The notes under the pieces are model-generated. The model had not been told where the DNA came from and did no database searches. It saw only the letters and a program-made list of their open reading frames with translations. The position numbers were made by a program, and so were the translations under genes. Positions 1-64,000 of a DNA stretch of 64,000 nt are shown here, one piece after another. Each line of letters opens with the position of its first letter. The stretch's first letter is position 1. Source of the DNA: Candidatus Marinacidobacterium sp. Lineage in GTDB: Bacteria; Acidobacteriota; Vicinamibacteria; Marinacidobacterales; Marinacidobacteraceae. The DNA is taken from assembly GCA_965204755.1 (NCBI GenBank), contig OZ242011.1:736001-800000 (forward strand). The letters are read 5' to 3'.

Positions 1-1247
1 GAGAGCGCGCCGTGGAGCGCCGCCGGCCATTCCGCCTCCGCGCCGCCGCCGCCGACCGGCAACTTCGTCCCGGCGAGCGAGCGATACACCGCGGCGACTT
101 CGCCAGCCGCGTCCCCATTCCCCTCGCCGTTCCCCTCGACGGCGCGCACCGCCCGCTCCAGGATCGCCCCGGTATCCCCGGCGGGCGCCTTCGGGACCGT
201 CCGGGCCTCCGCCCATACCTCTTCTTCGTAGTCCTCCGCGACGGTCTCCACTTCCTCCGCGGGAACGCCGAAGAACCGGGACGCGAACCGCCGCGCCGCG
301 TCCGGTTCCCGCGAGTCCACGATGGTCGCGGAAGTGGCGATGCCGGTCGTCTCGTCCGGCGCGGCCCGGCAATAGGCGCGAAGCCGCCGGATGAGGCAGG
401 CGGTCTCGGCGCCGAACGCCCCGGTGAAGGTATGCGCCTCGTCGAACACCAGGTAGTCGAGCCGCGCGTCCCGGAACAGTTCGGCATCCTGCTGCCGCGT
501 GAGCAGGAGTTCGAGTTGCTTCACATTCGTGAGCAGGATGCGCGGCTGCCTCCCCGCCGTCCGCATCACTTCCCGCGAACGCGCTTCCTCCGCCGGACAG
601 ACGGTTTCGCCCTTCCCGGCGCGCTGCGCCTTCCTGAGCCGCGCCAGGTAATCCTCCCGAGAACTCCCGGCCGGCAGCGCGACGCCCGCCACTTCCGCCT
701 CCGTCTCCGGCGTCTTCCCGACATACAGCCCGAAGGGAATGCGCGTCCCGGCGAGCAGCGACCGCAGCCGCATCAACTGGTCGTCCGCCAGCGCGTTCAT
801 CGGATAGACGATGACCGCGCTGATCCCCGGCGCCGCGCCTTCGTCCCGAAGTTCCAGGCAGCGGCTCACGACCGGGTAGAGGAAACACTCGGTCTTCCCG
901 GAACCGGTGCCGGTGGAAACCAGCGTGGTCTTCCCGGCGGCGATGGCGCGGATCGCCTTCTCCTGGTGCCCGTAGAGCCGCGTAACCTGCTCCGGCAGCC
1001 GATCCACCAAGTGCGGGTGGAGCAGCCCTTCCGCCACGAGTCCGGAGAGCGCCGCCCCCGGCCGAAACGGCCGCGACAGGCTGATGTACGGCCCCTTGAG
1101 CAGCGGCGACCGCCGCGTCTCGTCGAGCGACAGCAACTCCTTCATCTGCGCGTGCAGGTGCGGCGCGGCGAAGGGATACGCGGTGAGTTGGTACCGGAGG
1201 AAACTCCGCACCACCTTGTCGGTATACGCGACCGGATTCAGCGCCAT
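1..1247 (-). CDS. Large SF2 DEAH-box helicase (YprA/DUF1998-type, as found next to DrmD and a methyltransferase); 5' part only, continues beyond the window
   Basis: Manual minus-strand translation from ATG 1247: MALNPVAYTDKVVRSFLRYQ...LYGHQEKAI (Q motif), STGTGSGKT (Walker A), VYPMNALADDQ (Ia), LLTN, LVFDEAH (motif II), TSAT (III). Not in the ORF track because there is no stop in the window; the + strand 12..1706 ORF is its antisense shadow. Confidence 0.9.
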   Translation of the reverse strand, partial: MALNPVAYTDKVVRSFLRYQLTAYPFAAPHLHAQMKELLSLDETRRSPLLKGPYISLSRPFRPGAALSGLVAEGLLHPHLVDRLPEQVTRLYGHQEKAIRAIAAGKTTLVSTGTGSGKTECFLYPVVSRCLELRDEGAAPGISAVIVYPMNALADDQLMRLRSLLAGTRIPFGLYVGKTPETEAEVAGVALPAGSSREDYLARLRKAQRAGKGETVCPAEEARSREVMRTAGRQPRILLTNVKQLELLLTRQQDAELFRDARLDYLVFDEAHTFTGAFGAETACLIRRLRAYCRAAPDETTGIATSATIVDSREPDAARRFASRFFGVPAEEVETVAEDYEEEVWAEARTVPKAPAGDTGAILERAVRAVEGNGEGNGDAAGEVAAVYRSLAGTKLPVGGGGAEAEWPAALHGAL

Positions 1248-1318
1248 TACGATTCGATGTCCTCGATGATATCAGTTGCGGCTGCTAATGGCCTCAGTTG
1301 CATCCACCTTCATCCGCT

Positions 1319-2008
1319 TCACGGGTTCTCAGCGACGTCTGGACGACTGCTGGCAAAGCAACTATCCGCTATCTTTTGCGGGATGAAGGAACAGATCGTG
1401 CATTGCGCCTCAAACCTGAGCAGCTCCGTGTCGTCGTTTGCCGACTGCGTTACGACACCGACCACACACAACTCCCCATGTTTCTTTCCTTCGACGACTA
1501 CAGGGGCACCGCTCATTCCGCGTGGAACCGGACGATCGACGACAAACTGCTCCTTCCGATCGTCTTTCTGGAGGACCTCCTTCTCTTCTCTGCTCCAGTT
1601 TCCGACATACGACATGCGACCGCCGAAAATGAACGGAAAAGTGCGTTCGAATACATACCTGTTTAGGGTAGCCGGGAAACCCGGAATCAGTACTTCTTTC
1701 CCATGAGCGGACACCGTCCGGTCAACAGAAAGCACGAGATCGTTTCGCGTTGGCCGCATCGGCGCGAAGGCGATGTCAAGATCGCGTAGGACTTGAAATG
1801 ACGACCGAGAAAGACGAATCCACTCATTGGTTGAGTAGTAGACGCCCAGTTCCGGATTACCGTCGCTTTCAAGACAGTGAGCAGCCGTTACGAGAAAGTC
1901 ACTCTGGCCACTCTTTGTGGGCAGAAAGAACGCGGTCCCGAAATTCTCTCCGCACCGGATTCGCAGAGTTCGCATGAGCACCGGAGCGGTCGGGACAAGT
2001 CCCATCAC
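1319..2008 (-). CDS. Trypsin-like serine protease
   Basis: GTAF...LVTAAHC (catalytic His), DLDIAF (Asp), GMSGAPV (Ser); GGAGGAGG RBS upstream; lower GC than neighbours. Confidence 0.85.
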   Translation of the reverse strand: MMGLVPTAPVLMRTLRIRCGENFGTAFFLPTKSGQSDFLVTAAHCLESDGNPELGVYYSTNEWIRLSRSSFQVLRDLDIAFAPMRPTRNDLVLSVDRTVSAHGKEVLIPGFPATLNRYVFERTFPFIFGGRMSYVGNWSREEKEVLQKDDRKEQFVVDRPVPRGMSGAPVVVEGKKHGELCVVGVVTQSANDDTELLRFEAQCTICSFIPQKIADSCFASSRPDVAENP

Positions 2009-2151
2009 TTCCTCCTCCCACCATCACGCAGCGTGCGAATGTCCGGGCCTCGGCCTTGATGGTGGAGGACACCCTCTCCACTCGGAATGTGAACGACTGT
2101 TCGGCGATATGGCGAAAGCACGGTTACGGCCACTCCTTCGGTGGGACAGTA

Positions 2152-2180
2152 GGTATCACAGTGACACCGGATGCTAGAAT
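2152..2180 (+). promoter_or_regulatory. Candidate operator palindrome plus extended -10 in the divergent protease/XRE-1 intergenic region
   Basis: GGTATCAC-A-GTGACACC (2152-2168) is a near-perfect inverted repeat; TG-c-TAGAAT at 2172-2180. Confidence 0.5.
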
Positions 2181-2191
2181 GATATCTCAGG

Positions 2192-3364
2192 GTGGCAAGG
2201 GGGGCCGCACTCCCGGAGAGTCTCGTGTCCGCAGAGAACCACATCCCGGCCAACCTGGCCCGGTTGCGGCTGGATCGGGGGTTGACGCAGGCGCAACTCG
2301 CCGAGAAGGCCGGGATCTCCCGGGTCGCCGTGGGGAAGATCGAGCGGGGCGCCGTGCTCCCGAAGACGACCACGACGGCGCTGCTGGCGCGGGCGCTCCG
2401 CACCTCCTACGGCGACCTCGTTCTCCCGGTCCGGCCCCTCCGGAGCGTCAGGTTCCGGGCGCGGGCCCGGGTGCACGGCCGGGAGCAGATCCTCGCGGAA
2501 GTGTCCCGGTGGCTGGACGGCTACTCGATGCTCGAGGACGTCCTCGACGACCGGCGCCCTTTCCGCTTCGGGGCAGCGCGGCGGAAACGGCGCGCACCGG
2601 ACCCGGCGGCGGCCGCCCGCGCCGCCCGGAAGGCGGCCGGTCTCGGCCCGGATGCCCCCATCGTGGACATCTGCCGACTGGTGGAGGAGAACGGCGTCAA
2701 GGTCCTTCCGCTCAACAAACAGCGGGAGTCGTTCTTCGGCCTCAGCGTCGGGCCGGTGGACGGCGGGCCGGCGGTCGTGGCGAACACTTGGGATCGAATC
2801 TCCGTCGAGCGGTGGATCTTCACCGTCGCCCAAGAACTCGGCCATCTGCTGCTCCACCCGCGCGAGTACGAGGCGGCGGTCAAGGACCATCCCGTTTCCG
2901 CGGAACGGGAAGCGGACGCCTTCGCCGCCGAATTCCTCATGCCCGAGGCCGCCTTCGGGCCGGCGTGGGACGCCTTCGCCGGCTACCCGCTGGTGGACCG
3001 CGTCCTCCGGGTCAAGCGCGCGTTCCGCGTCAGTTACCGGGCGGTGCTGTACCGGCTCGTGGCCATCGGCCGCGAGACGCCCGACCTCTGGGCCGCGTTC
3101 CAGCGGCAGTACCGAGACCGCCACGGACGAGCGCTCGGCAGCGTGGACGAACCGAACGCGCTCGCGGAGAGCGCCTTCTCCTGGCGGTGGCGCCGCGCCG
3201 AGGAGCCCGTCGCGCTGACGGAATTCGACTTCATGGAGACCCGACTGCACCGTCTCGTCCGGCGAGCGCTGGTCGAGGGCGAGGTCTCCATGAGCCGCGG
3301 CGCGGAAATCCTGGGACTCCCGCTGGAGGACCTGCGGAAGTGGGTCCGAGGCTGGGGCCGGTAG
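2192..3364 (+). CDS. XRE HTH-ImmA/IrrE (M78) metallopeptidase fusion, copy 1; zinc motif altered to QELGH
   Basis: NLARLRLDRGLTQAQLAEKAGISRVAVGKIERG (HTH_3); FTVAQELGH; EREADAFAAEFLMP. Confidence 0.9.
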   Translation: MARGAALPESLVSAENHIPANLARLRLDRGLTQAQLAEKAGISRVAVGKIERGAVLPKTTTTALLARALRTSYGDLVLPVRPLRSVRFRARARVHGREQILAEVSRWLDGYSMLEDVLDDRRPFRFGAARRKRRAPDPAAAARAARKAAGLGPDAPIVDICRLVEENGVKVLPLNKQRESFFGLSVGPVDGGPAVVANTWDRISVERWIFTVAQELGHLLLHPREYEAAVKDHPVSAEREADAFAAEFLMPEAAFGPAWDAFAGYPLVDRVLRVKRAFRVSYRAVLYRLVAIGRETPDLWAAFQRQYRDRHGRALGSVDEPNALAESAFSWRWRRAEEPVALTEFDFMETRLHRLVRRALVEGEVSMSRGAEILGLPLEDLRKWVRGWGR

Positions 3365-3384
3365 GCGATCCGTCGCCGGCGAGA

Positions 3385-3424
3385 TGATTTTCATGTTGCC
3401 GAAATCAGGAAAGGATGATAGACT
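3385..3424 (+). promoter_or_regulatory. Sigma70-type promoter for XRE copy 2 with an overlapping inverted repeat
   Basis: TTGCCG (3396-3401), 17 bp, TAGACT (3419-3424) with TG extension; TGATTT...AAATCA arms (3385-3390 and 3402-3407) straddle the -35. Confidence 0.6.
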
Positions 3425-3455
3425 CACTTCCGAGGAAGCGCAAGGAGGCGTCACC

Positions 3456-4592
3456 GTGGGGAAAAGCCCCGTGGGCGCGAATCTCGCCCGGCTCCGCGTG
3501 GACCGCGGGCTGACCCAGGCCGCCCTCGCAGCGAAGGCCGGGGTGTCCCGGGTCGCGATCGGACAGGCCGAGAGGGGCGATGTCGTCCCCCGGACCCAGA
3601 CGCTGCTCGACTTGGCGAGCGCGCTCGACACCACCCTCGGGGACTTGCTGACGCCGGTGCGCCCGCTCCGGAGCGTCCGGTTCCGGGCGCATGCGCGGAT
3701 GAAGGGCCGCGAGCAGGTCCTGGCCGAGGTCTCCAAGTGGCTCGATTCCTACCGGATGCTCGAACGCATGCTCGACGAACGCCGGCACTTCGGCTTCGCC
3801 TCGGTCGTCCGCCGGGGCGGCGACACCGAGCCGGAGGAAGTCGCCCGACAGGCCCGTCGCGCCATCTCCCTCGACGAGGACGCCCCGATCCCGGACATCT
3901 GCTGGATCCTCGACGACCACGGGGTCAAGGTCCACCTGATGGACAAGAAGCGCGAGTCGTTCTTCGGCCTCAGCGTGGGCGCGGAAGACGGAGGCCCGGC
4001 CGTGGTCGTGAACACCTGGAACCGGATCTCGGTCGAACGGTGGATCTTCACGGCCGCGCACGAACTCGGTCACCTGCTGCTCCATTCCGACCAGTACGAC
4101 CCCGAAGCGACGGAACACCCCGATTCGTCGGAAAAGGAGGCCGACCAATTCGCCGGGGAGTTCCTGATGCCGGAAGCCGCCTTCGCACGGGCTTGGGACG
4201 CGACGCGGGGGCGTTCGTTCGTCACGCGCGTGCTCATGGTCAAACGGATGTTCCGCGTCAGTTACCGGACCGTGCTCTATCGGCTCATGGCCACGGGCCG
4301 CAGGACGCCCGATGTGTGGAAGTCGTTCCAGATCGAGCATCAGCGCCGCTTTGGTAAGACGCTCCGCGGGGCCGACGAACCGCAACCGCTCACCGAGAGC
4401 GACTTCGCTTGGCGGTGGCGGCGCGCGGACGAGCCGGCGAGGTTGACGGAGCACGACTTTCTCGGCGACCGCCTGCGTGGCATGGTTCGTTTGGCGCTGG
4501 AGCGCGACCGTCTTTCGCTGGGCCGCGCCGCAGAGGTGATGGGGATGCATCTCGAGGATGTGAGAGAGTGGGTCGTCGAATGGGCGCGGTAG
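3456..4592 (+). CDS. XRE HTH-ImmA/IrrE metallopeptidase fusion, copy 2 (intact HELGH)
   Basis: Same architecture as copy 1; FTAAHELGH, EKEADQFAGEFLMP; start set at GTG 3456 behind AGGAGG (ORF track starts at 3384). Confidence 0.9.
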   Translation: MGKSPVGANLARLRVDRGLTQAALAAKAGVSRVAIGQAERGDVVPRTQTLLDLASALDTTLGDLLTPVRPLRSVRFRAHARMKGREQVLAEVSKWLDSYRMLERMLDERRHFGFASVVRRGGDTEPEEVARQARRAISLDEDAPIPDICWILDDHGVKVHLMDKKRESFFGLSVGAEDGGPAVVVNTWNRISVERWIFTAAHELGHLLLHSDQYDPEATEHPDSSEKEADQFAGEFLMPEAAFARAWDATRGRSFVTRVLMVKRMFRVSYRTVLYRLMATGRRTPDVWKSFQIEHQRRFGKTLRGADEPQPLTESDFAWRWRRADEPARLTEHDFLGDRLRGMVRLALERDRLSLGRAAEVMGMHLEDVREWVVEWAR

Positions 4593-5098
4593 GTGGCGCC
4601 GCCCCGAAACCCGGTCTTCTCGCGGACGCCAATGTCGTCATCGACTACGCCAACTCCGACATCGAGATCCTGACTCTCGTGGGCGCGCGGATCGGCCCCC
4701 TCGCGGTGGCGGCGTCCGTGTTCAACGAAGTGCGGCAAGTGACACGCGAGGACTGTGACCGACTCGGAATCTCCGTGATCACAACTACGGACGAGCAAGG
4801 CGCTCGCGCCCTGGTGATGGAATCGGCCTGCTCGTTCCACGACCGCTTGGCCTTCATCATCTGCCAAGACGAGGGGCGGGTCTGTGTAACCAACGACCGC
4901 GGCCTACAGGAACTCTGTGAGGCGAACGGCGTACCGACCCGATTCGGCCTCGGCTTGATGATCGACCTCGTTCGCTGCGGCGCCCTCGATCCGGATCGCG
5001 CGTTGGCGGTCTCCCAACAGATCGGGGTGACCAACCCGCTGTTCATCAACGAAAAAGTCCTCGGTCAGTTCGCCGAGGCGCTCGCCGCCCTCAACTGA
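4580..5098 (+). CDS. PIN-domain protein (putative ribonuclease toxin) coupled to XRE copy 2
   Basis: ATG 4580 overlaps the end of copy 2; LLADANVVID, VFNEV, FHDRLA, VTNDRGL give the PIN acidic-residue pattern. Confidence 0.8.
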   Translation: MGAVGGAAPKPGLLADANVVIDYANSDIEILTLVGARIGPLAVAASVFNEVRQVTREDCDRLGISVITTTDEQGARALVMESACSFHDRLAFIICQDEGRVCVTNDRGLQELCEANGVPTRFGLGLMIDLVRCGALDPDRALAVSQQIGVTNPLFINEKVLGQFAEALAALN

Positions 5099-5160
5099 CG
5101 CCGACGGCCCGAAGGCGGGCCCTTACCGAAGACCGCGCGTGTGACGCTGCTCCGGGATGG

Positions 5161-5608
5161 AGCCGTCGCCGGCCATCACGCGGAGGCGCGTGAGGCCGCA
5201 CGGGTCGGGCTCCGGGTGCTTGCCAAGCGCCATACGACGGGTGCTCCCACACCGGCCCCGGCCGCCTTGCGCCCTAGAAGTCGGTTCTCGGCAGGGTGTC
5301 CGACAGGGCCTTTTCTCCCGCGAGGTCAGCGACCAGTGCCTCGACCCGCCGCCTCCACTCTGGATCCGGGGAACAAATCGCCCTGATCTCGCCAGTATCG
5401 GTCTGGAACACCATGAAGAACCGGCCTTCGTCGTCTTTCTCGAATTGAACGAGATTCTTCGGATCGATTCCGTGCACTTCCAGAACCTTCGGGATCAACT
5501 CATCGAGGAAGCGCTTGAATGTGTTGGACGCGATGGCGAGCGGAAACTCGTGAATGACTTGGGGCTCCTCCGGAGTGTAGCCGTCGCCGGCCATCACGCT
5601 GAGGCGCG
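5161..5608. repeat. 30-bp direct repeat pair (5161-5190 and 5579-5608)
   Basis: AGCCGTCGCCGGCCATCACGC(G/T)GAGGCGCG, one mismatch; each copy contains a minus-strand ATG start (MAGDG). Confidence 0.85.
5274..5594 (-). CDS. Hypothetical protein (~106 aa)
   Basis: Protein-like composition from MAGDGYTPEEPQVIHEFPL; no recognisable motif. Confidence 0.5.
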   Translation of the reverse strand: MAGDGYTPEEPQVIHEFPLAIASNTFKRFLDELIPKVLEVHGIDPKNLVQFEKDDEGRFFMVFQTDTGEIRAICSPDPEWRRRVEALVADLAGEKALSDTLPRTDF

Positions 5609-6033
5609 CCGCCTTCGGTGCTCTCCTTCGGCGGGGTGCCTTCCGATTCCCGGGAGTCGTCCGACGAGGCCCCATCCGACCTCTCCGACAGATCTCTGGG
5701 CGGCAAGTCCTGCGGTCGATAGACACGCAGGCGCTTCGTGATGACGAGAGCGCCCGCCTCGCACAATTGCTTGACGGCGTGACCACCCGCAGGGAACCGG
5801 CCGATGGCGTCCTTCGGCTCCAGCGCCGCTACGGGTGAGGTGAGATTCTCCTTCACCAACTCCGCGAAGTGGGCGTAGACCGCCCCGATGAGTTTGGCAG
5901 GCGCGGGGTCATGCTCCCTGATGAGAGTCTCCAGTGCGATGCCCGGCTGTCGCTCGACGACATCCAGCAACGCACGCCCATGCTCGGTGAAACGGGCGCG
6001 GAACATGGCGTCCTTGAACGAAATCGTCTGCAT
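5500..6033 (-). CDS. Hypothetical protein
   Basis: AAGGAGG RBS before ATG; first ~110 aa look globular, the tail is low-complexity and overlaps the next ORF. Confidence 0.55.
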   Translation of the reverse strand: MQTISFKDAMFRARFTEHGRALLDVVERQPGIALETLIREHDPAPAKLIGAVYAHFAELVKENLTSPVAALEPKDAIGRFPAGGHAVKQLCEAGALVITKRLRVYRPQDLPPRDLSERSDGASSDDSRESEGTPPKESTEGGAPQRDGRRRLHSGGAPSHSRVSARHRVQHIQALPR

Positions 6034-6202
6034 GATCCCTCCTTGGGAGTAGGAGCCGGAAGGCTACGCGCCACCCCCGCCGGCTCCGCCGCCACGACGG
6101 TGGCGCTCCCGTCGCGCCGCCTTGCCGTTGACCCCAAAGGGGCAGTGCGACGGGCCCGGCATCATGGAACGCTCCGGCCATTCTAGCAAGCCGTCGGAAG
6201 GG

Positions 6203-6330
6203 CGGCGGGGCCTGGGGTCCGCTGGCGGAGGCCGGGGGTCCGCCGGCGGAGGCCGGGGTTCCGGCGGCGGAGGCCGGGGGTCCGCCGGCGGAGGCCGGGG
6301 TTCCGGCGGCGGAGGCCGGGGTTCCGGCGG
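6203..6330. repeat. 21-bp tandem repeat, ~6 copies
   Basis: GGCGGAGGCCGGGG(G/T)TCCG(C/G)C units at 6224, 6245, 6266, 6287, 6308 plus a degenerate first unit. Confidence 0.9.
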
Positions 6331-6380
6331 CTGGTGAGGCGGGAGCCGGGGCACCGGCGGCGGGTGGGCGGGGCCGGGGG

Positions 6381-7598
6381 TCATGGCCGGCGGGGCCGGA
6401 TGGTGAGGCGGAGTTCGTTGCCGAAGAGTTCGTACTCCGGGCGGCGGCCGGAGTGGGCCTCGCCGCGGTTCAGGATCGTGGTCACGCCCTCCCTCCGCCA
6501 CTCCATGAAGGCGCGGCCCGCGCGCCGGCTGTGGAGTTTCCGGAGGAAACCGACGAGGAGTTGGTTGCGGGTGAAGGTCCGGTAGGGCAACTCCTCGACG
6601 GTCAGGTCGTTCGGCGGTTTGCCCGGGCTGTGGATCTCCAGGCGGTCGGCATACAGGAAGAGGCGGATCTTCGCGCCGTGGATCGAGTAGTCGCGGTGCG
6701 CGACGGCGTTGACGACGGCCTCCGCGACGACATCCAGGTCATACGGCGCCGCGCCGCCCTCCGCGCCGTCGCCGCGGGACATGAAGCGGGCGACGAACGC
6801 CGTCGCGGCGTCTATCTGGTCGGCGACGCGGCCGGCGAGTCGCTCCTCGTGGACCGGTTGCCTCGACGACGACTCGACGCCGCCGTAGCAGGCCGCCTCG
6901 ATGAATGCGAACGGCAGGAAGTCCGTCGGGTCGCGCCCGAAGCACAGGAGACCCGCGACGGTGGGTCGGTCCCCGCCGTCCCCGTCCCGACCGGTCACCC
7001 CGGTGTTGCGCAGCAGGTCGAACCACGGGAGTTTCGGCGCCCGGCCGAAGAAGGCTTCCAGCCGTTTCCGGTCGAGGGCCTCCACCGACGCATCGAAGAC
7101 GACCTGCCGGTCGAACACGAAACGCCGTTCGCGTTCCCGGAACAGCCCTGCGAGTTCTTCCGTTGACAGGCGACTCGTCGTCGGGCCGGCGCGGGCGTAG
7201 CAGCGGCCGCCGGAAGTCCGGTGCACGAAGATGCCCCGGGGAACTTCCACGACGAGGACTCGACGCCATTCCTCCCCGTCCTCCCCGGACTCCCGAAGCC
7301 GCTCCGCCCGAATCGTCGGTCGGACGGGCGGGTCGCAATCGTTCGCCGCCACCTCGGCGACCCAGCGCCGCGCCTCGGCGGAGCGTTCTTCCGGCACGCC
7401 GACGACGCCCCCCGCCTCGTCCACGCCGAGCAGGAGCAGCCCGCCGTAGGCATTCGCCAGCGCCACGAGTTCGGCGGCGGCTTCTTCCCGCGAGGGAGCG
7501 ACGACTTCGCGTTCGTCCAGCCGGATTGCCGCGAACACCGTCGTCCCGTCCTCGCCTGTCCGAATCCGGGAGAGGACTTGCTCCGAGGTCTCGCGCAC
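6381..7598 (-). CDS. AlbA_2/Schlafen-like domain plus HATPase_c_4 (RecG-C-like) protein
   Basis: ELVALANAYGGLLLLGVDEAG (AlbA_2 core); EAVVNAVAHRDYS, DRLEIHSPG, RNQLL (HATPase_c_4). Confidence 0.85.
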   Translation of the reverse strand: MRETSEQVLSRIRTGEDGTTVFAAIRLDEREVVAPSREEAAAELVALANAYGGLLLLGVDEAGGVVGVPEERSAEARRWVAEVAANDCDPPVRPTIRAERLRESGEDGEEWRRVLVVEVPRGIFVHRTSGGRCYARAGPTTSRLSTEELAGLFRERERRFVFDRQVVFDASVEALDRKRLEAFFGRAPKLPWFDLLRNTGVTGRDGDGGDRPTVAGLLCFGRDPTDFLPFAFIEAACYGGVESSSRQPVHEERLAGRVADQIDAATAFVARFMSRGDGAEGGAAPYDLDVVAEAVVNAVAHRDYSIHGAKIRLFLYADRLEIHSPGKPPNDLTVEELPYRTFTRNQLLVGFLRKLHSRRAGRAFMEWRREGVTTILNRGEAHSGRRPEYELFGNELRLTIRPRRP

Positions 7599-7683
7599 CG
7601 TGTTCCGCTCCGGAGGCTAACGCGCTCCGGCGACCCACCGGGCGTCCGGCGACGGTCGGGCGCGACCCGCCACGGCCCGTTCC

Positions 7684-7716
7684 CGAAAAGTCTCTTTTCG
7701 ACTCACACGGTAGGAT
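7684..7716 (+). promoter_or_regulatory. Palindrome and -10 element upstream of XRE copy 3
   Basis: CGAAAAG-TCT-CTTTTCG perfect 7-bp arms (7684-7700); TAGGAT at 7711-7716; lies in a divergent intergenic region. Confidence 0.5.
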
Positions 7717-7725
7717 TGAAACATC

Positions 7726-8901
7726 ATGCCTCCCGCCGCCCCCGACCCCGGAGCGGCCCCCACCGAGGCCCGCTGCATCCCCGCCAACCTGGCGCGGCTG
7801 CGGCTCGACCGGGGCCTCACCCAAGGCGACCTCGCCGCGAAGGCCGGGCTGGCCCGGGCCTCCGTCGGACGGATCGAGCGCGGCGGAGTGACCCCGCGGA
7901 CCGGGACGCTGGAAACCCTCGCGAAGGCGCTCGGCGCAACCCTCGGCGACCTGGTCCTCCCGGTGCGGCCGCTGCGAACCGTGAGGTTCCGGGCGCGCGC
8001 CCGGATGCACGGCCGGGAACAGGTCCTCGCCGAAGTGTCGAAGTGGCTCGACGGCTACCTGCTGCTGGAATCCCGCCTCGACGACTCCCCCGAGTTCGGG
8101 TTCCGGCCGGCCCGGCGCCTCGACCCGGCGGCGCGCCCCCGCGCGGTCGCCGGCGCCGCCCGGCAGGCGGTCGGCTTCCCGCCGGACGCGCCCATCCCGG
8201 ACCTCTGCCGCCTCCTGGAGGAGAACGGCGTCAAGGTGCTCCCGCTGAAGACCCGGCGGGACTCGTTCTTCGGACTCAGCGTCGGGCCGGAAGACGGGGG
8301 GCCGGCCGTGGTCGTGAACACCTGGGAGCGGATCTCGGTGGAGCGCTGGATCTTCACCGCCGCCCACGAACTCGGCCACCTGCTGCTCCACCCGGACGAG
8401 TACCGCGAGCCGACGGCGGACCTTCCGACGCCGCCGGCGGCGGAACGGGAGGCGGACGCCTTCGCCGGCGAATTCCTGATGCCCGAATCCGCCTTCGCCC
8501 CCGCCTGGGAGGCGAGCCGGGGCGACCCGTTCCTGTCCCGCGTGCTGAAACTGAAGCGGATCTTCCGCGTCAGTTACCGGACGGTGCTCCACCGGCTGAC
8601 CGCAACCGAGCGCGCTTCCGGCGAGGCGTGGACCGTGTTCCGGGCGCAATACCGCGAACGGTACGGAGGGACGCTCGGCAAGGCCGACGAACCGTTCCCC
8701 ATCACGGAGAGCGCCGCCCGGAAGTGGCGGCGCGCCGACGAACCGGACGGCCTCTCCAGCAACGACTTCGGCGGAAACCGGCTCTCCCGGCTCGTGCGCC
8801 GCGCCCTCGACGAAGAGGTCATCACGATGGGCCGCGCCGCCGAGATCATGGGTCTCCGCCGCGCGGCCATGAGGGGGTGGATGCGGGGATGGGTCGCGTA
8901 G
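7726..8901 (+). CDS. XRE HTH-ImmA/IrrE metallopeptidase fusion, copy 3 (intact HELGH)
   Basis: NLARLRLDRGLTQGDLAAKAG; FTAAHELGH; EREADAFAGEFLMP; long identical peptide blocks shared with copies 1 and 2. Confidence 0.9.
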   Translation: MPPAAPDPGAAPTEARCIPANLARLRLDRGLTQGDLAAKAGLARASVGRIERGGVTPRTGTLETLAKALGATLGDLVLPVRPLRTVRFRARARMHGREQVLAEVSKWLDGYLLLESRLDDSPEFGFRPARRLDPAARPRAVAGAARQAVGFPPDAPIPDLCRLLEENGVKVLPLKTRRDSFFGLSVGPEDGGPAVVVNTWERISVERWIFTAAHELGHLLLHPDEYREPTADLPTPPAAEREADAFAGEFLMPESAFAPAWEASRGDPFLSRVLKLKRIFRVSYRTVLHRLTATERASGEAWTVFRAQYRERYGGTLGKADEPFPITESAARKWRRADEPDGLSSNDFGGNRLSRLVRRALDEEVITMGRAAEIMGLRRAAMRGWMRGWVA

Positions 8902-8970
8902 GTGGCTCCGAGCGGAGACCGGGGCTTCTGCTGGACGCCGATGTCGCGTCGGATTGCGCGCGCCTCGGCT
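8889..8970 (+). pseudogene. Truncated PIN gene remnant behind XRE copy 3
   Basis: ATG 8889 has the same overlap geometry as 4580; MGRVGGSERRPGLLLDADVASDCA aligns to MGAVGGAAPKPGLLADANVVIDYA, then similarity ends. End coordinate approximate. Confidence 0.7.
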
Positions 8971-8998
8971 CTACGCGAAACGATGCGTCCCGGGCGGG

Positions 8999-9090
8999 CG
9001 CGGATCGACACCCTTCGCACCCACAGGATGCTCGGATCGAGACCCCTCCCATCCACCAGATGCGCCGATCGACACCCTTCGCGCTCACCG
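8999..9090. repeat. Three ~32-bp-period CGGATCGA-core repeats (same family as 19723-20014)
   Basis: Cores at 9001, 9033 and 9065, each followed by a C-rich tract (e.g. CACCCTTCGC). Confidence 0.7.
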
Positions 9091-9240
9091 GGCACGGGAC
9101 CGACGACCCGCGGCCCCGCACGCGCTAACCTTTGGTTCAAGATTTCTCTCCCGCCCCGCCTCCGGGGCTCTCCTGATGCGGCCGACGGGAAGTTTCCGCC
9201 GACTTCGCCCTGGGGCTGAGTTGGCGGCAGAGGGCGCAAC

Positions 9241-9486
9241 ATGTCACACGAACTCACTCCGATCATCGTCAACGGCCGCAGGCGGCAGGTTGAGTTCAAT
9301 GAACTCACCTTCAACGAACTGGTGGACCTCGCGTTCGACGACCCGGCGCGCGGGCCACAGATCCTCTTCACCATCACTTTCCGCAACGCGGCGCATCGCC
9401 TCGAGAACGGCGAACTCGATCCGGGGCGGACGCTCCGAGTCCAGGAAGACACCGAGATCGATGTCACTCGAACCGACCAGTCGTAG
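9241..9486 (+). CDS. Multi-ubiquitin-domain (beta-grasp, ubiquitin-like) protein
   Basis: IIVNGRRRQV, LTFNELVDLAF, FTITF, GELDPG, C-terminal DVTRTDQS resemble the bacterial Multi_ubiq family. Confidence 0.75.
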   Translation: MSHELTPIIVNGRRRQVEFNELTFNELVDLAFDDPARGPQILFTITFRNAAHRLENGELDPGRTLRVQEDTEIDVTRTDQS

Positions 9487-9542
9487 CTTGGACCTTCACC
9501 CCCTTCCGACCCGGTAAGGTTCCTCTTCTCCGACTTCGTTCG

Positions 9543-10724
9543 ATGTCTTCTGCGCAACGTCCCGCCGAGCGTCGCTTGCGCTATCGCCTCGGAGTCCGAT
9601 GGTTTACCTTTGTTTTCCGTCGCGCCGTCAAGACTCGGGACATCATCTTCGGGATTTCTTACATACGACTGCGAGACCACTTTGATCTACCGCTGGAAGA
9701 CGACACGAAGGATCCTCTCGTGAAGTCCGCGATTGCGGCATTCTACTCTTGGGTCGCAGATAGTGCCCCTGCTGTCGACAGGCTCGAGTACTTCCGCTGG
9801 CTTGATTCCGATCCCGATTCGCTCGCGAATCGCAAGACACACTATCGGATTCAGTATCGTCTTCGCTCACATGCGGAAGACGGAAAAATAATTGCCGCAC
9901 GATATCGTACGCTGTACGACGAGGACATCACGGAACCTGACGATGCGACAATACTCGAGACGCACTCCGCTCTCAAGAAGCAATTGCGCAAGATACGCAG
10001 ACGCTATCTGGAAAAGGTCGCCGTACGCATCCGACTTTCACTCAAGGATGTCGCTTACGCCACACCGGTGTTTTCGGTAATGATCGCGCTCGGTGGGTAT
10101 TTCTATACGTCCCGTGTGTACGCACACTTCGGTATCGTCGCAAGCCATTTCTTTACCGCCGGTGACTACTTGTCTGCCAGCGTCCACGCAGTGGAGGCCG
10201 CAGCGCTTTCCGCTGTCCTGTTTGTTGCGTCAATGACTTGGCGAGCCGTGGCCGATGCCAACCTGACGCGGTTCGAGAGAAAGAAGTATGCCGCTCAGAA
10301 TATCTGGCCACAAAGACTCATCATGTTCTCATGTATTTTCGCCTTGATTACAGCAGACGCCGACATGAGAGCTACGGGATGGTTCGGCGTAGCTCTGTTT
10401 GTCGTAGGAGTGAACGTTGTCACTTTCCTTCTGGATCGTATATTTCGTTCATCAATTTCGCTCGTCTCCACTGTGTCTGCCGCCGTCGTATTCGCGGCCA
10501 TGCTGTTTGTGCAATCCAATCAGACAATCAAGAAGATTGAACAAAGTGACGATGTTCGGAACTTTCGTGTACTCATGAGGGACTCCGAGTTCACGAGTGA
10601 CGACTATTCCATCGTTGGGTCCAGCGGAAAGTACCTGTTCCTATGGAAGCGAGATGATGGACAGGTGAAGGCAGTGCCTCATGCTGAGATCCGATGGATG
10701 TCGCTCTCCGAGAAGACCGAGTAA
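9543..10724 (+). CDS. Hypothetical multi-pass membrane protein, low GC
   Basis: Soluble N-terminal ~170 aa, about five hydrophobic segments, small beta-rich C-terminal domain; codon usage unlike the host; start uncertain. Confidence 0.7.
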   Translation: MSSAQRPAERRLRYRLGVRWFTFVFRRAVKTRDIIFGISYIRLRDHFDLPLEDDTKDPLVKSAIAAFYSWVADSAPAVDRLEYFRWLDSDPDSLANRKTHYRIQYRLRSHAEDGKIIAARYRTLYDEDITEPDDATILETHSALKKQLRKIRRRYLEKVAVRIRLSLKDVAYATPVFSVMIALGGYFYTSRVYAHFGIVASHFFTAGDYLSASVHAVEAAALSAVLFVASMTWRAVADANLTRFERKKYAAQNIWPQRLIMFSCIFALITADADMRATGWFGVALFVVGVNVVTFLLDRIFRSSISLVSTVSAAVVFAAMLFVQSNQTIKKIEQSDDVRNFRVLMRDSEFTSDDYSIVGSSGKYLFLWKRDDGQVKAVPHAEIRWMSLSEKTE

Positions 10725-10781
10725 GCGCGCACCGACCGTTGCACGTGCTCCGATATCTCAGTCCGTCCGCGGGATGGAGAG

Positions 10782-13700
10782 TTACTCGAAGAGTTTCTTC
10801 GGCCGGGAGGCTGCCTGGGAGCGGAGTCGGAACTCGTGCTTCGGTTCGGCGGCCAGGAGGTCGGCGGACGGGTCCCGCGCCGGCTGGCCTAGGGCCGACC
10901 ATCGGTGGTGTTCGGGCTGGGTGATGAGGTTGCGGGTGAGGAGGCGGTCGAGGACGCGTAGGCAGCCGGGCGAGTCGAGGTGGCCGGCCGAGCGGAGGAG
11001 TTGGAGGAAGGTGGGCCATTGGGTTCGTGGAGGGACGGCGCGGGAGCAGAGTTCGGCGACCAGGGCCGCTACGCCCTCATCGCCGAGGAGGCGGCGGGTG
11101 TATTCGTCTTCGAGGCGGGAGGCCAGCGCTCGGGCCAGGGAGTCGAGATCGCCCCCCTCGTCGTTCACCGGGGCGGTCTTGGCGATGCGGGCGGCGAGGC
11201 GCTCGCCGTAGGTCGCGGCGCCGAGGAGGTTGCGGGCGTGGAGGTGGGTCTCCCGTTCGCGCTCCTCCGGGGTCTGGACGAGTTGCCAGTCGTAGAAGCG
11301 GGGGCCGAGACGGCTGGCGACCGGTTGGTGTTCCTTCGCGCGGTCGTCGTGGCCGAGGCCATAGTCGGCAAGGCGCAGGGTCTCGGGGGCCATCCAGCCT
11401 TCGCCATGATTCTGGGCGAGGAACGCCTCAATCCCACTCTTTCGCTCGCCACCGGCCTCTTCAATCTTCTTCAAGAGATCGCGGAAGGCGACGACTGTCA
11501 GCACGGTGTGGCGCAGTTCGGGGTCCTTGTCCTTGTCCACGCGCCAAAAACCCTTGGCATCCAGTTCCCCAGCCAGGAACGAACCTTTGATGTTCGCCTG
11601 CGGAAGATCGCAGCGTTGCAATATTCGATGCACATCCTTCAGATCGAGACGAAACGCTACGAACATCACTGCCTCGATTACACAGCGAAGACGAACGCGT
11701 TCGTGTTCGGTCAGCGCTGGGAGCGTGTCGTTGAGTATTAGGGAGGAAGAGCAGAGTGACGAGTGACAAAGGTGTCCCAGTAGGGGTTGGACGCGGCCCA
11801 CTTCCCAAGTGTCCGGTTGTGGAAGGGGAGTCTCCGCCAGCACGAACCAGCTGGCGTCGAGCCCCGAGAGCCGAACACGCAGGCAATAGTCGTAGGCGAA
11901 CGAGTTCAGCACACCACTCAGCGTCGAGCACCATGCCGAGTCGAGGTTCAAGACGCTGACCTTGTGGCCACACGGCACCTGACCCAGAGGCGTCGCGATC
12001 ATTGCTCGTTCGTTTGTCGAAGAAGTGATCGCCATCGCCGCCACCTTCAGATCGGACGATTTCGACTCAGAACGGGTCGTTGACGCCATCAAGTACTGCG
12101 GTTCGATCTGCTTGTCTCGCCACGGTATCTTCCGCCACACTGCCCGGCGCCCCCGGCCGCTGACCCATCCCTTCTTGCTGATGTCGAACTGGCCGATCAT
12201 TCGACCCTCATAGAGCGGTAGAGCGATGGCCTCGATTCCAGCCTCGTGAATCCATTCTCCCCCACCCCGCGAAAGGACGACTCCCGCCGGAAGACGTTCC
12301 CGTTCAATGCCGCTGGCGGGCAATCGCCCTCGCAGATCGTCGATCGGACGCCAGTTGCCGAGGATCCACCGGCTGTATTCGTCGGGCCGGTAGCCCTCTT
12401 TCTCCCACTCGGGACGAGGCGGGAACAGTTCGGAGTCGCCGGTCATGTCGAATTCTCGTTCGTACCGGATTTGCCAGCCGGCCCGGCTTTCGCTGCCCAG
12501 AAGGACGGTGTGCCCATAGATCTTCCCTAGAATCTCCAAGTCTTGCCGTGACTGGATTTCAAGTATGACCCGGCTTTCGGGACTGAAGCGTCGCACTTGG
12601 TCTCCGTCGTACGGAATCGCGTGTTCTTCGGCTCGCTCCCAATCCGCGAGGTCATGGCGCATGAATGCCGTCCGGATAGTCTTGGTAACGCCGGACTTCT
12701 CTACGACGATCGGGCTGAATTTTTGGCGCTCGTCGATGGGGAAGATCCGTCGGCGGTTTTCGATGCTGAACAGCCACTCCCAACGGCAGCGTCCGAGGAA
12801 GTGGTCGCGGAGGTCGCGGGTGCCGTGATCTGAGTAGAGACCAGAAGGAACGAGCAAGCCCAGACGCCCGTGCGGCTGCAGTAAGCCCAGCGACGACTCC
12901 AAGAAGAGTTTGTAGAGATTCAGGTCGGCCGAGCCTTGACGGCGGAAGGGGTGTTCCTCGTCGCAGTAGGCGAGGGCCGTGCGCCTCAGTTCACGCCAAC
13001 GACTGTGGAGTTCATTACCCAATTTGCCGGAGGCGATAGAAAAGCGCTGTGACGACTTCTCGGCGACCTCGGGGTCGCCGAAGGGGCGGGCGGCATGGGA
13101 AGCGAAGTTCGATCTGGCGCGGAAATCGGACAGATAGTCGAGCCACCGGTCTTCGATGTCGTCGTCCTCGAAGTAGCGCTTCTGATTCTTCAGGGCCTCC
13201 TGCTTGCCGTAAGAGCGGTAGAGGGGATCGTGGTCCGAGAAAAACTCCATCGAAATCGGCTTAGCGACATCCCACGGAGGATTGCCGAGGACGGCGGAGA
13301 AACCCGCACCATCCTCGCGGAAGACATCGGGGAACTCCAACTCCCAGTGGAAGAAGCGCATTTGTTCGGCGATGCGCTGCGCCGCTCTTCGGGTCTTCGG
13401 CGTAGGCTTGGCCAAGTCCGCCGGAAGCGGAGCAGAGTCCAAGTCGTTGGCCGGCCAGAACCAGCAGGCGCACCATCGGTCCATCGCTTCCTTGAGCGAT
13501 TGCCAAGCAGAGGAGCCGAGGAACTCACGCCGATAGCGGTCAGCCAGCACCGCAGGGTCACGCACTGGCAACGAGTGGAGGAGTTGCAGCGTTGTTTGGG
13601 CCTCGTCATGGGCGTCCGCGATCTTCGCCAAGTGGTCCTCTTGGTCGAACAGGGTAGGGGCACTCAGGAACTCGCGCAGGTGCGGCTTGAGCCGTTTCAC

Positions 13701-16157
13701 CACGAAGTCCTTGATCGACCTGGCGCGAGCACCTTTCTCGAAGTGCACCCAGTTTCCGTGATTCTCGTCGCCGCCCTTCCGGTTTTTCCAAGCCATCACC
13801 GGGTAGTGGCGGAACTGGTCGAACCAGGCGCCGATGAGGGCGTTGCCGCATTTGATCTTGTGGTCGAGGAAGCCGAAGGGGAGTTCCCGGTCCATGGTCT
13901 CGATCCAGAGGGACAGGCGGCAGAGTTCCACGGCCAGGGGATCGAGGTCCACCGCGTAGATGCAGCGCTCGACGACATAGCGGCGGAGGACGGCCTTCAG
14001 GCGGGGCTCGAAGTCGTCGGCGTCCGGGGGCGCGGGAATGAGTTCCTCCGTCGCGCGGTCGCTGGCGCCGTCGGACAGGCCGAGGAGGCGGACGAGGGAC
14101 GCTTCGCCCCGGGGTTCGATCCGTCCGTGGAAGCGGAGGGAGTCGTAGAGCGCGTCCGTCAGGAAACGCAGCGCCGCCAGCGGGAAGGTGCCGGAGCCGC
14201 AGGCGGGATCGCAGACGGTGATCCGCAGGATGTCTTCGGGTTTCTTCGGTGACCACTTCGGACCGGGGGCGAAGCGGTCGGGTTCGCCGTCCTCGCCCGT
14301 CGGGGGATCGAAGGCGAGGGGGCGCAGCGTGCGCTGGACGGTCGGGATCGCGAGGCCGGGGCGGGTGTAGAAACTGCCGGAACCCTTGCGGGTGCCGCCC
14401 CAGCGCACGAGATACCACTCGCCGGGGGGCACGAGGCGGGCGACCAGGCGGTCGGCGGCAGCGGCGATCTCCCGCTCGCGGGTCAGTCGGTGTTCAGAGG
14501 TCAATCGTCCGCGCGGCTTCTTGACCAACCTGGCCGCTTCGACGGCGCGGAGCGCCCAGCGGCGGGCGCGTTCGCGGTATTCCGCGCCCTCGTCCGCCGG
14601 CGATTCGTCGTCCGGGGTTTCGTCGGCGTCTCCGGCGGCTTCCGGTTCGTCCGCCTTCGCGGCGTCTTCGGCGGTCGCTTCTTCCGGCTCGGCGTCATCG
14701 GCGGCGGAAGACGGCTTCTTCAACTTCTCGAAGAGCGCCTTCAGCGCCTTGTCCTCCATCTCTTCGAGGCGGGACAGCGGGAGCGCCGGGCGGTCGCCGA
14801 CCGGGAGGAAGACCACCGGGTCGTCCTCGGCGGCAGTCTTCAACTCGTAGTCGAGCAGTCCTTCGTAGAGGACGCCGATGTATTCCGACGAAAGGTCGGA
14901 GAAGTCCACCGGCGCGGCGACGACGGCGCTCGTTCGCCCCTTCCGCACGCGGATGCGCGTCCGGGTGAGGAGCCGCAGCATCGTATTCACCTGCTGGTCG
15001 GACGCCGTCTCGCTGTCGAAGCACGCGGTTTCGAAGACGGAGAGCGCCCGCGATACCCCCTCCGCGGAGTCGGGGGCGCCGGGGGCGAAGAGTTCTCCGC
15101 CGTATCGGGTGACCGGGAGTTCGGAGTGCGAGCAGCCTTCGAACACCAGGCGGAAGAGGGCCAGCAGGCGCGGCCAGGCGGCGGTGCGGTCGGAGAGCGG
15201 GCGGCCGGCCGCCTCGTGGCGCTGCAAGCGGTCGCGCAACGCGGTGAGGCCGTAGGCGGCGTCGTAGAGCGCGTTGTCGCGGGGGAGGAGGTCGCGGGAC
15301 TCGGCGTAGAGGACGACGACCATGCGCATCGCCACGCGGCAGGCGGCGCGGTAGATGTCCGCCGGGTCGGTTTCGCCGGCGATCCGCTTGAGCGGCTCGC
15401 CGTGGCTGCGGATCAGGATCTCCACCGCTTCGCGGACGCGTTCGCCGAGTTCTTCCGAGACAGCCGCCTGCCCCTTGCGGGTATCGCGGATCGCGCGGAG
15501 GAGCGGCGCGTCCTTTCCTTCCGTTTCGGGCGTCCAGGGCGGCGGGGACAGCAGGGTTCGCAGGGTTTCGACCTGGGGCGCGAGGCCGCCTTCCTCGAAG
15601 AAGGACTCGACGGTCCACTCGCACCACGCCTCGTAGTCCAGCCCGGCGAAGACCAAGCGCCATTCGCGCCCGTTGGTCAGGAGGGCCAGGTGCTCGCCGC
15701 CGTTCCGCAGCCATTCGACGACGCGGCTCATCTCGCGCCGGCCCTTGCCGACGCCGAGGCGCTGGCCCCGGTCGAAGAACACCGGCAGGCGGGCGCCGTT
15801 GCGGCCGGTCCACCGGGAACGCGGCTTCGCGAGTTCGCCGGTGAGGGCGCGGCGGCCTTCCTCCGCGGGAACCTCGTTGCCGCGCGTCCAGCCGCCCGAA
15901 CGGGCGAAACCGCAGACTTCGTCCAGCGTGTAGTTGACGAAGCGGCTGGCGGCGGCGGGGTCCTTCGAGTCGCCGAGCGCGTCGGCGAGCCGGCGGAACC
16001 GGGACTCGACGAGCCCGGTCAACGGCTCCTTCGGGACGAACTTCGCGAGTTCCGCCGCGCGGGCGGCGTCGAACAGCAGGCCGCCGTGGCGCAGGCGGTC
16101 CCAGCCGGGGAGTTGGAACTCGTCCGCCGCGCGGGAAGAGGGGCGCGGCCGCTTCAT
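10782..16157 (-). CDS. Large N6-adenine DNA methyltransferase (DrmMI/Eco57I type IIG-like), ~1791 aa
   Basis: True start ATG 16157 overlaps the SNF2 stop (ATGA); GSFYT, DPACGSGTF (SAM binding), GNPPW (catalytic), FFHWELEFPDVF, DLNLYKLF, PLYEGRMI. The first ~920 aa of the 2714-aa ORF are an off-frame overlap with the SNF2 gene. Confidence 0.92.
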   Translation of the reverse strand: MKRPRPSSRAADEFQLPGWDRLRHGGLLFDAARAAELAKFVPKEPLTGLVESRFRRLADALGDSKDPAAASRFVNYTLDEVCGFARSGGWTRGNEVPAEEGRRALTGELAKPRSRWTGRNGARLPVFFDRGQRLGVGKGRREMSRVVEWLRNGGEHLALLTNGREWRLVFAGLDYEAWCEWTVESFFEEGGLAPQVETLRTLLSPPPWTPETEGKDAPLLRAIRDTRKGQAAVSEELGERVREAVEILIRSHGEPLKRIAGETDPADIYRAACRVAMRMVVVLYAESRDLLPRDNALYDAAYGLTALRDRLQRHEAAGRPLSDRTAAWPRLLALFRLVFEGCSHSELPVTRYGGELFAPGAPDSAEGVSRALSVFETACFDSETASDQQVNTMLRLLTRTRIRVRKGRTSAVVAAPVDFSDLSSEYIGVLYEGLLDYELKTAAEDDPVVFLPVGDRPALPLSRLEEMEDKALKALFEKLKKPSSAADDAEPEEATAEDAAKADEPEAAGDADETPDDESPADEGAEYRERARRWALRAVEAARLVKKPRGRLTSEHRLTREREIAAAADRLVARLVPPGEWYLVRWGGTRKGSGSFYTRPGLAIPTVQRTLRPLAFDPPTGEDGEPDRFAPGPKWSPKKPEDILRITVCDPACGSGTFPLAALRFLTDALYDSLRFHGRIEPRGEASLVRLLGLSDGASDRATEELIPAPPDADDFEPRLKAVLRRYVVERCIYAVDLDPLAVELCRLSLWIETMDRELPFGFLDHKIKCGNALIGAWFDQFRHYPVMAWKNRKGGDENHGNWVHFEKGARARSIKDFVVKRLKPHLREFLSAPTLFDQEDHLAKIADAHDEAQTTLQLLHSLPVRDPAVLADRYRREFLGSSAWQSLKEAMDRWCACWFWPANDLDSAPLPADLAKPTPKTRRAAQRIAEQMRFFHWELEFPDVFREDGAGFSAVLGNPPWDVAKPISMEFFSDHDPLYRSYGKQEALKNQKRYFEDDDIEDRWLDYLSDFRARSNFASHAARPFGDPEVAEKSSQRFSIASGKLGNELHSRWRELRRTALAYCDEEHPFRRQGSADLNLYKLFLESSLGLLQPHGRLGLLVPSGLYSDHGTRDLRDHFLGRCRWEWLFSIENRRRIFPIDERQKFSPIVVEKSGVTKTIRTAFMRHDLADWERAEEHAIPYDGDQVRRFSPESRVILEIQSRQDLEILGKIYGHTVLLGSESRAGWQIRYEREFDMTGDSELFPPRPEWEKEGYRPDEYSRWILGNWRPIDDLRGRLPASGIERERLPAGVVLSRGGGEWIHEAGIEAIALPLYEGRMIGQFDISKKGWVSGRGRRAVWRKIPWRDKQIEPQYLMASTTRSESKSSDLKVAAMAITSSTNERAMIATPLGQVPCGHKVSVLNLDSAWCSTLSGVLNSFAYDYCLRVRLSGLDASWFVLAETPLPQPDTWEVGRVQPLLGHLCHSSLCSSSLILNDTLPALTEHERVRLRCVIEAVMFVAFRLDLKDVHRILQRCDLPQANIKGSFLAGELDAKGFWRVDKDKDPELRHTVLTVVAFRDLLKKIEEAGGERKSGIEAFLAQNHGEGWMAPETLRLADYGLGHDDRAKEHQPVASRLGPRFYDWQLVQTPEERERETHLHARNLLGAATYGERLAARIAKTAPVNDEGGDLDSLARALASRLEDEYTRRLLGDEGVAALVAELCSRAVPPRTQWPTFLQLLRSAGHLDSPGCLRVLDRLLTRNLITQPEHHRWSALGQPARDPSADLLAAEPKHEFRLRSQAASRPKKLFE

Positions 16158-19100
16158 CCGGGTTTCTCCGGGAAGCGGATTTCGACGGTTACCGGGAACA
16201 CCTGGACTTCGCCGGCGAGCGAGTAGCGGGCGGGCACCAGACGGTTCAGGATGCGGTCGCGTTCTTCGGCGAGGTTCCGGCGAAGCGCCTCGTGGCCTTC
16301 GAGCGTGCGCCGGTGTTCTTCTTCGAGGAGGTCCCGCGAACGGGAGATGCGGGCGGCGCGCTCCTCGGCGTCGAACAACATGCGGCGCCGGCTCTCTTCC
16401 TTCAGGGCTTCGAGGTCGCGCGCGATCCGGTCCAGTTTGTTCCCGGTGATGAGTTCGGACACTTCGGCCTGGCGGCGGTCGTATTCCTCGGTCTCGCGCC
16501 GCTTCGCCGTTGCGCCGCGCCGCTCCAGCGCCGCCCGGATGTCCCGGCCCAACCGGTAGCGGTGGGTCGAGAGACGCTTCTTGAGCGCCGGGACGACCTC
16601 GTCCAGCAGTTCGCGGGCGTCCTCGTCTTCCGGGTCGTGGACGGACTCGGCGGCGGCGATACCCCGGGTGGTTTCGTCCGGCAGCGCCTCGCCCAGTTCG
16701 CCGCCGCGCACCGGGAACGCGAGCGTGCGCACCCAGCGGTGGAACGGCTCGCGCAGTTCGTTCACGGCGAACTCCTCGACGCTGAACAGCGCGACCGCCT
16801 CCGCGCCGCGCGCCGCTCCGGGCAGGGTCTCCGGAGTAAACCCGCCGCGGCGCGCCGTCCAGCGGGAAACCGTCACCCCGGTCCCGGTCCCGGTCCTCGA
16901 ATACCGCCGCCGCGCCAGCACGGCGAGCGAGCGGCGGAGCAGCGGGTGCGCCAGGTGCACGAGTTGCATCTCCGGGCGGGGCCGGAAGACGGTGAGCGAA
17001 CCGCAGGCTTCGAGGAACGGTCGCTCGTCGAAGGCGAGGCGCGGCATCGGGCCGAGGCCGGCGCCGTTCGCCGAGAGGCGCACTTCGCTGTCGAAGACTT
17101 CGCGCCAGCCGGGGAGGTCGGGGTTCGCCACGGTGAACGCGCCCGGCTGGTTCGGGGCGGGAGCGAGGGGGCGGGCGCCGCCGGCGGTCCCGAGCGCGGC
17201 GGCGAGGGTATGGCGGAGCGCGTCGGGGTGGAGGTCGAGCCGCGCCGCGAAGTCGGCGACGCCGGTGGTCGCGCTTTCGTCGGCGTCGGACTGGGCGTCG
17301 TACCGGGCGCTGTCCCGCGCGGTTTCGAGGCTGCGTTCGAACTCCGGTTCCACGAGTTTCGGTTGTTCGCCGCGAATGAGCCGGCGATGCACGGCGCGGT
17401 CGAACACCTCGTTGACCGAGCCCAGGTCGTCGCGCATCTCGTTGGCCTTCTCCACCAGCCGGGCGAGGAACGCGAGGTCCGGGTCGCTCCCGCTCAGGAA
17501 GTGGTGGATCGAGACATCGCGGCCTTGCCCGTAGCGGTCGAGCCGGCCGTTCCGCTGCTCGAGGCGCGAGGGATTCCAGGGGCAGTCGTAGTGGAGGAGG
17601 CGGCGGGCGGTGCGCTGCAGGTTCAGCCCTTCGGAAGCGGCGTCGGTGGCGACCAGGATCCGCACGGGAGCGCCGGGGTCGTTGAACGCGCCCTTGACCG
17701 CCTCGCGGTCGTCTTCGCCCATACCTTCCGCGCCGCCGGCGCCGAACAGGGTGAGGACGCGCTCTTCGGGGTATCGCTCGCGCAGCCGGCGGGTGAGGTA
17801 GTCGAGCGTGGTCTTGTATTCCGTGAAGACGATGAGGCGTTCGTCGTCGCGGAAGGCGCCGCCGCCGCGGAGGCGGTCTTCGATGAGGCGAGTGAGCGCG
17901 TCGAGGCGGGTGTCGGCGGCGGGGTCCTGTTCGACCGTGGGCGCGCCGGCGAGGTCGAAGCCGAGGGATTCGAGAGCGGTGCGGAGGCGCGCGATCTGCG
18001 GGCGGAGGTCGGCTTCGTAGTTCCCGAGCCAAGAACCGGTGACTTCGGCGGCGACGGCTTCGCGGCGTTCGGTCTCGCGGTCGTCGCCGGTGTCCCGGTC
18101 GAGCGAGCGCTTTTCCGCCATGAGTTGCGCGTCCTCGGCGGGCTGGTCGGCGAGGCCGGCGAGGACGCGCCGCCAGGACTCGGCGAAGGCGGTCGGGCAG
18201 GAGAGGAGGCGCTTGTTCAGGACTTCGACCGCGAAGTTGCCGGCGCGGCGGCGGCCGTCCTCGGTCGCGCGGACGAGTTGGTGGAGGCGCGCGCGGAAGT
18301 CGGAGAAGGCGGCGGAGAGTTCCGCTTCGAGGGGATCGTCGCGGAGGCGGAGCGCTTCGGGAGGGAGGCGGCGGCAGAAGCGGCGCGGTTCCCGGGTGGC
18401 GCCTTCGCCGGGATCGCCGTTCGAGGACGGGTCGAGGTGGCGCTTGAGCCGGCGGATCACCACTTCGCCGGTGCGGCGGCGGAGGGCCGGGGTCATGCGC
18501 GAAGTGCGGTGGAAGCGCACCGGGTCGAGCATCTCCAGCAGGCCGGTGAACGAGCGGGTATGCCCGTTGTGCGGCGTCGCCGAGAGGAAGAGGCGGTGCT
18601 CGAAGTGGGGCGTGATCTCGCGCAGCGTCCGGCAGAGTTCGCTGTCTTCGCCGACCGGGGCCGGCATCAGGTTGTGGCATTCGTCCACGATGAGCAGGTC
18701 CCAGGGCAGCCGGGGCGACTGCGGCGCGCCTTCGGGCCGGCGGTGGGCGGCGCGGAACTGCTCGCGGATCTCCGGCTGGCGGAGGTAGTGGTAGGAAGCG
18801 ACGATCCGGTCGTGCGAGCGCCAGGGGTTCGCGTCCATTCCCAGCGAGCGGCGCAGGTGTTCCGTCTCGCGCCGGTCCACGATCTCGAAACGGAGCGCGA
18901 ACTTCTCGCGCATCTCTTCCTTCCACTGGCGGCGCAGCGAGGCCGGCGTGAGGACGAGGACGCGGCGGATGCGCCGGCGGAGCAGCAACTCGGCGAGGAT
19001 CAGCCCGGCCTCGACGGTCTTGCCGAGCCCCACATCGTCGGCGATGAGCAGGTTCACGCGGGGCATCCGCAGCGCCTTCACCAGCGGGACGAGTTGGTAG

Positions 19101-19471
19101 GGCTCGATCCGGACGCCGCCGTGGAAGGGGCTGCTCGGCGGCGGGTCTTCGGCGTCGCTTTCGTCGAGGTAGGGGGTGAGCGCCGTCCAGCGCGCGGCGC
19201 GGAGCAGCGCGTCGAAGTCGGCGGGCGGCATCGGCGGCGCGGCGCCGTTCGGGACATCGTTCGGCTCGTGGAGCCGCGCGCCGGGCTCGATCTCCCAGAC
19301 CAGCCGCTCGCTCGGCGGGGAGTGGTGGTCGAGGTAGTCCAGGTGGACGAGGCGGAGGCGCTTGTCGCGGCCGACGGTTTCGTCCACGCCCGCGATGACC
19401 GCCCGCCGGTTGCGGACGGTGGCGACCATCCCGACGCGGGGGACGGACGGGGGGTCGGCGGCGGGGCTCAC
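16154..19471 (-). CDS. drmD: DrmD-like SNF2-family helicase/translocase
   Basis: [78 protein letters not shown]; start inferred at GTG 19471 (alternative ATG 19429). Confidence 0.88.
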   Translation of the reverse strand: [1105 protein letters not shown]

Positions 19472-19722
19472 CGGGACAGGGGGCGGACCCGGGCGCGGGG
19501 CCGGCTCATGGAGTCGTCGGGGTCGGGAAGGTCGGGGGAGCGGGGCCGGTGCGGCGGCGAGTCCGCCCCGCGGCGCGGGCTGCCCCGGGCGGCGCGGCGG
19601 CGCCGCGCTCCGGGGGCGGAAGACGGTACGCCATCCGCGCCGAAATCCCGACCCCCGCCGCCGCGGGCCGGGCGCTCGGTCCGGCAGCCGCCGGACACCA
19701 CGCGGATCCCAAACTACAACCC

Positions 19723-20014
19723 GTCCACGAAAGCGGGGCAACCTCACGCCCGGATCGAGCCCCTTCACCGGCCCGATGTCGCGGATCGCGACCCCCCTTC
19801 ACCCATCGACCGGCGGATCGCCCCCCCTACCGGACTCACGACGCGGATCGAGCCCCCTCGCACCCGCAGAACACCCGGATCGACCCCCTGCTCCGGCTCG
19901 ATATCGCGCACCGACCCCCCTTCACCCGCCAGCGCGGATCGACCCCGTGCCCGGCTCACGGCGCGGATCGAGCCCCTTCGCGCCCGCAGGAATCGCCGAC
20001 GAACGCGCGGATCG
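19723..20014. repeat. ~31-bp-period array with core (G/C)CGGATCG followed by a C-rich tract
   Basis: CGGATCG at 19751, 19782, 19814, 19844, 19876, 19935, 19964, 20008; degenerate units at 19723 and 19907; two more at 20264 and 20295. Confidence 0.85.
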
Positions 20015-20029
20015 GGTATGGCGAGCCAA

Positions 20030-20125
20030 GAATTGTGTATAGCTGCCACGAATTGTGTATAGGTCAGCCGAATTGTGTATAGCTCGGCCCGAATTGTGTA
20101 TAGCTGACGCGAATTGTGTATAGGT
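20030..20125. repeat. Array A: 5 x GAATTGTGTATAG(C/G)T at 20-21-bp period
   Basis: Invariant 13-mer at 20030, 20050, 20070, 20091, 20111 with short variable GC-rich linkers. Confidence 0.97.
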
Positions 20126-20316
20126 GAGCGCCCCGGGGCCGTTCGCAGCGCGGATACGCGGCGGAACGGCGTGCGCGGGACTGCCTCGAAGACCGGTTCA
20201 GGCGCTCCGGAGAGCGTCCGGGAGGCTCTATGACGCCGAATTCGCATGTCCGAACGCGCCGGGCGGATCGAGCCCCGAATCGCCCACGAACGCCCGGATC
20301 GGGTATGGCCGACCGG

Positions 20317-20433
20317 GAATTGTGTATAGGTGACGCGAATTGTGTATAGCTCCGCCGGAATTGTGTATAGCTCCGGTGAATTGTGTATAGCTCCGCCGGA
20401 ATTGTGTATAGCTCCGGTGAATTGTGTATAGCT
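20317..20433. repeat. Array B: 6 x GAATTGTGTATAG(C/G)T at 20-21-bp period
   Basis: Invariant 13-mer at 20317, 20337, 20358, 20378, 20399, 20419; preceded by the same ~33-bp leader as array A. Confidence 0.97.
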
Positions 20434-20488
20434 GACCACGGGCCGACCCGGACGCGTGGACGCGCTCCTTTCCCTGCCGCGGCCGCGT

Positions 20489-21625
20489 TCAACCGCGTTT
20501 CGCCGGTTCTTCCTCCGGGCGCAGGACCTCGACGATTCGCGGATTCTGCAAATGCCGGCGCGAACCGATGCGCTGCAGGTTTCCCCGAGCGATCACGGCG
20601 ACGCTGTCGCGCCGCGCCTCGACGGCCCGGCGGTAGTCGCGTTCGTCGAAGACCGCGGTGACCGTTCGCCGCCGACCGGGCGCGTCCGGTTCGCGAACCC
20701 GCAGGGTCACTTCGCCCGCGTGTTCGGTTTCCCCGTTGCCGGGGCGCGAGACGAAACCCACGAAGGACGCCGCCTCCTGCGGTTCCCCCTCCCGGCAGAA
20801 CCGCGCCGCCTCCCGAACCGCGGGGGAGTCGGCGGCGGCGAATCGCGTGGAACTCGCCGGCTCGTCGGCCGGCGAAGTGAGCGCCCAGGAAACGCCGATG
20901 TCCACCGCGTCGAACGCTTCCGTCAGGTCGGCGATCGCTTCGCAGAGGTTCGCGCTGACGCCCTCTCCGACGAGATCCGCGAACGCGCCGGGCTCACCCG
21001 CCGCGGTCGCTTCCACCGCTCGGCGCGCCGCACGCAGGGACTCGACCAGGCGCTTCGGAACCGTTCGGGAGAAGGGCTCCTTTTCCGGTCGATCCGGACC
21101 GGGGAGTCGGCCCGGAGACACCGTCGGAGTCAGGAGCGTCGCGACGAAACCGCCGGGCTCGGTATGGCCCAGGCGGACTCGCCGGAGGTACTTCGCGGCC
21201 TCCGGGTTCTCGCCGGCGCGATGGAGCGCCTGCGGCCGCTCCGCCGAGCAGGCGGCCGCGAACAGGAGGTTCCGCGCGCCGGCGAGGAGCGCGACGCGGT
21301 CCTCGACGGTCGCCTCCGGCCCGTTGCCCTCCGCGCCCACCCGGATCACATCCCGGTCCGCCGCGGTCAGGTCGTGGTGCACCCGCAACTGCGAAACCTC
21401 CCCGGTCTCCGAGAAGATCTCCAGCAGCCGGGTGACGGCGCTCGCGTAGTCACCGAGATCGGCCGTCCTCGGGATGAGGATCTCCGATCGGTCCTCGGCG
21501 CCATAGATATCGGCGTGGTCGCCGAACTCCCCGGTCTTCGCCCAACCATGCGCTCTCGCGTAGGCCGAAAGCGCGGCGGGCGTTACCCGCCGCACGGCGT
21601 CCCAGTCGCGGACGAAGACCCTCAC
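20489..21625 (-). CDS. Hypothetical protein (378 aa)
   Basis: Host-like codon usage, globular composition (LSAYARAHGW, DYASAV, DRDVIRV, GVSANLCEAI); no function assignable. Confidence 0.75.
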   Translation of the reverse strand: MRVFVRDWDAVRRVTPAALSAYARAHGWAKTGEFGDHADIYGAEDRSEILIPRTADLGDYASAVTRLLEIFSETGEVSQLRVHHDLTAADRDVIRVGAEGNGPEATVEDRVALLAGARNLLFAAACSAERPQALHRAGENPEAAKYLRRVRLGHTEPGGFVATLLTPTVSPGRLPGPDRPEKEPFSRTVPKRLVESLRAARRAVEATAAGEPGAFADLVGEGVSANLCEAIADLTEAFDAVDIGVSWALTSPADEPASSTRFAAADSPAVREAARFCREGEPQEAASFVGFVSRPGNGETEHAGEVTLRVREPDAPGRRRTVTAVFDERDYRRAVEARRDSVAVIARGNLQRIGSRRHLQNPRIVEVLRPEEEPAKRG

Positions 21626-21673
21626 CGGAACGCGCCCCCGGCTACCGACCGTCCCGGACGCGCCGCGCCGCGT

Positions 21674-23266
21674 TCAACGGATGGTTACCCGCGCGCGTTC
21701 GGCCAGCGTGCCCTGGGCGCGTTCGACGGCGACGATGGCCTTGTTGTAGTCGACGATCGCCTGCAACTCGTTGGCGCGCGCCTGGGCCAGGTCGCGTTGC
21801 GACTGCACCACGAAGTAACTCGTGGTCATGCCCACCTCGAACTTCTTCTGTTCGGCTTCGAGTCTTTGCTCTTCCAACTCGCGGGCCACCCGGCTCGCGT
21901 CTATGCGGCGCCGGTTCGTCTGGACTTCGCGCACGGTGCGGCGGACTTCCTGGGCGATCTGGATTTCCTGGACGCGCACCGTCTCGCGTTGCTGGTTCAG
22001 GTCGATCTGCGCCTGCGCATGGCTGGCGCGGGCTTGGTGGGGGCCGATGGGATAGGTGAAGTTCACGCCGAGGCGCCAATCGCGGAAGTCGCGGCTGGCG
22101 AGTTGGTCGAGGGCGTCGGCGTAGCCGCCGGGAATCGTTTCGACTGCCGGACCGAAGAAACCTTCGCGGCGATACTGCGTTCCGCCGACGCCGGTGAGTT
22201 GGAGCAAGCCGACCAGATCCACCTGCGGGAGCATCTGGTTGCGGGTGTAGCGGACTTCGTACTGGTCCGTGTCCACCTGCACCCGCTGCGACCGGAGTTC
22301 GGGCCGGCGCTGCAGCGCGACGCGGATGGCGTCTTCGACTTCCACCGGATAGTCCTCGACGGAGGGGGCGTCCGTCGGGACGAGGGCGCCGTCCCAGAAG
22401 TCCGGGGAATCCGGGTCGCGGATCAACGCCTTGAGCGCGTCTTCGGTGACCCGGATCTGCTGCTCGGCGATGATGAGCGCTTCGCCGCGCGCGGCGACTT
22501 CCGCCTCCGCCTGCAGCACATCGATCGGCGCCATCGTGCCGACTTCCACCTGGACCTGGTTGTTCCTCAGCAGGTCCTCCGCGAGGTCGAGCGACTGCTG
22601 CGCCACTTCGTGGCTGCGGAGGGCGAAGGCGAGATCCCAGTAGGCGTTCTCCACATCGCGGAGAACATCGAGGACGCTCTGTTCGAACTCGTGGCCGGCC
22701 CGCCGCTCGCCGTTCCGGGACACGATGATCTGCCGCCGCTCCGGGTTGGCGGTGAGGTTTTGGAGGAGCGGCTGCGTGACCGACGCGTTCAGGATGCTCT
22801 GGAACCTGGGGTTGAATGTGGAGAACTGGCTGTTCGACCCTTGCCGGTTGTTGTTGAAGTTCACCGAGTAGGTGGCTCCGAACGGGAGTTGCTGCTGGAT
22901 GCTCAGGTTGTAGTCGAAGTTGTTGCTCTCGGCCTGCTCGGCGCCGTCGAGTTGGGTGGTCGCGGGGCGCACGCTGTCCTGCAGGTTGGTCGCGAGCGTC
23001 AGGTTCGGGGTGTAGACGCGCCGGGCGGCGGAAACCGCGAGGCCCAGCGACTGCCGGTTCAACCGGGAGATGCGCACATTCAGGTTGTGTTCGAGCGCCA
23101 TCTGCACGGCGTCGTGGAGCGAGAGTTCCTGCGGCGCGGGTTGTCCGGCAACGGAGTCTTCCTCCGGCGGCGTTCCGGCGGCGGCCGGGAGCGCGGCCGC
23201 CGGGAGCGGAAAGAGGAGGAGCCCGGTGAGGGCGAAGCGGGCGGGGGCAGCCGGGTGGGGTCGCAT
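21674..23266 (-). CDS. TolC-family outer-membrane channel
   Basis: Signal peptide, LSLHDAVQMALEHNL, two OEP repeats, AEQKKFEVG, DYNKAIVAVERAQG; start set at ATG 23266. Confidence 0.9.
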   Translation of the reverse strand: MRPHPAAPARFALTGLLLFPLPAAALPAAAGTPPEEDSVAGQPAPQELSLHDAVQMALEHNLNVRISRLNRQSLGLAVSAARRVYTPNLTLATNLQDSVRPATTQLDGAEQAESNNFDYNLSIQQQLPFGATYSVNFNNNRQGSNSQFSTFNPRFQSILNASVTQPLLQNLTANPERRQIIVSRNGERRAGHEFEQSVLDVLRDVENAYWDLAFALRSHEVAQQSLDLAEDLLRNNQVQVEVGTMAPIDVLQAEAEVAARGEALIIAEQQIRVTEDALKALIRDPDSPDFWDGALVPTDAPSVEDYPVEVEDAIRVALQRRPELRSQRVQVDTDQYEVRYTRNQMLPQVDLVGLLQLTGVGGTQYRREGFFGPAVETIPGGYADALDQLASRDFRDWRLGVNFTYPIGPHQARASHAQAQIDLNQQRETVRVQEIQIAQEVRRTVREVQTNRRRIDASRVARELEEQRLEAEQKKFEVGMTTSYFVVQSQRDLAQARANELQAIVDYNKAIVAVERAQGTLAERARVTIR

Positions 23267-23506
23267 CGGGGTTCTCCTGGGTTCGGGAGCGTCGGTCGGG
23301 GGAGGCGGGTGGGAAGGGCGGTCGGGGGCGCGGCGCCTCCGGCCCACTCCATACGAACGGCGGGGGCGCCGGGTTTCCGCCGCGCGGGGTCGGGAGGCGC
23401 CGGATCGTCTGGTAGTTTCGCCAGTCTATTGCCGCCCCGCGCGCCGCGAAGGGCGCCGCCGCCCGGCGGGCGGACGACGGGGAGGGCGCCGGCGGAGACG
23501 GCGGGA

Positions 23507-24322
23507 ATGCGCATCCGACTCGATTTCGGCTACGACGGGACCGGTTTCGCCGGCTGGCAACTGCAGCCGGGGAAGGACACGATCCAGGGGCGGATCGAGG
23601 ACGCGCTCGCCCGGATCTACTTCCCGCCGGGCCGGCGTCCCTCCCGTATCCCCGTCGTCGCGGCGGGGCGGACCGACGCCGGGGTCCATGCGGAGCAGCA
23701 GGTCGCGCACTTCGACCCGCCGCACCCGCGCGTACCGCCGCAAGCGCTCCGCGCCGCGCTGAACCACCGCCTCCCCGGCGCGGTCCGCGTCCACGCCGCC
23801 ACCCCCGCCGCGCCGGACTTCCACGCGCGGCACCACGCCCGGGAGAAGACCTACCGCTACCACCTGCTCACCGGCGAGTCCCCTTCCCCGCTCCGCGCCC
23901 GGTTCGCCTGGCCGGCGGGGCCGGGACTCGACCGGGGCGAGATGGAGCGGGCGGCGGCCTTCTTCTCCGGCGAACATGACTTCACCGCCTTCCGCCAGTC
24001 GGCGCCGGACGAGCGGGAGAAGAGCCCGGTCCGCGAGATCCGCCGCGCGGCGTTCCTCGACGCCGCCGAGGACGAATGGATCTTCGAAATTGCCGCCGAC
24101 GGGTTCCTCCGCTACCTCGTCCGCCGGATCGTGGGCTCCCTGGTCGCCGTCGGGAAGCGGCGGATCACCGCGGAGAGCGTGGCCGCGCTGCTGGCGGACC
24201 CGCGGACGCCGGGCCCCCGCTTCCGCGCCCCGGCGGCGGGGCTCCGCCTCCACCGCGTGGACTACCCGGAGGCGGGCGCCGGCGGCGCGGAAAAGGCGGT
24301 AGAGTCAGAATCCGCGCCGTGA
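23507..24322 (+). CDS. truA: tRNA pseudouridine(38-40) synthase
   Basis: YDGTGFAGWQ, AGRTDAGVHA, FHARH, GEHDFTAF, GFLRYLVR, APAAGL. Confidence 0.95.
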   Translation: MRIRLDFGYDGTGFAGWQLQPGKDTIQGRIEDALARIYFPPGRRPSRIPVVAAGRTDAGVHAEQQVAHFDPPHPRVPPQALRAALNHRLPGAVRVHAATPAAPDFHARHHAREKTYRYHLLTGESPSPLRARFAWPAGPGLDRGEMERAAAFFSGEHDFTAFRQSAPDEREKSPVREIRRAAFLDAAEDEWIFEIAADGFLRYLVRRIVGSLVAVGKRRITAESVAALLADPRTPGPRFRAPAAGLRLHRVDYPEAGAGGAEKAVESESAP

Positions 24323-25119
24323 GTCCTCCCGTGGAGACCGCCCTCGAAACCGCTCTCGAAAGCGAAGTCGAGGCGGAGGTCGAGACCGAAACCGCCGACC
24401 TGCTCGCCCGGATCGACCGCACCCGCCTGCCGCTCCATGTGGCGGCGATCATGGACGGGAACGGGCGCTGGGCGGCGGAGCGGGGGCTCGAACGGGTGGA
24501 GGGGCACGGCGCCGGGATCGCCGCTGTCCGGGACACGGTGGAAGCGGCGGCGGGGCTGGGGCTCGCCGCGCTCACCCTGTTCGCCTTCTCCGTCGAGAAC
24601 TGGAAGCGGCCGCCGGAGGAAGTGCGGGTGCTCATGGAACTCCTGAAGAAGTACCTGAGCCTCGAACTGGAGAACCTGGTCGCGAACGACATCCGCTTCC
24701 GGCCGCTGGGGCGGACCGAGGAGTTGCCGGAGGAAGTGCGGGAGGCGCTGGCGGAGGCGGTGGAGGCCACCCGGCGGTGCGAGGGGCTCTCGTTCAGCAT
24801 CGCGCTGAACTACGGCGGGCGGGCGGAGATCGTGGACGCGGCGCGGCGGATCGCGGCGGAAGCGGCGGCCGCCGGCGAAGCGCCGGAACTCGACGAGGAG
24901 CGGTTCGCCGGCTACCTCTACACCCGGGGGCTGCCGGACCCCGACCTGCTGATCCGCACCAGCGGGGAGATGCGGGTCTCCAACTTCCTGCTGTTCCAGA
25001 GCGCCTACACCGAGTTCTGGGTCACGCCGCGCTACTGGCCGGACTTCCGCCGCCGCGACCTCTACCGCGCCATCCTCGCCTACCAACGCCGGGAACGCCG
25101 CTACGGCGGCATCCGCTGA
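24319..25119 (+). CDS. uppS: Undecaprenyl diphosphate synthase (cis-isoprenyl transferase)
   Basis: HVAAIMDGNGRWA, FSVENWKRP, ALNYGGR, DLLIRTSGEMRVSNFLL; GTG overlaps the truA stop. Confidence 0.95.
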   Translation: MSPPVETALETALESEVEAEVETETADLLARIDRTRLPLHVAAIMDGNGRWAAERGLERVEGHGAGIAAVRDTVEAAAGLGLAALTLFAFSVENWKRPPEEVRVLMELLKKYLSLELENLVANDIRFRPLGRTEELPEEVREALAEAVEATRRCEGLSFSIALNYGGRAEIVDAARRIAAEAAAAGEAPELDEERFAGYLYTRGLPDPDLLIRTSGEMRVSNFLLFQSAYTEFWVTPRYWPDFRRRDLYRAILAYQRRERRYGGIR

Positions 25120-25200
25120 GCGCCGAGTCCCCGGCTCGGCCTCGGCCCCTTCCTCCCGGCGGCTCGGCCTGACCGACGGTTCGACCGGAGGAGCGGCGTC

Positions 25201-26001
25201 ATGCGGAAGCGCATCGCCAGCGGGCTGGCGCTCGGGGCCGGGGCGGCGGCGCTCGCGCTCTACGCGCCGCCGCTCCTCCGGGGGGCGGCGATCCTGCTCC
25301 TCGCGCTGGCGACCGCGGTGGAGGCGGTGCGGCTGGTGTCCGGGGCGCTCTCCGGGCTCGGCGGGAGCGGCGCCGAAGACGACGACGCGCGCGCGGCGGC
25401 GCCGGTGGCGGTCGCCTCCAGTCTGGTCGTGCTCCTCGCCGCGCCGGCGGAGGCGCCCCTCTTCCGCCTGCTGCTCCTCGTGCTGCTGGGCGCCGCCGCG
25501 CTCCGCCAGCCGCGCACCGCCGCCGGGCTCGCCGGGCTCAGCGCCGCCGCGGTCGCCGGGATCTGGATCGGGACGGCGAGCGCCGCCCTCCTCGGCCTCT
25601 CGGCGGGCGAAGGCGGCGGGGAGAGGCTCTTCTTCCTGATCCTCGTGGTGGTCGTCGGCGAGGCGATGGCCTTCGCCGGCGGGAAACTCGTCGGCGGCCC
25701 GCGCCTGGCCCCGGTGCTGAGCCCGGGGAAGACCTGGGCCGGGCTCTTCGCGCAACTGCTGTTCGGCGGCGCCGCCGGGGCGCTCGCCGCGCCGCTGCTC
25801 GGCGGGCCCGGCCCTGACTCCGGGGCGCTGCTCGGCGTGCTGCTCTCCGCCGCCGCCGCCCTCGGCGACCTGTTCGCCTCGTTCTGGAAGCGCGCCTCCG
25901 GGCGGAAGGACAGCGGCAGCCTCATCCCCGGCCACGGCGGCCTGCTCGACCGGCTGGACGGCCTGCTCTTCGCCGCCCCGGCGCTGGCGGCCGCGTTGTA
26001 A
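25201..26001 (+). CDS. cdsA: Phosphatidate cytidylyltransferase
   Basis: LSPGKTWAG, GDLFASFWKR, KDSGSLIPGHGGLLDRLD. Confidence 0.93.
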   Translation: MRKRIASGLALGAGAAALALYAPPLLRGAAILLLALATAVEAVRLVSGALSGLGGSGAEDDDARAAAPVAVASSLVVLLAAPAEAPLFRLLLLVLLGAAALRQPRTAAGLAGLSAAAVAGIWIGTASAALLGLSAGEGGGERLFFLILVVVVGEAMAFAGGKLVGGPRLAPVLSPGKTWAGLFAQLLFGGAAGALAAPLLGGPGPDSGALLGVLLSAAAALGDLFASFWKRASGRKDSGSLIPGHGGLLDRLDGLLFAAPALAAAL

Positions 26002-26025
26002 CCCGCCCGGCGGCGGTCCGAGGGG

Positions 26026-27348
26026 TCAGCCGAACAGGCCGCTCAGCAGACCGGTTTTCGAGAGGTCGAGCAGGATGACGAGGACGAAGATCGCCAGCAT
26101 CAGCGCCGCCCCGGCGATCATCAGCCCCTGGCGGACGCGGGCGCTGAGGTCGCGGCGCACCGCGGACTCGATGAGCAGCACCGCGATCTGGCCGCCGTCC
26201 AGCACCGGGATCGGGAGGAGGTTCAGGACGCCGAGGCTCAGGCTGAGCACCGCCATGAGCAGCAGCGTCTCGGTCGGCCCCCGGCGGAGCGCCTCCCCGG
26301 AGGCCTGGGCGATCCCGATGGGGCCGGAGAACTGCCGCGGCGAGGCGGAGCCCCCGACCAGCCGGCCCAACTGCTCGACGGTGAGCCGGCCCCAGCGGGC
26401 GGTCTCGACCACCGCTTCGCGGAGGGCCGCGCCGGCGGACGCCGCGCGCTGCATCCGCATCGGGGGCGCGAACTGGACGCCGATCCGGGGGAGCGGGCCG
26501 CCCTCCGGCTGCTCGACCAACTCCGGGGTGACCGGGAGCGCGAGCGTCCGGCCTTCGCGCTCGAGGGTCAGTTCGAGGGGGCGGGGCCCGGAGGCGAGGA
26601 CGATCTGCTGGACCTCGCGCACGCTGCCCACCGGGGCGCCGTCCACGCCGACGATGCGGTCGCCGGGGAGGAGGCCGGCCGCTTCCGCCGGGGTGCCTTC
26701 GCCGACCTCGCCGACGAGCGCCGGAGCCGGGGGATAGACGCCGCTGTCGCCGATGGCGTTCTCGTCGCCTTCGACCCGGACCGGGATCTCCTGCGGGGCG
26801 CCGCCGCGGTCCACCGTGAAGACCACTTCGCGGTCCGGGCGGACGGCGATGTATTCGAGGACGGCGCGCCAGTCGGCCACCGGGTCGCCGCCGAGCGCGA
26901 GGATGCGGTCGCCGGCCCGGACTCCCGCGGCGCCCGCCGGGGAATCCGCGGCGACATAGGAGACGACCGGGGGGTCGGAGAGGCCGACGCGGCGCTCGAG
27001 GCCGACCCAGAACAGGCCGGCGAGGATGAGGACGGCGAGCAGGAAGTTCATCGCCGGGCCGGCCAGCAGGATGGCGAGGCGCTCGCCGCGGGTGCGGTTT
27101 TGCAGTTCCTCCGGGTCGCCGGTGCCGCGTCCGGGGATGTCGCCGGCCATCTTCACGAAGCCGCCGAGGGGGAGGAGCCCGATGACGAAGTCGGTGGGGC
27201 CGATCCGGTGGCGGAAGATCGTCGGGGGGAAGCCGATGGAGAAGGTCTCCACCCGGACGCCGACCAGCCGGGCGACCAGGTAGTGGCCGAACTCGTGGAC
27301 GATGACGAGCGTCCCCACGACGATGACGAAGGCGATGATGGTCGTCAT
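26026..27348 (-). CDS. rseP: RIP metalloprotease RseP (two PDZ domains)
   Basis: HEFGH, FSIGF, AGPAMN, NLLPIPVLDGG. Confidence 0.95.
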   Translation of the reverse strand: MTTIIAFVIVVGTLVIVHEFGHYLVARLVGVRVETFSIGFPPTIFRHRIGPTDFVIGLLPLGGFVKMAGDIPGRGTGDPEELQNRTRGERLAILLAGPAMNFLLAVLILAGLFWVGLERRVGLSDPPVVSYVAADSPAGAAGVRAGDRILALGGDPVADWRAVLEYIAVRPDREVVFTVDRGGAPQEIPVRVEGDENAIGDSGVYPPAPALVGEVGEGTPAEAAGLLPGDRIVGVDGAPVGSVREVQQIVLASGPRPLELTLEREGRTLALPVTPELVEQPEGGPLPRIGVQFAPPMRMQRAASAGAALREAVVETARWGRLTVEQLGRLVGGSASPRQFSGPIGIAQASGEALRRGPTETLLLMAVLSLSLGVLNLLPIPVLDGGQIAVLLIESAVRRDLSARVRQGLMIAGAALMLAIFVLVILLDLSKTGLLSGLFG

Positions 27349-27398
27349 GGGATCGTCAGGGGGTCGTCAGGAGGAGGTCGGTCGGGTGCGGCGGAGGG

Positions 27399-28649
27399 TC
27401 AGGTGGCGAGGGCGGGGGCGGCGGCGCGGCGCGACGCGGCTTCGGCGGCGCGGCGGCGGCCCCAGGCGTCGGCTGCGGCCACGGCGTCGAGGCCGGTCGG
27501 CTCGGTCGGCGCGTGGGCGGCGAGAGTTTCTTCGACGACCGCCGGGATGTCCGGGAAGCGGAGGCGGCCGGCGAGGAAACCTTCGACCGCGACTTCGTTC
27601 GCCGCGTTCAGGACGGTGGGGGCGTCGCCGCCGGCTTCGAGCGCTTCGCGGGCCAGGCGGAGCGCCGGGAAGCGCGCCGGGTCGGGCGGGGAGAAGCGGA
27701 GGGCGAAGGCGCGGTCGAGGGGGAGCGGGGCTAGGCCGGTGGGGAGGCGCTCCGGCCAGGTCAGGGCGTATTGCACCGGGATCTGCATGTCGGTGACGCC
27801 GAGTTGGGCGAGGAACGAGCCGTCCGCGAACTCGACCAGCGAGTGGACGACGCTCTCCGGGTGGACGACCACCCGGATGGCGGCGGGGTCGGCGCCGAAG
27901 AGCCAGCGGGCTTCGATGGTCTCGAGGCCCTTGTTCATCATCGTGGCGGAGTCCACGGTGACCTTGGGGCCCATGTCCCAGGTCGGATGGGCGAGGGCCT
28001 GCTCCGGGGTGGCTTCTGCCATTTCCCCGAGCGTGGCCTCGCGGAAGGGGCCGCCGGAGGCGGTGAGCCAGAGGCGCAGCGGCCGGTCGCGGTCGTTCGC
28101 GTCCTGCGAGCCGAAGCCTCCCCGGCCCGCGAGGCACTGGAAGATCGCCGCGTGTTCGCTGTCCACCGGGATGAGCCGCGCGCCGGCGGCTTCGGCGGCG
28201 CGGGTCATCAGCGAGCCGGCGGCGACCAGCGACTCCTTGTTGGCGAGCCCCACGATGCGCCCGGCGCGGAGCGCGGCGAGCGTGGGCCGGAGCCCGGCGG
28301 CGCCGACGATCGCCGACATCACCACCTCCGCGCCGGGCCAGGCGGCGGCTTCCTCCAATCCCTCCGGGCCGCCGAGCACGCGGACGCCGGGGAAGCGCGC
28401 CCCGTACTCGCGGGTGAACGCCGCCGCCTCCTCCCCGCTCCCGAAGGCCGCCGCTTCCGGGCGGTGCTTCGCCACGAGGTCGGCGAACCGCTCGGTGGCC
28501 CGTCCGGCGGCCAGCGCCAGCACCCGGAACCGGTCGGGGAACCGGGCCGCCGCCCGCAGCGTGGTCGAACCGATGGAGCCGGTGGCGCCGAGGATCGAGA
28601 GGCCGCGCACCGCCGGCTCGCGGGCCGCGCCGGCGGTCGCCTCTCCCAT
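27399..28649 (-). CDS. dxr: 1-deoxy-D-xylulose-5-phosphate reductoisomerase
   Basis: LGATGSIG, LANKESLV, PVDSEH, TASGGPF, HPTWDMG, DSATMMNKGLE. Confidence 0.96.
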   Translation of the reverse strand: MGEATAGAAREPAVRGLSILGATGSIGSTTLRAAARFPDRFRVLALAAGRATERFADLVAKHRPEAAAFGSGEEAAAFTREYGARFPGVRVLGGPEGLEEAAAWPGAEVVMSAIVGAAGLRPTLAALRAGRIVGLANKESLVAAGSLMTRAAEAAGARLIPVDSEHAAIFQCLAGRGGFGSQDANDRDRPLRLWLTASGGPFREATLGEMAEATPEQALAHPTWDMGPKVTVDSATMMNKGLETIEARWLFGADPAAIRVVVHPESVVHSLVEFADGSFLAQLGVTDMQIPVQYALTWPERLPTGLAPLPLDRAFALRFSPPDPARFPALRLAREALEAGGDAPTVLNAANEVAVEGFLAGRLRFPDIPAVVEETLAAHAPTEPTGLDAVAAADAWGRRRAAEAASRRAAAPALAT

Positions 28650-28866
28650 GGTTCCTGCCGAGCCTGCCGCCGCCGCGAAATCCGCTTTCGCCGGATTGTA
28701 GAGGCGGAACCGGCCCCCGGCGGCGCGGGTCTCCGGTCGGCGGGACTCGGTACACTTTTCGACTCGGAGCGCTGGGGCCGTAACTCGTGAGCGGAGGCCG
28801 ACCGGCGCCGGGAGCGGGGTCGGAGGAGCGGCGGATCGGGCCGCGCGGCGGGAGGCGCCGTCACGA

Positions 28867-29976
28867 ATGAAGATCGAACGACTGCGAGTCCGGGAACTCC
28901 GGCTCGAACTGAAACACGCCTTCGAGACGAGTTTCTCCCGGGTGCGGGAACAGCGGTTCCTGCTGCTCGAAGCGCGGGTGGACGGGGTCACGGCGTGGTC
29001 GGAGTGCGTGGCGGACGCCGCGCCCGGCTACTCGCCGGAGACGGTGCGGACCGCCGAGCACCTCCTCCGCGACTTCCTCTGGCCGATCGCCCGGGAAGCG
29101 GACTGGGCGCACCCGGACGAAGTGCTGCCGTCGTTCGCCGCCGTCCGGGGGCACAACATGGCGAAGGCGGCCGTCGAGATGGCGGTCTGGGACGCCTACG
29201 CCCGGCTGCGCGGGGAGTCCATCGCCGAAGCGCTCGGCGGGACGCGGGAGCGGACCGTCTCCGGGGTCTCCATCGGCGTCCAGGACTCGCCGGAGGAACT
29301 CTTCGAGAAGATCGCCCTCGAACTCGACCGGGGCTACCGGCGGATCAAGTTGAAAATCAAGCCGGGGTGGGACCTCGACATCGTGCGCCGGGTCCGCGAG
29401 CGCTTCCCGGACGCGCCGCTGATGGTGGACGCGAACAGCGCCTACACGCTCGCCGACGAGGCGCTGTTCCGGGAACTCGACCGGTTCGACCTGATGATGA
29501 TCGAGCAGCCGTTGGCCTACGACGACATCCTCGACCACGCGGCGCTCCAGGCGAAGATCGAGACGCCGATCTGCCTCGACGAGTCCGTCCGCTCGCCGGC
29601 GGACGCCCGGAAGGCGCTCGCGGCGGGGGCCTGCCGGATCATCAACATCAAGGCGGGGCGCGTGGGCGGGCTCTCCTCGGCGCGGGACATCGCGAAGATC
29701 GCCGAGGACGCCGGGGTTCCGGCGTGGTGCGGCGGGATGCTGGAGAGCGGGGTGGGGCGCGCCCACAACCTGCACCTCTCGTCGCTGTCCGGGTTCTCGC
29801 TGCCCGGCGATGTGTCCGCCTCCGACCGCTACTTCGTGGAGGAAATCATCGAGCCGCCGGTCACCGTGGAGGCCGACGGCTCGATCCCGATCCCGGCGGG
29901 GCCGGGGTTCGGGTTCGCGGTGCGGGAGGATGCGGTGAAACGCCACCAGGTCTCCGAGTTCGTCCTGGAGCGCTGA
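28867..29976 (+). CDS. menC: o-succinylbenzoate synthase / N-acylamino acid racemase (enolase superfamily)
   Basis: RIKLKIKPG, DANSAY, IEQPL, CLDES, NIKAGRVGG, WCGGMLE, PGDVSAS; no other men genes nearby, so a racemase role is possible. Confidence 0.85.
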   Translation: MKIERLRVRELRLELKHAFETSFSRVREQRFLLLEARVDGVTAWSECVADAAPGYSPETVRTAEHLLRDFLWPIAREADWAHPDEVLPSFAAVRGHNMAKAAVEMAVWDAYARLRGESIAEALGGTRERTVSGVSIGVQDSPEELFEKIALELDRGYRRIKLKIKPGWDLDIVRRVRERFPDAPLMVDANSAYTLADEALFRELDRFDLMMIEQPLAYDDILDHAALQAKIETPICLDESVRSPADARKALAAGACRIINIKAGRVGGLSSARDIAKIAEDAGVPAWCGGMLESGVGRAHNLHLSSLSGFSLPGDVSASDRYFVEEIIEPPVTVEADGSIPIPAGPGFGFAVREDAVKRHQVSEFVLER

Positions 29977-29982
29977 CCGGCG

Positions 29983-32298
29983 GTGGGGAGGGCGGCTCGG
30001 GGGCGGCGCCGGCCGCTCCTCCGCCGGGCGGGAGCGGCGCTGGCGCTGGCGTCGCTGGCCGCCGGCGTTCCCGGCGCGGCGGCGGCGCAGGAGGAGTGGC
30101 CGGAGCCCTTCACGGCGCGGGAACGGCTGGCGCGGGTGCTCCGGCTGGAGGACGCCCGGTCGTTCGGGGAACTCCCGCCGGCGCCCGTCGAGGCGGAGGT
30201 TCCGGCGGAGGGTGAAGCAGCGGCCGCGGCCGCGGCGCGCCGCGCGAACGAGGCCGGCTGGCTCGGCGCCCGGGTGTTCTCCGACCCGGATCACGAAGTG
30301 CGGCGGCAGGCGGCGCTGGCGCTCGGCCGGATCGGGCGGCCGGAGGCGGTGGGGCCGCTCCTCGCCGCGGTGGCCGGGGACGAGGCCGGGGCGGTCCGGG
30401 CGGCCGCCGCCTTCGCGCTGGGGATCCTGGAAGACCCGCTTCCGCCGGAGGGGGTCGAGGGGCTCCGCGCCGCGCTCGCCGACCCCTCCGGGCTGGTGCG
30501 GGAGAAGGCCATCGAGGCGATCGGGCGCCGGGGGGGCGAGGACGCGCTGGAAGTCGTCCGCGAGTGGCTGGCCGAGCGGGTGCTGGTTACCGGTTTCGCC
30601 GGGCGCCGGGAGGATGTGGAGGCGTCCCTGCGGCGCACCGGCTGGGACGAGGCCCGGTTCGGGCTGTTCGCGCTCGCCCGGATCGCGGACGATCGGCGCG
30701 GCGAGGAGGAGGACGCCGGCGTTTCCGCCGCGGCCGCGGAAGTCCTCGGCGAGGCCGGGGTTCCCCGGACGAACTGGTGGGCCGCGGCCTGGACCGCCGC
30801 CCGGGTCGGCGGCGCGCCGCTGCTCCCGCTCCACCGGGCCTACGCGTCGCAGGACGACCCGGTCGTCCGCGCGCTGGGCGTCCGCGGACTCGGCGCGTCC
30901 GGCGAGCCGGTGGGGGAGGAGGTCGTCCTCCAACTCGGCCACCCGAACGACAGCGTGCGGATCGAGGCGGTCCGGGCGCTCCTCGCGCTGGCCGCCGCCG
31001 GGCGGGAGATGCCGGAGAACGCCGGCGCGGCGCTGCTCCAGAACCGCGCCGACCCGCTGCCGGCGGTCCGCCGGGAGGCGCTCTCCGGGCTCGCCCGCGC
31101 GCCGGCGGCGGGGGCGGCGGAAGTCCTCCTCGACGACCTGCGCTCCCCGGATCCGGAGACCCGGGCGCGGGCGCTCGCCGCTTACCGGCGCCAGGACGGG
31201 GAGGGCTTCTTCCTGCTCCTCTCCGGCTGGTCGGACCGCGACCCGCTGGGGCGGCTGCACCTTCTGCGGGAACTCTCCCGGATTCCCGACGGGCGGCTGC
31301 GGGACTTCCTCCACCAGGCCGCGGGGGACGCCGACCCCCGCGTCCGCGCGGCGGCGCTGACCGGGTTCGGCGCCCTCGAGTCCGCCCTCGCCGGGGCGGA
31401 CGCCCCCCGGTCGAACCCCCGGTCGAACGGGGCCGGGGAGGCGGAGGAAGACCCCGAAGCGGCCTTCGACGCCTCGCTGGCGGCGCTCCGGGGCGGCCTC
31501 GCCGCCGAAGACCTCCACGAACGCGCCGCCGCCGCCGGCGCCCTCCGCCGGCTCGCCGCCGAAGGGCTCCTCTCCCGGAACCGCCGGTTCGAGGCGGCCG
31601 CCGCCGTACGGGCCGCGTACGAAGCGGACGACGCCGAAGTCGCCGACTTCCGGCTCGCCGCCCTCCGGGCGCTGCTCGAACTCGGCGACCCGCCGGAGCG
31701 CCTCCGGTTCGCCGAACAGGCGCTGGCCGACCCCGCCTGGCCGGTGCGGCGCGAGGCGCACGAAGTCCTCCGCCGGGCGGGCGAGTCGCCGCCGCCCCCG
31801 GCCCCGGCGGAGACGCTCCCGGAGGAGGACTACGACGCGATGCTCCACGCGCCGTACACCCCGGTGGCCTGGATCACCACGGAGCGGGGGGAGATCGAAG
31901 TCGAACTCTTCGTCGCCGACGCGCCGCGCACCGTGACGAACTTCATCCGCCTGGCGCGGTCGGGCTTCTACGACGGCCTCGCCTTCCACCGGGTGGTTCC
32001 CAACTTCGTGCTCCAGGCCGGCGACCCCCGCGCCGACAACTCCGGCGGGCCGGGCTACGCGATCCGCTGCGAAGTCAACGAGCGCTCCTACATGCGCGGC
32101 AGCGTCGGCATGGCGCTCGACGGGAAGGACACCGGCGGCAGCCAGTTCTTCGTCACCCTCCTCCCGCAACCCCACCTGAACGGCCGCTACACCCTCTTCG
32201 GCCAGGTGCGGGAGGGCTTCGAAGTCCTCGACCGCCTGGAGCCCGGCGACCGCATCCGCCGCGTCCGCATCTGGGACGGCGTAATCCCCCCGGAGTGA
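29983..32298 (+). CDS. Secreted HEAT-repeat protein with C-terminal cyclophilin-type peptidylprolyl isomerase
   Basis: Signal peptide; repeated VRxxAAxALG units; FYDGLAFHRVVPNFVLQAGDP, DTGGSQFF, PHLNGRYTLFG. Confidence 0.9.
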   Translation: MGRAARGRRRPLLRRAGAALALASLAAGVPGAAAAQEEWPEPFTARERLARVLRLEDARSFGELPPAPVEAEVPAEGEAAAAAAARRANEAGWLGARVFSDPDHEVRRQAALALGRIGRPEAVGPLLAAVAGDEAGAVRAAAAFALGILEDPLPPEGVEGLRAALADPSGLVREKAIEAIGRRGGEDALEVVREWLAERVLVTGFAGRREDVEASLRRTGWDEARFGLFALARIADDRRGEEEDAGVSAAAAEVLGEAGVPRTNWWAAAWTAARVGGAPLLPLHRAYASQDDPVVRALGVRGLGASGEPVGEEVVLQLGHPNDSVRIEAVRALLALAAAGREMPENAGAALLQNRADPLPAVRREALSGLARAPAAGAAEVLLDDLRSPDPETRARALAAYRRQDGEGFFLLLSGWSDRDPLGRLHLLRELSRIPDGRLRDFLHQAAGDADPRVRAAALTGFGALESALAGADAPRSNPRSNGAGEAEEDPEAAFDASLAALRGGLAAEDLHERAAAAGALRRLAAEGLLSRNRRFEAAAAVRAAYEADDAEVADFRLAALRALLELGDPPERLRFAEQALADPAWPVRREAHEVLRRAGESPPPPAPAETLPEEDYDAMLHAPYTPVAWITTERGEIEVELFVADAPRTVTNFIRLARSGFYDGLAFHRVVPNFVLQAGDPRADNSGGPGYAIRCEVNERSYMRGSVGMALDGKDTGGSQFFVTLLPQPHLNGRYTLFGQVREGFEVLDRLEPGDRIRRVRIWDGVIPPE

Positions 32299-32308
32299 CC
32301 GCCCCGGA

Positions 32309-33172
32309 GTGACCGCCCCGGCCTCCCCCTCCGGCGCGCCGCGTTTTCGGCTGGTTGCGGCCGACCTCGACGGCACCCTCCTCGACGGGAAGAAGCGGAT
32401 CGCCCCGGAGGACCGGGAGGCGCTCCGGCGCGCCGACCGGGAGGGGGTGGCGCTCGCGCTGATCTCCGGCCGCCGCTACGCCGAGATGGAACTGCTCACG
32501 GCGGACGCCCCGGAGGGGGCCTACCTCGCCGGGCACGGCGGGGCGCTCATCCGGCGGGGCGGGGTCACCATCGCCGAGACGCTGCTGCCGCGGGCCGCGG
32601 CCTCGGCGGCGCTCGCCGCGGCGCGCCGGCTGGGGATGATCGCGCTGGTGAGCGGCCGGGACGGCGGCGTCCGGATCACCGCGCCGGACCCCGGCTCCGA
32701 GCGGGTGCGCCGCTACCTGGCCACCGTCCGCCCGCCGCCGGCCTTCGTCTCCGAGATCGAGTTCGCCGACGACCCGATCCATGTCGTCCTCGCCGGGACG
32801 CCGGAGGACTGCCGCCGGGCGGAGGGGGAACTCCGGGAAACGCTCGACGGCGCGGCGGCGCTCGACCGGACGGAGTACCCGGCCCCGTCCCGGAGCGCCG
32901 GCCTGGGGCTCCTCGATGTGCTGGGGCCGGGCGCGGACAAGGGAGCGGCGCTGCGGCTGGTGGCGGAGCACGCCGGCGTCCGCCCGGAGGAGACGCTGGC
33001 GATCGGGGACAACTGGAACGACCTCTCCATGCTGCGCGCCGCCGGCAAGGGCGTCCTCATGGCGAACGCCCCGCCGGAACTCCGGGCGCTGGGCTTCGAC
33101 CGCACCGCCGCCCACACGCAGTGCGGCGTCGCCCGCGCCCTCGAACGCTTCCTCTTCCCTCCGGCCCGGTGA
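32309..33172 (+). CDS. Cof-type HAD-IIB hydrolase
   Basis: DLDGTLL, ISGR, DKG, GDNWNDLSM. Confidence 0.9.
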   Translation: MTAPASPSGAPRFRLVAADLDGTLLDGKKRIAPEDREALRRADREGVALALISGRRYAEMELLTADAPEGAYLAGHGGALIRRGGVTIAETLLPRAAASAALAAARRLGMIALVSGRDGGVRITAPDPGSERVRRYLATVRPPPAFVSEIEFADDPIHVVLAGTPEDCRRAEGELRETLDGAAALDRTEYPAPSRSAGLGLLDVLGPGADKGAALRLVAEHAGVRPEETLAIGDNWNDLSMLRAAGKGVLMANAPPELRALGFDRTAAHTQCGVARALERFLFPPAR

Positions 33173-34350
33173 GCGGCGCCGCCCCCGGCTCTCTCCCCGG
33201 TTCGTTCCCCGGTTCATTCCCCGGTTCGTTCGAAGTCCGGGCCGGGAGCGGCGGCGCCCGGCTCGGCCGGCTCACCACCGCCCACGGCCCGGTGGAGACG
33301 CCGGCCTTCATGCCGGTGGCCACCCGGGGGGCCATCCGCGCCCTCGCTTCGGCGGAGGCGGAGGCGGCGGGAACCCGGATCCTGCTGGCGAACGCCTACC
33401 ACCTGATGCTGCAGCCGGGCGACCGGCGGATCGCCGGGCTGGGCGGGCTCCACCGGCTGATGGACTGGCGCCGCCCCATCCTCACGGACAGCGGCGGCTA
33501 CCAGGTGGCCAGCCTCGCCGGGCTCCGCCGGGTCACCGAGGAGGGCGTGGACTTCCGCTCCCATTTCGACGGCTCGGCGCACCGGCTGACCCCGGAGCGG
33601 GCGATGGAAGTCCAGCGGCACCTCGGTTCGGACATCGCGATGGTGCTGGACGAGTGCCTCTCGCTGCCGGCCCCGCCGGAAGCGGTGGAGCGCGCCGCCG
33701 GGCGGAGCCTCCGCTGGGCGGAGCGGTCGCTCGCCGAGCCGCGCTCGCCGGGCCAACTCCGCTTCGGCATCGCGCAGGGCGGATCCGACCCCGGCCTCCG
33801 GGAGCGGAACGCGGCGGCGCTCGCCGCCCTCGGCCCGCCCGGCGACGGGTTCGACGGCTTCGGGATCGGCGGCCTGTTCATGGGCGAGACCGGCGAGGAG
33901 ACCCGCGAGATGACCCGCCTCGCGGCGGCGGCGCTGCCGGCCTCCCGGCCCCGCTACCTCATGGGCGCCGGCCTCCCCGCCGACCTGCTGGAGTCCGCCG
34001 CGCTGGGGGTGGACCTCTTCGACAGCGTCGTCCCCACCCGGCTCGCCCGCCGGGGCATCGTCTTCACTCCCGCCGGCCGGCTGAACCTCTCCCGGGCGCC
34101 GTTCCGCGACGACGGGGAACCGCTCGACCGGGACTGCCCCTGCCCCGCCTGCCGGACGGCCGTCCGCGCCTGGCTCCACCACCTCGTCCGCGCCCGGGAG
34201 CGGGTGGCGGCGACCCTCCTCACCGCCCACAACCTCACCTTCTACGCCCGCCTCACCGAACGGATGCGCGCCGCGATCGCCGCCGGCGACTACGACGACT
34301 TCCGCCGCGCCGAACTCACCCGCCTCGCCCGCCGCCACCCGCCCGCGTAA
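33169..34350 (+). CDS. tgt: tRNA-guanine transglycosylase
   Basis: ETPAFMPV, ANAYHL, TDSGGYQV, LDEC, PRYLMG, DLFDSVVPTR, CPCPAC...HNL; synteny with yajC-secDF. Confidence 0.93.
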   Translation: MSGAAPGSLPGSFPGSFPGSFEVRAGSGGARLGRLTTAHGPVETPAFMPVATRGAIRALASAEAEAAGTRILLANAYHLMLQPGDRRIAGLGGLHRLMDWRRPILTDSGGYQVASLAGLRRVTEEGVDFRSHFDGSAHRLTPERAMEVQRHLGSDIAMVLDECLSLPAPPEAVERAAGRSLRWAERSLAEPRSPGQLRFGIAQGGSDPGLRERNAAALAALGPPGDGFDGFGIGGLFMGETGEETREMTRLAAAALPASRPRYLMGAGLPADLLESAALGVDLFDSVVPTRLARRGIVFTPAGRLNLSRAPFRDDGEPLDRDCPCPACRTAVRAWLHHLVRARERVAATLLTAHNLTFYARLTERMRAAIAAGDYDDFRRAELTRLARRHPPA

Positions 34351-34592
34351 GGCCGGGACGCCGCCGCCCTCGTGGTATCCTGCCGGACTCGCCCGCCCGG
34401 CCTCTCTCCCGACGGTTGGAGAGTTCCGGGCGTTTTCGCATCCGGCCCCGGGACGCCGGGAAAAAGCGCCGAGAAAGGCGCCGGGACTCACGGCGGCCGA
34501 AGCGCCGAACGGGGCCCCGCCCGCTTCGGCGCCCCTTTCCGTAACAGCCGGGTTCCCGAAGCCCCACCGACGAGACTCCCACCGACCGCACC

Positions 34593-34913
34593 ATGCATCC
34601 CGTCCTGCTCCAAGCCGACGGCGGCGGCGCCTTCGGCATGCAATTGGTGCTGTTCGCCATCATCTTCGGCATCTTCTACTTCATCGTGTTCCGGCCGATG
34701 CGCAAGCGGCAGCGGGATACCGACGAGATGCTGAAGTCCCTGCAGCGGGGCCACCGGGTGGTGACCAGCGGCGGCCTCCACGGCCAGATCACCGCGCTCA
34801 CCGACGATGTGGTGACCCTGAAGGTGACCGAGACGGTGAAACTCCGGGTCTCGCGCAGCGCCATCGCCAGCGTGGTCGAGCCGGCGTCCCCGACCAAGGG
34901 GACGAAGTCCTGA
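34593..34913 (+). CDS. yajC: Preprotein translocase subunit YajC
   Basis: IFYFIVFRP, LQRGHRVVTSGGLHGQI. Confidence 0.95.
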   Translation: MHPVLLQADGGGAFGMQLVLFAIIFGIFYFIVFRPMRKRQRDTDEMLKSLQRGHRVVTSGGLHGQITALTDDVVTLKVTETVKLRVSRSAIASVVEPASPTKGTKS

Positions 34914-34980
34914 CGACCGCGTTCACGACCGGGTTCGACCGCGGAGCCGCCCTCCGGCGATCGGGGCCGACGACCCTCCG

Positions 34981-36519
34981 GTGAAGCGCAACCTCGGCCT
35001 CAAGGGCGTATTCCTCCTCGCGCTGGTCGGGGGGCTGGTCTGGCTGGTGAACCCGCCGTCCGAGCGGCTGGTGCTGGGGCTCGACCTCCAGGGCGGAATC
35101 CACCTGGTGATGCGGGTGCAGACCGCCGACGCCGTCCGGGTGCTCACCGACGAAACCGGCGAACAACTCGCCGAGCGGATGGACGACGAGGGCATCGACT
35201 TCGCGGACATCCGGGGCGACGGGCCGGGCGCCCTCACCATCCTCGACCTCGACGACAGCCGGATGGGCGAAGTCCGGCAGATCACCGAGTTCACCTGGCC
35301 CGGCTGGGACCTCCGGTCCGCCGGCGACGGGAACTGGTCGTTCAACCTGCGGGCGGCCGAAGAAATCACCGTCCGCGAGCAGACCGTGACGCAGGCGATG
35401 GAGACCATCCGCCGCCGCGTGGACGAACTCGGCGTGGCCGAGCCGGTGATCACCACCCACGGGACCACCGGCGACCAGATCCTGGTGCAGTTGCCGGGTT
35501 ACGAAGATGTGGCGCGGGCGAAGGAAATCATCCAGGCCACCGCCCAACTCGAACTCAAGATGGTGCAGGCGGGGCCGGCGATGGATCCCTCGCTCCTGCC
35601 GCCGCTGAACAGTTCCCTCGAGAACCTGGAGACGGAACTCGACACCGGCGCCACCGGCTACTACCAGGTGAACCGGGTGGCGGCGATCACCGGGCGCGAC
35701 CTGCGGAACGCCCGCCAGGGCATCGACTTCCAGACGAACACGCCCAATGTGGAGTTCAGCCTCCACGCCGACGGCGCCTCGAAGATGCGGGAGTTCACCG
35801 GCGCGAACCTGGGGCGCCAGATGGCCATCGTGCTCGACGGCGAAGTGGTCTCGGCCCCGGTGATCGAGGGGCCGATCTACGACCAGGGGCAGATCACCGG
35901 CAACTTCTCGGTCGAGGAAGCCCTCGACCTGGCGCTCGTGCTCCGCGCCGGCGCGCTCCCGGCCTCGCTCGAATACCAGGAGGAGCGGACCGTCGGCCCC
36001 TCGCTCGGCGCGGACTCGATCCGCAGCGGGGTCACCGCCTCCGTCGCGGGACTCGCCGGCGTCCTGCTGTTCATCATCTTCTACTACCGGCTCTCCGGCA
36101 TCAACGCGGTGGTGGCGCTGGTGCTGAACCTGCTGATCCTGGTCGGGGCGATGGCGTACTTCGCGGCGACGCTGACCCTTCCGGGGATCGCCGGGGTGAT
36201 CCTGACCATCGGCATGGGGGTGGACGCGAATGTGCTCATCTTCGAGCGCATCAAGGAGGAGCGGCGCGGCGGGAAACCGCCCCGGACGGCGATCTCGGTG
36301 GGGTTCTCGCGGGTGTTCTGGACGATCGTGGACGCCAACATGACCAGTCTGGTGGCCGCGGCCATCCTGTTCCAGTTCGGCACCGGCCCGGTCCAGGGCT
36401 TCGCGGTGACGCTGAGCATCGGCCTGCTCAGCAATGTGTTCACGGCGATGTTCGTCTCCCGCTACCTGTTCGACCTGGTGCTCTCCGGCCGCCGCCAGGT
36501 TACGGCGCTCAGCATCTGA
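34981..36519 (+). CDS. secD: Protein translocase subunit SecD
   Basis: LGLDLQGG, RRVDELGVAEP, LRAGALP, VGPSLG, GMGVDANVLIFERIKEE. Confidence 0.97.
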   Translation: MKRNLGLKGVFLLALVGGLVWLVNPPSERLVLGLDLQGGIHLVMRVQTADAVRVLTDETGEQLAERMDDEGIDFADIRGDGPGALTILDLDDSRMGEVRQITEFTWPGWDLRSAGDGNWSFNLRAAEEITVREQTVTQAMETIRRRVDELGVAEPVITTHGTTGDQILVQLPGYEDVARAKEIIQATAQLELKMVQAGPAMDPSLLPPLNSSLENLETELDTGATGYYQVNRVAAITGRDLRNARQGIDFQTNTPNVEFSLHADGASKMREFTGANLGRQMAIVLDGEVVSAPVIEGPIYDQGQITGNFSVEEALDLALVLRAGALPASLEYQEERTVGPSLGADSIRSGVTASVAGLAGVLLFIIFYYRLSGINAVVALVLNLLILVGAMAYFAATLTLPGIAGVILTIGMGVDANVLIFERIKEERRGGKPPRTAISVGFSRVFWTIVDANMTSLVAAAILFQFGTGPVQGFAVTLSIGLLSNVFTAMFVSRYLFDLVLSGRRQVTALSI

Positions 36520-36539
36520 CCTCCGGGTAACGGGCCGCC

Positions 36540-37574
36540 ATGGATTTCCTGCCGGACACGAAGATCGACTGGCTGAAGTACCGGTGGTGGTTCGCCGCGG
36601 TTTCGCTTTCCCTGGTGGCCGCCGGGGTGTTCGACATCGCCCGCAAGGGCGGGCTGCGCTACGGCATCGATTTCTCCGAAGGCACGATGGTCGTCGCCAA
36701 GTTCGCCGACCCGCCGGAGATCGAGGCGGTCCGCGAGGCGGTGTCGGCGCTCGGCTACGGCGACGCGGTGATCCAGCGGTACGACCGCCCGGAGATGCAC
36801 CAGGTGGCGATCCGGGTGGAGAAGGCGGATGCCGCCGGGGAGCCGTCCGGGGAGGCGCCGGACGCCGGGGCCGCCGGGGCGCCCGCGGCCCCCGGGACGC
36901 CCGGGGCCGGGGAAGAAGGCATTGACGCCACCGCCAACCGGATCCTCGAGGCGCTCCGGGAAGGCCGGGCCGGCAACGAACTGGTCTCCGCCAGCACCGA
37001 GATCGTGGGGCCGGTGGTCGGCGAGGAACTCCGGCGCCGCGCGCGGAACGCCACCCTGCTCGCGCTCTTCGCGATGCTGGTCTATATCGGCTTCCGCTTC
37101 GAGCCGGTGTACGGGGTGGGCGCGACCGTGGCGGTGATCCACGATGTGGTCGTCACCCTCTCGCTGGTCTCGCTCTTCGGCTACGAAATCAGCCTGAATG
37201 TGATCGCCGCCTTCATGACCCTGGTCGGCTACTCGGTGAACGACACCATCGTGATCTTCGACCGGGTGCGGGAGAACCGCCACATCCACCGCCGGCTCGA
37301 ACTGGGCGAGATCGTGAACCTCGCGATCAACCAGACCCTCCGGCGGACGGTGCTCACCTCCGGGCTGACCCTGGTCGCCGTGGGCGCCCTGTTCGTCTGG
37401 GGCGGCGAAGTCCTCCGCTCGTTCTCCTTCGTCCTGGTGGCGGGCGTGCTGGTCGGGACCTACTCCTCCATCGGCGTCGCTTCCCCGATCGTCCTCTGGT
37501 GGCGGTCGGTCCGCCGCCGCCGCGCCGCCACCGAAGAACAGCGCCGCCCCCGGGAACAGGCCGCAAGGGTGTAA
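36540..37574 (+). CDS. secF: Protein translocase subunit SecF
   Basis: GIDFSEG, VGPVVGEEL, HDVVV, GYSVNDTIVIFDRVRE, GTYSS. Confidence 0.97.
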   Translation: MDFLPDTKIDWLKYRWWFAAVSLSLVAAGVFDIARKGGLRYGIDFSEGTMVVAKFADPPEIEAVREAVSALGYGDAVIQRYDRPEMHQVAIRVEKADAAGEPSGEAPDAGAAGAPAAPGTPGAGEEGIDATANRILEALREGRAGNELVSASTEIVGPVVGEELRRRARNATLLALFAMLVYIGFRFEPVYGVGATVAVIHDVVVTLSLVSLFGYEISLNVIAAFMTLVGYSVNDTIVIFDRVRENRHIHRRLELGEIVNLAINQTLRRTVLTSGLTLVAVGALFVWGGEVLRSFSFVLVAGVLVGTYSSIGVASPIVLWWRSVRRRRAATEEQRRPREQAARV

Positions 37575-37715
37575 CCCCCGCGGGGAGGGGAAACCCGCCC
37601 GCGTGAGTTTCCCGATGCTCTCTACGGTCGTGTAACCCTCGCGGGGAGGGGAAACACCCTTCGTGCTTGGCGGGGCCGATCCGGCCCCGCGTAACGGCCC
37701 GCAGGGAGGGGAAAC
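37569..37715 (+). repeat. Three 26-27-bp repeats with unique 35- and 33-bp spacers (CRISPR-like mini-array or structured intergenic element)
   Basis: GTGTAACCCCCGCGGGGAGGGGAAAC (37569), GTGTAACCCTCGCGGGGAGGGGAAAC (37630), GCGTAACGGCCCGCAGGGAGGGGAAAC (37689). Confidence 0.75.
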
Positions 37716-37902
37716 CCGTCCCCGCGCCCCTCCCCCCGGCGCTTCCCGCCGGAGGAGGCTCCCCGGATTCGTCCCGCGCGGGCGGTCGAACCGCGCCCGG
37801 GAAAGCCTCCGGACGGCGCGGCGGAGGGCCGCCCGGACCGCCCGCTTCGGCAGCGGCCGCGCGACGCCCCGCTCGGTACACTCCGGCGGAGGCCGGCCGC
37901 CG

Positions 37903-38910
37903 ATGTCCCGCGAGGAACGCCGTCACCCCGGAGGGGCGCGGCGCCCGCCGGTGGCCGGCCGCCCCGCGGGCCCGCCGGCGCGCCGCCGGGTCTGGATCTG
38001 GGGCCGCTCGCTCTTCCCGGGCCGGCTCGGCGCCCGATCGGGTTCGGGCGCGCCCCCGCCGACGAACGACGCCCCGGGAAGCGCTGCGGTCTCCCCGGCC
38101 GCACCGCGGGTCACCCCGGCCGCACCGCGCCGGAAGCCCGACTTCGGCGCGGGACTGTCCTCCCCGGCCACCGCGAAACGCGGCCCGCTCCGGGCGTTGC
38201 CGCTCGGCCTCGCGCTCCACCTCGCCGCCGCCGCGCTGGCCCTCGACGCCGCCGCGACTTTCCGGGCCGACCGGCTGCCCGAGCCCGCGGCGCACCGGGT
38301 GCGGCTCGCCTCCCTGCCTCCGGCGGCGAGCCGGCTCGGCGATTCCGTGGTCAGCGCCCGCCGGCCGGAGGGCGCCCGGCCGGCGACCCCCGCCGTCCCC
38401 GTTCCCCCGCGTCCGGCGGAACCGGTCCCGGCGATGCCGCGGCCGGCGGACCTCTCCCCGCTGCTCGAGAGTCTCGACGAGGTCCGCGTCCCGCCCCCGG
38501 CGCCGGAAGCCCTCCGGGGCGGCGCGCGCTCCGCCGGCGTCCTCGGCCGTCCGGACGGCGCGCTCGGCGGCCTCCCGGGCGGCGTCCCCGGCGGATCGGT
38601 CCACGGCCTCCGGGGCCGGGGAGACCCCGACCTCCCGCCGCCGGACACGCCCCCCCGGCCGCTGGCGATGCCGCAGCCCCGCTTCCCGGCGGAGGCCCTC
38701 CGCGACGGCGTCCGGGGCAGCGTGGTCCTCCGGGCGCTCATCACCGCCCGCGGGACGGTGGAAGTCCTGCGGATCCTCCGCTCCGTGCCCGGGCTCGACC
38801 GGGAGGCGGTCCGGGTGGTGGAGTCCGAGTGGCGGTTCCGCCCGGCGCGACTCCGCGGGCGCCCGGTTCCGGCCCTGAGCGACCTCTCCGTCCGCTTCTC
38901 CCTCCGGTGA
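37903..38910 (+). CDS. TonB-family energy transducer (divergent paralogue)
   Basis: Hydrophobic segment with LALH, Pro-rich linker, GGLPGGVPGG, TonB_C (PRFPAEA...GSVVL...LDREAV...WRFRPA); start poorly defined. Confidence 0.7.
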   Translation: MSREERRHPGGARRPPVAGRPAGPPARRRVWIWGRSLFPGRLGARSGSGAPPPTNDAPGSAAVSPAAPRVTPAAPRRKPDFGAGLSSPATAKRGPLRALPLGLALHLAAAALALDAAATFRADRLPEPAAHRVRLASLPPAASRLGDSVVSARRPEGARPATPAVPVPPRPAEPVPAMPRPADLSPLLESLDEVRVPPPAPEALRGGARSAGVLGRPDGALGGLPGGVPGGSVHGLRGRGDPDLPPPDTPPRPLAMPQPRFPAEALRDGVRGSVVLRALITARGTVEVLRILRSVPGLDREAVRVVESEWRFRPARLRGRPVPALSDLSVRFSLR

Positions 38911-39008
38911 CGGCCGGGGTTCCGGCCGCGGTTCCGGTCCGGTTCCCGGCCTCCCGGCGCCCGGTTCGCGCCGCCCCCGCCGCCCGGCCCGAGGCCACTT
39001 CCTCTCTG

Positions 39009-39037
39009 TTGACATCGAAGGGGCGCGGTGTTACTTT
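39009..39037 (+). promoter_or_regulatory. Sigma70 promoter of the tonB-exbB-exbD operon
   Basis: TTGACA (39009-39014), 17 bp, TACTTT (39032-39037) with TG extension. Confidence 0.7.
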
Positions 39038-39213
39038 CTCCGTCTTCCCCTGCCCGCCCCGCGGGCTGATCCGAATCCTGACCTTCGCGTCGCTCAAGAC
39101 ACTGCCCGCCGCGAAGGCAGGCCGCCTCCGACGGCTCGCTCGTCGGCGGGGACGACCAGAGAGCGCCCGGAAGAACACCCGGAAGAACACCCGGCTGGGC
39201 AAAGGAGCCTGAA

Positions 39214-39924
39214 ATGGCCAGAAACCCCACCTTCGAGGTCGCGTCGCAAGATCAGGGCGCCGGCCGCACGGCCGGAAGTTTCGCCGTCTCGTTCCTGGTC
39301 CAGGGCGCGCTCGTCGTGGCCCTGATCGTGATCCCCATCCTGACGGTGAACCTGCCGACCCCCGACGGGATCATGACCTTCATGGCGGCCGCTCCGCCGC
39401 CGCCTCCCCCCCCGCCGCCGCCGCCCCCGCCGAAGACCCGGCGGCGTCCGGCCGCCCCGAAGCCGGTGCTGAACACGACCCCCCAGTTCGTGGCGCCGGT
39501 GGAGATCCCTGACGAAGTCGGCGCCGGCGTGGACTTCGGCGTCCCCGGCGGCGTCGAAGGCGGCGTCCCCGGCGGCATCATCGGCGGCATCGTCGGCGGC
39601 CTGCCCTCCGGCCCGCCCCCGCCGCCGCCCAAGGCGGCCCCGGTCCGGGTCGGCGGAGACATCCGCGAACCGCAGAAGACGGTCCATGTGAACCCGATCT
39701 ACCCGGAGATCGCCAAGCAGGCGCGGGTCTCGGGCGTCGTCATCCTCGAAGCGATCATCGATCCGAACGGCAATGTGACCAACCTCTCGGTCCTCCGTTC
39801 GATCCCGCTGCTCGACCAGGCGGCCATGGACGCCGTCCGGCAGTGGCGGTACCAGCCCACCCTGCTGAACGGCGTACCGGTGCCGATCGTGATGACCGTC
39901 ACCGTGCAGTTCAACTTGGGCTGA
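39214..39924 (+). CDS. tonB: TonB-family energy transducer
   Basis: N-terminal TM, poly-Pro, GGVEGGVPGG, PIYPEIAKQARVSG...LDQAAMDAVRQWRYQP. Confidence 0.92.
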   Translation: MARNPTFEVASQDQGAGRTAGSFAVSFLVQGALVVALIVIPILTVNLPTPDGIMTFMAAAPPPPPPPPPPPPPKTRRRPAAPKPVLNTTPQFVAPVEIPDEVGAGVDFGVPGGVEGGVPGGIIGGIVGGLPSGPPPPPPKAAPVRVGGDIREPQKTVHVNPIYPEIAKQARVSGVVILEAIIDPNGNVTNLSVLRSIPLLDQAAMDAVRQWRYQPTLLNGVPVPIVMTVTVQFNLG

Positions 39925-40131
39925 CGCTCCGTTCGCCGACTTCCATCTTGACGGTGCGCCCGGCCCGTCCGCATTCGCCGGTCTCCGTCCCGCCGACAGG
40001 CGGCGGTTCCCGGCGGTTCGTTCCGGGCGCCCGCTTCCACCTTCCAGTCCCGGCAGCCTTCCGGCCCGGGCGAGTGACCGGGAACCCCGGTTCCCACCCC
40101 CACTTCCACGAATCCAGGAGGACTCACGGGA

Positions 40132-40803
40132 ATGTCTTTCGACCTGCTTGAGATCTGGTCCCACATGGGGCCGGCCGCGAAGCTCATCAACGGCGTGATG
40201 GCCGTCATGTCGGTGTACTCCCTCTCGGTCATGATCGAGCGGTACCTGACCTACACCAGGGCCAAGAGCCAGTCGCGGAGTTACGCCGTCCGGATCTCCA
40301 AGGAACTCAAGGCCGGCAACATCGAGTCGGCCATCAAGGCCAGCAAGAGCCAGGAGGTGAAGAACAGCCACCTGGCCAAAGTCCTGCTGGCGGGTCTCCA
40401 GGAAGCCCAGTACCAGTCGGAGGAAGGCGTCTCGCAGAGCAAGTCCGAGACCCTGGAATCCGCGCACCGCGCCATCCAGCGCGCCACGGCCATCAGCATG
40501 ATGGACCTGCGGCGGAACCTCTCCGGCCTCGCCACGGTCGGCGCGACGGCGCCGTTCGTCGGCCTGCTCGGCACGGTGCTCGGGATCATCACCGCGTTCC
40601 GCGGCATGGCCCTCACGGGCTCCGGCGGCATCGGCGCGGTCTCGGCGGGAATCGCCGAGGCGCTCATCGCCACCGCGTTCGGACTCTTCGTCGCCATCCC
40701 GGCGGTGTGGGCGTTCAACTACCTGACCAATCGGGCGGACGGCTTCGGTGTCGAGATGGACAACGGCGCTTCCGAACTCATGGACTTCATGGAGCGTCGC
40801 TGA
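40132..40803 (+). CDS. exbB: MotA/TolQ/ExbB proton channel
   Basis: LATVGATAPFVGLLGTVLGI, GIAEALIATAFGL. Confidence 0.93.
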   Translation: MSFDLLEIWSHMGPAAKLINGVMAVMSVYSLSVMIERYLTYTRAKSQSRSYAVRISKELKAGNIESAIKASKSQEVKNSHLAKVLLAGLQEAQYQSEEGVSQSKSETLESAHRAIQRATAISMMDLRRNLSGLATVGATAPFVGLLGTVLGIITAFRGMALTGSGGIGAVSAGIAEALIATAFGLFVAIPAVWAFNYLTNRADGFGVEMDNGASELMDFMERR

Positions 40804-40810
40804 CGGGTGA

Positions 40811-40865
40811 CCCGTTTCGCGGTGGCCCGTTTCGCGGTGGCCCGTTTCGCGGTGGCCCGGTTCGC
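40811..40865. repeat. 15-bp tandem repeat, 3.5 copies
   Basis: CCCGTTTCGCGGTGG x3 plus a partial copy. Confidence 0.9.
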
Positions 40866-40957
40866 TTTCGAGCCGGGCCCGGCGCGCGCCTCCGGCCGGT
40901 CTTCGATTTCCGTCACCGGCCGCCCTTCCGTCAACCCCAACTAAGGAGTAAACCGTC

Positions 40958-41368
40958 ATGGGAATGGCCGGCCTCGGCAGCAAGGATGTCAACGCCAACA
41001 TCAATGTGACCCCGCTCGCGGATGTCATGCTGGTGCTGCTCATCATCTTCATGGTCGTGACCCCGCTCCTCCAGAAGGGCGTGGATGTCAAACTTCCGGT
41101 CGCCGAGTACGGCGCCGACCACCCGGACAGCGACGATGTCGTCAATGTGGCCGTCCGGGAGGACGGAGGGATCTTCCTCGATCTCATCCAGATCACGCGG
41201 TCGGAACTCCCGACCCTCCTCACGGAGAAGTTCTCCGGCAAGACGGAGCATGTCCTGTTCCTCAAGGCCGACGAGCGGCTCACCTATCGGGAAGTCCTCG
41301 ACATCATGGAACTGTGCCGCGACGGGGGGGCCGACGAGATCGGCCTCATCACCGAGCGCACCGAGTAA
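40958..41368 (+). CDS. exbD: ExbD/TolR, copy 1
   Basis: INVTPLADVMLVLLIIFMV; LFLKAD. Confidence 0.93.
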   Translation: MGMAGLGSKDVNANINVTPLADVMLVLLIIFMVVTPLLQKGVDVKLPVAEYGADHPDSDDVVNVAVREDGGIFLDLIQITRSELPTLLTEKFSGKTEHVLFLKADERLTYREVLDIMELCRDGGADEIGLITERTE

Positions 41369-41411
41369 GGCCGGGCGATCCGTCAGGCCCTGACCCGCAG
41401 GAGAAGACATC

Positions 41412-41819
41412 ATGGGAATGTCCGGCTTCGCCTCCGGCGGAGTGACTTCCGACATCAACATCACGCCGCTCATCGATGTGCTGCTCGTGCTGCTCATCAT
41501 CTTCATGGTCGTGACCCCGCTCACCCAGCAGGGGCACGATGTGGAGATGCCCGAGAGCCAGGACGAGGTCGCCGAGCAGACGGAACCCGATCCGAACCAA
41601 CTGGTTCTCAGCATCGACGCCGCCGGCGAAGTCACGATCAACAAGCAGGTCGTCGCGCTGGAGGAACTCCCCCTCCGGATCCGCGACATCTTCGAGACGC
41701 GCGCCGACAAGACCATCTTCCTCAAGGCGTCCGGCATCCTGACCTACGGTGAAGTGGTCGAGATCCTGGATGTGGCCAAGGGGAACGGCGTCGAACGCGT
41801 CGGGATCGTCCCCGAGTAA
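41412..41819 (+). CDS. exbD: ExbD/TolR, copy 2
   Basis: INITPLIDVLLVLLIIFMV; IFLKA. Confidence 0.93.
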   Translation: MGMSGFASGGVTSDINITPLIDVLLVLLIIFMVVTPLTQQGHDVEMPESQDEVAEQTEPDPNQLVLSIDAAGEVTINKQVVALEELPLRIRDIFETRADKTIFLKASGILTYGEVVEILDVAKGNGVERVGIVPE

Positions 41820-41861
41820 CGGGCCCGGTCCGGCACTGCCCCAGCAGGAGGAGTTTCCAAC

Positions 41862-42968
41862 ATGACCAAGGTCGCCAAGCGTTCGCTCATCGCGGGCGGG
41901 GTCCTCGTCGCCATCGTCGGCGGTTCGGTCGTCGCCGGGCTCCCGCAGTACCTGAGCAACTATGTGGACATGCTCCAGGCGATGCGGGCCTTCGGGAAGG
42001 CGAACGAAGCGTACGGACGGAAGGAGTACGAGGAGGCCATCGAGTTCTACGGCACCGCTTCCGACAACGCTCCGAAGGACAACGCGCTCATCCAGACCAC
42101 GCTCGCTTTCTTCACGGCGAGCAGCCACGACCTGGTGCATCGGACCTCGCGCTCCAGCGACCCGGACACCGCCATGCACCTCGACGAAGCGGAGAAGGGC
42201 TACGAAGAGACGATCTCCATCGTCCAGGGGGCGCTCGCCGACCCCATGCTGGACCAGGAGACCAAGGACACCATCGCGGTGTACGAGCGCTACTCCGCCG
42301 AACAACTCGCCGGGATCTACCGCGGGTCGTCGCGCGACGACATGGGGAAGGCCGAGCACTACCTGAGGCGGCTCATCGAGTTGAACCCGGACCAGCCGGC
42401 GCGCTACTACACGCTCGGCGAGTTGTACGAGCAGTACCACGACCCGGAAGAGAATCCGCTCATGGACAAGGTGCTCGAGGCCTTCGAGATGCCGGTGCAA
42501 CTGAACCCCGAGGACCCCATCGGGTACCGGCAGGTGGCCAACCTGCTGAACCGCCACGGACGGTTCGACGAGACCATGGAGTGGCTCGGACGGGCGCGCG
42601 ATGTGGATGAGAGCAACCCCGAGGGCTACTACCTGGTCGCGACCTACTACTGGGACAAGGTGTACCGCGATCCGGACCTGAACCGGAACGAGCGGCGCGA
42701 CTACATCGATCTCGGGATCGACCAACTCGACCAGGCGCTCGACTTGAACGACGAGTATGTGGACGCCCTGATCTACAAGAACCTGCTCCTCCGGGAGAAG
42801 GCCAAGGTGGATACCCGGAACTCCTCGGCCCTCATCGCCGAGGCGGACGAGTACCGGAACCGCGCCCTCGCCCTCCGGGAAGCCCAGCAGGAAGCCGAGC
42901 GCGCCGCCGCCGCGGCCGCCGCCGAAGCGGCCGCCACCGCCACCACCACCGAGGAGCCGCAGCCCTAA
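41862..42968 (+). CDS. Membrane-anchored TPR protein
   Basis: N-terminal TM; TPR-like helices (LIELNPDQPARYYTLG, ALDLNDEYVDALIY); GGAGGAG RBS. Confidence 0.85.
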   Translation: MTKVAKRSLIAGGVLVAIVGGSVVAGLPQYLSNYVDMLQAMRAFGKANEAYGRKEYEEAIEFYGTASDNAPKDNALIQTTLAFFTASSHDLVHRTSRSSDPDTAMHLDEAEKGYEETISIVQGALADPMLDQETKDTIAVYERYSAEQLAGIYRGSSRDDMGKAEHYLRRLIELNPDQPARYYTLGELYEQYHDPEENPLMDKVLEAFEMPVQLNPEDPIGYRQVANLLNRHGRFDETMEWLGRARDVDESNPEGYYLVATYYWDKVYRDPDLNRNERRDYIDLGIDQLDQALDLNDEYVDALIYKNLLLREKAKVDTRNSSALIAEADEYRNRALALREAQQEAERAAAAAAAEAAATATTTEEPQP

Positions 42969-43029
42969 GCGCGGCCCCGCCCCGGGAGACGACCCGCTCG
43001 AAGAGCACCCCGACGACTCCCGAACCCGG

Positions 43030-43072
43030 CCCCGTCGGCCGCCCGCTCCGGCGGCGGCCGGCGGGGTTTTTT
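43030..43072 (+). terminator. Rho-independent terminator
   Basis: 14-bp stem CCCCGTCGGCCGCC / GGCGGCCGGCGGGG (one G-U pair) followed by TTTTTT. Confidence 0.85.
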
Positions 43073-43547
43073 CTTTGCCGCCGCCGCCCGCCGGCTCCCA
43101 ACCGGCTCACAACCGGTAACCGGCCGGAGCAGCCCGTGGAGAAAGTCCGGGGAGTGGATGGCCCCCTCCCCGCGATAGTCGGCGGAGGCAGTCGCGCAGC
43201 GATTCGCGCCGCCGGCCCGCGGGAAGAGCGCCTCGCCGCGAGACCGAACGCGGACTCGGCGCCCTCGCGCCGAGGAGTGGACGGCGGGGCGCTTTTTCCA
43301 CGGGCCGAGAGGGGTTCGCCCCGATGACCGGCTCGGCCTTCGCGCCGTCAGCGGCTACCGTTACCGGAAACCCGTCCGCCGGTGGATCGGCCCGCGGGGA
43401 GAGCGAAACCCGCTCCCCGCGCCCCTCCCCGGAGGAGGGCGCTTCGCGGCGACGAGCGTTCCCGCCGCGACATTCGCCGCCGGCCGTCAGGACTCACGGC
43501 GCGGAGCGGGGGATGCCGCCGGGCGCCGCAGCGGAGGAACCGACACC

Positions 43548-46019
43548 ATGATCCGGCTGGACACCATCCTGCAGAAGGTCCGCGCCTACCAGCCGGATGC
43601 GGACACCACCCTGCTCCGGAGCGCGTATGTGGTGGCGGCGCAGGCGCACGGCGGGCAGGTCCGCCAGTCCGGCGAGCCCTACCTGACCCACCCGCTCGAG
43701 GTGGCGTCCATCCTCGCCGACCTCCACCTCGACCCGGTCGCCGTCGCCGCCGGGCTGCTCCACGATGTGGTGGAGGACTCCCGCGTCACCACCGAGGACA
43801 TCGAGCGCCGGTTCGGGAAACAGATGGGCCGGGTCATCGAAGGCGTCACCAAGTTGAGCCGCGTGGAGTTCAGTTCCGCCGAAGCGAACCAGGCGGAGAA
43901 TGTCCGCAAGATGCTCATCGCGATGACCGACGACATCCGGGTCATCCTGATCAAACTGGCCGACCGCCTCCACAACATGCGGACGCTCTCGCACCTGCGG
44001 GAGGACAAGCGCCGGAGGATCGCTTCGGAAACCCTCGATGTGTACGCCCCGCTCGCCGGCCGCCTGGGCATCGGACGCATCGAAGAGGAACTGCAGGAAC
44101 TCTCGCTGCGCCACCTGGAACCGCAGACCTACCGGGTGCTCGAGGCCCGCGTGAAGTCCAAGAAGCGGTGGGCGGACGACTTCATCCGCGACATCACCCG
44201 CACGCTGTGGAAGAAACTCCAGGCCGAGGACATCCCCGGCGAACTCTCCGGACGCCCGAAGAGCATCTATTCCATCTACCAGAAGATGCACCGGCAGCAG
44301 ATCGAACTCGACCAGATGTACGACTACATCGCGATCCGGCTGGTGACCGACACGATTCCGCACTGCTACACCGCTCTCGGCGTCGTCCACAACACCTGGC
44401 GCCCGATACCCGGACGGATCAAGGACTTCATCGCCATGCCCCGTCCGAACGGCTACCAGTCGCTGCATACCAGCCTGCTCACCGACTCCGGCACGCACTT
44501 CGAGGTGCAGATCCGCACGAAGAACATGCATCGGGTGGCGGAAGAAGGCATCGCGGCCCACTGGGGGTACAAGGCCTCCTCACCCTACGGCGACAAGGAA
44601 GTCGAACGGCTCGCCTGGCTGCGCCAGATGCTGGACTGGCAAAAGGAGGTGGACGATCCGCACGAGTTCCTCAGCAACCTGAAGATCGATCTCTACGCGG
44701 AGGAAGTGCACTGCTTCACCCCCAAGGGAGAAGTGAAGACCCTCCCCCGGGGCGCCACCGTCGTGGACTTCGCCTACGCCATCCACACCGAAGTCGGCCA
44801 CGGCTGCGCCGGCGCCCGGGTGAACGGCGCGGCGGCGCCGCTGCGCTACGAACTCCGGAACGGCGACATCTGCGAGATCCTGACCGACAAGAAGCACCTG
44901 CCGAGCGAAGACTGGATCAAGATCGCCCGGACGAACCGCGCCAAGACCAAGATCCGGGCGCGGCTGAACGCCGAAGCCCGGCGGCGGAGCATCGAGATCG
45001 GCCGCCAACTCATCGAGAAGGAAGCCGCCCGGTACGGTCTCGGTTTCCGCCGGGTGAAGAACGCCCCCGGACTGGAAGAGGCGAAGAAACGCCAGGGCGC
45101 CGCCACGCTGGACGACCTGCTCGCCGCCGTCGGCTACGGCCGGGTGGAAGCGTCCCGCGTGCTGCAGAACTGCTTCCCGGACGGCTCGCTGAAGAAGAAG
45201 GAGGACGCTTCGGCGCCGGCCGCCCCGATCGCCAGCGCCGTGCGGCGCATCATCGGCCGGGAAGCCGGGCAGATCCTGGTCAGCGGGCGCCGGGACAGTC
45301 TGGTGCACCGGGCGGAGTGCTGCTCCCCGATACCGGGGGAGGCGATCACGGGTTACCTCACCAAGGGGCGCGGCGTGGATGTGCACTCGGCCCGGTGCGC
45401 CCGCCTCGGCGACCTCGAACTCGACCCGGAGCGGCGGGTGAGCGTCACCTGGAAGTCGCTCACCGGCAGCCGTTACGACACCTGCCTCACCGTGGAAGTG
45501 GAGAACCGGAAGGGGATCCTCGCGGACATCACCAAGGTCATCGCCGAAGCCGACACCGACATCGTCACCGTGGAAGCCATCGCGGACGAGTTCGCCCGCG
45601 GCGAAATCCGGGTCACCGTCTCCGTCCGGAACACGAAGGAAGTGGACCGGCTGACGCAGACGGTCCGCGATGTCCCGGGAGTCATCCATGTCGAACGCGG
45701 ACGGGAACGAGCCGCTCCCGCCCCGGACGCTCCAACCCCGGACGCTCCCGCCCCGGACGAACCCGGCGACGCGCGCGGCGACGGGGACGGCGCCGCCTCC
45801 GGCGGGACGCAGCCGGCCGCGGCCCGCCCGGACCCGAACGGCGGGGCCGAACCGGAGCGATCCGGCGCCCCGGGCCAACCGAACGAGCCGAACGAGCCGG
45901 TTCCCGAACCCGCGCCTGCCGAAGCCGCGGGGACGGACGCCCTCGGCGGGGTCGGCCCGGTGGTCGGGCCGCAGGCGGGCGCCCCGCCCGCATCCGGGGC
46001 GGCGGCGGACCGGAAGTAG
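43548..46019 (+). CDS. relA: Bifunctional (p)ppGpp synthetase/hydrolase (long RSH)
   Basis: LLHDVVED, KLADRLHNMRT, RIKD, YQSLHT, TGS (DFAYAIHT), CC, ACT; ~100-aa low-complexity tail. Confidence 0.95.
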   Translation: MIRLDTILQKVRAYQPDADTTLLRSAYVVAAQAHGGQVRQSGEPYLTHPLEVASILADLHLDPVAVAAGLLHDVVEDSRVTTEDIERRFGKQMGRVIEGVTKLSRVEFSSAEANQAENVRKMLIAMTDDIRVILIKLADRLHNMRTLSHLREDKRRRIASETLDVYAPLAGRLGIGRIEEELQELSLRHLEPQTYRVLEARVKSKKRWADDFIRDITRTLWKKLQAEDIPGELSGRPKSIYSIYQKMHRQQIELDQMYDYIAIRLVTDTIPHCYTALGVVHNTWRPIPGRIKDFIAMPRPNGYQSLHTSLLTDSGTHFEVQIRTKNMHRVAEEGIAAHWGYKASSPYGDKEVERLAWLRQMLDWQKEVDDPHEFLSNLKIDLYAEEVHCFTPKGEVKTLPRGATVVDFAYAIHTEVGHGCAGARVNGAAAPLRYELRNGDICEILTDKKHLPSEDWIKIARTNRAKTKIRARLNAEARRRSIEIGRQLIEKEAARYGLGFRRVKNAPGLEEAKKRQGAATLDDLLAAVGYGRVEASRVLQNCFPDGSLKKKEDASAPAAPIASAVRRIIGREAGQILVSGRRDSLVHRAECCSPIPGEAITGYLTKGRGVDVHSARCARLGDLELDPERRVSVTWKSLTGSRYDTCLTVEVENRKGILADITKVIAEADTDIVTVEAIADEFARGEIRVTVSVRNTKEVDRLTQTVRDVPGVIHVERGRERAAPAPDAPTPDAPAPDEPGDARGDGDGAASGGTQPAAARPDPNGGAEPERSGAPGQPNEPNEPVPEPAPAEAAGTDALGGVGPVVGPQAGAPPASGAAADRK

Positions 46020-46035
46020 GCGCTCCCCGCGCCGT

Positions 46036-47466
46036 TCAGGCGGGGACAGGAGACTCGCGCCGGCTTCCGAGCCGCCGCAGCAACCGGTGGCTGTAGATGC
46101 CGGTGTCGTGTCCGTCGCTCCAGAAGATCTGGATGCCGTAGTTCCCGACCGGAACCAGCCGCCGGGGAGCGAAGTCGGAAGGCAGGAGAAGGGTCAGGGA
46201 CTTGCGCTTCCCGCTCCACTCGTCCACGCAGGTGGCGCAGGGACAGTGGTTCCTCAGGTACTCGAAGTCGAGCCGGTCCTCGCGGCCGTCGCTCCAACGG
46301 ACCTCGACCGCGCCGCCGCGCACCTCGATGGACTCCGCGGTCCCTCCCTCGGTCCGCCCGTTCGCCTTGGCGACTTCCAGCGACACCCGGCGCGCGATCT
46401 CCCGGTAGGCGGCCGCAGTCGGGCTGCCCGGGTCGCGCGCGACCGTGGGCGTCCCCTCGTCGCCGGCGGCGACCACCTGCGGATCGAGGGGGAGTTCCCC
46501 GAGGAACGGCAACCCGAGGTCCGAAGCGACCTCGCGCCCGCCGCCGGAGGAGAACACCGCCGTGGTCTCGCCGCAATGCGGGCAGACCAGCGGGCACATG
46601 TTCTCGATCACGCCCAGCACCGGCACCGCGACCGGCTGGAACATCCGCAGCCCCTTCTCGGCGATGGTCCGCGCCACCACCTGCGGCGTGGTGACGATCA
46701 CCGCCCCGGCCAGCGCCGCGGTCTGGGCGATGGTGAGTTGGACATCCCCGGTGCCCGGCGGCAGGTCCACCAGCAGGTAGTCGAGTTCCCCCCAGACCAC
46801 GCCGCCCAGGAACTGCTGCACCAGCCGGGAGGCCATCGGCCCCCGCCAGATGACCGGCGTCTCCTTCGAGGAGAGCATCCCCATCGAAATGAGGCGCACG
46901 CCGTGGGCCTCCCGGGGCAGGAGCCGGCGGCGTTCGTCGGTCTCCGGCCGGGCGTCCACCCCCAGCATGGTGGTCTGCGACGGCCCGTACACATCGGCGT
47001 CGAGCAGCCCGACGCGCGCTCCGTCCTCGGCCAGGGCCACCGCCAGGTTCGCCGAGACGGTGCTCTTCCCCACCCCGCCCTTCCCGGAGGCCACCGCGAC
47101 CACATTCCGGACGCCGTCCGGCTTCGACGGGGGCGGAGGCGCCGGACGGCCGGCGGCCGCCGGGCCCCGGGCGGCCTCGGGAGCGTCCGGCGCCCGGGGG
47201 GCGGGCGACGCCGTCACCTCGGCGCGCACCGCCACCTCGGCGTGGGTGAACCCGCCCATCTCCAGCAGCGCCCGCTTCGCCCGCTCCCGGATCTCGGAAG
47301 CGGCCCGGCTGCCGATGTTCGGCAACACCACGGCGGCGCTGACCGCCGGAGCGCAGATGCGGATGTCCCGGACCTGTTCGAGTTCCACGATGTCCCGCCC
47401 CCCGAAGTCGGGGTTCCGGACGGCGGAAAGGGCCGAGAGGACTCGTTCGAGGTCGGACGGCGGCAT
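46036..47466 (-). CDS. mrp: Mrp/NBP35 Fe-S carrier ATPase with N-terminal DUF59 and C-terminal DUF971-like domains
   Basis: VRNPDF...DIVEL; GKGGVGKST, DADVYGPS, DLPPGTGD, CPHC; WSDG...LRNHCPCATC...VGNYG...WSDGHDTGIY. Confidence 0.92.
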   Translation of the reverse strand: MPPSDLERVLSALSAVRNPDFGGRDIVELEQVRDIRICAPAVSAAVVLPNIGSRAASEIRERAKRALLEMGGFTHAEVAVRAEVTASPAPRAPDAPEAARGPAAAGRPAPPPPSKPDGVRNVVAVASGKGGVGKSTVSANLAVALAEDGARVGLLDADVYGPSQTTMLGVDARPETDERRRLLPREAHGVRLISMGMLSSKETPVIWRGPMASRLVQQFLGGVVWGELDYLLVDLPPGTGDVQLTIAQTAALAGAVIVTTPQVVARTIAEKGLRMFQPVAVPVLGVIENMCPLVCPHCGETTAVFSSGGGREVASDLGLPFLGELPLDPQVVAAGDEGTPTVARDPGSPTAAAYREIARRVSLEVAKANGRTEGGTAESIEVRGGAVEVRWSDGREDRLDFEYLRNHCPCATCVDEWSGKRKSLTLLLPSDFAPRRLVPVGNYGIQIFWSDGHDTGIYSHRLLRRLGSRRESPVPA

Positions 47467-47598
47467 GTGGGGAGGGGGAGGGCCGCCGGCGGGCGGGCGG
47501 CGGGGGGTTTCCGCGCCCGGTTTCGGCGGGGCGGCAACCGATTAGGATACTCCGCCGACGGTCCGACGATGCGCGCCCGTTGCGGAAAGGAGCCCTCC

Positions 47599-49989
47599 AT
47601 GAACCTCGCCCGACTGGCTGTCCGCCGGACGGCGGCGGCCTTCGCGGCCGGCGGCCGCGGCGCCGCCATCGCCGCCGCGCTCGCCGCCGGACTCTTCCTG
47701 CCGGTCCCGCCCGCGGACGCCGAAGCCCCGCCCGCGGCGCAGGAGAGCCGGCCCGCGCAGGAAGGCGAAGCGGAAGAGAGCCAGGAGGCCGAGGCCGAAG
47801 AGGAGGCGACGGGAGTGGAGCCGCTCCGTTACTCGGAGACCGTGGTGGTCTCCGCTTCGCGCATCGAGCAGGAGATCGTGAACGCTCCGGCGGCGATCAC
47901 CGTGATCGACACGGAACAGATCGAGGGCCAGGCGTCGAGCAACTTCGTGGACCTGATCCGGCAGGCGCCGGGCGTGAATGTGACGCAGTTGTCGAATCGC
48001 GACTTCAATGTGACCAGCCGGGCCGCGAGCGGCACCCTCGCCACTTCGCAACTCGTGCTCGTGGACGGCCGCTCGGTCTATCAGGACTTCTTCGGCTTCG
48101 TGGCCTGGGACCTGATCTCGGTGGGCCTCGAGGATCTCGAGCGGGTCGAAGTGGTCAACGGCCCGGCGTCCGCCGTCTGGGGGGCGAACGCCATGAGCGG
48201 CGTGGTGAACCTGATCACGCGCTCGCCCCGCGACAGCCAGGGAACGACCCTCGACCTGCGGTTCGGGGCCTTCGACCGCAGTGTCCCCGGTCGGGAGCAG
48301 GAGGCCGGGACACTCCTGTCCGGCACGCTCACCCATGCGCGGGCGGTGTCCGACACCCTCGCCTACCGGGTGAGCGCCGCCTTCACCCAGCAGGACGCGT
48401 TCGCCCGCCCCGCGGGCGAGATCCCGAACGGCACCGGCACGCTCTATCCGCCGGTGCCCGGACTGGACTCGCGGCTCCCCAAACTGGATGTCCGGGTGGA
48501 TTGGGACGCTCCCGACCGGTCGAGCGGCCTCCGGGTTTCCGGCGGTTACGCCGGCACGCAGGGCGCGCTGCACAGCGGACTCGGCCCGATGGAAGTGCAG
48601 CCCGGCACCTGGATGGGTTACGGACGGGTGCAGTACCTGAGGGACTCGATCGAAATCGGCGCCTTCATGAACACGACCCGCGCGAACTTCGACCTCCTCC
48701 TCGTCCAGTCCCCTTCCGGAGAGGAAATCCGGTCGCACCTGGTCTCGAACACCTACGACCTGAGTTTCAAGGACACGCGTTTCCTCGGAGGCCGGCACAT
48801 CCTGAGTTACGGCGCCAACGCCCGTTTCGTCACGATGGACATGGGCATCGCGCCGCTCGGCGACAGCCGCAACGAGCAGGGGATCTACCTCAACGACGAG
48901 ATCTTCTTCGGCGACCGGGTGCGCTGGATCGTGGGCGCGCGCGCCGACCGGATCAGCACCACCGACCGGGTCATCCTGTCGCCCCGCACGACCCTGATCG
49001 TCAAGCCGAACACCGACCACTCGCTGCGGTTCTCCTTCGGCCGCGCTTTCCGGGCGCCCTCGCTCGCCAACAACTACCTCGGCGTGGACATCTCGTCGCC
49101 GGCGGAATTCGACCTGCGCCCGGCCTTCCGGAGTTTCATCCCGTGGCTGGAGATCCCGGACTCCGCGCTGCCCGCCCCGGTGAACTACCGGGTGCCGTTC
49201 GTCGCGCGCGGCTCCCTCGACCTCGTCTCGGAGACCCTCACGAACTGGGAGGTCGGCTGGTCGGGGGCGATCACGGACCAACTCGGCGGGTCGGCGGCGT
49301 TCTACCTGAGCGATACCCGCAATGTCATCGACTTCACCGACACCGAGTTCTGGTCCGCGGCGAACGCGCCGCCGGGCTGGAACGAGGCGTTCGCCGATAC
49401 GCAGGCGTTCGTCGCGCGGCTGGTGAACGCCCTGCCTCCGGGCTCGTTCCCCGCCTCGGTGGAAGCGGTGGGCCGGGACGCCGGCGCCCTCGTGGACCTG
49501 CTCGGGGCGCTCGCCGATGTGCGGCTGCCGTCCGTGTTCACCTATGTGAACCGCGATTCCATCCGGAACCGCGGCGTCGAACTCGGACTCCAGGCGGCGT
49601 TTACACCGGAGGTACAGGGATATGTCAACTACAGTTGGCAGGACGATCCGGTCGTCGAGGGGTATTCGGAGGAGGAACTCGGGGAGGTGAGCCTCCCGGC
49701 GAAGCACCGGCTGAACGCCGGGCTGAACGCCCGCATCGGCGCGGCGAGCCTCGGCGTCACCGCCAACTACCAGGCCCGCGCGCGCTGGACCGATGTGCTC
49801 ACCGCGGACTACCACGGCTGGACCGAGCCCTTCACCATGGTGAACGCCAGTCTGGGGATCGAGTTGCTCGAAGGGCGGCTCCGCCCCGGCGTGCGGGTCG
49901 TCAACCTGCTGAACCAGGAGATCCAGCAGCACATCTTCGGCGATGTGCTGAAGCGCCAACTCATCGGCCAAGTCCGGTTCTCGTTCTGA
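47599..49989 (+). CDS. TonB-dependent receptor
   Basis: Signal peptide, ETVVVSASR, LVLVDGR, ERVEVVNGPASAVWGANAMSGVVNLIT, C-terminal Phe; AAGGAG RBS before ATG 47599. Confidence 0.93.
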   Translation: MNLARLAVRRTAAAFAAGGRGAAIAAALAAGLFLPVPPADAEAPPAAQESRPAQEGEAEESQEAEAEEEATGVEPLRYSETVVVSASRIEQEIVNAPAAITVIDTEQIEGQASSNFVDLIRQAPGVNVTQLSNRDFNVTSRAASGTLATSQLVLVDGRSVYQDFFGFVAWDLISVGLEDLERVEVVNGPASAVWGANAMSGVVNLITRSPRDSQGTTLDLRFGAFDRSVPGREQEAGTLLSGTLTHARAVSDTLAYRVSAAFTQQDAFARPAGEIPNGTGTLYPPVPGLDSRLPKLDVRVDWDAPDRSSGLRVSGGYAGTQGALHSGLGPMEVQPGTWMGYGRVQYLRDSIEIGAFMNTTRANFDLLLVQSPSGEEIRSHLVSNTYDLSFKDTRFLGGRHILSYGANARFVTMDMGIAPLGDSRNEQGIYLNDEIFFGDRVRWIVGARADRISTTDRVILSPRTTLIVKPNTDHSLRFSFGRAFRAPSLANNYLGVDISSPAEFDLRPAFRSFIPWLEIPDSALPAPVNYRVPFVARGSLDLVSETLTNWEVGWSGAITDQLGGSAAFYLSDTRNVIDFTDTEFWSAANAPPGWNEAFADTQAFVARLVNALPPGSFPASVEAVGRDAGALVDLLGALADVRLPSVFTYVNRDSIRNRGVELGLQAAFTPEVQGYVNYSWQDDPVVEGYSEEELGEVSLPAKHRLNAGLNARIGAASLGVTANYQARARWTDVLTADYHGWTEPFTMVNASLGIELLEGRLRPGVRVVNLLNQEIQQHIFGDVLKRQLIGQVRFSF

Positions 49990-50083
49990 CGCCCGCTCGG
50001 CGTCGGACCGTGATCGGCGTCGAACCCGTGGTCGGCGTCGGACGACGCCCGCCGCGCGGGGGCGCCGGCGCGGCGGGCCCGGT

Positions 50084-52171
50084 TTACGAGGTCTTCAGGT
50101 AGCGGTCGAACCAGTCCAGGTAGCGCTCGTAGCGGTCCTGCTGGAAGGACGGGAGGCGGATCCCGTGGCCCTGCCCCGGATAGATGACGAGGCGGGTGGG
50201 GACGCCCAGGCGCCGCAGGCTCTGGTAGAGGTTCTCGGACTGGCTGAGCGGCACATTCCAGTCCTTTTCGCCGCAGAGCACCAGCGTCGGCGTCTTCACG
50301 CGGTCCACCCGGGAAATGGGTGAGAGGCGGTCGTAGAGGTCGAAGTTCTCCCAAGGCAGACCGAGTTCGAGTTCCCACTGCAACTGGTAGTGGTCGTTGC
50401 CGTAGGCGGCCCGGTAGTCGGTCTCGCTCGAGCCGCTCACCGCGGCGGCGAACCTGGTGGTCTTGGTGATCACATAGTTGGTGAGGATTCCCCCGTAACT
50501 CCAGCCGCCGACGCCGAGGCGCTCCGGGTCGGCGTAGCCGAGTTCGATCACCCGGTCCACCGCCGCGTTCACATCCTCGTAGTCGAGGTTGCCCCAGTCC
50601 GCCCAGATCGCCCGGGAGAACTCCTCGCCCCGGCCCGAGGAACCGCGCGGATTCGCCGCGACCACGACATAGCCGTTCGCCGCGAACACCTGCCAGAGCG
50701 GCTGGAACGCCGTCGAGAACTGGGCCACCGGCCCCCCGTGGATCCACAGGATCGTCGGGTACCGCTTCCCTTCCTCGTACCCGGTCGGGAGCGTCACGAA
50801 CCCCTGCACCTCGGTCCCGTCGGAACTGGCGAAGGTGATCCGCTCCACCGGCGCGAGCGCGACCCCGGCGAGCCCGGGCTCGTTCACCCGGGTCAACTTC
50901 CGCACTTCCCCGCCCCGTTCCCAGGCGACGACCTCCGCCGGACTCGTCGGGTCGGCGGACACGGCGACGCGCCTCCCGGCGGCGGCGGACAGCCCGCGAA
51001 GGTCGCGTTCGCCGGCGACGACGCGTTCGGGCACGGCGTCCGGAGCGATCCCGATGGAGGCCGCGTGCCGATTCCCCGCGTCCTCGAGCAGGGCGAGCAC
51101 GGCGGAGGAGTCCGCGGTGAAGTTCGGGTCGGAGAGGTTTCGGTCGAGCGACGCCGCCAGGTGGATCACCTCGTCGGTATTCCGGTCGAGGGCGAACAGG
51201 TGGTCGGTGGCGTACCAGATGAGTTCCGGCTTGCGATTCCCGAGGTGCGCGATCCATCTTCCGTCCGGACTGAACACCGGCGACCGGTCCGGCCCCGGGT
51301 TGTTCGTGAGCCGGAGCGGCTCGACCGCGGGGTCCGCGTCGCGGGGAATCAGGAACAGGTCCGAGTTGCCGGAGGCGTCGGCGTCCCCGCCGCCCGGAGG
51401 CCGCACGCTCGAGAACACGATCTCGGACGAATCCGGCGAAAACACCGGTGAACCGTCGTCGTACGGGCCGGAGGTGACTTGCCGGTGTTCGCCGGACGCG
51501 GCGTCCACCAGGTAGATGTGCCGGCGCCTCTCGCCCAGGTACCCCTGCCCGTCCCGCTTGAACTGCCGCCGGTCCACCACCAGCGGCTTGGGTTTCGATT
51601 CCTCTCCCGGGGCGGCGGCGTCCGGGTCGGGATCCATGGAGACCGCGGCGAAGGCCGTCCCGTCCGGCGCCCAGGCGAACGAAGAGACGCCGGCGGGCAG
51701 CGCGGTCAGCGCTTCGGCTTCGCCGCCGCCGAGCGGCATCGTCCAGATCTGCGACCGGTCGTCCTCGTCCGCGGCGAGGAACGCCAGCCGCGATCCGTCG
51801 GGGCTGAACCGGGGGTGGGACGCCGACCGGCCGGCGCCGGTGAGCGCCCAGGAGTCCCCGCCGGCGAACGGAACCGCGTGGAGCCGGCTGGAACCCTCGT
51901 CGTCCTCGAGCGATATCCGCGACACCGCATAGACGACCAGTTCGCCGTCGGGAGAGAGTCGAGGGTCGGACACGCGGGCGATCCCGAGCGCGTCCTCGAT
52001 CGTGAACGCGCGCCCGGAGGCCTGGCCGGATGCCGGCCCCGACTCCGCGCCCGGCGCCGCGCCGGACGCGCCGCCCGGCAGGACCCGAGCCGCCGCCGAA
52101 ACGGGGAGGACGAGCAGCGCCGCGCCGGCCGCCGACCGGAGGGTGAAACGAAGGAAAGGGATCGCGGTCAT
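50084..52171 (-). CDS. S9-family peptidase (PD40 propeller plus acylaminoacyl-peptidase domain)
   Basis: SPDG repeats, IHGGP, GWSYGG, GEKDWNV, YPGQGH. Confidence 0.93.
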   Translation of the reverse strand: MTAIPFLRFTLRSAAGAALLVLPVSAAARVLPGGASGAAPGAESGPASGQASGRAFTIEDALGIARVSDPRLSPDGELVVYAVSRISLEDDEGSSRLHAVPFAGGDSWALTGAGRSASHPRFSPDGSRLAFLAADEDDRSQIWTMPLGGGEAEALTALPAGVSSFAWAPDGTAFAAVSMDPDPDAAAPGEESKPKPLVVDRRQFKRDGQGYLGERRRHIYLVDAASGEHRQVTSGPYDDGSPVFSPDSSEIVFSSVRPPGGGDADASGNSDLFLIPRDADPAVEPLRLTNNPGPDRSPVFSPDGRWIAHLGNRKPELIWYATDHLFALDRNTDEVIHLAASLDRNLSDPNFTADSSAVLALLEDAGNRHAASIGIAPDAVPERVVAGERDLRGLSAAAGRRVAVSADPTSPAEVVAWERGGEVRKLTRVNEPGLAGVALAPVERITFASSDGTEVQGFVTLPTGYEEGKRYPTILWIHGGPVAQFSTAFQPLWQVFAANGYVVVAANPRGSSGRGEEFSRAIWADWGNLDYEDVNAAVDRVIELGYADPERLGVGGWSYGGILTNYVITKTTRFAAAVSGSSETDYRAAYGNDHYQLQWELELGLPWENFDLYDRLSPISRVDRVKTPTLVLCGEKDWNVPLSQSENLYQSLRRLGVPTRLVIYPGQGHGIRLPSFQQDRYERYLDWFDRYLKTS

Positions 52172-52256
52172 GGGAAACCCCCGGAAAGGACTTCGCGCGG
52201 GACGCCCGAAGGAAGGACCGACGAACGCCTCCGCGCGGACGGAGACGGCGGAACGA

Positions 52257-53297
52257 TCAGCGGTAGGTCGCGATGACCTGCTCGAGCGTCTCCGGCGGCG
52301 GCCGCAGCGCGCCGGCGTCCAGGGAGGCGAGCGGCGAGCCCACCATCTCCAGGGTGTCGAGCAGGGTGCGCTTTTCCGGCTCCAGGTAGATGAGCCCGGT
52401 GAGGAACAGCGCGTTCTCGTCCGAGTCGAGGAGCAGTTCGCGGGCGGCGCGCCGGTTCGTCGGGTCGTAGTCCCGCTCCAGTTTGCGGAGACGGACGAAG
52501 GAGCCGTCGTGCAACTGCACTTCGCGCGTCTCCCCCTCTTCGTACTCCACTTCGATCTGCTCGAAGTGGGGCACGAAGTCCACCATGTGGATCGGCTCCC
52601 GGTGGTCGCGTCCCCAACTGTAACTCTTGGTCGAACCGGTGTGGTTGTTGAAGGTCACGCAGGGGCTGAGGATGTCGATGACCGCGGTGCCGCCGTGGGC
52701 GAGCGCCCCGCGCAGCAGGGCGACCAGTTGTTTCGGGTCCCCGGCGAAGGAACGCGCCACATAGGTCGCGCCCAACTCGACCGCCATGCCGCAGAGGTCG
52801 ATGTTCGGCAGCCGGTTCACTTCGCCGGAACGGAGCACCGCGTTCTCGTCGGCGGTGGCGGAGAACTGCCCCTTGGTGAGGCCGTACACCCCGTTGTTCT
52901 CGACGATGTAGATCAGCGGCAGGTTGCGGCGGACCAGGTGCACGAACTGCCCGATCCCGATCGAGGCGGTGTCCCCGTCGCCGGAGACGCCCACCGCGAC
53001 CAGGTCCCGGTTGGCCAGCACCGCGCCGGTGGCCACCGAGGGCATCCGCCCGTGGACGGCGTTGAAGCCGTGGCTCCGGTCGAGGAAGTAGGCCGGGGTC
53101 TTCGAGGAACAGCCGATCCCCGACAACTTCGCCACCCGGTACGGCCGCACATCGGACTCGAAGAACGCCCGGATCAGTTGCGAGGAGATCGCGTCGTGCC
53201 CGCACCCCTTGCAGAGGGTCGAAGGCTTGCCGCGGTAGTCGCCGTGCGTGAGGCCGACGCGGTTTTCCTTGTGCCGGGATGCTGACGGGGTGGCCAT
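52257..53297 (-). CDS. korB: 2-oxoacid:ferredoxin oxidoreductase, beta subunit
   Basis: LCKGCGH, SGIGCSS, HGR, GDGD...NNGVYGLTKGQ, SPCVTFN. Confidence 0.93.
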   Translation of the reverse strand: MATPSASRHKENRVGLTHGDYRGKPSTLCKGCGHDAISSQLIRAFFESDVRPYRVAKLSGIGCSSKTPAYFLDRSHGFNAVHGRMPSVATGAVLANRDLVAVGVSGDGDTASIGIGQFVHLVRRNLPLIYIVENNGVYGLTKGQFSATADENAVLRSGEVNRLPNIDLCGMAVELGATYVARSFAGDPKQLVALLRGALAHGGTAVIDILSPCVTFNNHTGSTKSYSWGRDHREPIHMVDFVPHFEQIEVEYEEGETREVQLHDGSFVRLRKLERDYDPTNRRAARELLLDSDENALFLTGLIYLEPEKRTLLDTLEMVGSPLASLDAGALRPPPETLEQVIATYR

Positions 53298-53396
53298 GGG
53301 GGGAGGGGGCTCGGTTACTGCGCGAGGGTAGGGAGAGAAGCGGGGAGGGGACGCGGGGTCAGGGATTCTGACGCGGACGCCGCGCCGACAGGCGCG

Positions 53397-53450
53397 TCGG
53401 GAAGCGCATCGGGAAGCGCATCGGGGAGCGAATCGGGGAGCGAATCGGGG
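53397..53450. repeat. 12-bp tandem repeat, 4.5 copies
   Basis: TCGGG(A/G)AGCG(C/A)A units between korA and korB. Confidence 0.85.
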
Positions 53451-53456
53451 CGCCGG

Positions 53457-55331
53457 TCACCGCGCGTCTCCCGGAAAAGCGTCCGCGAGCGCGTCGGCGA
53501 CCGTCTTCGCGTCGAGCGGCTGCCCGCTGTAGTGCCGCAGGCTCCTCACCACGCCCTCCGGGATGCGGTCGCCGTACTCGGCTCGAATCATCTGCAGCAG
53601 TTGGCCGTCCCGGTTCTGGTCGAGCACCAGGACGCGCCGCCGCCGGGTGATGAAGTCGAGCACGGAAGGGGCGAACGGCAGCGCCCGGAGGCGGAGGTAG
53701 TCCACTTCGATCCCGGCGTCCGCCCGGAGGAACGCCCGGGCCTCCTCGATCGCCGGATCGGAGGAGCCGAAGCCGATGATCCCGAGGGCGTTCGGCGGGC
53801 TCGGCGCCTCCGGCTCGTCCACCGCCGGCGGGGGCGCGAGATCCCGGGCGGTTTCCATCTTGCGGTTCAGCCGGTCCATGATGCGGACATAGGCCTCGGC
53901 GCTCTCGGTGTACTCGGCGTTCTCGTCGTGCCCGCTCCCCCGGGTGAAGTACGCCGCCGCCGGGTGTTCGGTGCCGGGCAGCGTCCGGTAGGGAATCGCG
54001 TCCCCGTCCACATCGCCGTACCGCTGGAAGGAGCCGAGCCGCTCGAGGTCCTCTTTCGACAGCACCTTGCCCCGGTCCATCGGGCGGTCGGGATAGGCGA
54101 ACGGGTCGGTCGCCCAGATGTTCATTCCCAGGTCGAGGTCGGAGAGGACGAACACCGGCGTCTGCAGCCGCTCCGCCAGGTCGAAACCCCGCCAGCCGAA
54201 CTCGAAGCACTCCGCCACCGACGCAGGAAGCAGGCAGACATGCTGCGTGTCACCGTGGGACAGGGTGTGGACGAACTGCAGGTCCCCCTGCGCGGTCCGG
54301 GTGGGGAGCCCGGTGGAGGGCCCCACCCGTTGGATGTCCCAGATGACCACCGGGATCTCCGCGTAGTAGCCGAGACCGACGAACTCCGACATGAGCGAGA
54401 TGCCGGGCCCCGAAGTGGCGGTCATCGCGCGCGCCCCCGCCCAGCCGGCGCCGAGGGCCATGCCGACCGCGGCCAACTCGTCCTCGGCCTGCACCACCGC
54501 GAAAGTCGCCTTGCCCTCCTCGTCGCGCCGGTGTTTCTCCAAGAAACCGCTCAACTGCTCGACCACGCTCGAAGAAGGCGTGATCGGGTACCAAGTGGCC
54601 ACCGAGACGCCGCCGAACATGCAGCCGAGCGCCGCCGCCGCGTTCCCGTCGATGAGGATCTTGCCCCGGTTCGCGTCCATGCGGCTCACCGAGTAGGCGT
54701 CGCGCTTTTCGAGGTGCTCCCTCGCGTACTCGGCGCCGGTGTCCACCGCCCGCACATTCAGGCCCACCGCCGTCTTCTTGCCCTTGAACTGGGTCTCGAT
54801 GGCGCCCCGGATCTCCTCGATCTCGACGGAGAGCAGTTCGGCGACCACGCCCACATAGATCATGTTGGCGAGCAACTTCCGCAGGCGGACTTCGTTCGCC
54901 ACCCGGGCGGCGAGTTCCTGGAACGGGACCGGGTAGAAGACCAGGTCGTCCCGCAGGCGCTCGAGTTTCAGCGAGGCCTCGTAGAGGACCGCCTTTCCCG
55001 GGGTGAGCGCCGCCACATCGCGCTCCGCCGTCTGCGGGTTCAGCGCCACGAGGAAGTCCACCTCGCGCTTCCGGGCGACCCACCCGTCGCGGTTCGCCCG
55101 GATGGTGAACCAGGTCGGCAGCCCCGCGATGTTCGACGGGAAGAGGTTCTTGCCGCCGACCGGAATCCCCATCCGGAACAGCGACCGCAGGAGGACCAGG
55201 TTCGAAGACTGGCTCCCCGAACCGTTGACGGTCGCGACCTGGATGGTCAGGTCGTTGACGATCGGACCGCGGTCCGGTCTTTCGTCCGGCGCCCCGGTCA
55301 GCGGCTCGGCGACGGCCGCTTGTTCTGCCAT
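53457..55331 (-). CDS. korA: 2-oxoacid:acceptor oxidoreductase, alpha subunit
   Basis: NGSGSQS, WYPITPSS, QAEDELAA, ATSGPG, QRVGPSTGLPT. Confidence 0.93.
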   Translation of the reverse strand: MAEQAAVAEPLTGAPDERPDRGPIVNDLTIQVATVNGSGSQSSNLVLLRSLFRMGIPVGGKNLFPSNIAGLPTWFTIRANRDGWVARKREVDFLVALNPQTAERDVAALTPGKAVLYEASLKLERLRDDLVFYPVPFQELAARVANEVRLRKLLANMIYVGVVAELLSVEIEEIRGAIETQFKGKKTAVGLNVRAVDTGAEYAREHLEKRDAYSVSRMDANRGKILIDGNAAAALGCMFGGVSVATWYPITPSSSVVEQLSGFLEKHRRDEEGKATFAVVQAEDELAAVGMALGAGWAGARAMTATSGPGISLMSEFVGLGYYAEIPVVIWDIQRVGPSTGLPTRTAQGDLQFVHTLSHGDTQHVCLLPASVAECFEFGWRGFDLAERLQTPVFVLSDLDLGMNIWATDPFAYPDRPMDRGKVLSKEDLERLGSFQRYGDVDGDAIPYRTLPGTEHPAAAYFTRGSGHDENAEYTESAEAYVRIMDRLNRKMETARDLAPPPAVDEPEAPSPPNALGIIGFGSSDPAIEEARAFLRADAGIEVDYLRLRALPFAPSVLDFITRRRRVLVLDQNRDGQLLQMIRAEYGDRIPEGVVRSLRHYSGQPLDAKTVADALADAFPGDAR

Positions 55332-55704
55332 GCGTATTCTTGTCCGGCGCCCTCGGCGCGGGAGGCCTCTCGCGGCGGGCGGATGCCGCCGGCGGCCAAA
55401 CGGCCCGGCAGCGGGTGGAAAAAGGGTCGGGGGCGAGGGAATTCGCGGCGCCCGGAGAGGGGCCGCCCCCCGGCCGGCGCGAAACCCGGAAGTCCCCGTC
55501 GGGGAACCGACTCCCGGAACGCGCCGGCGAACGGGCGCGGATTGTACCGATAAGGAACCGCCGCAAAACGCCGAAAACCGGGGATTTCGGAGGTCGTCCT
55601 CCCTCGCCGGGCGCCCTGCCTGTCTAGACTCCCCTGCCCCCGCCCCGCCCGCCGAGCGCCGCCGGCGGCCCCGGGGCCGCCGGGAATTCGACGAGACCCC
55701 GACG

Positions 55705-56559
55705 ATGCGACCGACCTGGCAAGGGAGCCTGAAACTGGCGCTGGTGCTGGTGCCGGTCAAGGCCTACCCGGCGGCCCGGCTCAAGCCGGTGTCCATGAAC
55801 CAGTTGCACCAGGAGTGCGGCTCGCGCATCCGGCAGGCCCGGCGCTGCCCCACCTGCGACCGGGATGTGGAGAAGGACGAGATCGCCCGCGGCTACGAGT
55901 TCACCAAGGACCGGTATGTGATCCTCGAAGAGGAGGACCTGAAGGCCCTTCAACTCCCCTCGCTGCGGACGCTGGAGATCGTGCAGTTCGTGGAGGAGAG
56001 CGAGATCAACCCGCTCTACTACCACGGCTCCTACTACCTCGCCCCCGGGGGCGAAGTCGCCGCCGGCCCGTTCCACACCATCCTCGAGGCGATGCGCGCC
56101 TCCGGCCGGGTGGCGCTCGCGCAGGTGGTGCTGGGCGGCAAGGAGAAGGTGGTCGCCATCCGCCCCGGCGACGGGGTGTTCGTGATGTCCTTCCTCCACT
56201 ACGAGGACGAGGTGAGGCAGGTCTCCGAGATCGAGCAGTTGCCGTCGGCGGTGGCGCCGAGCCCGGCGGAGACGGCGATGGCGAAGCAACTCCTCGAGTC
56301 CTACGCCAAACCCTTCGACGCCGGCGCGTTCGAGGACACCTACCGCAAGAAGTTCCTGGAGATCGTGGCGGCCAAGCAGAAGGGGGAGGAGGTGGTGGCC
56401 GCGCCCAGCGTCGAGCCGCAGCGGGTGGTGAACCTGATGGACGCGCTGAAGTCCAGCCTCGCCCGGATCGAGTCCGAGCGACTCGGCGGCGAGACCGCGC
56501 CGGACAGCGGCCCCGGCGACGCCGAAGCGGCGCCCGAGGCCAAGCGGCTCGCCGGCTGA
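55705..56559 (+). CDS. ku: NHEJ DNA end-binding protein Ku
   Basis: MRPTWQGSLKLALVLVPV, RGYEF, YYLAP, FEDTYR, VVNLMDALKSS. Confidence 0.95.
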   Translation: MRPTWQGSLKLALVLVPVKAYPAARLKPVSMNQLHQECGSRIRQARRCPTCDRDVEKDEIARGYEFTKDRYVILEEEDLKALQLPSLRTLEIVQFVEESEINPLYYHGSYYLAPGGEVAAGPFHTILEAMRASGRVALAQVVLGGKEKVVAIRPGDGVFVMSFLHYEDEVRQVSEIEQLPSAVAPSPAETAMAKQLLESYAKPFDAGAFEDTYRKKFLEIVAAKQKGEEVVAAPSVEPQRVVNLMDALKSSLARIESERLGGETAPDSGPGDAEAAPEAKRLAG

Positions 56560-56653
56560 CCCTTCCTCCGGAGGCCGCCCCTCGGCGGGCGCACGGGGCC
56601 CCGCCCCTCCGGCGGCGTTCCCCGCCGACTGGCTGGCCGAGGGCCTCCGCCCG

Positions 56654-57565
56654 ATGCTCGCCGGAACCGGCAAGCCCTTCGACTCGGCGAACCACCTGTT
56701 CGACGCCAAGTGGGACGGGCTCCGCTCCATCGCCTTCTTCGGCCCCGAAACGCGGCTGCAGGCCCGGAGCCTCCGCAACCAGACGCCCGGGTTCCCCGAA
56801 CTCGCGGACGCGCTCGCCCGCCTGCCGGGCGCCGGGGTGCTGGACGGCGAGATCGTGGTGCTCGAGGGCCGCCGCCCCAGTTTCCTGCGGGTCATGGAGC
56901 GGAACCGGCTGACCGACCCCGGCGCGGTCCGGAAGGCCGCGGATCGCCGGCCGGCCCACTTCGTCGCCTTCGACCTCCTCTGGCGCGACGGGGAGCGGCT
57001 CACCGACCGCCCGCTCGAAGAGCGCCGCCGGCGGCTGGACGACCTCCTGCCCGGCGGCGAGGGATCGGTGTTCGCCAACCCGCGGGTGGTCGGCGCCGGG
57101 CGCCGGTTCTACGCGGCCATGCGCGAACGGCGGATGGAGGGGATGGTGGCCAAGCGCCTGGCGAGCCCCTACCGGATCGGCGAACGGAGCGACGACTGGC
57201 TCAAGGTCAAGGTGCGCCGGCGGTCGAGTTGCGTGGTGTTCGGGACGCTCCACCGAGGCGAGGACGGCCCGGTGCGCTCCCTGGTCGTCGGCGCCTACGG
57301 CCCGGAGGGCCCGGTCTGGCTGGGCAATGTCGGAAGCGGACTCGACGACGAAACGCGCGCCGCCCTCCGGGAGCAACTGCGCGGCCTGGAAGTCCCCCGC
57401 CCGGACGGGTTCCCCGCGGAGGGCGACGGCGTCCTCCGCTTCGTCCGCCCGGTGCTCGTCGCGCTGGTGGAGTACCTGGAAGTCACCCCGAACGGCCACC
57501 TCCGCCACCCGACTTTCCTGGGTTTCCAGGACCTCGACCCGCGGGACTGCCGCCCTCCGGAATAG
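56654..57565 (+). CDS. ligD: ATP-dependent DNA ligase, LigD-type ligase and OB domains only
   Basis: KWDG, LDGEIV, FDLL, EGMVAKR, DWLKVK, GNVGSG, LRHPTF; no polymerase or phosphoesterase domain. Confidence 0.88.
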   Translation: MLAGTGKPFDSANHLFDAKWDGLRSIAFFGPETRLQARSLRNQTPGFPELADALARLPGAGVLDGEIVVLEGRRPSFLRVMERNRLTDPGAVRKAADRRPAHFVAFDLLWRDGERLTDRPLEERRRRLDDLLPGGEGSVFANPRVVGAGRRFYAAMRERRMEGMVAKRLASPYRIGERSDDWLKVKVRRRSSCVVFGTLHRGEDGPVRSLVVGAYGPEGPVWLGNVGSGLDDETRAALREQLRGLEVPRPDGFPAEGDGVLRFVRPVLVALVEYLEVTPNGHLRHPTFLGFQDLDPRDCRPPE

Positions 57566-57725
57566 GCGCCGCCGCCGTTCGACGCTTCCCCGACCGACGG
57601 CAGGAGCGCGCCGTTCCCGAGGAGTCGGCGGCTGATACTGTTTCGCCCCCCTTCCGCCGCCGCGAATCGGCGCGGCCGCAGTCGAAGACCGGATTCCCGT
57701 CGGACGAACCATCGAGACCGCGCCC

Positions 57726-59972
57726 ATGTACAAGATCATCACAGGTTACAAGTTGGAACACCTGCTCGGTGACATCGAGAGCGGAAGGCTCGCCCTTCCG
57801 GACATCCAGCGCCCCTTCGTCTGGAAACCGGCGCAGGTGCGCGACCTGTTCGATTCGCTCTATCGCGGGTTCCCGGTGGGAACGCTGATGTTCTGGGAGA
57901 CCGGCGCGGAAGTCGGCGCGAAACAGGTCGGCGGCGGAGCGGCGGATTCCGTTCCCAGACTGCTCATCATCGACGGGCAGCAGCGCCTGACTTCCCTCTA
58001 CTCCGTGATGAAGGGCGTCCCGGTGCTGACGGCCGCTTTCGAGACGAAGCAGATCCGCATCGCGTTCCGTCCCGCGGACGCGAGTTTCGAAGTTACTGAC
58101 GCGGCGATCCGGAGCGATCCGGAGTTCATCTCCGATATCAGCGTGCTCTGGAAGGGCAAGTTCAAGGGAACCGTACAGTCGTATCTCGATGGCTTGGCGG
58201 AAAAGCGTGGCGCCCCCATTGACGACGACGAGGAAGAACGCCTCGAATCCGCGATCGACCAAGTGCGCGATCTGCGCAGGTTCCATTTCCAGGTCATCGC
58301 GATGAGCGACCGCGCCAGCGAGGAAGAGGTCGCCGAGATCTTCACCCGGATCAACTCGCAGGGCATCACCCTCAGTCAGGCCGACTTCGTCCTGACGCTG
58401 CTGTCGGTCCATTGGGAGCAGGGGCGCCGGGCGCTCGAGCGCTTCGCCCGAGACGCGACCAAGGCCTTCGGGGCCATCGCCAATCCCTTCATCGCCCCTT
58501 CCCCTGACCAGATGCTGCGTGTCAGCGTCGGCTTGGCTTTCCGTCGCGGAAGGATGCAGACGATCTACCAGATGCTCCGGGGCAAGGACCTCGAAACCGG
58601 CAAGACTTCGCCGGCGCGGCGCGACGAGCAGTTCCAACGGCTTCGACGAGACCAGAAAGCCGTCCTCGATCCCCACAACTGGGGACTATTCCTCCACTGC
58701 CTGCGCCGCGCCGGGTTCCGCAGCCGCCGCACCGTGACCTCCGACGGCGCGCTGCTGTTCAGTTACCTGCTCTGGCTGGTCGGAAGGGAGGACTTCGGGA
58801 TCGGGCACGAGGAGTTGGAGCCGACGATCGCCCGGTGGTTCTTCATGGCCCACACCACCGGGCGTTACACCTCGTCGCCCGAGACGGTCATCGAGGCCGA
58901 CCTCCGCCGGCTCGCTTCCATCGAAGCAGGGAACCGCAAAGCGTTTCACTCGGAACTGGACCGGATCATCGCAGCGACATTCACGCCCGACTACTGGAAG
59001 ATCACGCTGCCGTCCAAATTCGACGGGACGGCGGCCAAGTCTCCGGCCCTCTCGGCGTACTGGGCGGCGCTCTACCTGCTGGACGCCGAGATCCTGTTCT
59101 CCCACACTTCCGTACGCGATGTGCTCGATCCGGATCTCGCCGGCAACGCCGATCCGAACCCCGAACGGCATCACCTGTTCCCGCTGGGACAACTCGCGGC
59201 CGAGGGATGGACCGAGCAACAGCAGCACGCGATCGCCAACAAGGCGTTCGTGGAGTGGCCCGAGGGCGTCCGATCGAGCGCGGCGCCGTCGGATTACTGG
59301 CAAAAAGCCACGCATCACCTCGAACTTGAACGCGTGCGCCGCCAGACCTATTGGCACGCCCTGCCACCCGGCTGGCAGACCGCGAACTACGGCGAGTTTC
59401 TCGAACAGCGGCGGGACCGCATGGCGAAGGTCGTGCGCGACGCCTTCATCAGGATCAGCCCGAACAGCGATGACGGCGGCGGCTCCACCCTGGACTTGAT
59501 TCGGGGCGGGGAAACGCAGACCGTGGAGTTCAAGTCCACGGCGCGCACGAACTTGGTCACCGGGCAAAAGGACCCCAAGATGCAGCACGCGATCGCCAAG
59601 GCCGTGTGCGGCTTCATGAACAACGAGGGGGGAGTCCTCCTCATCGGCGTGAGTGACGACGGCGGAATCCCCGGAATCGAAGACGAGATGGCCCGACTGA
59701 GCAAGCCGAATCGGGATGGCTTCGGACTCATGGTCGCGGACATCCTCACTTCACGGTTGAGTTTCCCGATCGCCAGGACGGTCGGCATCGGCTTCGAGAA
59801 ATGCCACGGTAGGACGCTCTGCTGCGTCCAGGTCGGCCTCGCGCCGAAGCCGGTGTTTTCGAAGCCCCCGAATGGCGGCCAACCCGTCGAGTTCTGGGTC
59901 CGTCAGGGAGCGGGCACGGTCCAACTCTTCGGCGACAAGGCGTTCGAGTACCAGAAGCAGCGATTCCACTGA
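57726..59972 (+). CDS. DUF262 (GmrSD-N) / HNH-like / AlbA_2-Schlafen fusion; putative defence protein
   Basis: LPDIQRPFVW, DSLYRGFPVG, IDGQQRLT, FTRINSQG (DUF262); HHLFP...IAN (GmrSD-C-like); ETQTVEFKS, FMNNEGGVLLIGVSDDG (AlbA_2). Confidence 0.88.
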   Translation: MYKIITGYKLEHLLGDIESGRLALPDIQRPFVWKPAQVRDLFDSLYRGFPVGTLMFWETGAEVGAKQVGGGAADSVPRLLIIDGQQRLTSLYSVMKGVPVLTAAFETKQIRIAFRPADASFEVTDAAIRSDPEFISDISVLWKGKFKGTVQSYLDGLAEKRGAPIDDDEEERLESAIDQVRDLRRFHFQVIAMSDRASEEEVAEIFTRINSQGITLSQADFVLTLLSVHWEQGRRALERFARDATKAFGAIANPFIAPSPDQMLRVSVGLAFRRGRMQTIYQMLRGKDLETGKTSPARRDEQFQRLRRDQKAVLDPHNWGLFLHCLRRAGFRSRRTVTSDGALLFSYLLWLVGREDFGIGHEELEPTIARWFFMAHTTGRYTSSPETVIEADLRRLASIEAGNRKAFHSELDRIIAATFTPDYWKITLPSKFDGTAAKSPALSAYWAALYLLDAEILFSHTSVRDVLDPDLAGNADPNPERHHLFPLGQLAAEGWTEQQQHAIANKAFVEWPEGVRSSAAPSDYWQKATHHLELERVRRQTYWHALPPGWQTANYGEFLEQRRDRMAKVVRDAFIRISPNSDDGGGSTLDLIRGGETQTVEFKSTARTNLVTGQKDPKMQHAIAKAVCGFMNNEGGVLLIGVSDDGGIPGIEDEMARLSKPNRDGFGLMVADILTSRLSFPIARTVGIGFEKCHGRTLCCVQVGLAPKPVFSKPPNGGQPVEFWVRQGAGTVQLFGDKAFEYQKQRFH

Positions 59973-60020
59973 CGGCGGTTCCTGCGAGAGGACCGGCGGG
60001 CGTCGGGGGCGCTCTTGCCT

Positions 60021-60614
60021 CTACTCCTCCAACAAGTCCAGCACGGAGCGGACGATTCGGGCGGTGATTCCCCAGACTTCGCGGCCGGCGGCGTGGTATC
60101 GCCAGTTCTTGAGCGGGACTTCCGGAGGGCCGGGGATCGCGGGAGGACGCGGCAGGTACTCGACGGTCTCGGCGCCGGGGGCGAGCAACTCGGCGAGCGG
60201 GGCCTCGAAGATCTCGTCCACTTCCGGGCCGGCGGCGAAGCGCGCGCCGGGGGACACCACGCCCAAGAAAGGGACCAGCCGGAAGCCGTGGACGGTGGGC
60301 CACTCGTCGAGTCGGCCGAGCACGCGAACCTGCCCCGGGTCGAGGCCGATCTCCTCCCGCGCCTCGCGCAGGGCGGCGTCCCGCTCCGACCCGTCCCCGG
60401 GATCCACCATGCCGCCGGGGAACGCGATGTGGCCCGGCTGACGGCGGAGGTCGGCGGCGCGGCGGGTGAGGAGGAGGCGCCGGTCGCCCTCGCTGCCGGT
60501 CAGCGGCGCGAGCACCGCGGCCGTTCGCCGGCCGCCGGGCTCCCGCCGCGGCGGGCGTTCCCGCAGCCGGGCTGCCAGGCGCTCCGGGAGCGGCTCGGCG
60601 AGGGACCGGCTCAC
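60021..60614 (-). CDS. nudL: CoA pyrophosphatase, Nudix family
   Basis: AAVL, LLLTRRA, GHIAFPGG, ALREAREEIG, WGITA. Confidence 0.9.
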   Translation of the reverse strand: MSRSLAEPLPERLAARLRERPPRREPGGRRTAAVLAPLTGSEGDRRLLLTRRAADLRRQPGHIAFPGGMVDPGDGSERDAALREAREEIGLDPGQVRVLGRLDEWPTVHGFRLVPFLGVVSPGARFAAGPEVDEIFEAPLAELLAPGAETVEYLPRPPAIPGPPEVPLKNWRYHAAGREVWGITARIVRSVLDLLEE

Positions 60615-60687
60615 CGGCCGCGTGGAGGAATGCCCGCGCAGGGCGAGCGGGAGGCCACCGGCGCGTCAATATACTCGCCGCCGACCG

Positions 60688-61224
60688 ATGACCGCGCCCC
60701 CGATGACCCTCTCGCCGCTCGGCCGTTCGCGCTCCCTCCGCGCCGCTTTCGCCCTCGTCGCCGTCCTCGGCGCGGGCCCGGCCGCCGCGCAGACGCTCGT
60801 CCAAGTCGGTTCTTCGACCGAAACCGCCGGCGTGTCCGAGTGGACGCTGGGCGTCGGTTACGACTTCGACTTCCCGGCGCTCCCGTTCAGCGTCGGCGTG
60901 TTCGGCCAGACCGGCTTCGGCCGAACGGATCGGCTGCCCGCCACCGGCGGCGGCGAGCCGACGACCCGGCGCTCGTTCCCGGCGCGCGCCTTCGGCGTGG
61001 TCAAGATGGGGCTGCTGCCGACGCCCGGCTTCCGGCTCTACCTGGGACTCGGCGGCGGCGTCGCGACGCGGGTCCGGGCGGTGACCGAGCAGGAGGTGAA
61101 TCCCGCCGGACTCGCGCTCGCCGGCTTCTCCGGCGGCCGGCTGACCCTGGAGGTGCAGTACCAGCGCGACTTCGCCGAGACCGCGGTGAACCGCTGGGCG
61201 TACTTGCTCGGGGTCTCGTTCTGA
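60688..61224 (+). CDS. Secreted protein, probable small outer-membrane beta-barrel
   Basis: Signal peptide (AAAQ), alternating beta-strand patterns, C-terminal GVSF. Confidence 0.65.
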   Translation: MTAPPMTLSPLGRSRSLRAAFALVAVLGAGPAAAQTLVQVGSSTETAGVSEWTLGVGYDFDFPALPFSVGVFGQTGFGRTDRLPATGGGEPTTRRSFPARAFGVVKMGLLPTPGFRLYLGLGGGVATRVRAVTEQEVNPAGLALAGFSGGRLTLEVQYQRDFAETAVNRWAYLLGVSF

Positions 61225-62240
61225 TCCGGCCGGCGGCCTGTTCCGCCCCCACCCGGGTGGACCTGGCGGGCGGCACCCTGGACATCTGGCCGATCGCGAT
61301 GCTGGTGCCGCGGGCGGCCACGGTGAACGCGGCGATCTCGCTGCGCGCCCGCGCGGAAGCGCTTCCGGCGAAACGCTTCCGGGTGGTGAACCGGGAGCGG
61401 AACCTCGACGCCGCGGCGGATGAAATCGAGTCCCTCTTCGAGCACCCGTTCACCGCGCTCCCCGCCCGGTTGGTCTCCTTCTTCACGCAGGGCGAACCGG
61501 TGGAACTCCGGTTCCACACCACGGCTCCGCCGGGGTCCGGGCTCGGCGGTTCTTCGGCGCTGGGCATGGCGATCGCCGGAGCGCTGAACGAGGCCTCCGG
61601 CGCCGGTTGGAGCGTGCCCGAGTTGGTCCGGATCGTCGTGGACACCGAGGTCCGGATCCTCCGCACCGCCACCGGTTCCCAGGACCAGTTCGCCGCCGGG
61701 CTCGGCGGCGTCCACATCCACCACTGGGAGACCCCGGCGCCGCGCTCCGAACCGCTGCCGTGGGGAGAGGGCGCCGACGACCCGCTGGCCACGCGATTCG
61801 TCGTGGTCTTCACCGGCGAAGCGCACGCTTCCGGGGACTCCAACCGACGGGTCCTGGAGCGGATCCTCGCCCGCGAGCCGAGCGCCGTCCGGGGGATCGA
61901 GGGGCTCGCGGAGGCGGCCTACGGGATGCGCGCCGCGCTGCTCGCCGGGGACTGGGACGGCGTCGCCACCCAACTCGACCGCGAATGGGCGGCCCGCAAG
62001 TCGTGCGCGGCGTCGGTGACCACCCCCACGCTCGACCGCTTCGAGGAGGCGCTCCGCTCCGCCGGCGCCCGGGCGGTGAAGGCCTGCGGCGCCGGCGCCG
62101 GAGGGACGCTGCTGGCGCTGTGCCGCCCGGCCGACCGGGACGCGGTCGCAGCCGCCGCCCGGGCGGCCGGAGGCGAAGCGCTGCCGGCCCGCACCGACCC
62201 GGTCGGCCTCCGCCCGGAGAGTCCCTCCGCCGCCCCGTGA
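61221..62240 (+). CDS. GHMP-family sugar kinase (HddA/fucokinase-like)
   Basis: APTRVDLAGGTLD, PPGSGLGGSS, GSQDQ, KACGAGAGG; probable CTG start overlapping the upstream stop. Confidence 0.88.
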   Translation: MIRPAACSAPTRVDLAGGTLDIWPIAMLVPRAATVNAAISLRARAEALPAKRFRVVNRERNLDAAADEIESLFEHPFTALPARLVSFFTQGEPVELRFHTTAPPGSGLGGSSALGMAIAGALNEASGAGWSVPELVRIVVDTEVRILRTATGSQDQFAAGLGGVHIHHWETPAPRSEPLPWGEGADDPLATRFVVVFTGEAHASGDSNRRVLERILAREPSAVRGIEGLAEAAYGMRAALLAGDWDGVATQLDREWAARKSCAASVTTPTLDRFEEALRSAGARAVKACGAGAGGTLLALCRPADRDAVAAAARAAGGEALPARTDPVGLRPESPSAAP

Positions 62241-62596
62241 GCCGGGGTGCGGGGCCCGGCGGGGGCGCCGGCCGCGAGCGAATCGTCTGCGGGTTGGCGG
62301 AACTCGAGGAAGCCGGGGCGCTCGCCGCGGACCTCGGCGACACGCGGGTGGCGGTGTTCCACCACCGGGGACGGGTATTCGCGCTGAACGAGACCTGCCC
62401 CCACCGCGGAGGCCCGCTGCACCGGAGCGAAGTCGAGGACGGCGTCGCGCGGTGTCCCTGGCACGGCTGGCAGTTCGACCTGGCGACCGGCGTCTCCCCG
62501 CTCAACCCGCGGTCGCGGGTGGCGGCCTATCCGGCGCGAATCGCCGACGGCGAGGTTCGGGTCACCCTTCCGGACGAGCCGACCGACGGGCCGTAA
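62237..62596 (+). CDS. Rieske [2Fe-2S] ferredoxin
   Basis: CPHRGGPL...CPWHGWQFD. Confidence 0.92.
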   Translation: MSRGAGPGGGAGRERIVCGLAELEEAGALAADLGDTRVAVFHHRGRVFALNETCPHRGGPLHRSEVEDGVARCPWHGWQFDLATGVSPLNPRSRVAAYPARIADGEVRVTLPDEPTDGP

Positions 62597-62678
62597 CCGG
62601 CCGCCGCCGGGAACGCCGCGAGGACGCGACGCCGCGAGGACGCGGCTGCCGCTCCCGGAGTCGAGTCCCGGGGTGTTC

Positions 62679-63521
62679 TCAGGCCGCGGCGGCGAGCAGT
62701 TCCTCGTAGCGGGCGACCGGGAGGTCGGAACCGAAGGTCTTCCCGCCGGCGCGCTGGTGGAAGTCGGACCCTCCGGTGACCATGAGCCCGAGCGAGTCCG
62801 CGAGCGTTTCGTAGTGGGCACGCTCCTCGGCGGACTGCTCCGCGTGGTAGGCCTCCACCGCGCGCACCCCGCTCTCCCGCAGCATGGGAATCAGGTGGGA
62901 CTGGTCGTCCAGGAACTTGGGATGCGCGATGGAAGTGATCCCGCCGGCGGCGTGGAGCATCCGCGCCGCGTCCGGAACGCTGATCTTCCAGCCGTAACGG
63001 ATGTGGCCGGCGCGGCCCTCGGCGAGGTACCGGTCGAAGGCCTCCTTCCGGTCGGCGACGACGCCCTTGGCCACCAGCGCGTCCGCCACATGCGGACGCC
63101 CCAGGGAACGCCCGCGGAACTGCGCGGCCACTTCCTCGAAGAGGAGATCCACCCCGAACTCCCGGAGCGCGGCGCAGGTCTCGGCGATCCGCTCGCGCCG
63201 CCGGTGCGACACCTCGGCGAAGAACTCCACCAGCGCCCGGTCCTCGGGGTCCACGAAGAGACCGAGCAGGTGCACCGAGCCGACGGCGTGGGTGCAACTC
63301 ACTTCCACGCCGGGCACCAATTCGATTCCGCGGGCCGCGGCCGCTTCCCTCGCCGCGGCGACCCCGGTCATCGTGTCGTGGTCGGTGAGCGCCAGCACCC
63401 GGACCCCGTCCCCCGCCGCCTGTTCGACCACTTCCTCCGGCGAGAGCACCCCGTCCGACTCGGTGGAGTGCGAGTGGAGGTCGATGTGCCCGGCGGCGAG
63501 CGGGGACGACGGGCCGGACAT
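62679..63521 (-). CDS. PHP-domain phosphoesterase (TrpH/YciV-like)
   Basis: DLHSHSTESDG, LTDHD, GVEVS, VHLLG, GRPH, AHP, GGSDFH. Confidence 0.92.
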   Translation of the reverse strand: MSGPSSPLAAGHIDLHSHSTESDGVLSPEEVVEQAAGDGVRVLALTDHDTMTGVAAAREAAAARGIELVPGVEVSCTHAVGSVHLLGLFVDPEDRALVEFFAEVSHRRRERIAETCAALREFGVDLLFEEVAAQFRGRSLGRPHVADALVAKGVVADRKEAFDRYLAEGRAGHIRYGWKISVPDAARMLHAAGGITSIAHPKFLDDQSHLIPMLRESGVRAVEAYHAEQSAEERAHYETLADSLGLMVTGGSDFHQRAGGKTFGSDLPVARYEELLAAAA

Positions 63522-63654
63522 CGGGAAGCGCGGGAGTGTAGCGACCGGCAGAGTCCCGCCGCGCCGGCGGCGGACGGCGGCTTCGCTAAAATCCGGCGTT
63601 CGGGCGCCGGCGACGCCGCCGGGTGACCCGCGATCCACCGGAGGAGCCCCCCTC

Positions 63655-63978
63655 ATGCTCAGCCTGACCGCTGTCGCCGCCGAAAAGGTCGGCGAGTTCC
63701 TGACCCGCCACAACCGCCCGGAGGCGCTGCTCCGCGTGCGCGTCGTCGGCGGCGGGTGCTCCGGGTTCCAGTACCAACTCGCCCTCGACGACGAGTCGAA
63801 GGACGGGGACCGGGTCATCGAACAGAACGGGGTCAAGATGCTGGTGGACGAGCGCAGCCTCCCCTACCTCGACGGCACCGAGATCGACTATGTGGAGGAC
63901 ATCATGGGCGCCGGGTTCCGGTTCAACAACCCGAACGCGGTGTCGAACTGCGGCTGCGGGGAGTCTTTCCAGGTCTGA
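63655..63978 (+). CDS. erpA: A-type Fe-S cluster carrier (ErpA/IscA)
   Basis: GGGCSGFQY, IDYV, NPNAVSNCGCGESF; GGAGGAG RBS. Confidence 0.93.
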   Translation: MLSLTAVAAEKVGEFLTRHNRPEALLRVRVVGGGCSGFQYQLALDDESKDGDRVIEQNGVKMLVDERSLPYLDGTEIDYVEDIMGAGFRFNNPNAVSNCGCGESFQV

Positions 63979-64000
63979 GTCCCCCCGGGGCCGAAGCCCG

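What the first reader, a model, noticed from the sequence alone, without database searches (positions are those of the whole stretch)
19990..20433. Twin leader-plus-array modules of an invariant AT-rich 13-mer at two-helical-turn spacing
Seen: 11 exact copies of GAATTGTGTATAG in arrays of 5 and 6, period 20-21 bp, with variable linkers. Each array is preceded by a near-identical 33-bp leader GAATCGCC(G/C)ACGAACGC(G/C)CGGATCGGGTATGGC (19990 and 20277). An invariant AT-rich core with drifting linkers in very GC-rich DNA suggests selection on the core. The reverse strand reads CTATACACA, one mismatch from the DnaA box TTATNCACA. The linkers are too short for CRISPR spacers and no rep, dnaA or cas gene is in the window. 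Inference: an iteron- or centromere-like loading platform, a DnaA-titrating locus, or a repeat RNA (AGCUAUACACAAUUC units, co-directional with the operon) belonging to the DISARM-like system. This is my best candidate here for an undescribed element.
Basis: partly seen in the sequence, partly recalled or inferred. Interest (0 to 1): 0.82.

Follow-up and report, generated by a model that had tools for sequence, protein, structure and literature searches.

The report
Dispersed repeat arrays with own reader protein
The repeat arrays are real, but they are one of nine identical modules spread around this sponge-associated acidobacterium's chromosome and most likely serve as binding platforms for a dedicated, previously undescribed DNA-binding protein rather than as a part of the neighbouring defence operon.

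Summary
In detail: 11 exact GAATTGTGTATAG copies in arrays of 5 and 6, where shuffles give 0.09.

The module is not private to the DISARM-like operon. The 3.98-Mb genome holds 100 exact and 4 one-mismatch copies, all in nine intergenic twin-array modules. The sister species has none, and lacks a module at 5 of 5 syntenic sites. Cores are invariant while linkers and inter-array spacers are essentially random.

Two sister families share this build. CCTGTGTCTTT forms five twin modules, one of them orthologous in the sister species. CGGATCGAGCCCC is the third.

Each family has one copy beside a paralogous gene of about 355-450 aa: helical N-domain, basic Pro/Ala linker, C-terminal winged helix. 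The paralog beside a GAATTGTGTATAG module is, like that 13-mer, found only in this genome. Homologs occur in 18 of 24 same-family genomes and 0 of 16 others. Of 25 loci, 15 carry paralog-specific arrays just upstream; 12.7% is expected.

Best reading: cognate protein-binding arrays, iteron- or centromere-like. DnaA, RNA and DISARM-component readings are not supported. Binding is inferred, not shown.

The parts
19708..19748 (+). Remnant of an IS3-family terminal inverted repeat ('motA': ...CCGTCCACGAAAGCGGGGCAACCTCAC), with its outer end facing the arrays.
   Evidence: Seven copies with up to 3 mismatches in the genome. Five lie next to GAATTGTGTATAG modules and one next to a CCTGTGTCTTT module. 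In relative G039 the same motif ends a complete IS3-type transposase gene.
19749..19989 (+). Array of the third repeat family (F3): core CGGATCGAGCCCC, about 30-bp period, 7 units within 2 mismatches plus 1 degenerate unit.
   Evidence: TRF row 19749-19989. Core positions 19751, 19782, 19814, 19844, 19876, 19935, 19964. The genome holds 251 copies with up to 1 mismatch.
19990..20022 (+). 'Leader' 1, a 33-bp unit containing an F3-like CGGATCGGG variant.
   Evidence: Read. It agrees at 31 of 33 positions with 20277-20309.
20030..20126 (+). Array A: 5 units of GAATTGTGTATAG(C/G)T(G/C), period 20-21 bp.
20127..20316 (+). Inter-array spacer (193 bp between the cores, GC 0.72). It holds one F3 core at 20264-20276 and 'leader' 2 at 20277-20309. 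Its sequence is not conserved among the nine modules; only its length is roughly kept.
   Evidence: Spacer lengths are 140-222 bp, with 7 of 9 between 177 and 193. Mean pairwise identity is 0.61 against 0.59 for shuffled spacers.
20317..20434 (+). Array B: 6 units of GAATTGTGTATAG(C/G)T(G/C), period 20-21 bp.

Best explanation
The element is one of nine chromosomal copies of a 'twin-array' module. Its 13-16-bp core is the recognition site of a dedicated DNA-binding protein encoded elsewhere in the genome: P_F1, at L036:6517-7638, G000 about 2,046,014-2,047,135, 1.29 Mb from the window. P_F1 belongs to an unannotated protein family found only in this family-level group within the class Vicinamibacteria (Acidobacteriota; placement from the names shown). 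The proteins have an N-terminal domain of long helices, a disordered Pro/Ala/Lys-rich basic linker, and a C-terminal winged helix-turn-helix (wHTH).

Proposed mechanism (inferred): the wHTH reads one asymmetric core. Cores spaced at 2, 3 or 4 helical turns put the bound proteins on one face of the DNA. The helical N-domains and basic linkers then tie neighbouring proteins, and the two arrays about 190 bp apart, into a higher-order nucleoprotein complex. At the 'master' copy the arrays end about 95 bp upstream of the P_F1 gene, so the protein would regulate its own promoter, as ParR does on parC. The eight gene-less copies, including the one in the window, would be extra loading sites. They could act locally as roadblock, silencer or activator on whatever lies beside them, here a drmD-like helicase gene that starts about 100 bp from the left edge of the module.

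Shown: the dispersal, the core invariance against random linkers, the lineage match between motif and paralog, and the recurrent gene-array adjacency across genomes with paralog-specific cores.

Inferred: actual binding, oligomerisation and the physiological role.
For: (1) Selection on the core.
- 100 exact and 4 one-mismatch copies, none with 2-3 mismatches inside the modules. A reversed-motif control gives 0 exact or one-mismatch copies.
- 66 of 82 linkers are distinct, and beyond the first 3 nt they carry little information.
- Inter-array spacers are no more alike than shuffled ones, 0.61 against 0.59.

(2) Spacing.
- Spacings cluster at 19-24, 29-32 and 40/43 bp, with nothing at 25-28 or 33-39.
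- Collapsed to one value per array, n=43, R=0.72, Rayleigh p about 2e-10.

(3) Sister family F2 (CCTGTGTCTTT).
- It has the same architecture at five loci.
- One module is orthologous between G000 and G001. There the cores are kept while linkers, unit number and spacer have diverged.

(4) Three paralogs, three array families, in G000.
- P_F2 starts about 125 bp from the orthologous F2 module.
- P_F1 starts about 95 bp from a GAATTGTGTATAG module.
- The third paralog ends 80 bp from a 2.1-kb array of 69 CGGATCGA(G/C)CCCC units.

(5) Lineage match.
- G001 has 0 copies of the 13-mer.
- It has 2 paralogs against 3 in G000.
- At the syntenic site it lacks exactly the stretch holding the arrays and P_F1: L036 5817-7698 is replaced by 236 bp.

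(6) Wider pattern.
- The wHTH query hits 18 of 24 same-family genomes and 0 of 16 genomes of two sister families.
- 15 of 25 assessable loci have a tandem array 700-1500 bp on the 5' side of the wHTH domain, and 3 more have one at the 3' side.
- 12.7% of random 800-bp windows in G000 touch such an array, binomial P=3e-8. Related genomes are not independent, so this overstates.

(7) Cores differ by paralog, and the wHTH sequences group by core type across genomes: TAGTGACAGGAGCT, CTGGGGCGATA-type, GACCATGG, and the 32-bp G023/G011 unit.

(8) The C-terminal domain is a DNA-binding fold. Pfam Fic-like_C matches 17 of 24 members and HTH_20 matches 12 of 24. The AlphaFold2 model has pLDDT above 90 for 267-352, with 3 helices plus a wing.
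Against: - No binding was shown. All support is comparative and associative.
- 7 of 25 homolog loci show no array by TRF at my thresholds, and 3 have it on the 3' side.
- Adjacency could mean only that each protein regulates its own gene, with the gene-less arrays spreading for other reasons.
- Orthologous groups inflate the counts. About six core types are independent.
- F2 arrays include 13- and 18-bp spacings that do not fit helical phasing.
- The N-domain model is of low confidence (pLDDT 55-73), and Foldseek found nothing at E below 0.3.
- How gene-less modules spread is unexplained. No target-site duplication or inverted ends could be made out.
Confidence: 0.55

Rival explanations
1. It is a selfish or neutral interspersed intergenic repeat, like STAR, BIME, NIME or MIRU-VNTR elements, with no dedicated reader protein. 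Arrays expand and contract by slippage. Their position beside the wHTH genes is hitch-hiking or shared use of insertion hot spots.
For: Nine dispersed intergenic loci with unrelated neighbours. Gaps of 40 and 23 bases in contigs laid across array B hint at unit-number differences among strains from other samples. Modules are not found at 5 of 5 syntenic sites in the sister species. Remnants of IS3-type and Tn7/Tn402-like ends lie beside the modules. STAR elements look similar and have no known function (PMC3532100: abstract and Background read).
Against: Neutral decay cannot keep about 1350 core positions with only 4 changes while linkers and spacers are randomised. It also cannot keep F2 cores in an orthologous module across species of about 80% DNA identity. 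It does not explain why the motif and one paralog are both confined to G000, nor the 15-of-25 gene-array adjacency with paralog-specific cores.
Confidence: 0.17
2. The gene plus its arrays is a mobile cassette. The arrays are the sites through which the protein, or a partner enzyme, mobilises the element. The eight gene-less modules are non-autonomous, MITE-like derivatives.
For: There is one gene-bearing copy and 8 gene-less copies for F1, and 1 plus 4 for F2. The 1.88-kb arrays-plus-gene block is not found at the syntenic G001 site. The family has 1-8 copies per genome. In G008 there is one gene-linked array and one remote array of the same core.
Against: The protein has no recognisable catalytic domain in Pfam, NCBIfam or PADLOC, and its N-domain is predicted to be all-helical. 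Both arrays lie on the same side of the gene and in direct orientation, not flanking it. No terminal inverted repeats or target-site duplications were seen. Spacers of different copies are unrelated, unlike a recent burst.
Confidence: 0.13
3. The arrays are DnaA-box clusters (datA- or DBC-like) that titrate the replication initiator.
For: The reverse strand CTATACACA fits TTATNCACA at 8 of 9 positions. The F1 arrays are the densest clusters of boxes within 2 mismatches in the genome, though this follows from how they were found. This DnaA differs from E. coli at 3 of the 6 base-contact residues (P423K, D433H, T435S, residues per PMC2533591 and PMC7561715, passages read). No canonical box cluster exists anywhere in the genome. 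B. subtilis has eight stable DnaA-binding intergenic regions (PMC2533591, abstract and passages).
Against: G001's DnaA shows the same residues at 5 of the 6 contact positions (RHHST motif; position 423 is K in G000 and G in G001), yet G001 has 0 copies of the 13-mer. No copy lies near dnaA, in its promoter or in the dnaA-dnaN spacer. All 13 positions are invariant, which is more than a 9-mer box needs. The paralog match is explained better by the wHTH protein.
Confidence: 0.04
4. The arrays act as RNA: a repeat-bearing transcript that sponges an RNA-binding protein or is processed into short units.
For: In the window and at 357893 both neighbouring genes are read from the - strand, so read-through RNA would carry CUAUACACAAUUC repeats.
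Against: No sigma-70-like promoter or intrinsic terminator pattern in 18800-20800. Fold z-scores are -0.28 on the + strand and -1.39 on the - strand. No Rfam match reached a family's gathering score at 10 loci. Orientation relative to flanking genes is mixed: co-directional, convergent and divergent. Spacings quantised by about 10.3 bp argue for duplex DNA.
Confidence: 0.05
5. The module is a dedicated cis-regulatory component of the DISARM-like operon.
For: 2 of 9 F1 modules lie directly upstream of DrmD-type SNF2 helicase genes (window 16154-19600, E=1.7e-195; L037, E=1e-237).
Against: The other 7 of 9 modules flank housekeeping or other genes, such as hisF, aroA, amidase and amidohydrolase. 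At least four other large DrmD-like genes (3617954, 2140813, 3408048, 1992774) are more than 50 kb from any module.
Confidence: 0.04

Closest known systems
Plasmid and phage centromeres read by small DNA-binding adaptors: parC/ParR of R1 and pSK41, tubC/TubR (recalled from memory, not read here)
   Same: Direct repeats of a short asymmetric core in one or two clusters, placed just upstream of the gene for the protein that binds them. Binding is cooperative on one face of the DNA, and the protein regulates its own gene.
   Different: The arrays here are chromosomal and present at 9 (F1) or 5 (F2) dispersed loci. No motor gene (ParM, TubZ or ParA) lies in the 1.88-kb arrays-plus-gene block. The protein is larger, with a helical N-domain and a basic disordered linker. 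One genome carries several paralogs with different cores.
Iteron arrays and Rep initiators of theta-replicating plasmids (recalled)
   Same: Arrays of 17-22-bp direct repeats at about two helical turns next to the gene of a winged-helix protein. Extra iteron clusters elsewhere titrate or 'handcuff' the protein.
   Different: F1 modules have no AT-rich unwinding element (spacer GC 0.69-0.86). The protein has one wHTH and no Rep-family match: RP-C matched weakly in only 1 of 24 members. The copies lie at many places on one chromosome.
STAR elements of Staphylococcus aureus (PMC3532100; abstract and Background read)
   Same: Short (14-bp) direct repeats of composition opposite to the genome's, interspersed with variable sequence, in many intergenic loci. 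Loci differ between species, repeat number varies, and the function is unknown.
   Different: STAR spacers are at least 40 bp of 'recurring' sequence, whereas these linkers are 7-30 bp and unrelated. No cognate protein is known for STAR. Here a lineage-matched candidate reader exists.
BIMEs/REP of enterobacteria and the IS3-family element IS1397 that targets them (recalled)
   Same: Mosaic extragenic elements built from several motif types. Some have an IHF site; the F2 modules carry an AATCAAGGAGTTA-like motif. IS3-family ends are found at them.
   Different: REP units are palindromic and act partly as RNA hairpins. The units here are asymmetric direct repeats without hairpin potential.
DnaA-box clusters / datA (PMC2533591, abstract and passages read)
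   Same: Dispersed intergenic clusters of a short box that load many copies of one protein.
   Different: See the DnaA rival: the 13-mer is not found in the sister species or at dnaA.

Membership tests
Partition centromere with adaptor (parC/ParR, tubC/TubR type) | Cluster(s) of direct repeats immediately upstream of the gene for the centromere-binding protein | tested here: met
   At the master copy, array B ends about 95 bp before the P_F1 start. The same layout holds at 15 of 25 homolog loci.
Partition centromere with adaptor (parC/ParR, tubC/TubR type) | Adjacent motor gene (ParM, TubZ or ParA) in the same operon | tested here: not met
   The G000-specific block holds only the arrays and one gene. 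Pfam finds no ATPase or GTPase domain in the flanking ORFs of that locus.
Partition centromere with adaptor (parC/ParR, tubC/TubR type) | Protein shown to bind the repeats | not testable with these tools
   No protein-DNA modelling or experiment was available.
Iteron origin of replication | Direct repeats of about 17-22 bp at about two helical turns | tested here: met
   16-nt unit. Spacings of 20 bp (40 times), 21 (12) and 22 (6) out of 82.
Iteron origin of replication | AT-rich unwinding element beside the iterons | tested here: not met
   F1 spacers have GC 0.69-0.86. Only F2 modules have an AT-rich stretch of about 45 bp.
Iteron origin of replication | Rep-family initiator gene | tested here: inconclusive
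   The adjacent protein has no Rep-family match; RP-C matched weakly in only 1 of 24 wHTH domains. The genome was not searched for Rep_3 or TrfA.
DnaA-box cluster (datA/DBC-like) | Boxes fit the organism's DnaA box and also occur at oriC or the dnaA promoter | tested here: not met
   No 13-mer and no box cluster near dnaA. oriC itself was not located.
DnaA-box cluster (datA/DBC-like) | Conserved among relatives that share the DnaA recognition residues | tested here: not met
   G001's DnaA shares 5 of the 6 contact residues (position 423 differs), but G001 has 0 copies.
CRISPR array | Repeats of about 23-55 bp with unique spacers of similar length, and cas genes | tested here: not met
   The repeat is 13-16 bp and the linkers 7-30 bp. 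cas genes were not searched for.
Interspersed intergenic direct-repeat element (STAR/BIME-like class) | Short repeats with variable intervening sequence at many intergenic loci | tested here: met
   Nine intergenic loci.
Interspersed intergenic direct-repeat element (STAR/BIME-like class) | Unit number varies among strains | tested here: inconclusive
   Contig gaps of 40 and 23 bases across array B in other samples fit unit-number differences, but short-read contigs break at the arrays and the nine copies cross-map.
DISARM defence system component | Constant association with drmD/drmMI operons | tested here: not met
   2 of 9 modules are next to DrmD-like genes, and at least 4 DrmD-like genes have no module. 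P_F1 and P_F2 have no PADLOC match.
MITE / non-autonomous transposon | Terminal inverted repeats and target-site duplication | tested here: inconclusive
   None could be made out at three filled-versus-empty site comparisons, but the flanks are too diverged. Both arrays are in direct orientation.

The most novel reading that the evidence does not exclude
This acidobacterial family has a system not described before. It consists of several paralogous 'array-reader' proteins (helical N-domain, histone-H1-like basic linker, specific winged helix). Each nucleates on its own family of repeat arrays scattered around the chromosome. This would give the cell paralog-specific addresses at which compacted, looped or tethered chromatin-like domains form. 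New paralog-plus-array pairs arise and spread within single species, as GAATTGTGTATAG and P_F1 did here. Some copies would control neighbouring defence islands.
Probability: 0.3. Interest if true: 0.8.

Novelty: new variant of a known kind. Interest (0 to 1): 0.62.

Why it matters
Interspersed repeat arrays such as STAR, BIME and NIME have been known for decades, mostly without a known reader protein or function. Here the comparative pattern offers a concrete, testable pairing between repeat families and paralogs of one unannotated protein family: three array families and three paralogs in one genome, with one motif-paralog pair confined to a single species. If binding is confirmed, it would give a natural set of orthogonal protein and DNA-array pairs. 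It would also give a model for how DNA-binding specificity and its genomic sites co-evolve, and a new kind of nucleoid-organising or gene-silencing system in an uncultured symbiont lineage. It also corrects the local reading: the arrays are not a private part of the DISARM-like operon.

Tried and rejected
- **Public scans for the tandem 13-mer.** Genome contigs gave 1 unrelated hit, a low-GC Chloroflexales stretch rich in TGTGGATAA boxes. Viral contigs gave 0. Metagenome contigs gave 5 unrelated low-GC hits.
- **Literature.** A full-text search for the 13-mer, its complement and 10-mers found only unrelated primer matches, judged from the listing and abstract starts.
- **RNA evidence.** No RNA holder is listed among 17 sequencing runs, so expression could not be examined. 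Short-read contigs break at the arrays.
- **Rfam.** Nothing reached a family's gathering score at 10 loci. The two matches listed had E 0.59 and 0.097, far below their gathering scores.
- **Promoter and terminator scan.** 0 and 0.
- **Replication polarity.** Orientation of the modules does not follow the replichores (dnaA at 1.82 Mb). In G001 all F2 matches are on the + strand.
- **oriC.** It could not be located.
- **Tn7/Mu lead.** The TGTCGAG...GACACCNAC end remnants beside 3 F1 modules and 1 F2 module look like incidental neighbours. The one Mu-type transposase lies at 3.96 Mb, and TniQ was not found, though the TniQ control also found nothing in any control genome.
- **Recurrent neighbours.** Apart from the wHTH paralogs and the two DrmD genes, no gene family recurs among module flanks.
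- **Protein look-ups.** The ESM Atlas gave no usable hit. Foldseek against the PDB gave nothing at E below 0.3.
- **Unpublished genome.** The motA count in relatives (17 of 41 genomes) includes the unpublished genome G033.
Full report
**1. The observation**

Reading 19700-20800 and a pattern search confirm 11 exact GAATTGTGTATAG copies on the + strand.
- Five are at 20030-20123 and six at 20317-20431, spaced 20-21 bp.
- Shuffles of the window give 0.09 matches on average, and 0 of 100 shuffles reach 11.
- The two 33-bp 'leaders' (19990, 20277) agree at 31 of 33 positions.
- Tandem Repeats Finder sees both arrays, and also a 241-bp repeat region directly upstream at 19749-19989.

**2. The module is not private to this locus**

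- The whole genome (G000, one contig of 3,975,858 bp, completeness 89%) holds 100 exact copies and 4 with one mismatch. None has 2-3 mismatches inside the modules. A reversed-motif control finds 0 exact or one-mismatch copies.
- All copies lie in nine loci: 357893+, 756030+ (the window), 1207949+, 1659955-, 2045498+, 2895447-, 2970772-, 3119130-, 3494174+.
- Each locus is a twin array of 4-9 units per array. The last unit of one array and the first of the next start 153-235 bp apart.
- All nine are intergenic, and their neighbours are unrelated. They include an amidohydrolase, 3-hydroxyacyl-CoA dehydrogenase, amidase, SpoU methylase, HtrA-like protease, hisF, aroA and a DAHP synthase. They also include two DUF4143 ATPases, two Uma2 nucleases and two SNF2 helicases.
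- Gene orientation around the modules is co-directional, convergent or divergent.

**3. What is conserved and what is not**

- Over the 100 copies the 13 positions are invariant. The next three are C/G (75/25), T (91) and G/C (70/29). Beyond that the linkers carry little information.
- Of 82 linkers, 66 are distinct.
- Inter-array spacers measure 140-222 bp, with 7 of 9 between 177 and 193. They are no more alike than shuffled sequences: mean identity 0.61 against 0.59.
- Spacings are 20 (40 times), 21 (12), 22 (6), 30 (7) and 31 (7), with single values at 15, 16, 23, 24, 29, 32, 40 and 43 and two at 19. Nothing falls at 25-28 or 33-39.
- Collapsed to one value per array (n=43), the phase concentration at 10.3-10.5 bp per turn is R=0.72. 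This is driven mostly by the 20-21 class. The independent information is that the other classes sit at about 3 and 4 turns.
- This pattern calls for purifying selection on the core in place, on duplex DNA.

**4. Lineage**

- None of 40 relatives has an exact copy. Nine of them have one or two single hits with one mismatch, which is close to the level of the reversed-motif control. The same-genus genome G001, a single contig of about 4.5 Mb, has none at all.
- At 5 of 5 syntenic sites tested, G001 has a short intergenic stretch (about 40-290 bp) and no module.
- Contigs from runs of three other studies cover parts of the window's module with few differences. Gaps of 40 and 23 bases across array B hint at different unit numbers. 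These contigs are fragmented and the nine copies cross-map, so this is weak.
- Names shown place the organism in Acidobacteriota, class Vicinamibacteria.
- The runs that hold the stretch include sponge and marine metagenomes.

**5. Sister families**

- Next to an isolated copy of a flanking motif I found a second twin-array family, F2, with core CCTGTGTCTTT. It forms five modules: 245538-, 587968+, 1046737-, 2291686-, 3356797-.
- F2 has the same build as F1. In addition it carries an AT-rich stretch of about 45 bp after the first array, holding an AATCAAGGAGTTA-like, IHF-consensus-like motif. The IHF consensus is recalled from memory.
- F2 tandem pairs occur in G001 at four loci and in 0 of 39 other relatives.
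- The module at G000:1046737 is orthologous to the one at G001:1952590. The flanking genes align and the cores are kept, while unit number, linkers and spacer have diverged.
- A third family, F3 (CGGATCGAGCCCC, 251 copies with up to 1 mismatch), forms long arrays elsewhere and is interspersed in F1 and F2 modules. In the window it forms the 19749-19989 array, and one unit lies in the spacer.

**6. A candidate reader**

- An all-against-all comparison of ORFs flanking the 14 modules gave one recurrent family besides the two helicases. These are paralogous genes whose 5' ends face a module.
  - P_F1 (L036:6517-7638) starts about 95 bp after array B of the 2045498 module.
  - P_F2 (L099:2767-3831) starts about 125 bp from the orthologous F2 module.
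- A third paralog (L125:3469-4833) ends 80 bp from a 2.1-kb array of 69 F3 cores.
- So G000 has three paralogs and three array families, each paralog beside an array of a different family.
- G001 has two paralogs: the P_F2 ortholog at 71% identity, and one more. At the 2045498 site it lacks exactly the 1.88-kb block that holds the arrays and P_F1.
- The F1 motif and the F1-linked paralog are thus confined to the same genome.

**7. The protein family**

- The last 90 residues hit 18 of 24 genomes of the same family-level group and 0 of 16 in two sister groups, with 1-8 copies per genome.
- The word-indexed database returned 17 homologs with no Pfam domain and no name. NCBIfam and PADLOC give nothing meaningful.
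- The profile search of 1.84 billion representatives found 1556 proteins at E up to 0.001. Most match only the C-terminal domain. Roughly 30 of the best 150 span the whole length.
- Pfam on 24 C-terminal domains gives Fic-like_C in 17 and HTH_20 in 12.
- The AlphaFold2 model has these parts:
  - long helices at 37-164 (pLDDT 55-73);
  - a disordered Pro/Ala/Lys-rich stretch at 166-262;
  - a confident winged helix at 267-352, pLDDT above 90.
- Foldseek finds only weak likeness to helical hairpins and to the C-terminal domain of a Fic protein, with E above 0.3.

**8. Gene-array linkage across genomes**

- Of 26 homolog loci fetched, one sits at a contig end. Of the other 25:
  - 15 have a tandem array 700-1500 bp on the 5' side of the wHTH domain, that is, just upstream of the gene;
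  - 3 have one just 3' of the gene;
  - 7 show none at my TRF thresholds.
- In G000, 12.7% of random 800-bp windows touch such an array. Related genomes are not independent, so the nominal P of 3e-8 overstates.
- The arrays have the same logic as F1: a conserved core of about 11-16 bp, variable linkers, and periods of 18-22 or 32-33 bp. The cores differ by paralog.
- In the alignment of the wHTH domains the sequences group by core type across genomes.
- In G008 one core occurs at the gene (8 units), at a remote array (11 units) and once alone. In G018 it occurs only at the gene.

**9. How it most likely works**

- Shown: the points in sections 2-8.
- Inferred: each paralog's wHTH binds its own core, and phased sites load many proteins on one face of the DNA. 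The helical N-domain and basic linker then join them, and the two arrays, into a larger complex.
- Also inferred: the gene-linked copy autoregulates, and gene-less copies are further loading sites with local effects.
- In the window the module lies upstream of a DrmD-type helicase gene (16154-19600 on the - strand, PADLOC DrmD E=1.7e-195), which is followed by a DrmMI/Type IIG methyltransferase.
- A second F1 module sits upstream of another DrmD gene. At least four more large DrmD-like genes have none.
- So a regulatory effect on this operon is possible, but the module is not a DISARM part.

**10. Rivals**

- *Neutral or selfish repeat.* It explains the dispersal but not the core invariance or the paralog match.
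- *Mobile cassette.* It fits the one-master-many-copies pattern. But there is no catalytic domain, no inverted ends and no flanking arrangement of the arrays around the gene.
- *DnaA.* This DnaA has unusual contact residues (P423K, D433H, T435S, residue list from PMC2533591 and PMC7561715, passages read), and no canonical box cluster exists. Yet the sister species shares 5 of the 6 contact residues and has 0 copies of the 13-mer, and no copy lies near dnaA.
- *RNA.* No promoter, terminator, fold or family signal, and no RNA data to test it.

**11. Comparison and novelty**

- The nearest functional analogues are centromere or iteron arrays read by a winged-helix or ribbon-helix-helix protein encoded next to them. 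The nearest descriptive analogue is the STAR/BIME class of interspersed intergenic repeats (PMC3532100, abstract and Background read).
- The element fails membership of the partition class (no motor gene) and of the iteron-origin class (no unwinding element, no Rep family).
- I file it as a new variant of a known kind.
- The motif is not in the searched literature. The protein family carries no name in the databases searched.

**12. Verdict**

- The 'loading platform' reading is supported in kind.
- The DISARM, DnaA and RNA readings are not supported.
- A specific, testable reader protein is proposed.
- Binding itself remains to be shown.

Noticed in passing
window 10782-19768 (- strand): The 2714-aa ORF listed at 10782-18926 is probably not one gene. 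The stretch 16154-19600 in another frame encodes a complete DrmD-type SNF2 helicase (PADLOC E=1.7e-195), and 10785-16151 encodes a DrmMI/Type IIG methyltransferase. The two frames overlap between 16154 and 18926.
   Followed up: partly
L022 (G000:C1:1822184-1825681) and L104 (G001): In both species DnaA domain IV differs from E. coli at 3 of the 6 base-contact residues: P423 to K or G, D433H, T435S. The genome has one TTATCCACA and no cluster of canonical boxes, also not around dnaA. The origin was not located.
   Followed up: partly
L125 1263-3388 (G000:C1 about 2,587,760-2,589,890); G000:C1:339974-341756; L126 5412-7001 (G001): There are very long arrays of the CGGATCGA(G/C)CCCC family: 69 units at 28-32 bp, a 15-bp unit repeated 116 times, and in G001 a 19-bp unit repeated 82 times.
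   Followed up: partly
G000:C1:358315, 2970680, 3119676 and about 245,200; also 585880 and 1575814: Remnants resembling Tn7/Tn402-type ends (TGTCGAG followed by two GACACCNAC... repeats 25 bp apart) lie beside 3 F1 modules and 1 F2 module. Together with the IS3-type end remnants, this suggests the arrays are preferred landing sites for mobile elements.
   Followed up: partly
G000:C1:2558518-2558610: Seven copies of GTTGACAAC at about 15-bp spacing lie just upstream of a gene for an ATPase-like protein. This is another small operator-like array.
   Followed up: no
loc1207949 flank (L034 5083-5309) and G000:C1:316700-317500: A dispersed element of about 225 bp with inverted ends (GCCCGTGGAGA...TCTCCACGGGC-like) lies near four modules. 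At 316.7-317.5 kb it stands in tandem copies.
   Followed up: no
whole genome G000: Palindrome-like 11-mers around GGTAACCGTTACC occur 120-250 times, and C12 runs are counted 408 times. Their nature (REP-like element, repeated coding domain, assembly artefact) was not examined.
   Followed up: no
L050 899-1682 (G001:C1 about 1,747,157-1,747,940): G001 carries a 259-bp unit in three tandem copies. It repeats the 3' end of the methyltransferase gene at the site where G000 has an F1 module.
   Followed up: no
L021 4680-5000 (Chloroflexales MAG contig): The only public genome hit for two tandem copies of the 13-mer lies in a low-GC stretch packed with TGTGGATAA-type boxes, apparently a replication origin. 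The match looks coincidental, but it shows the 13-mer can sit among DnaA boxes.
   Followed up: no
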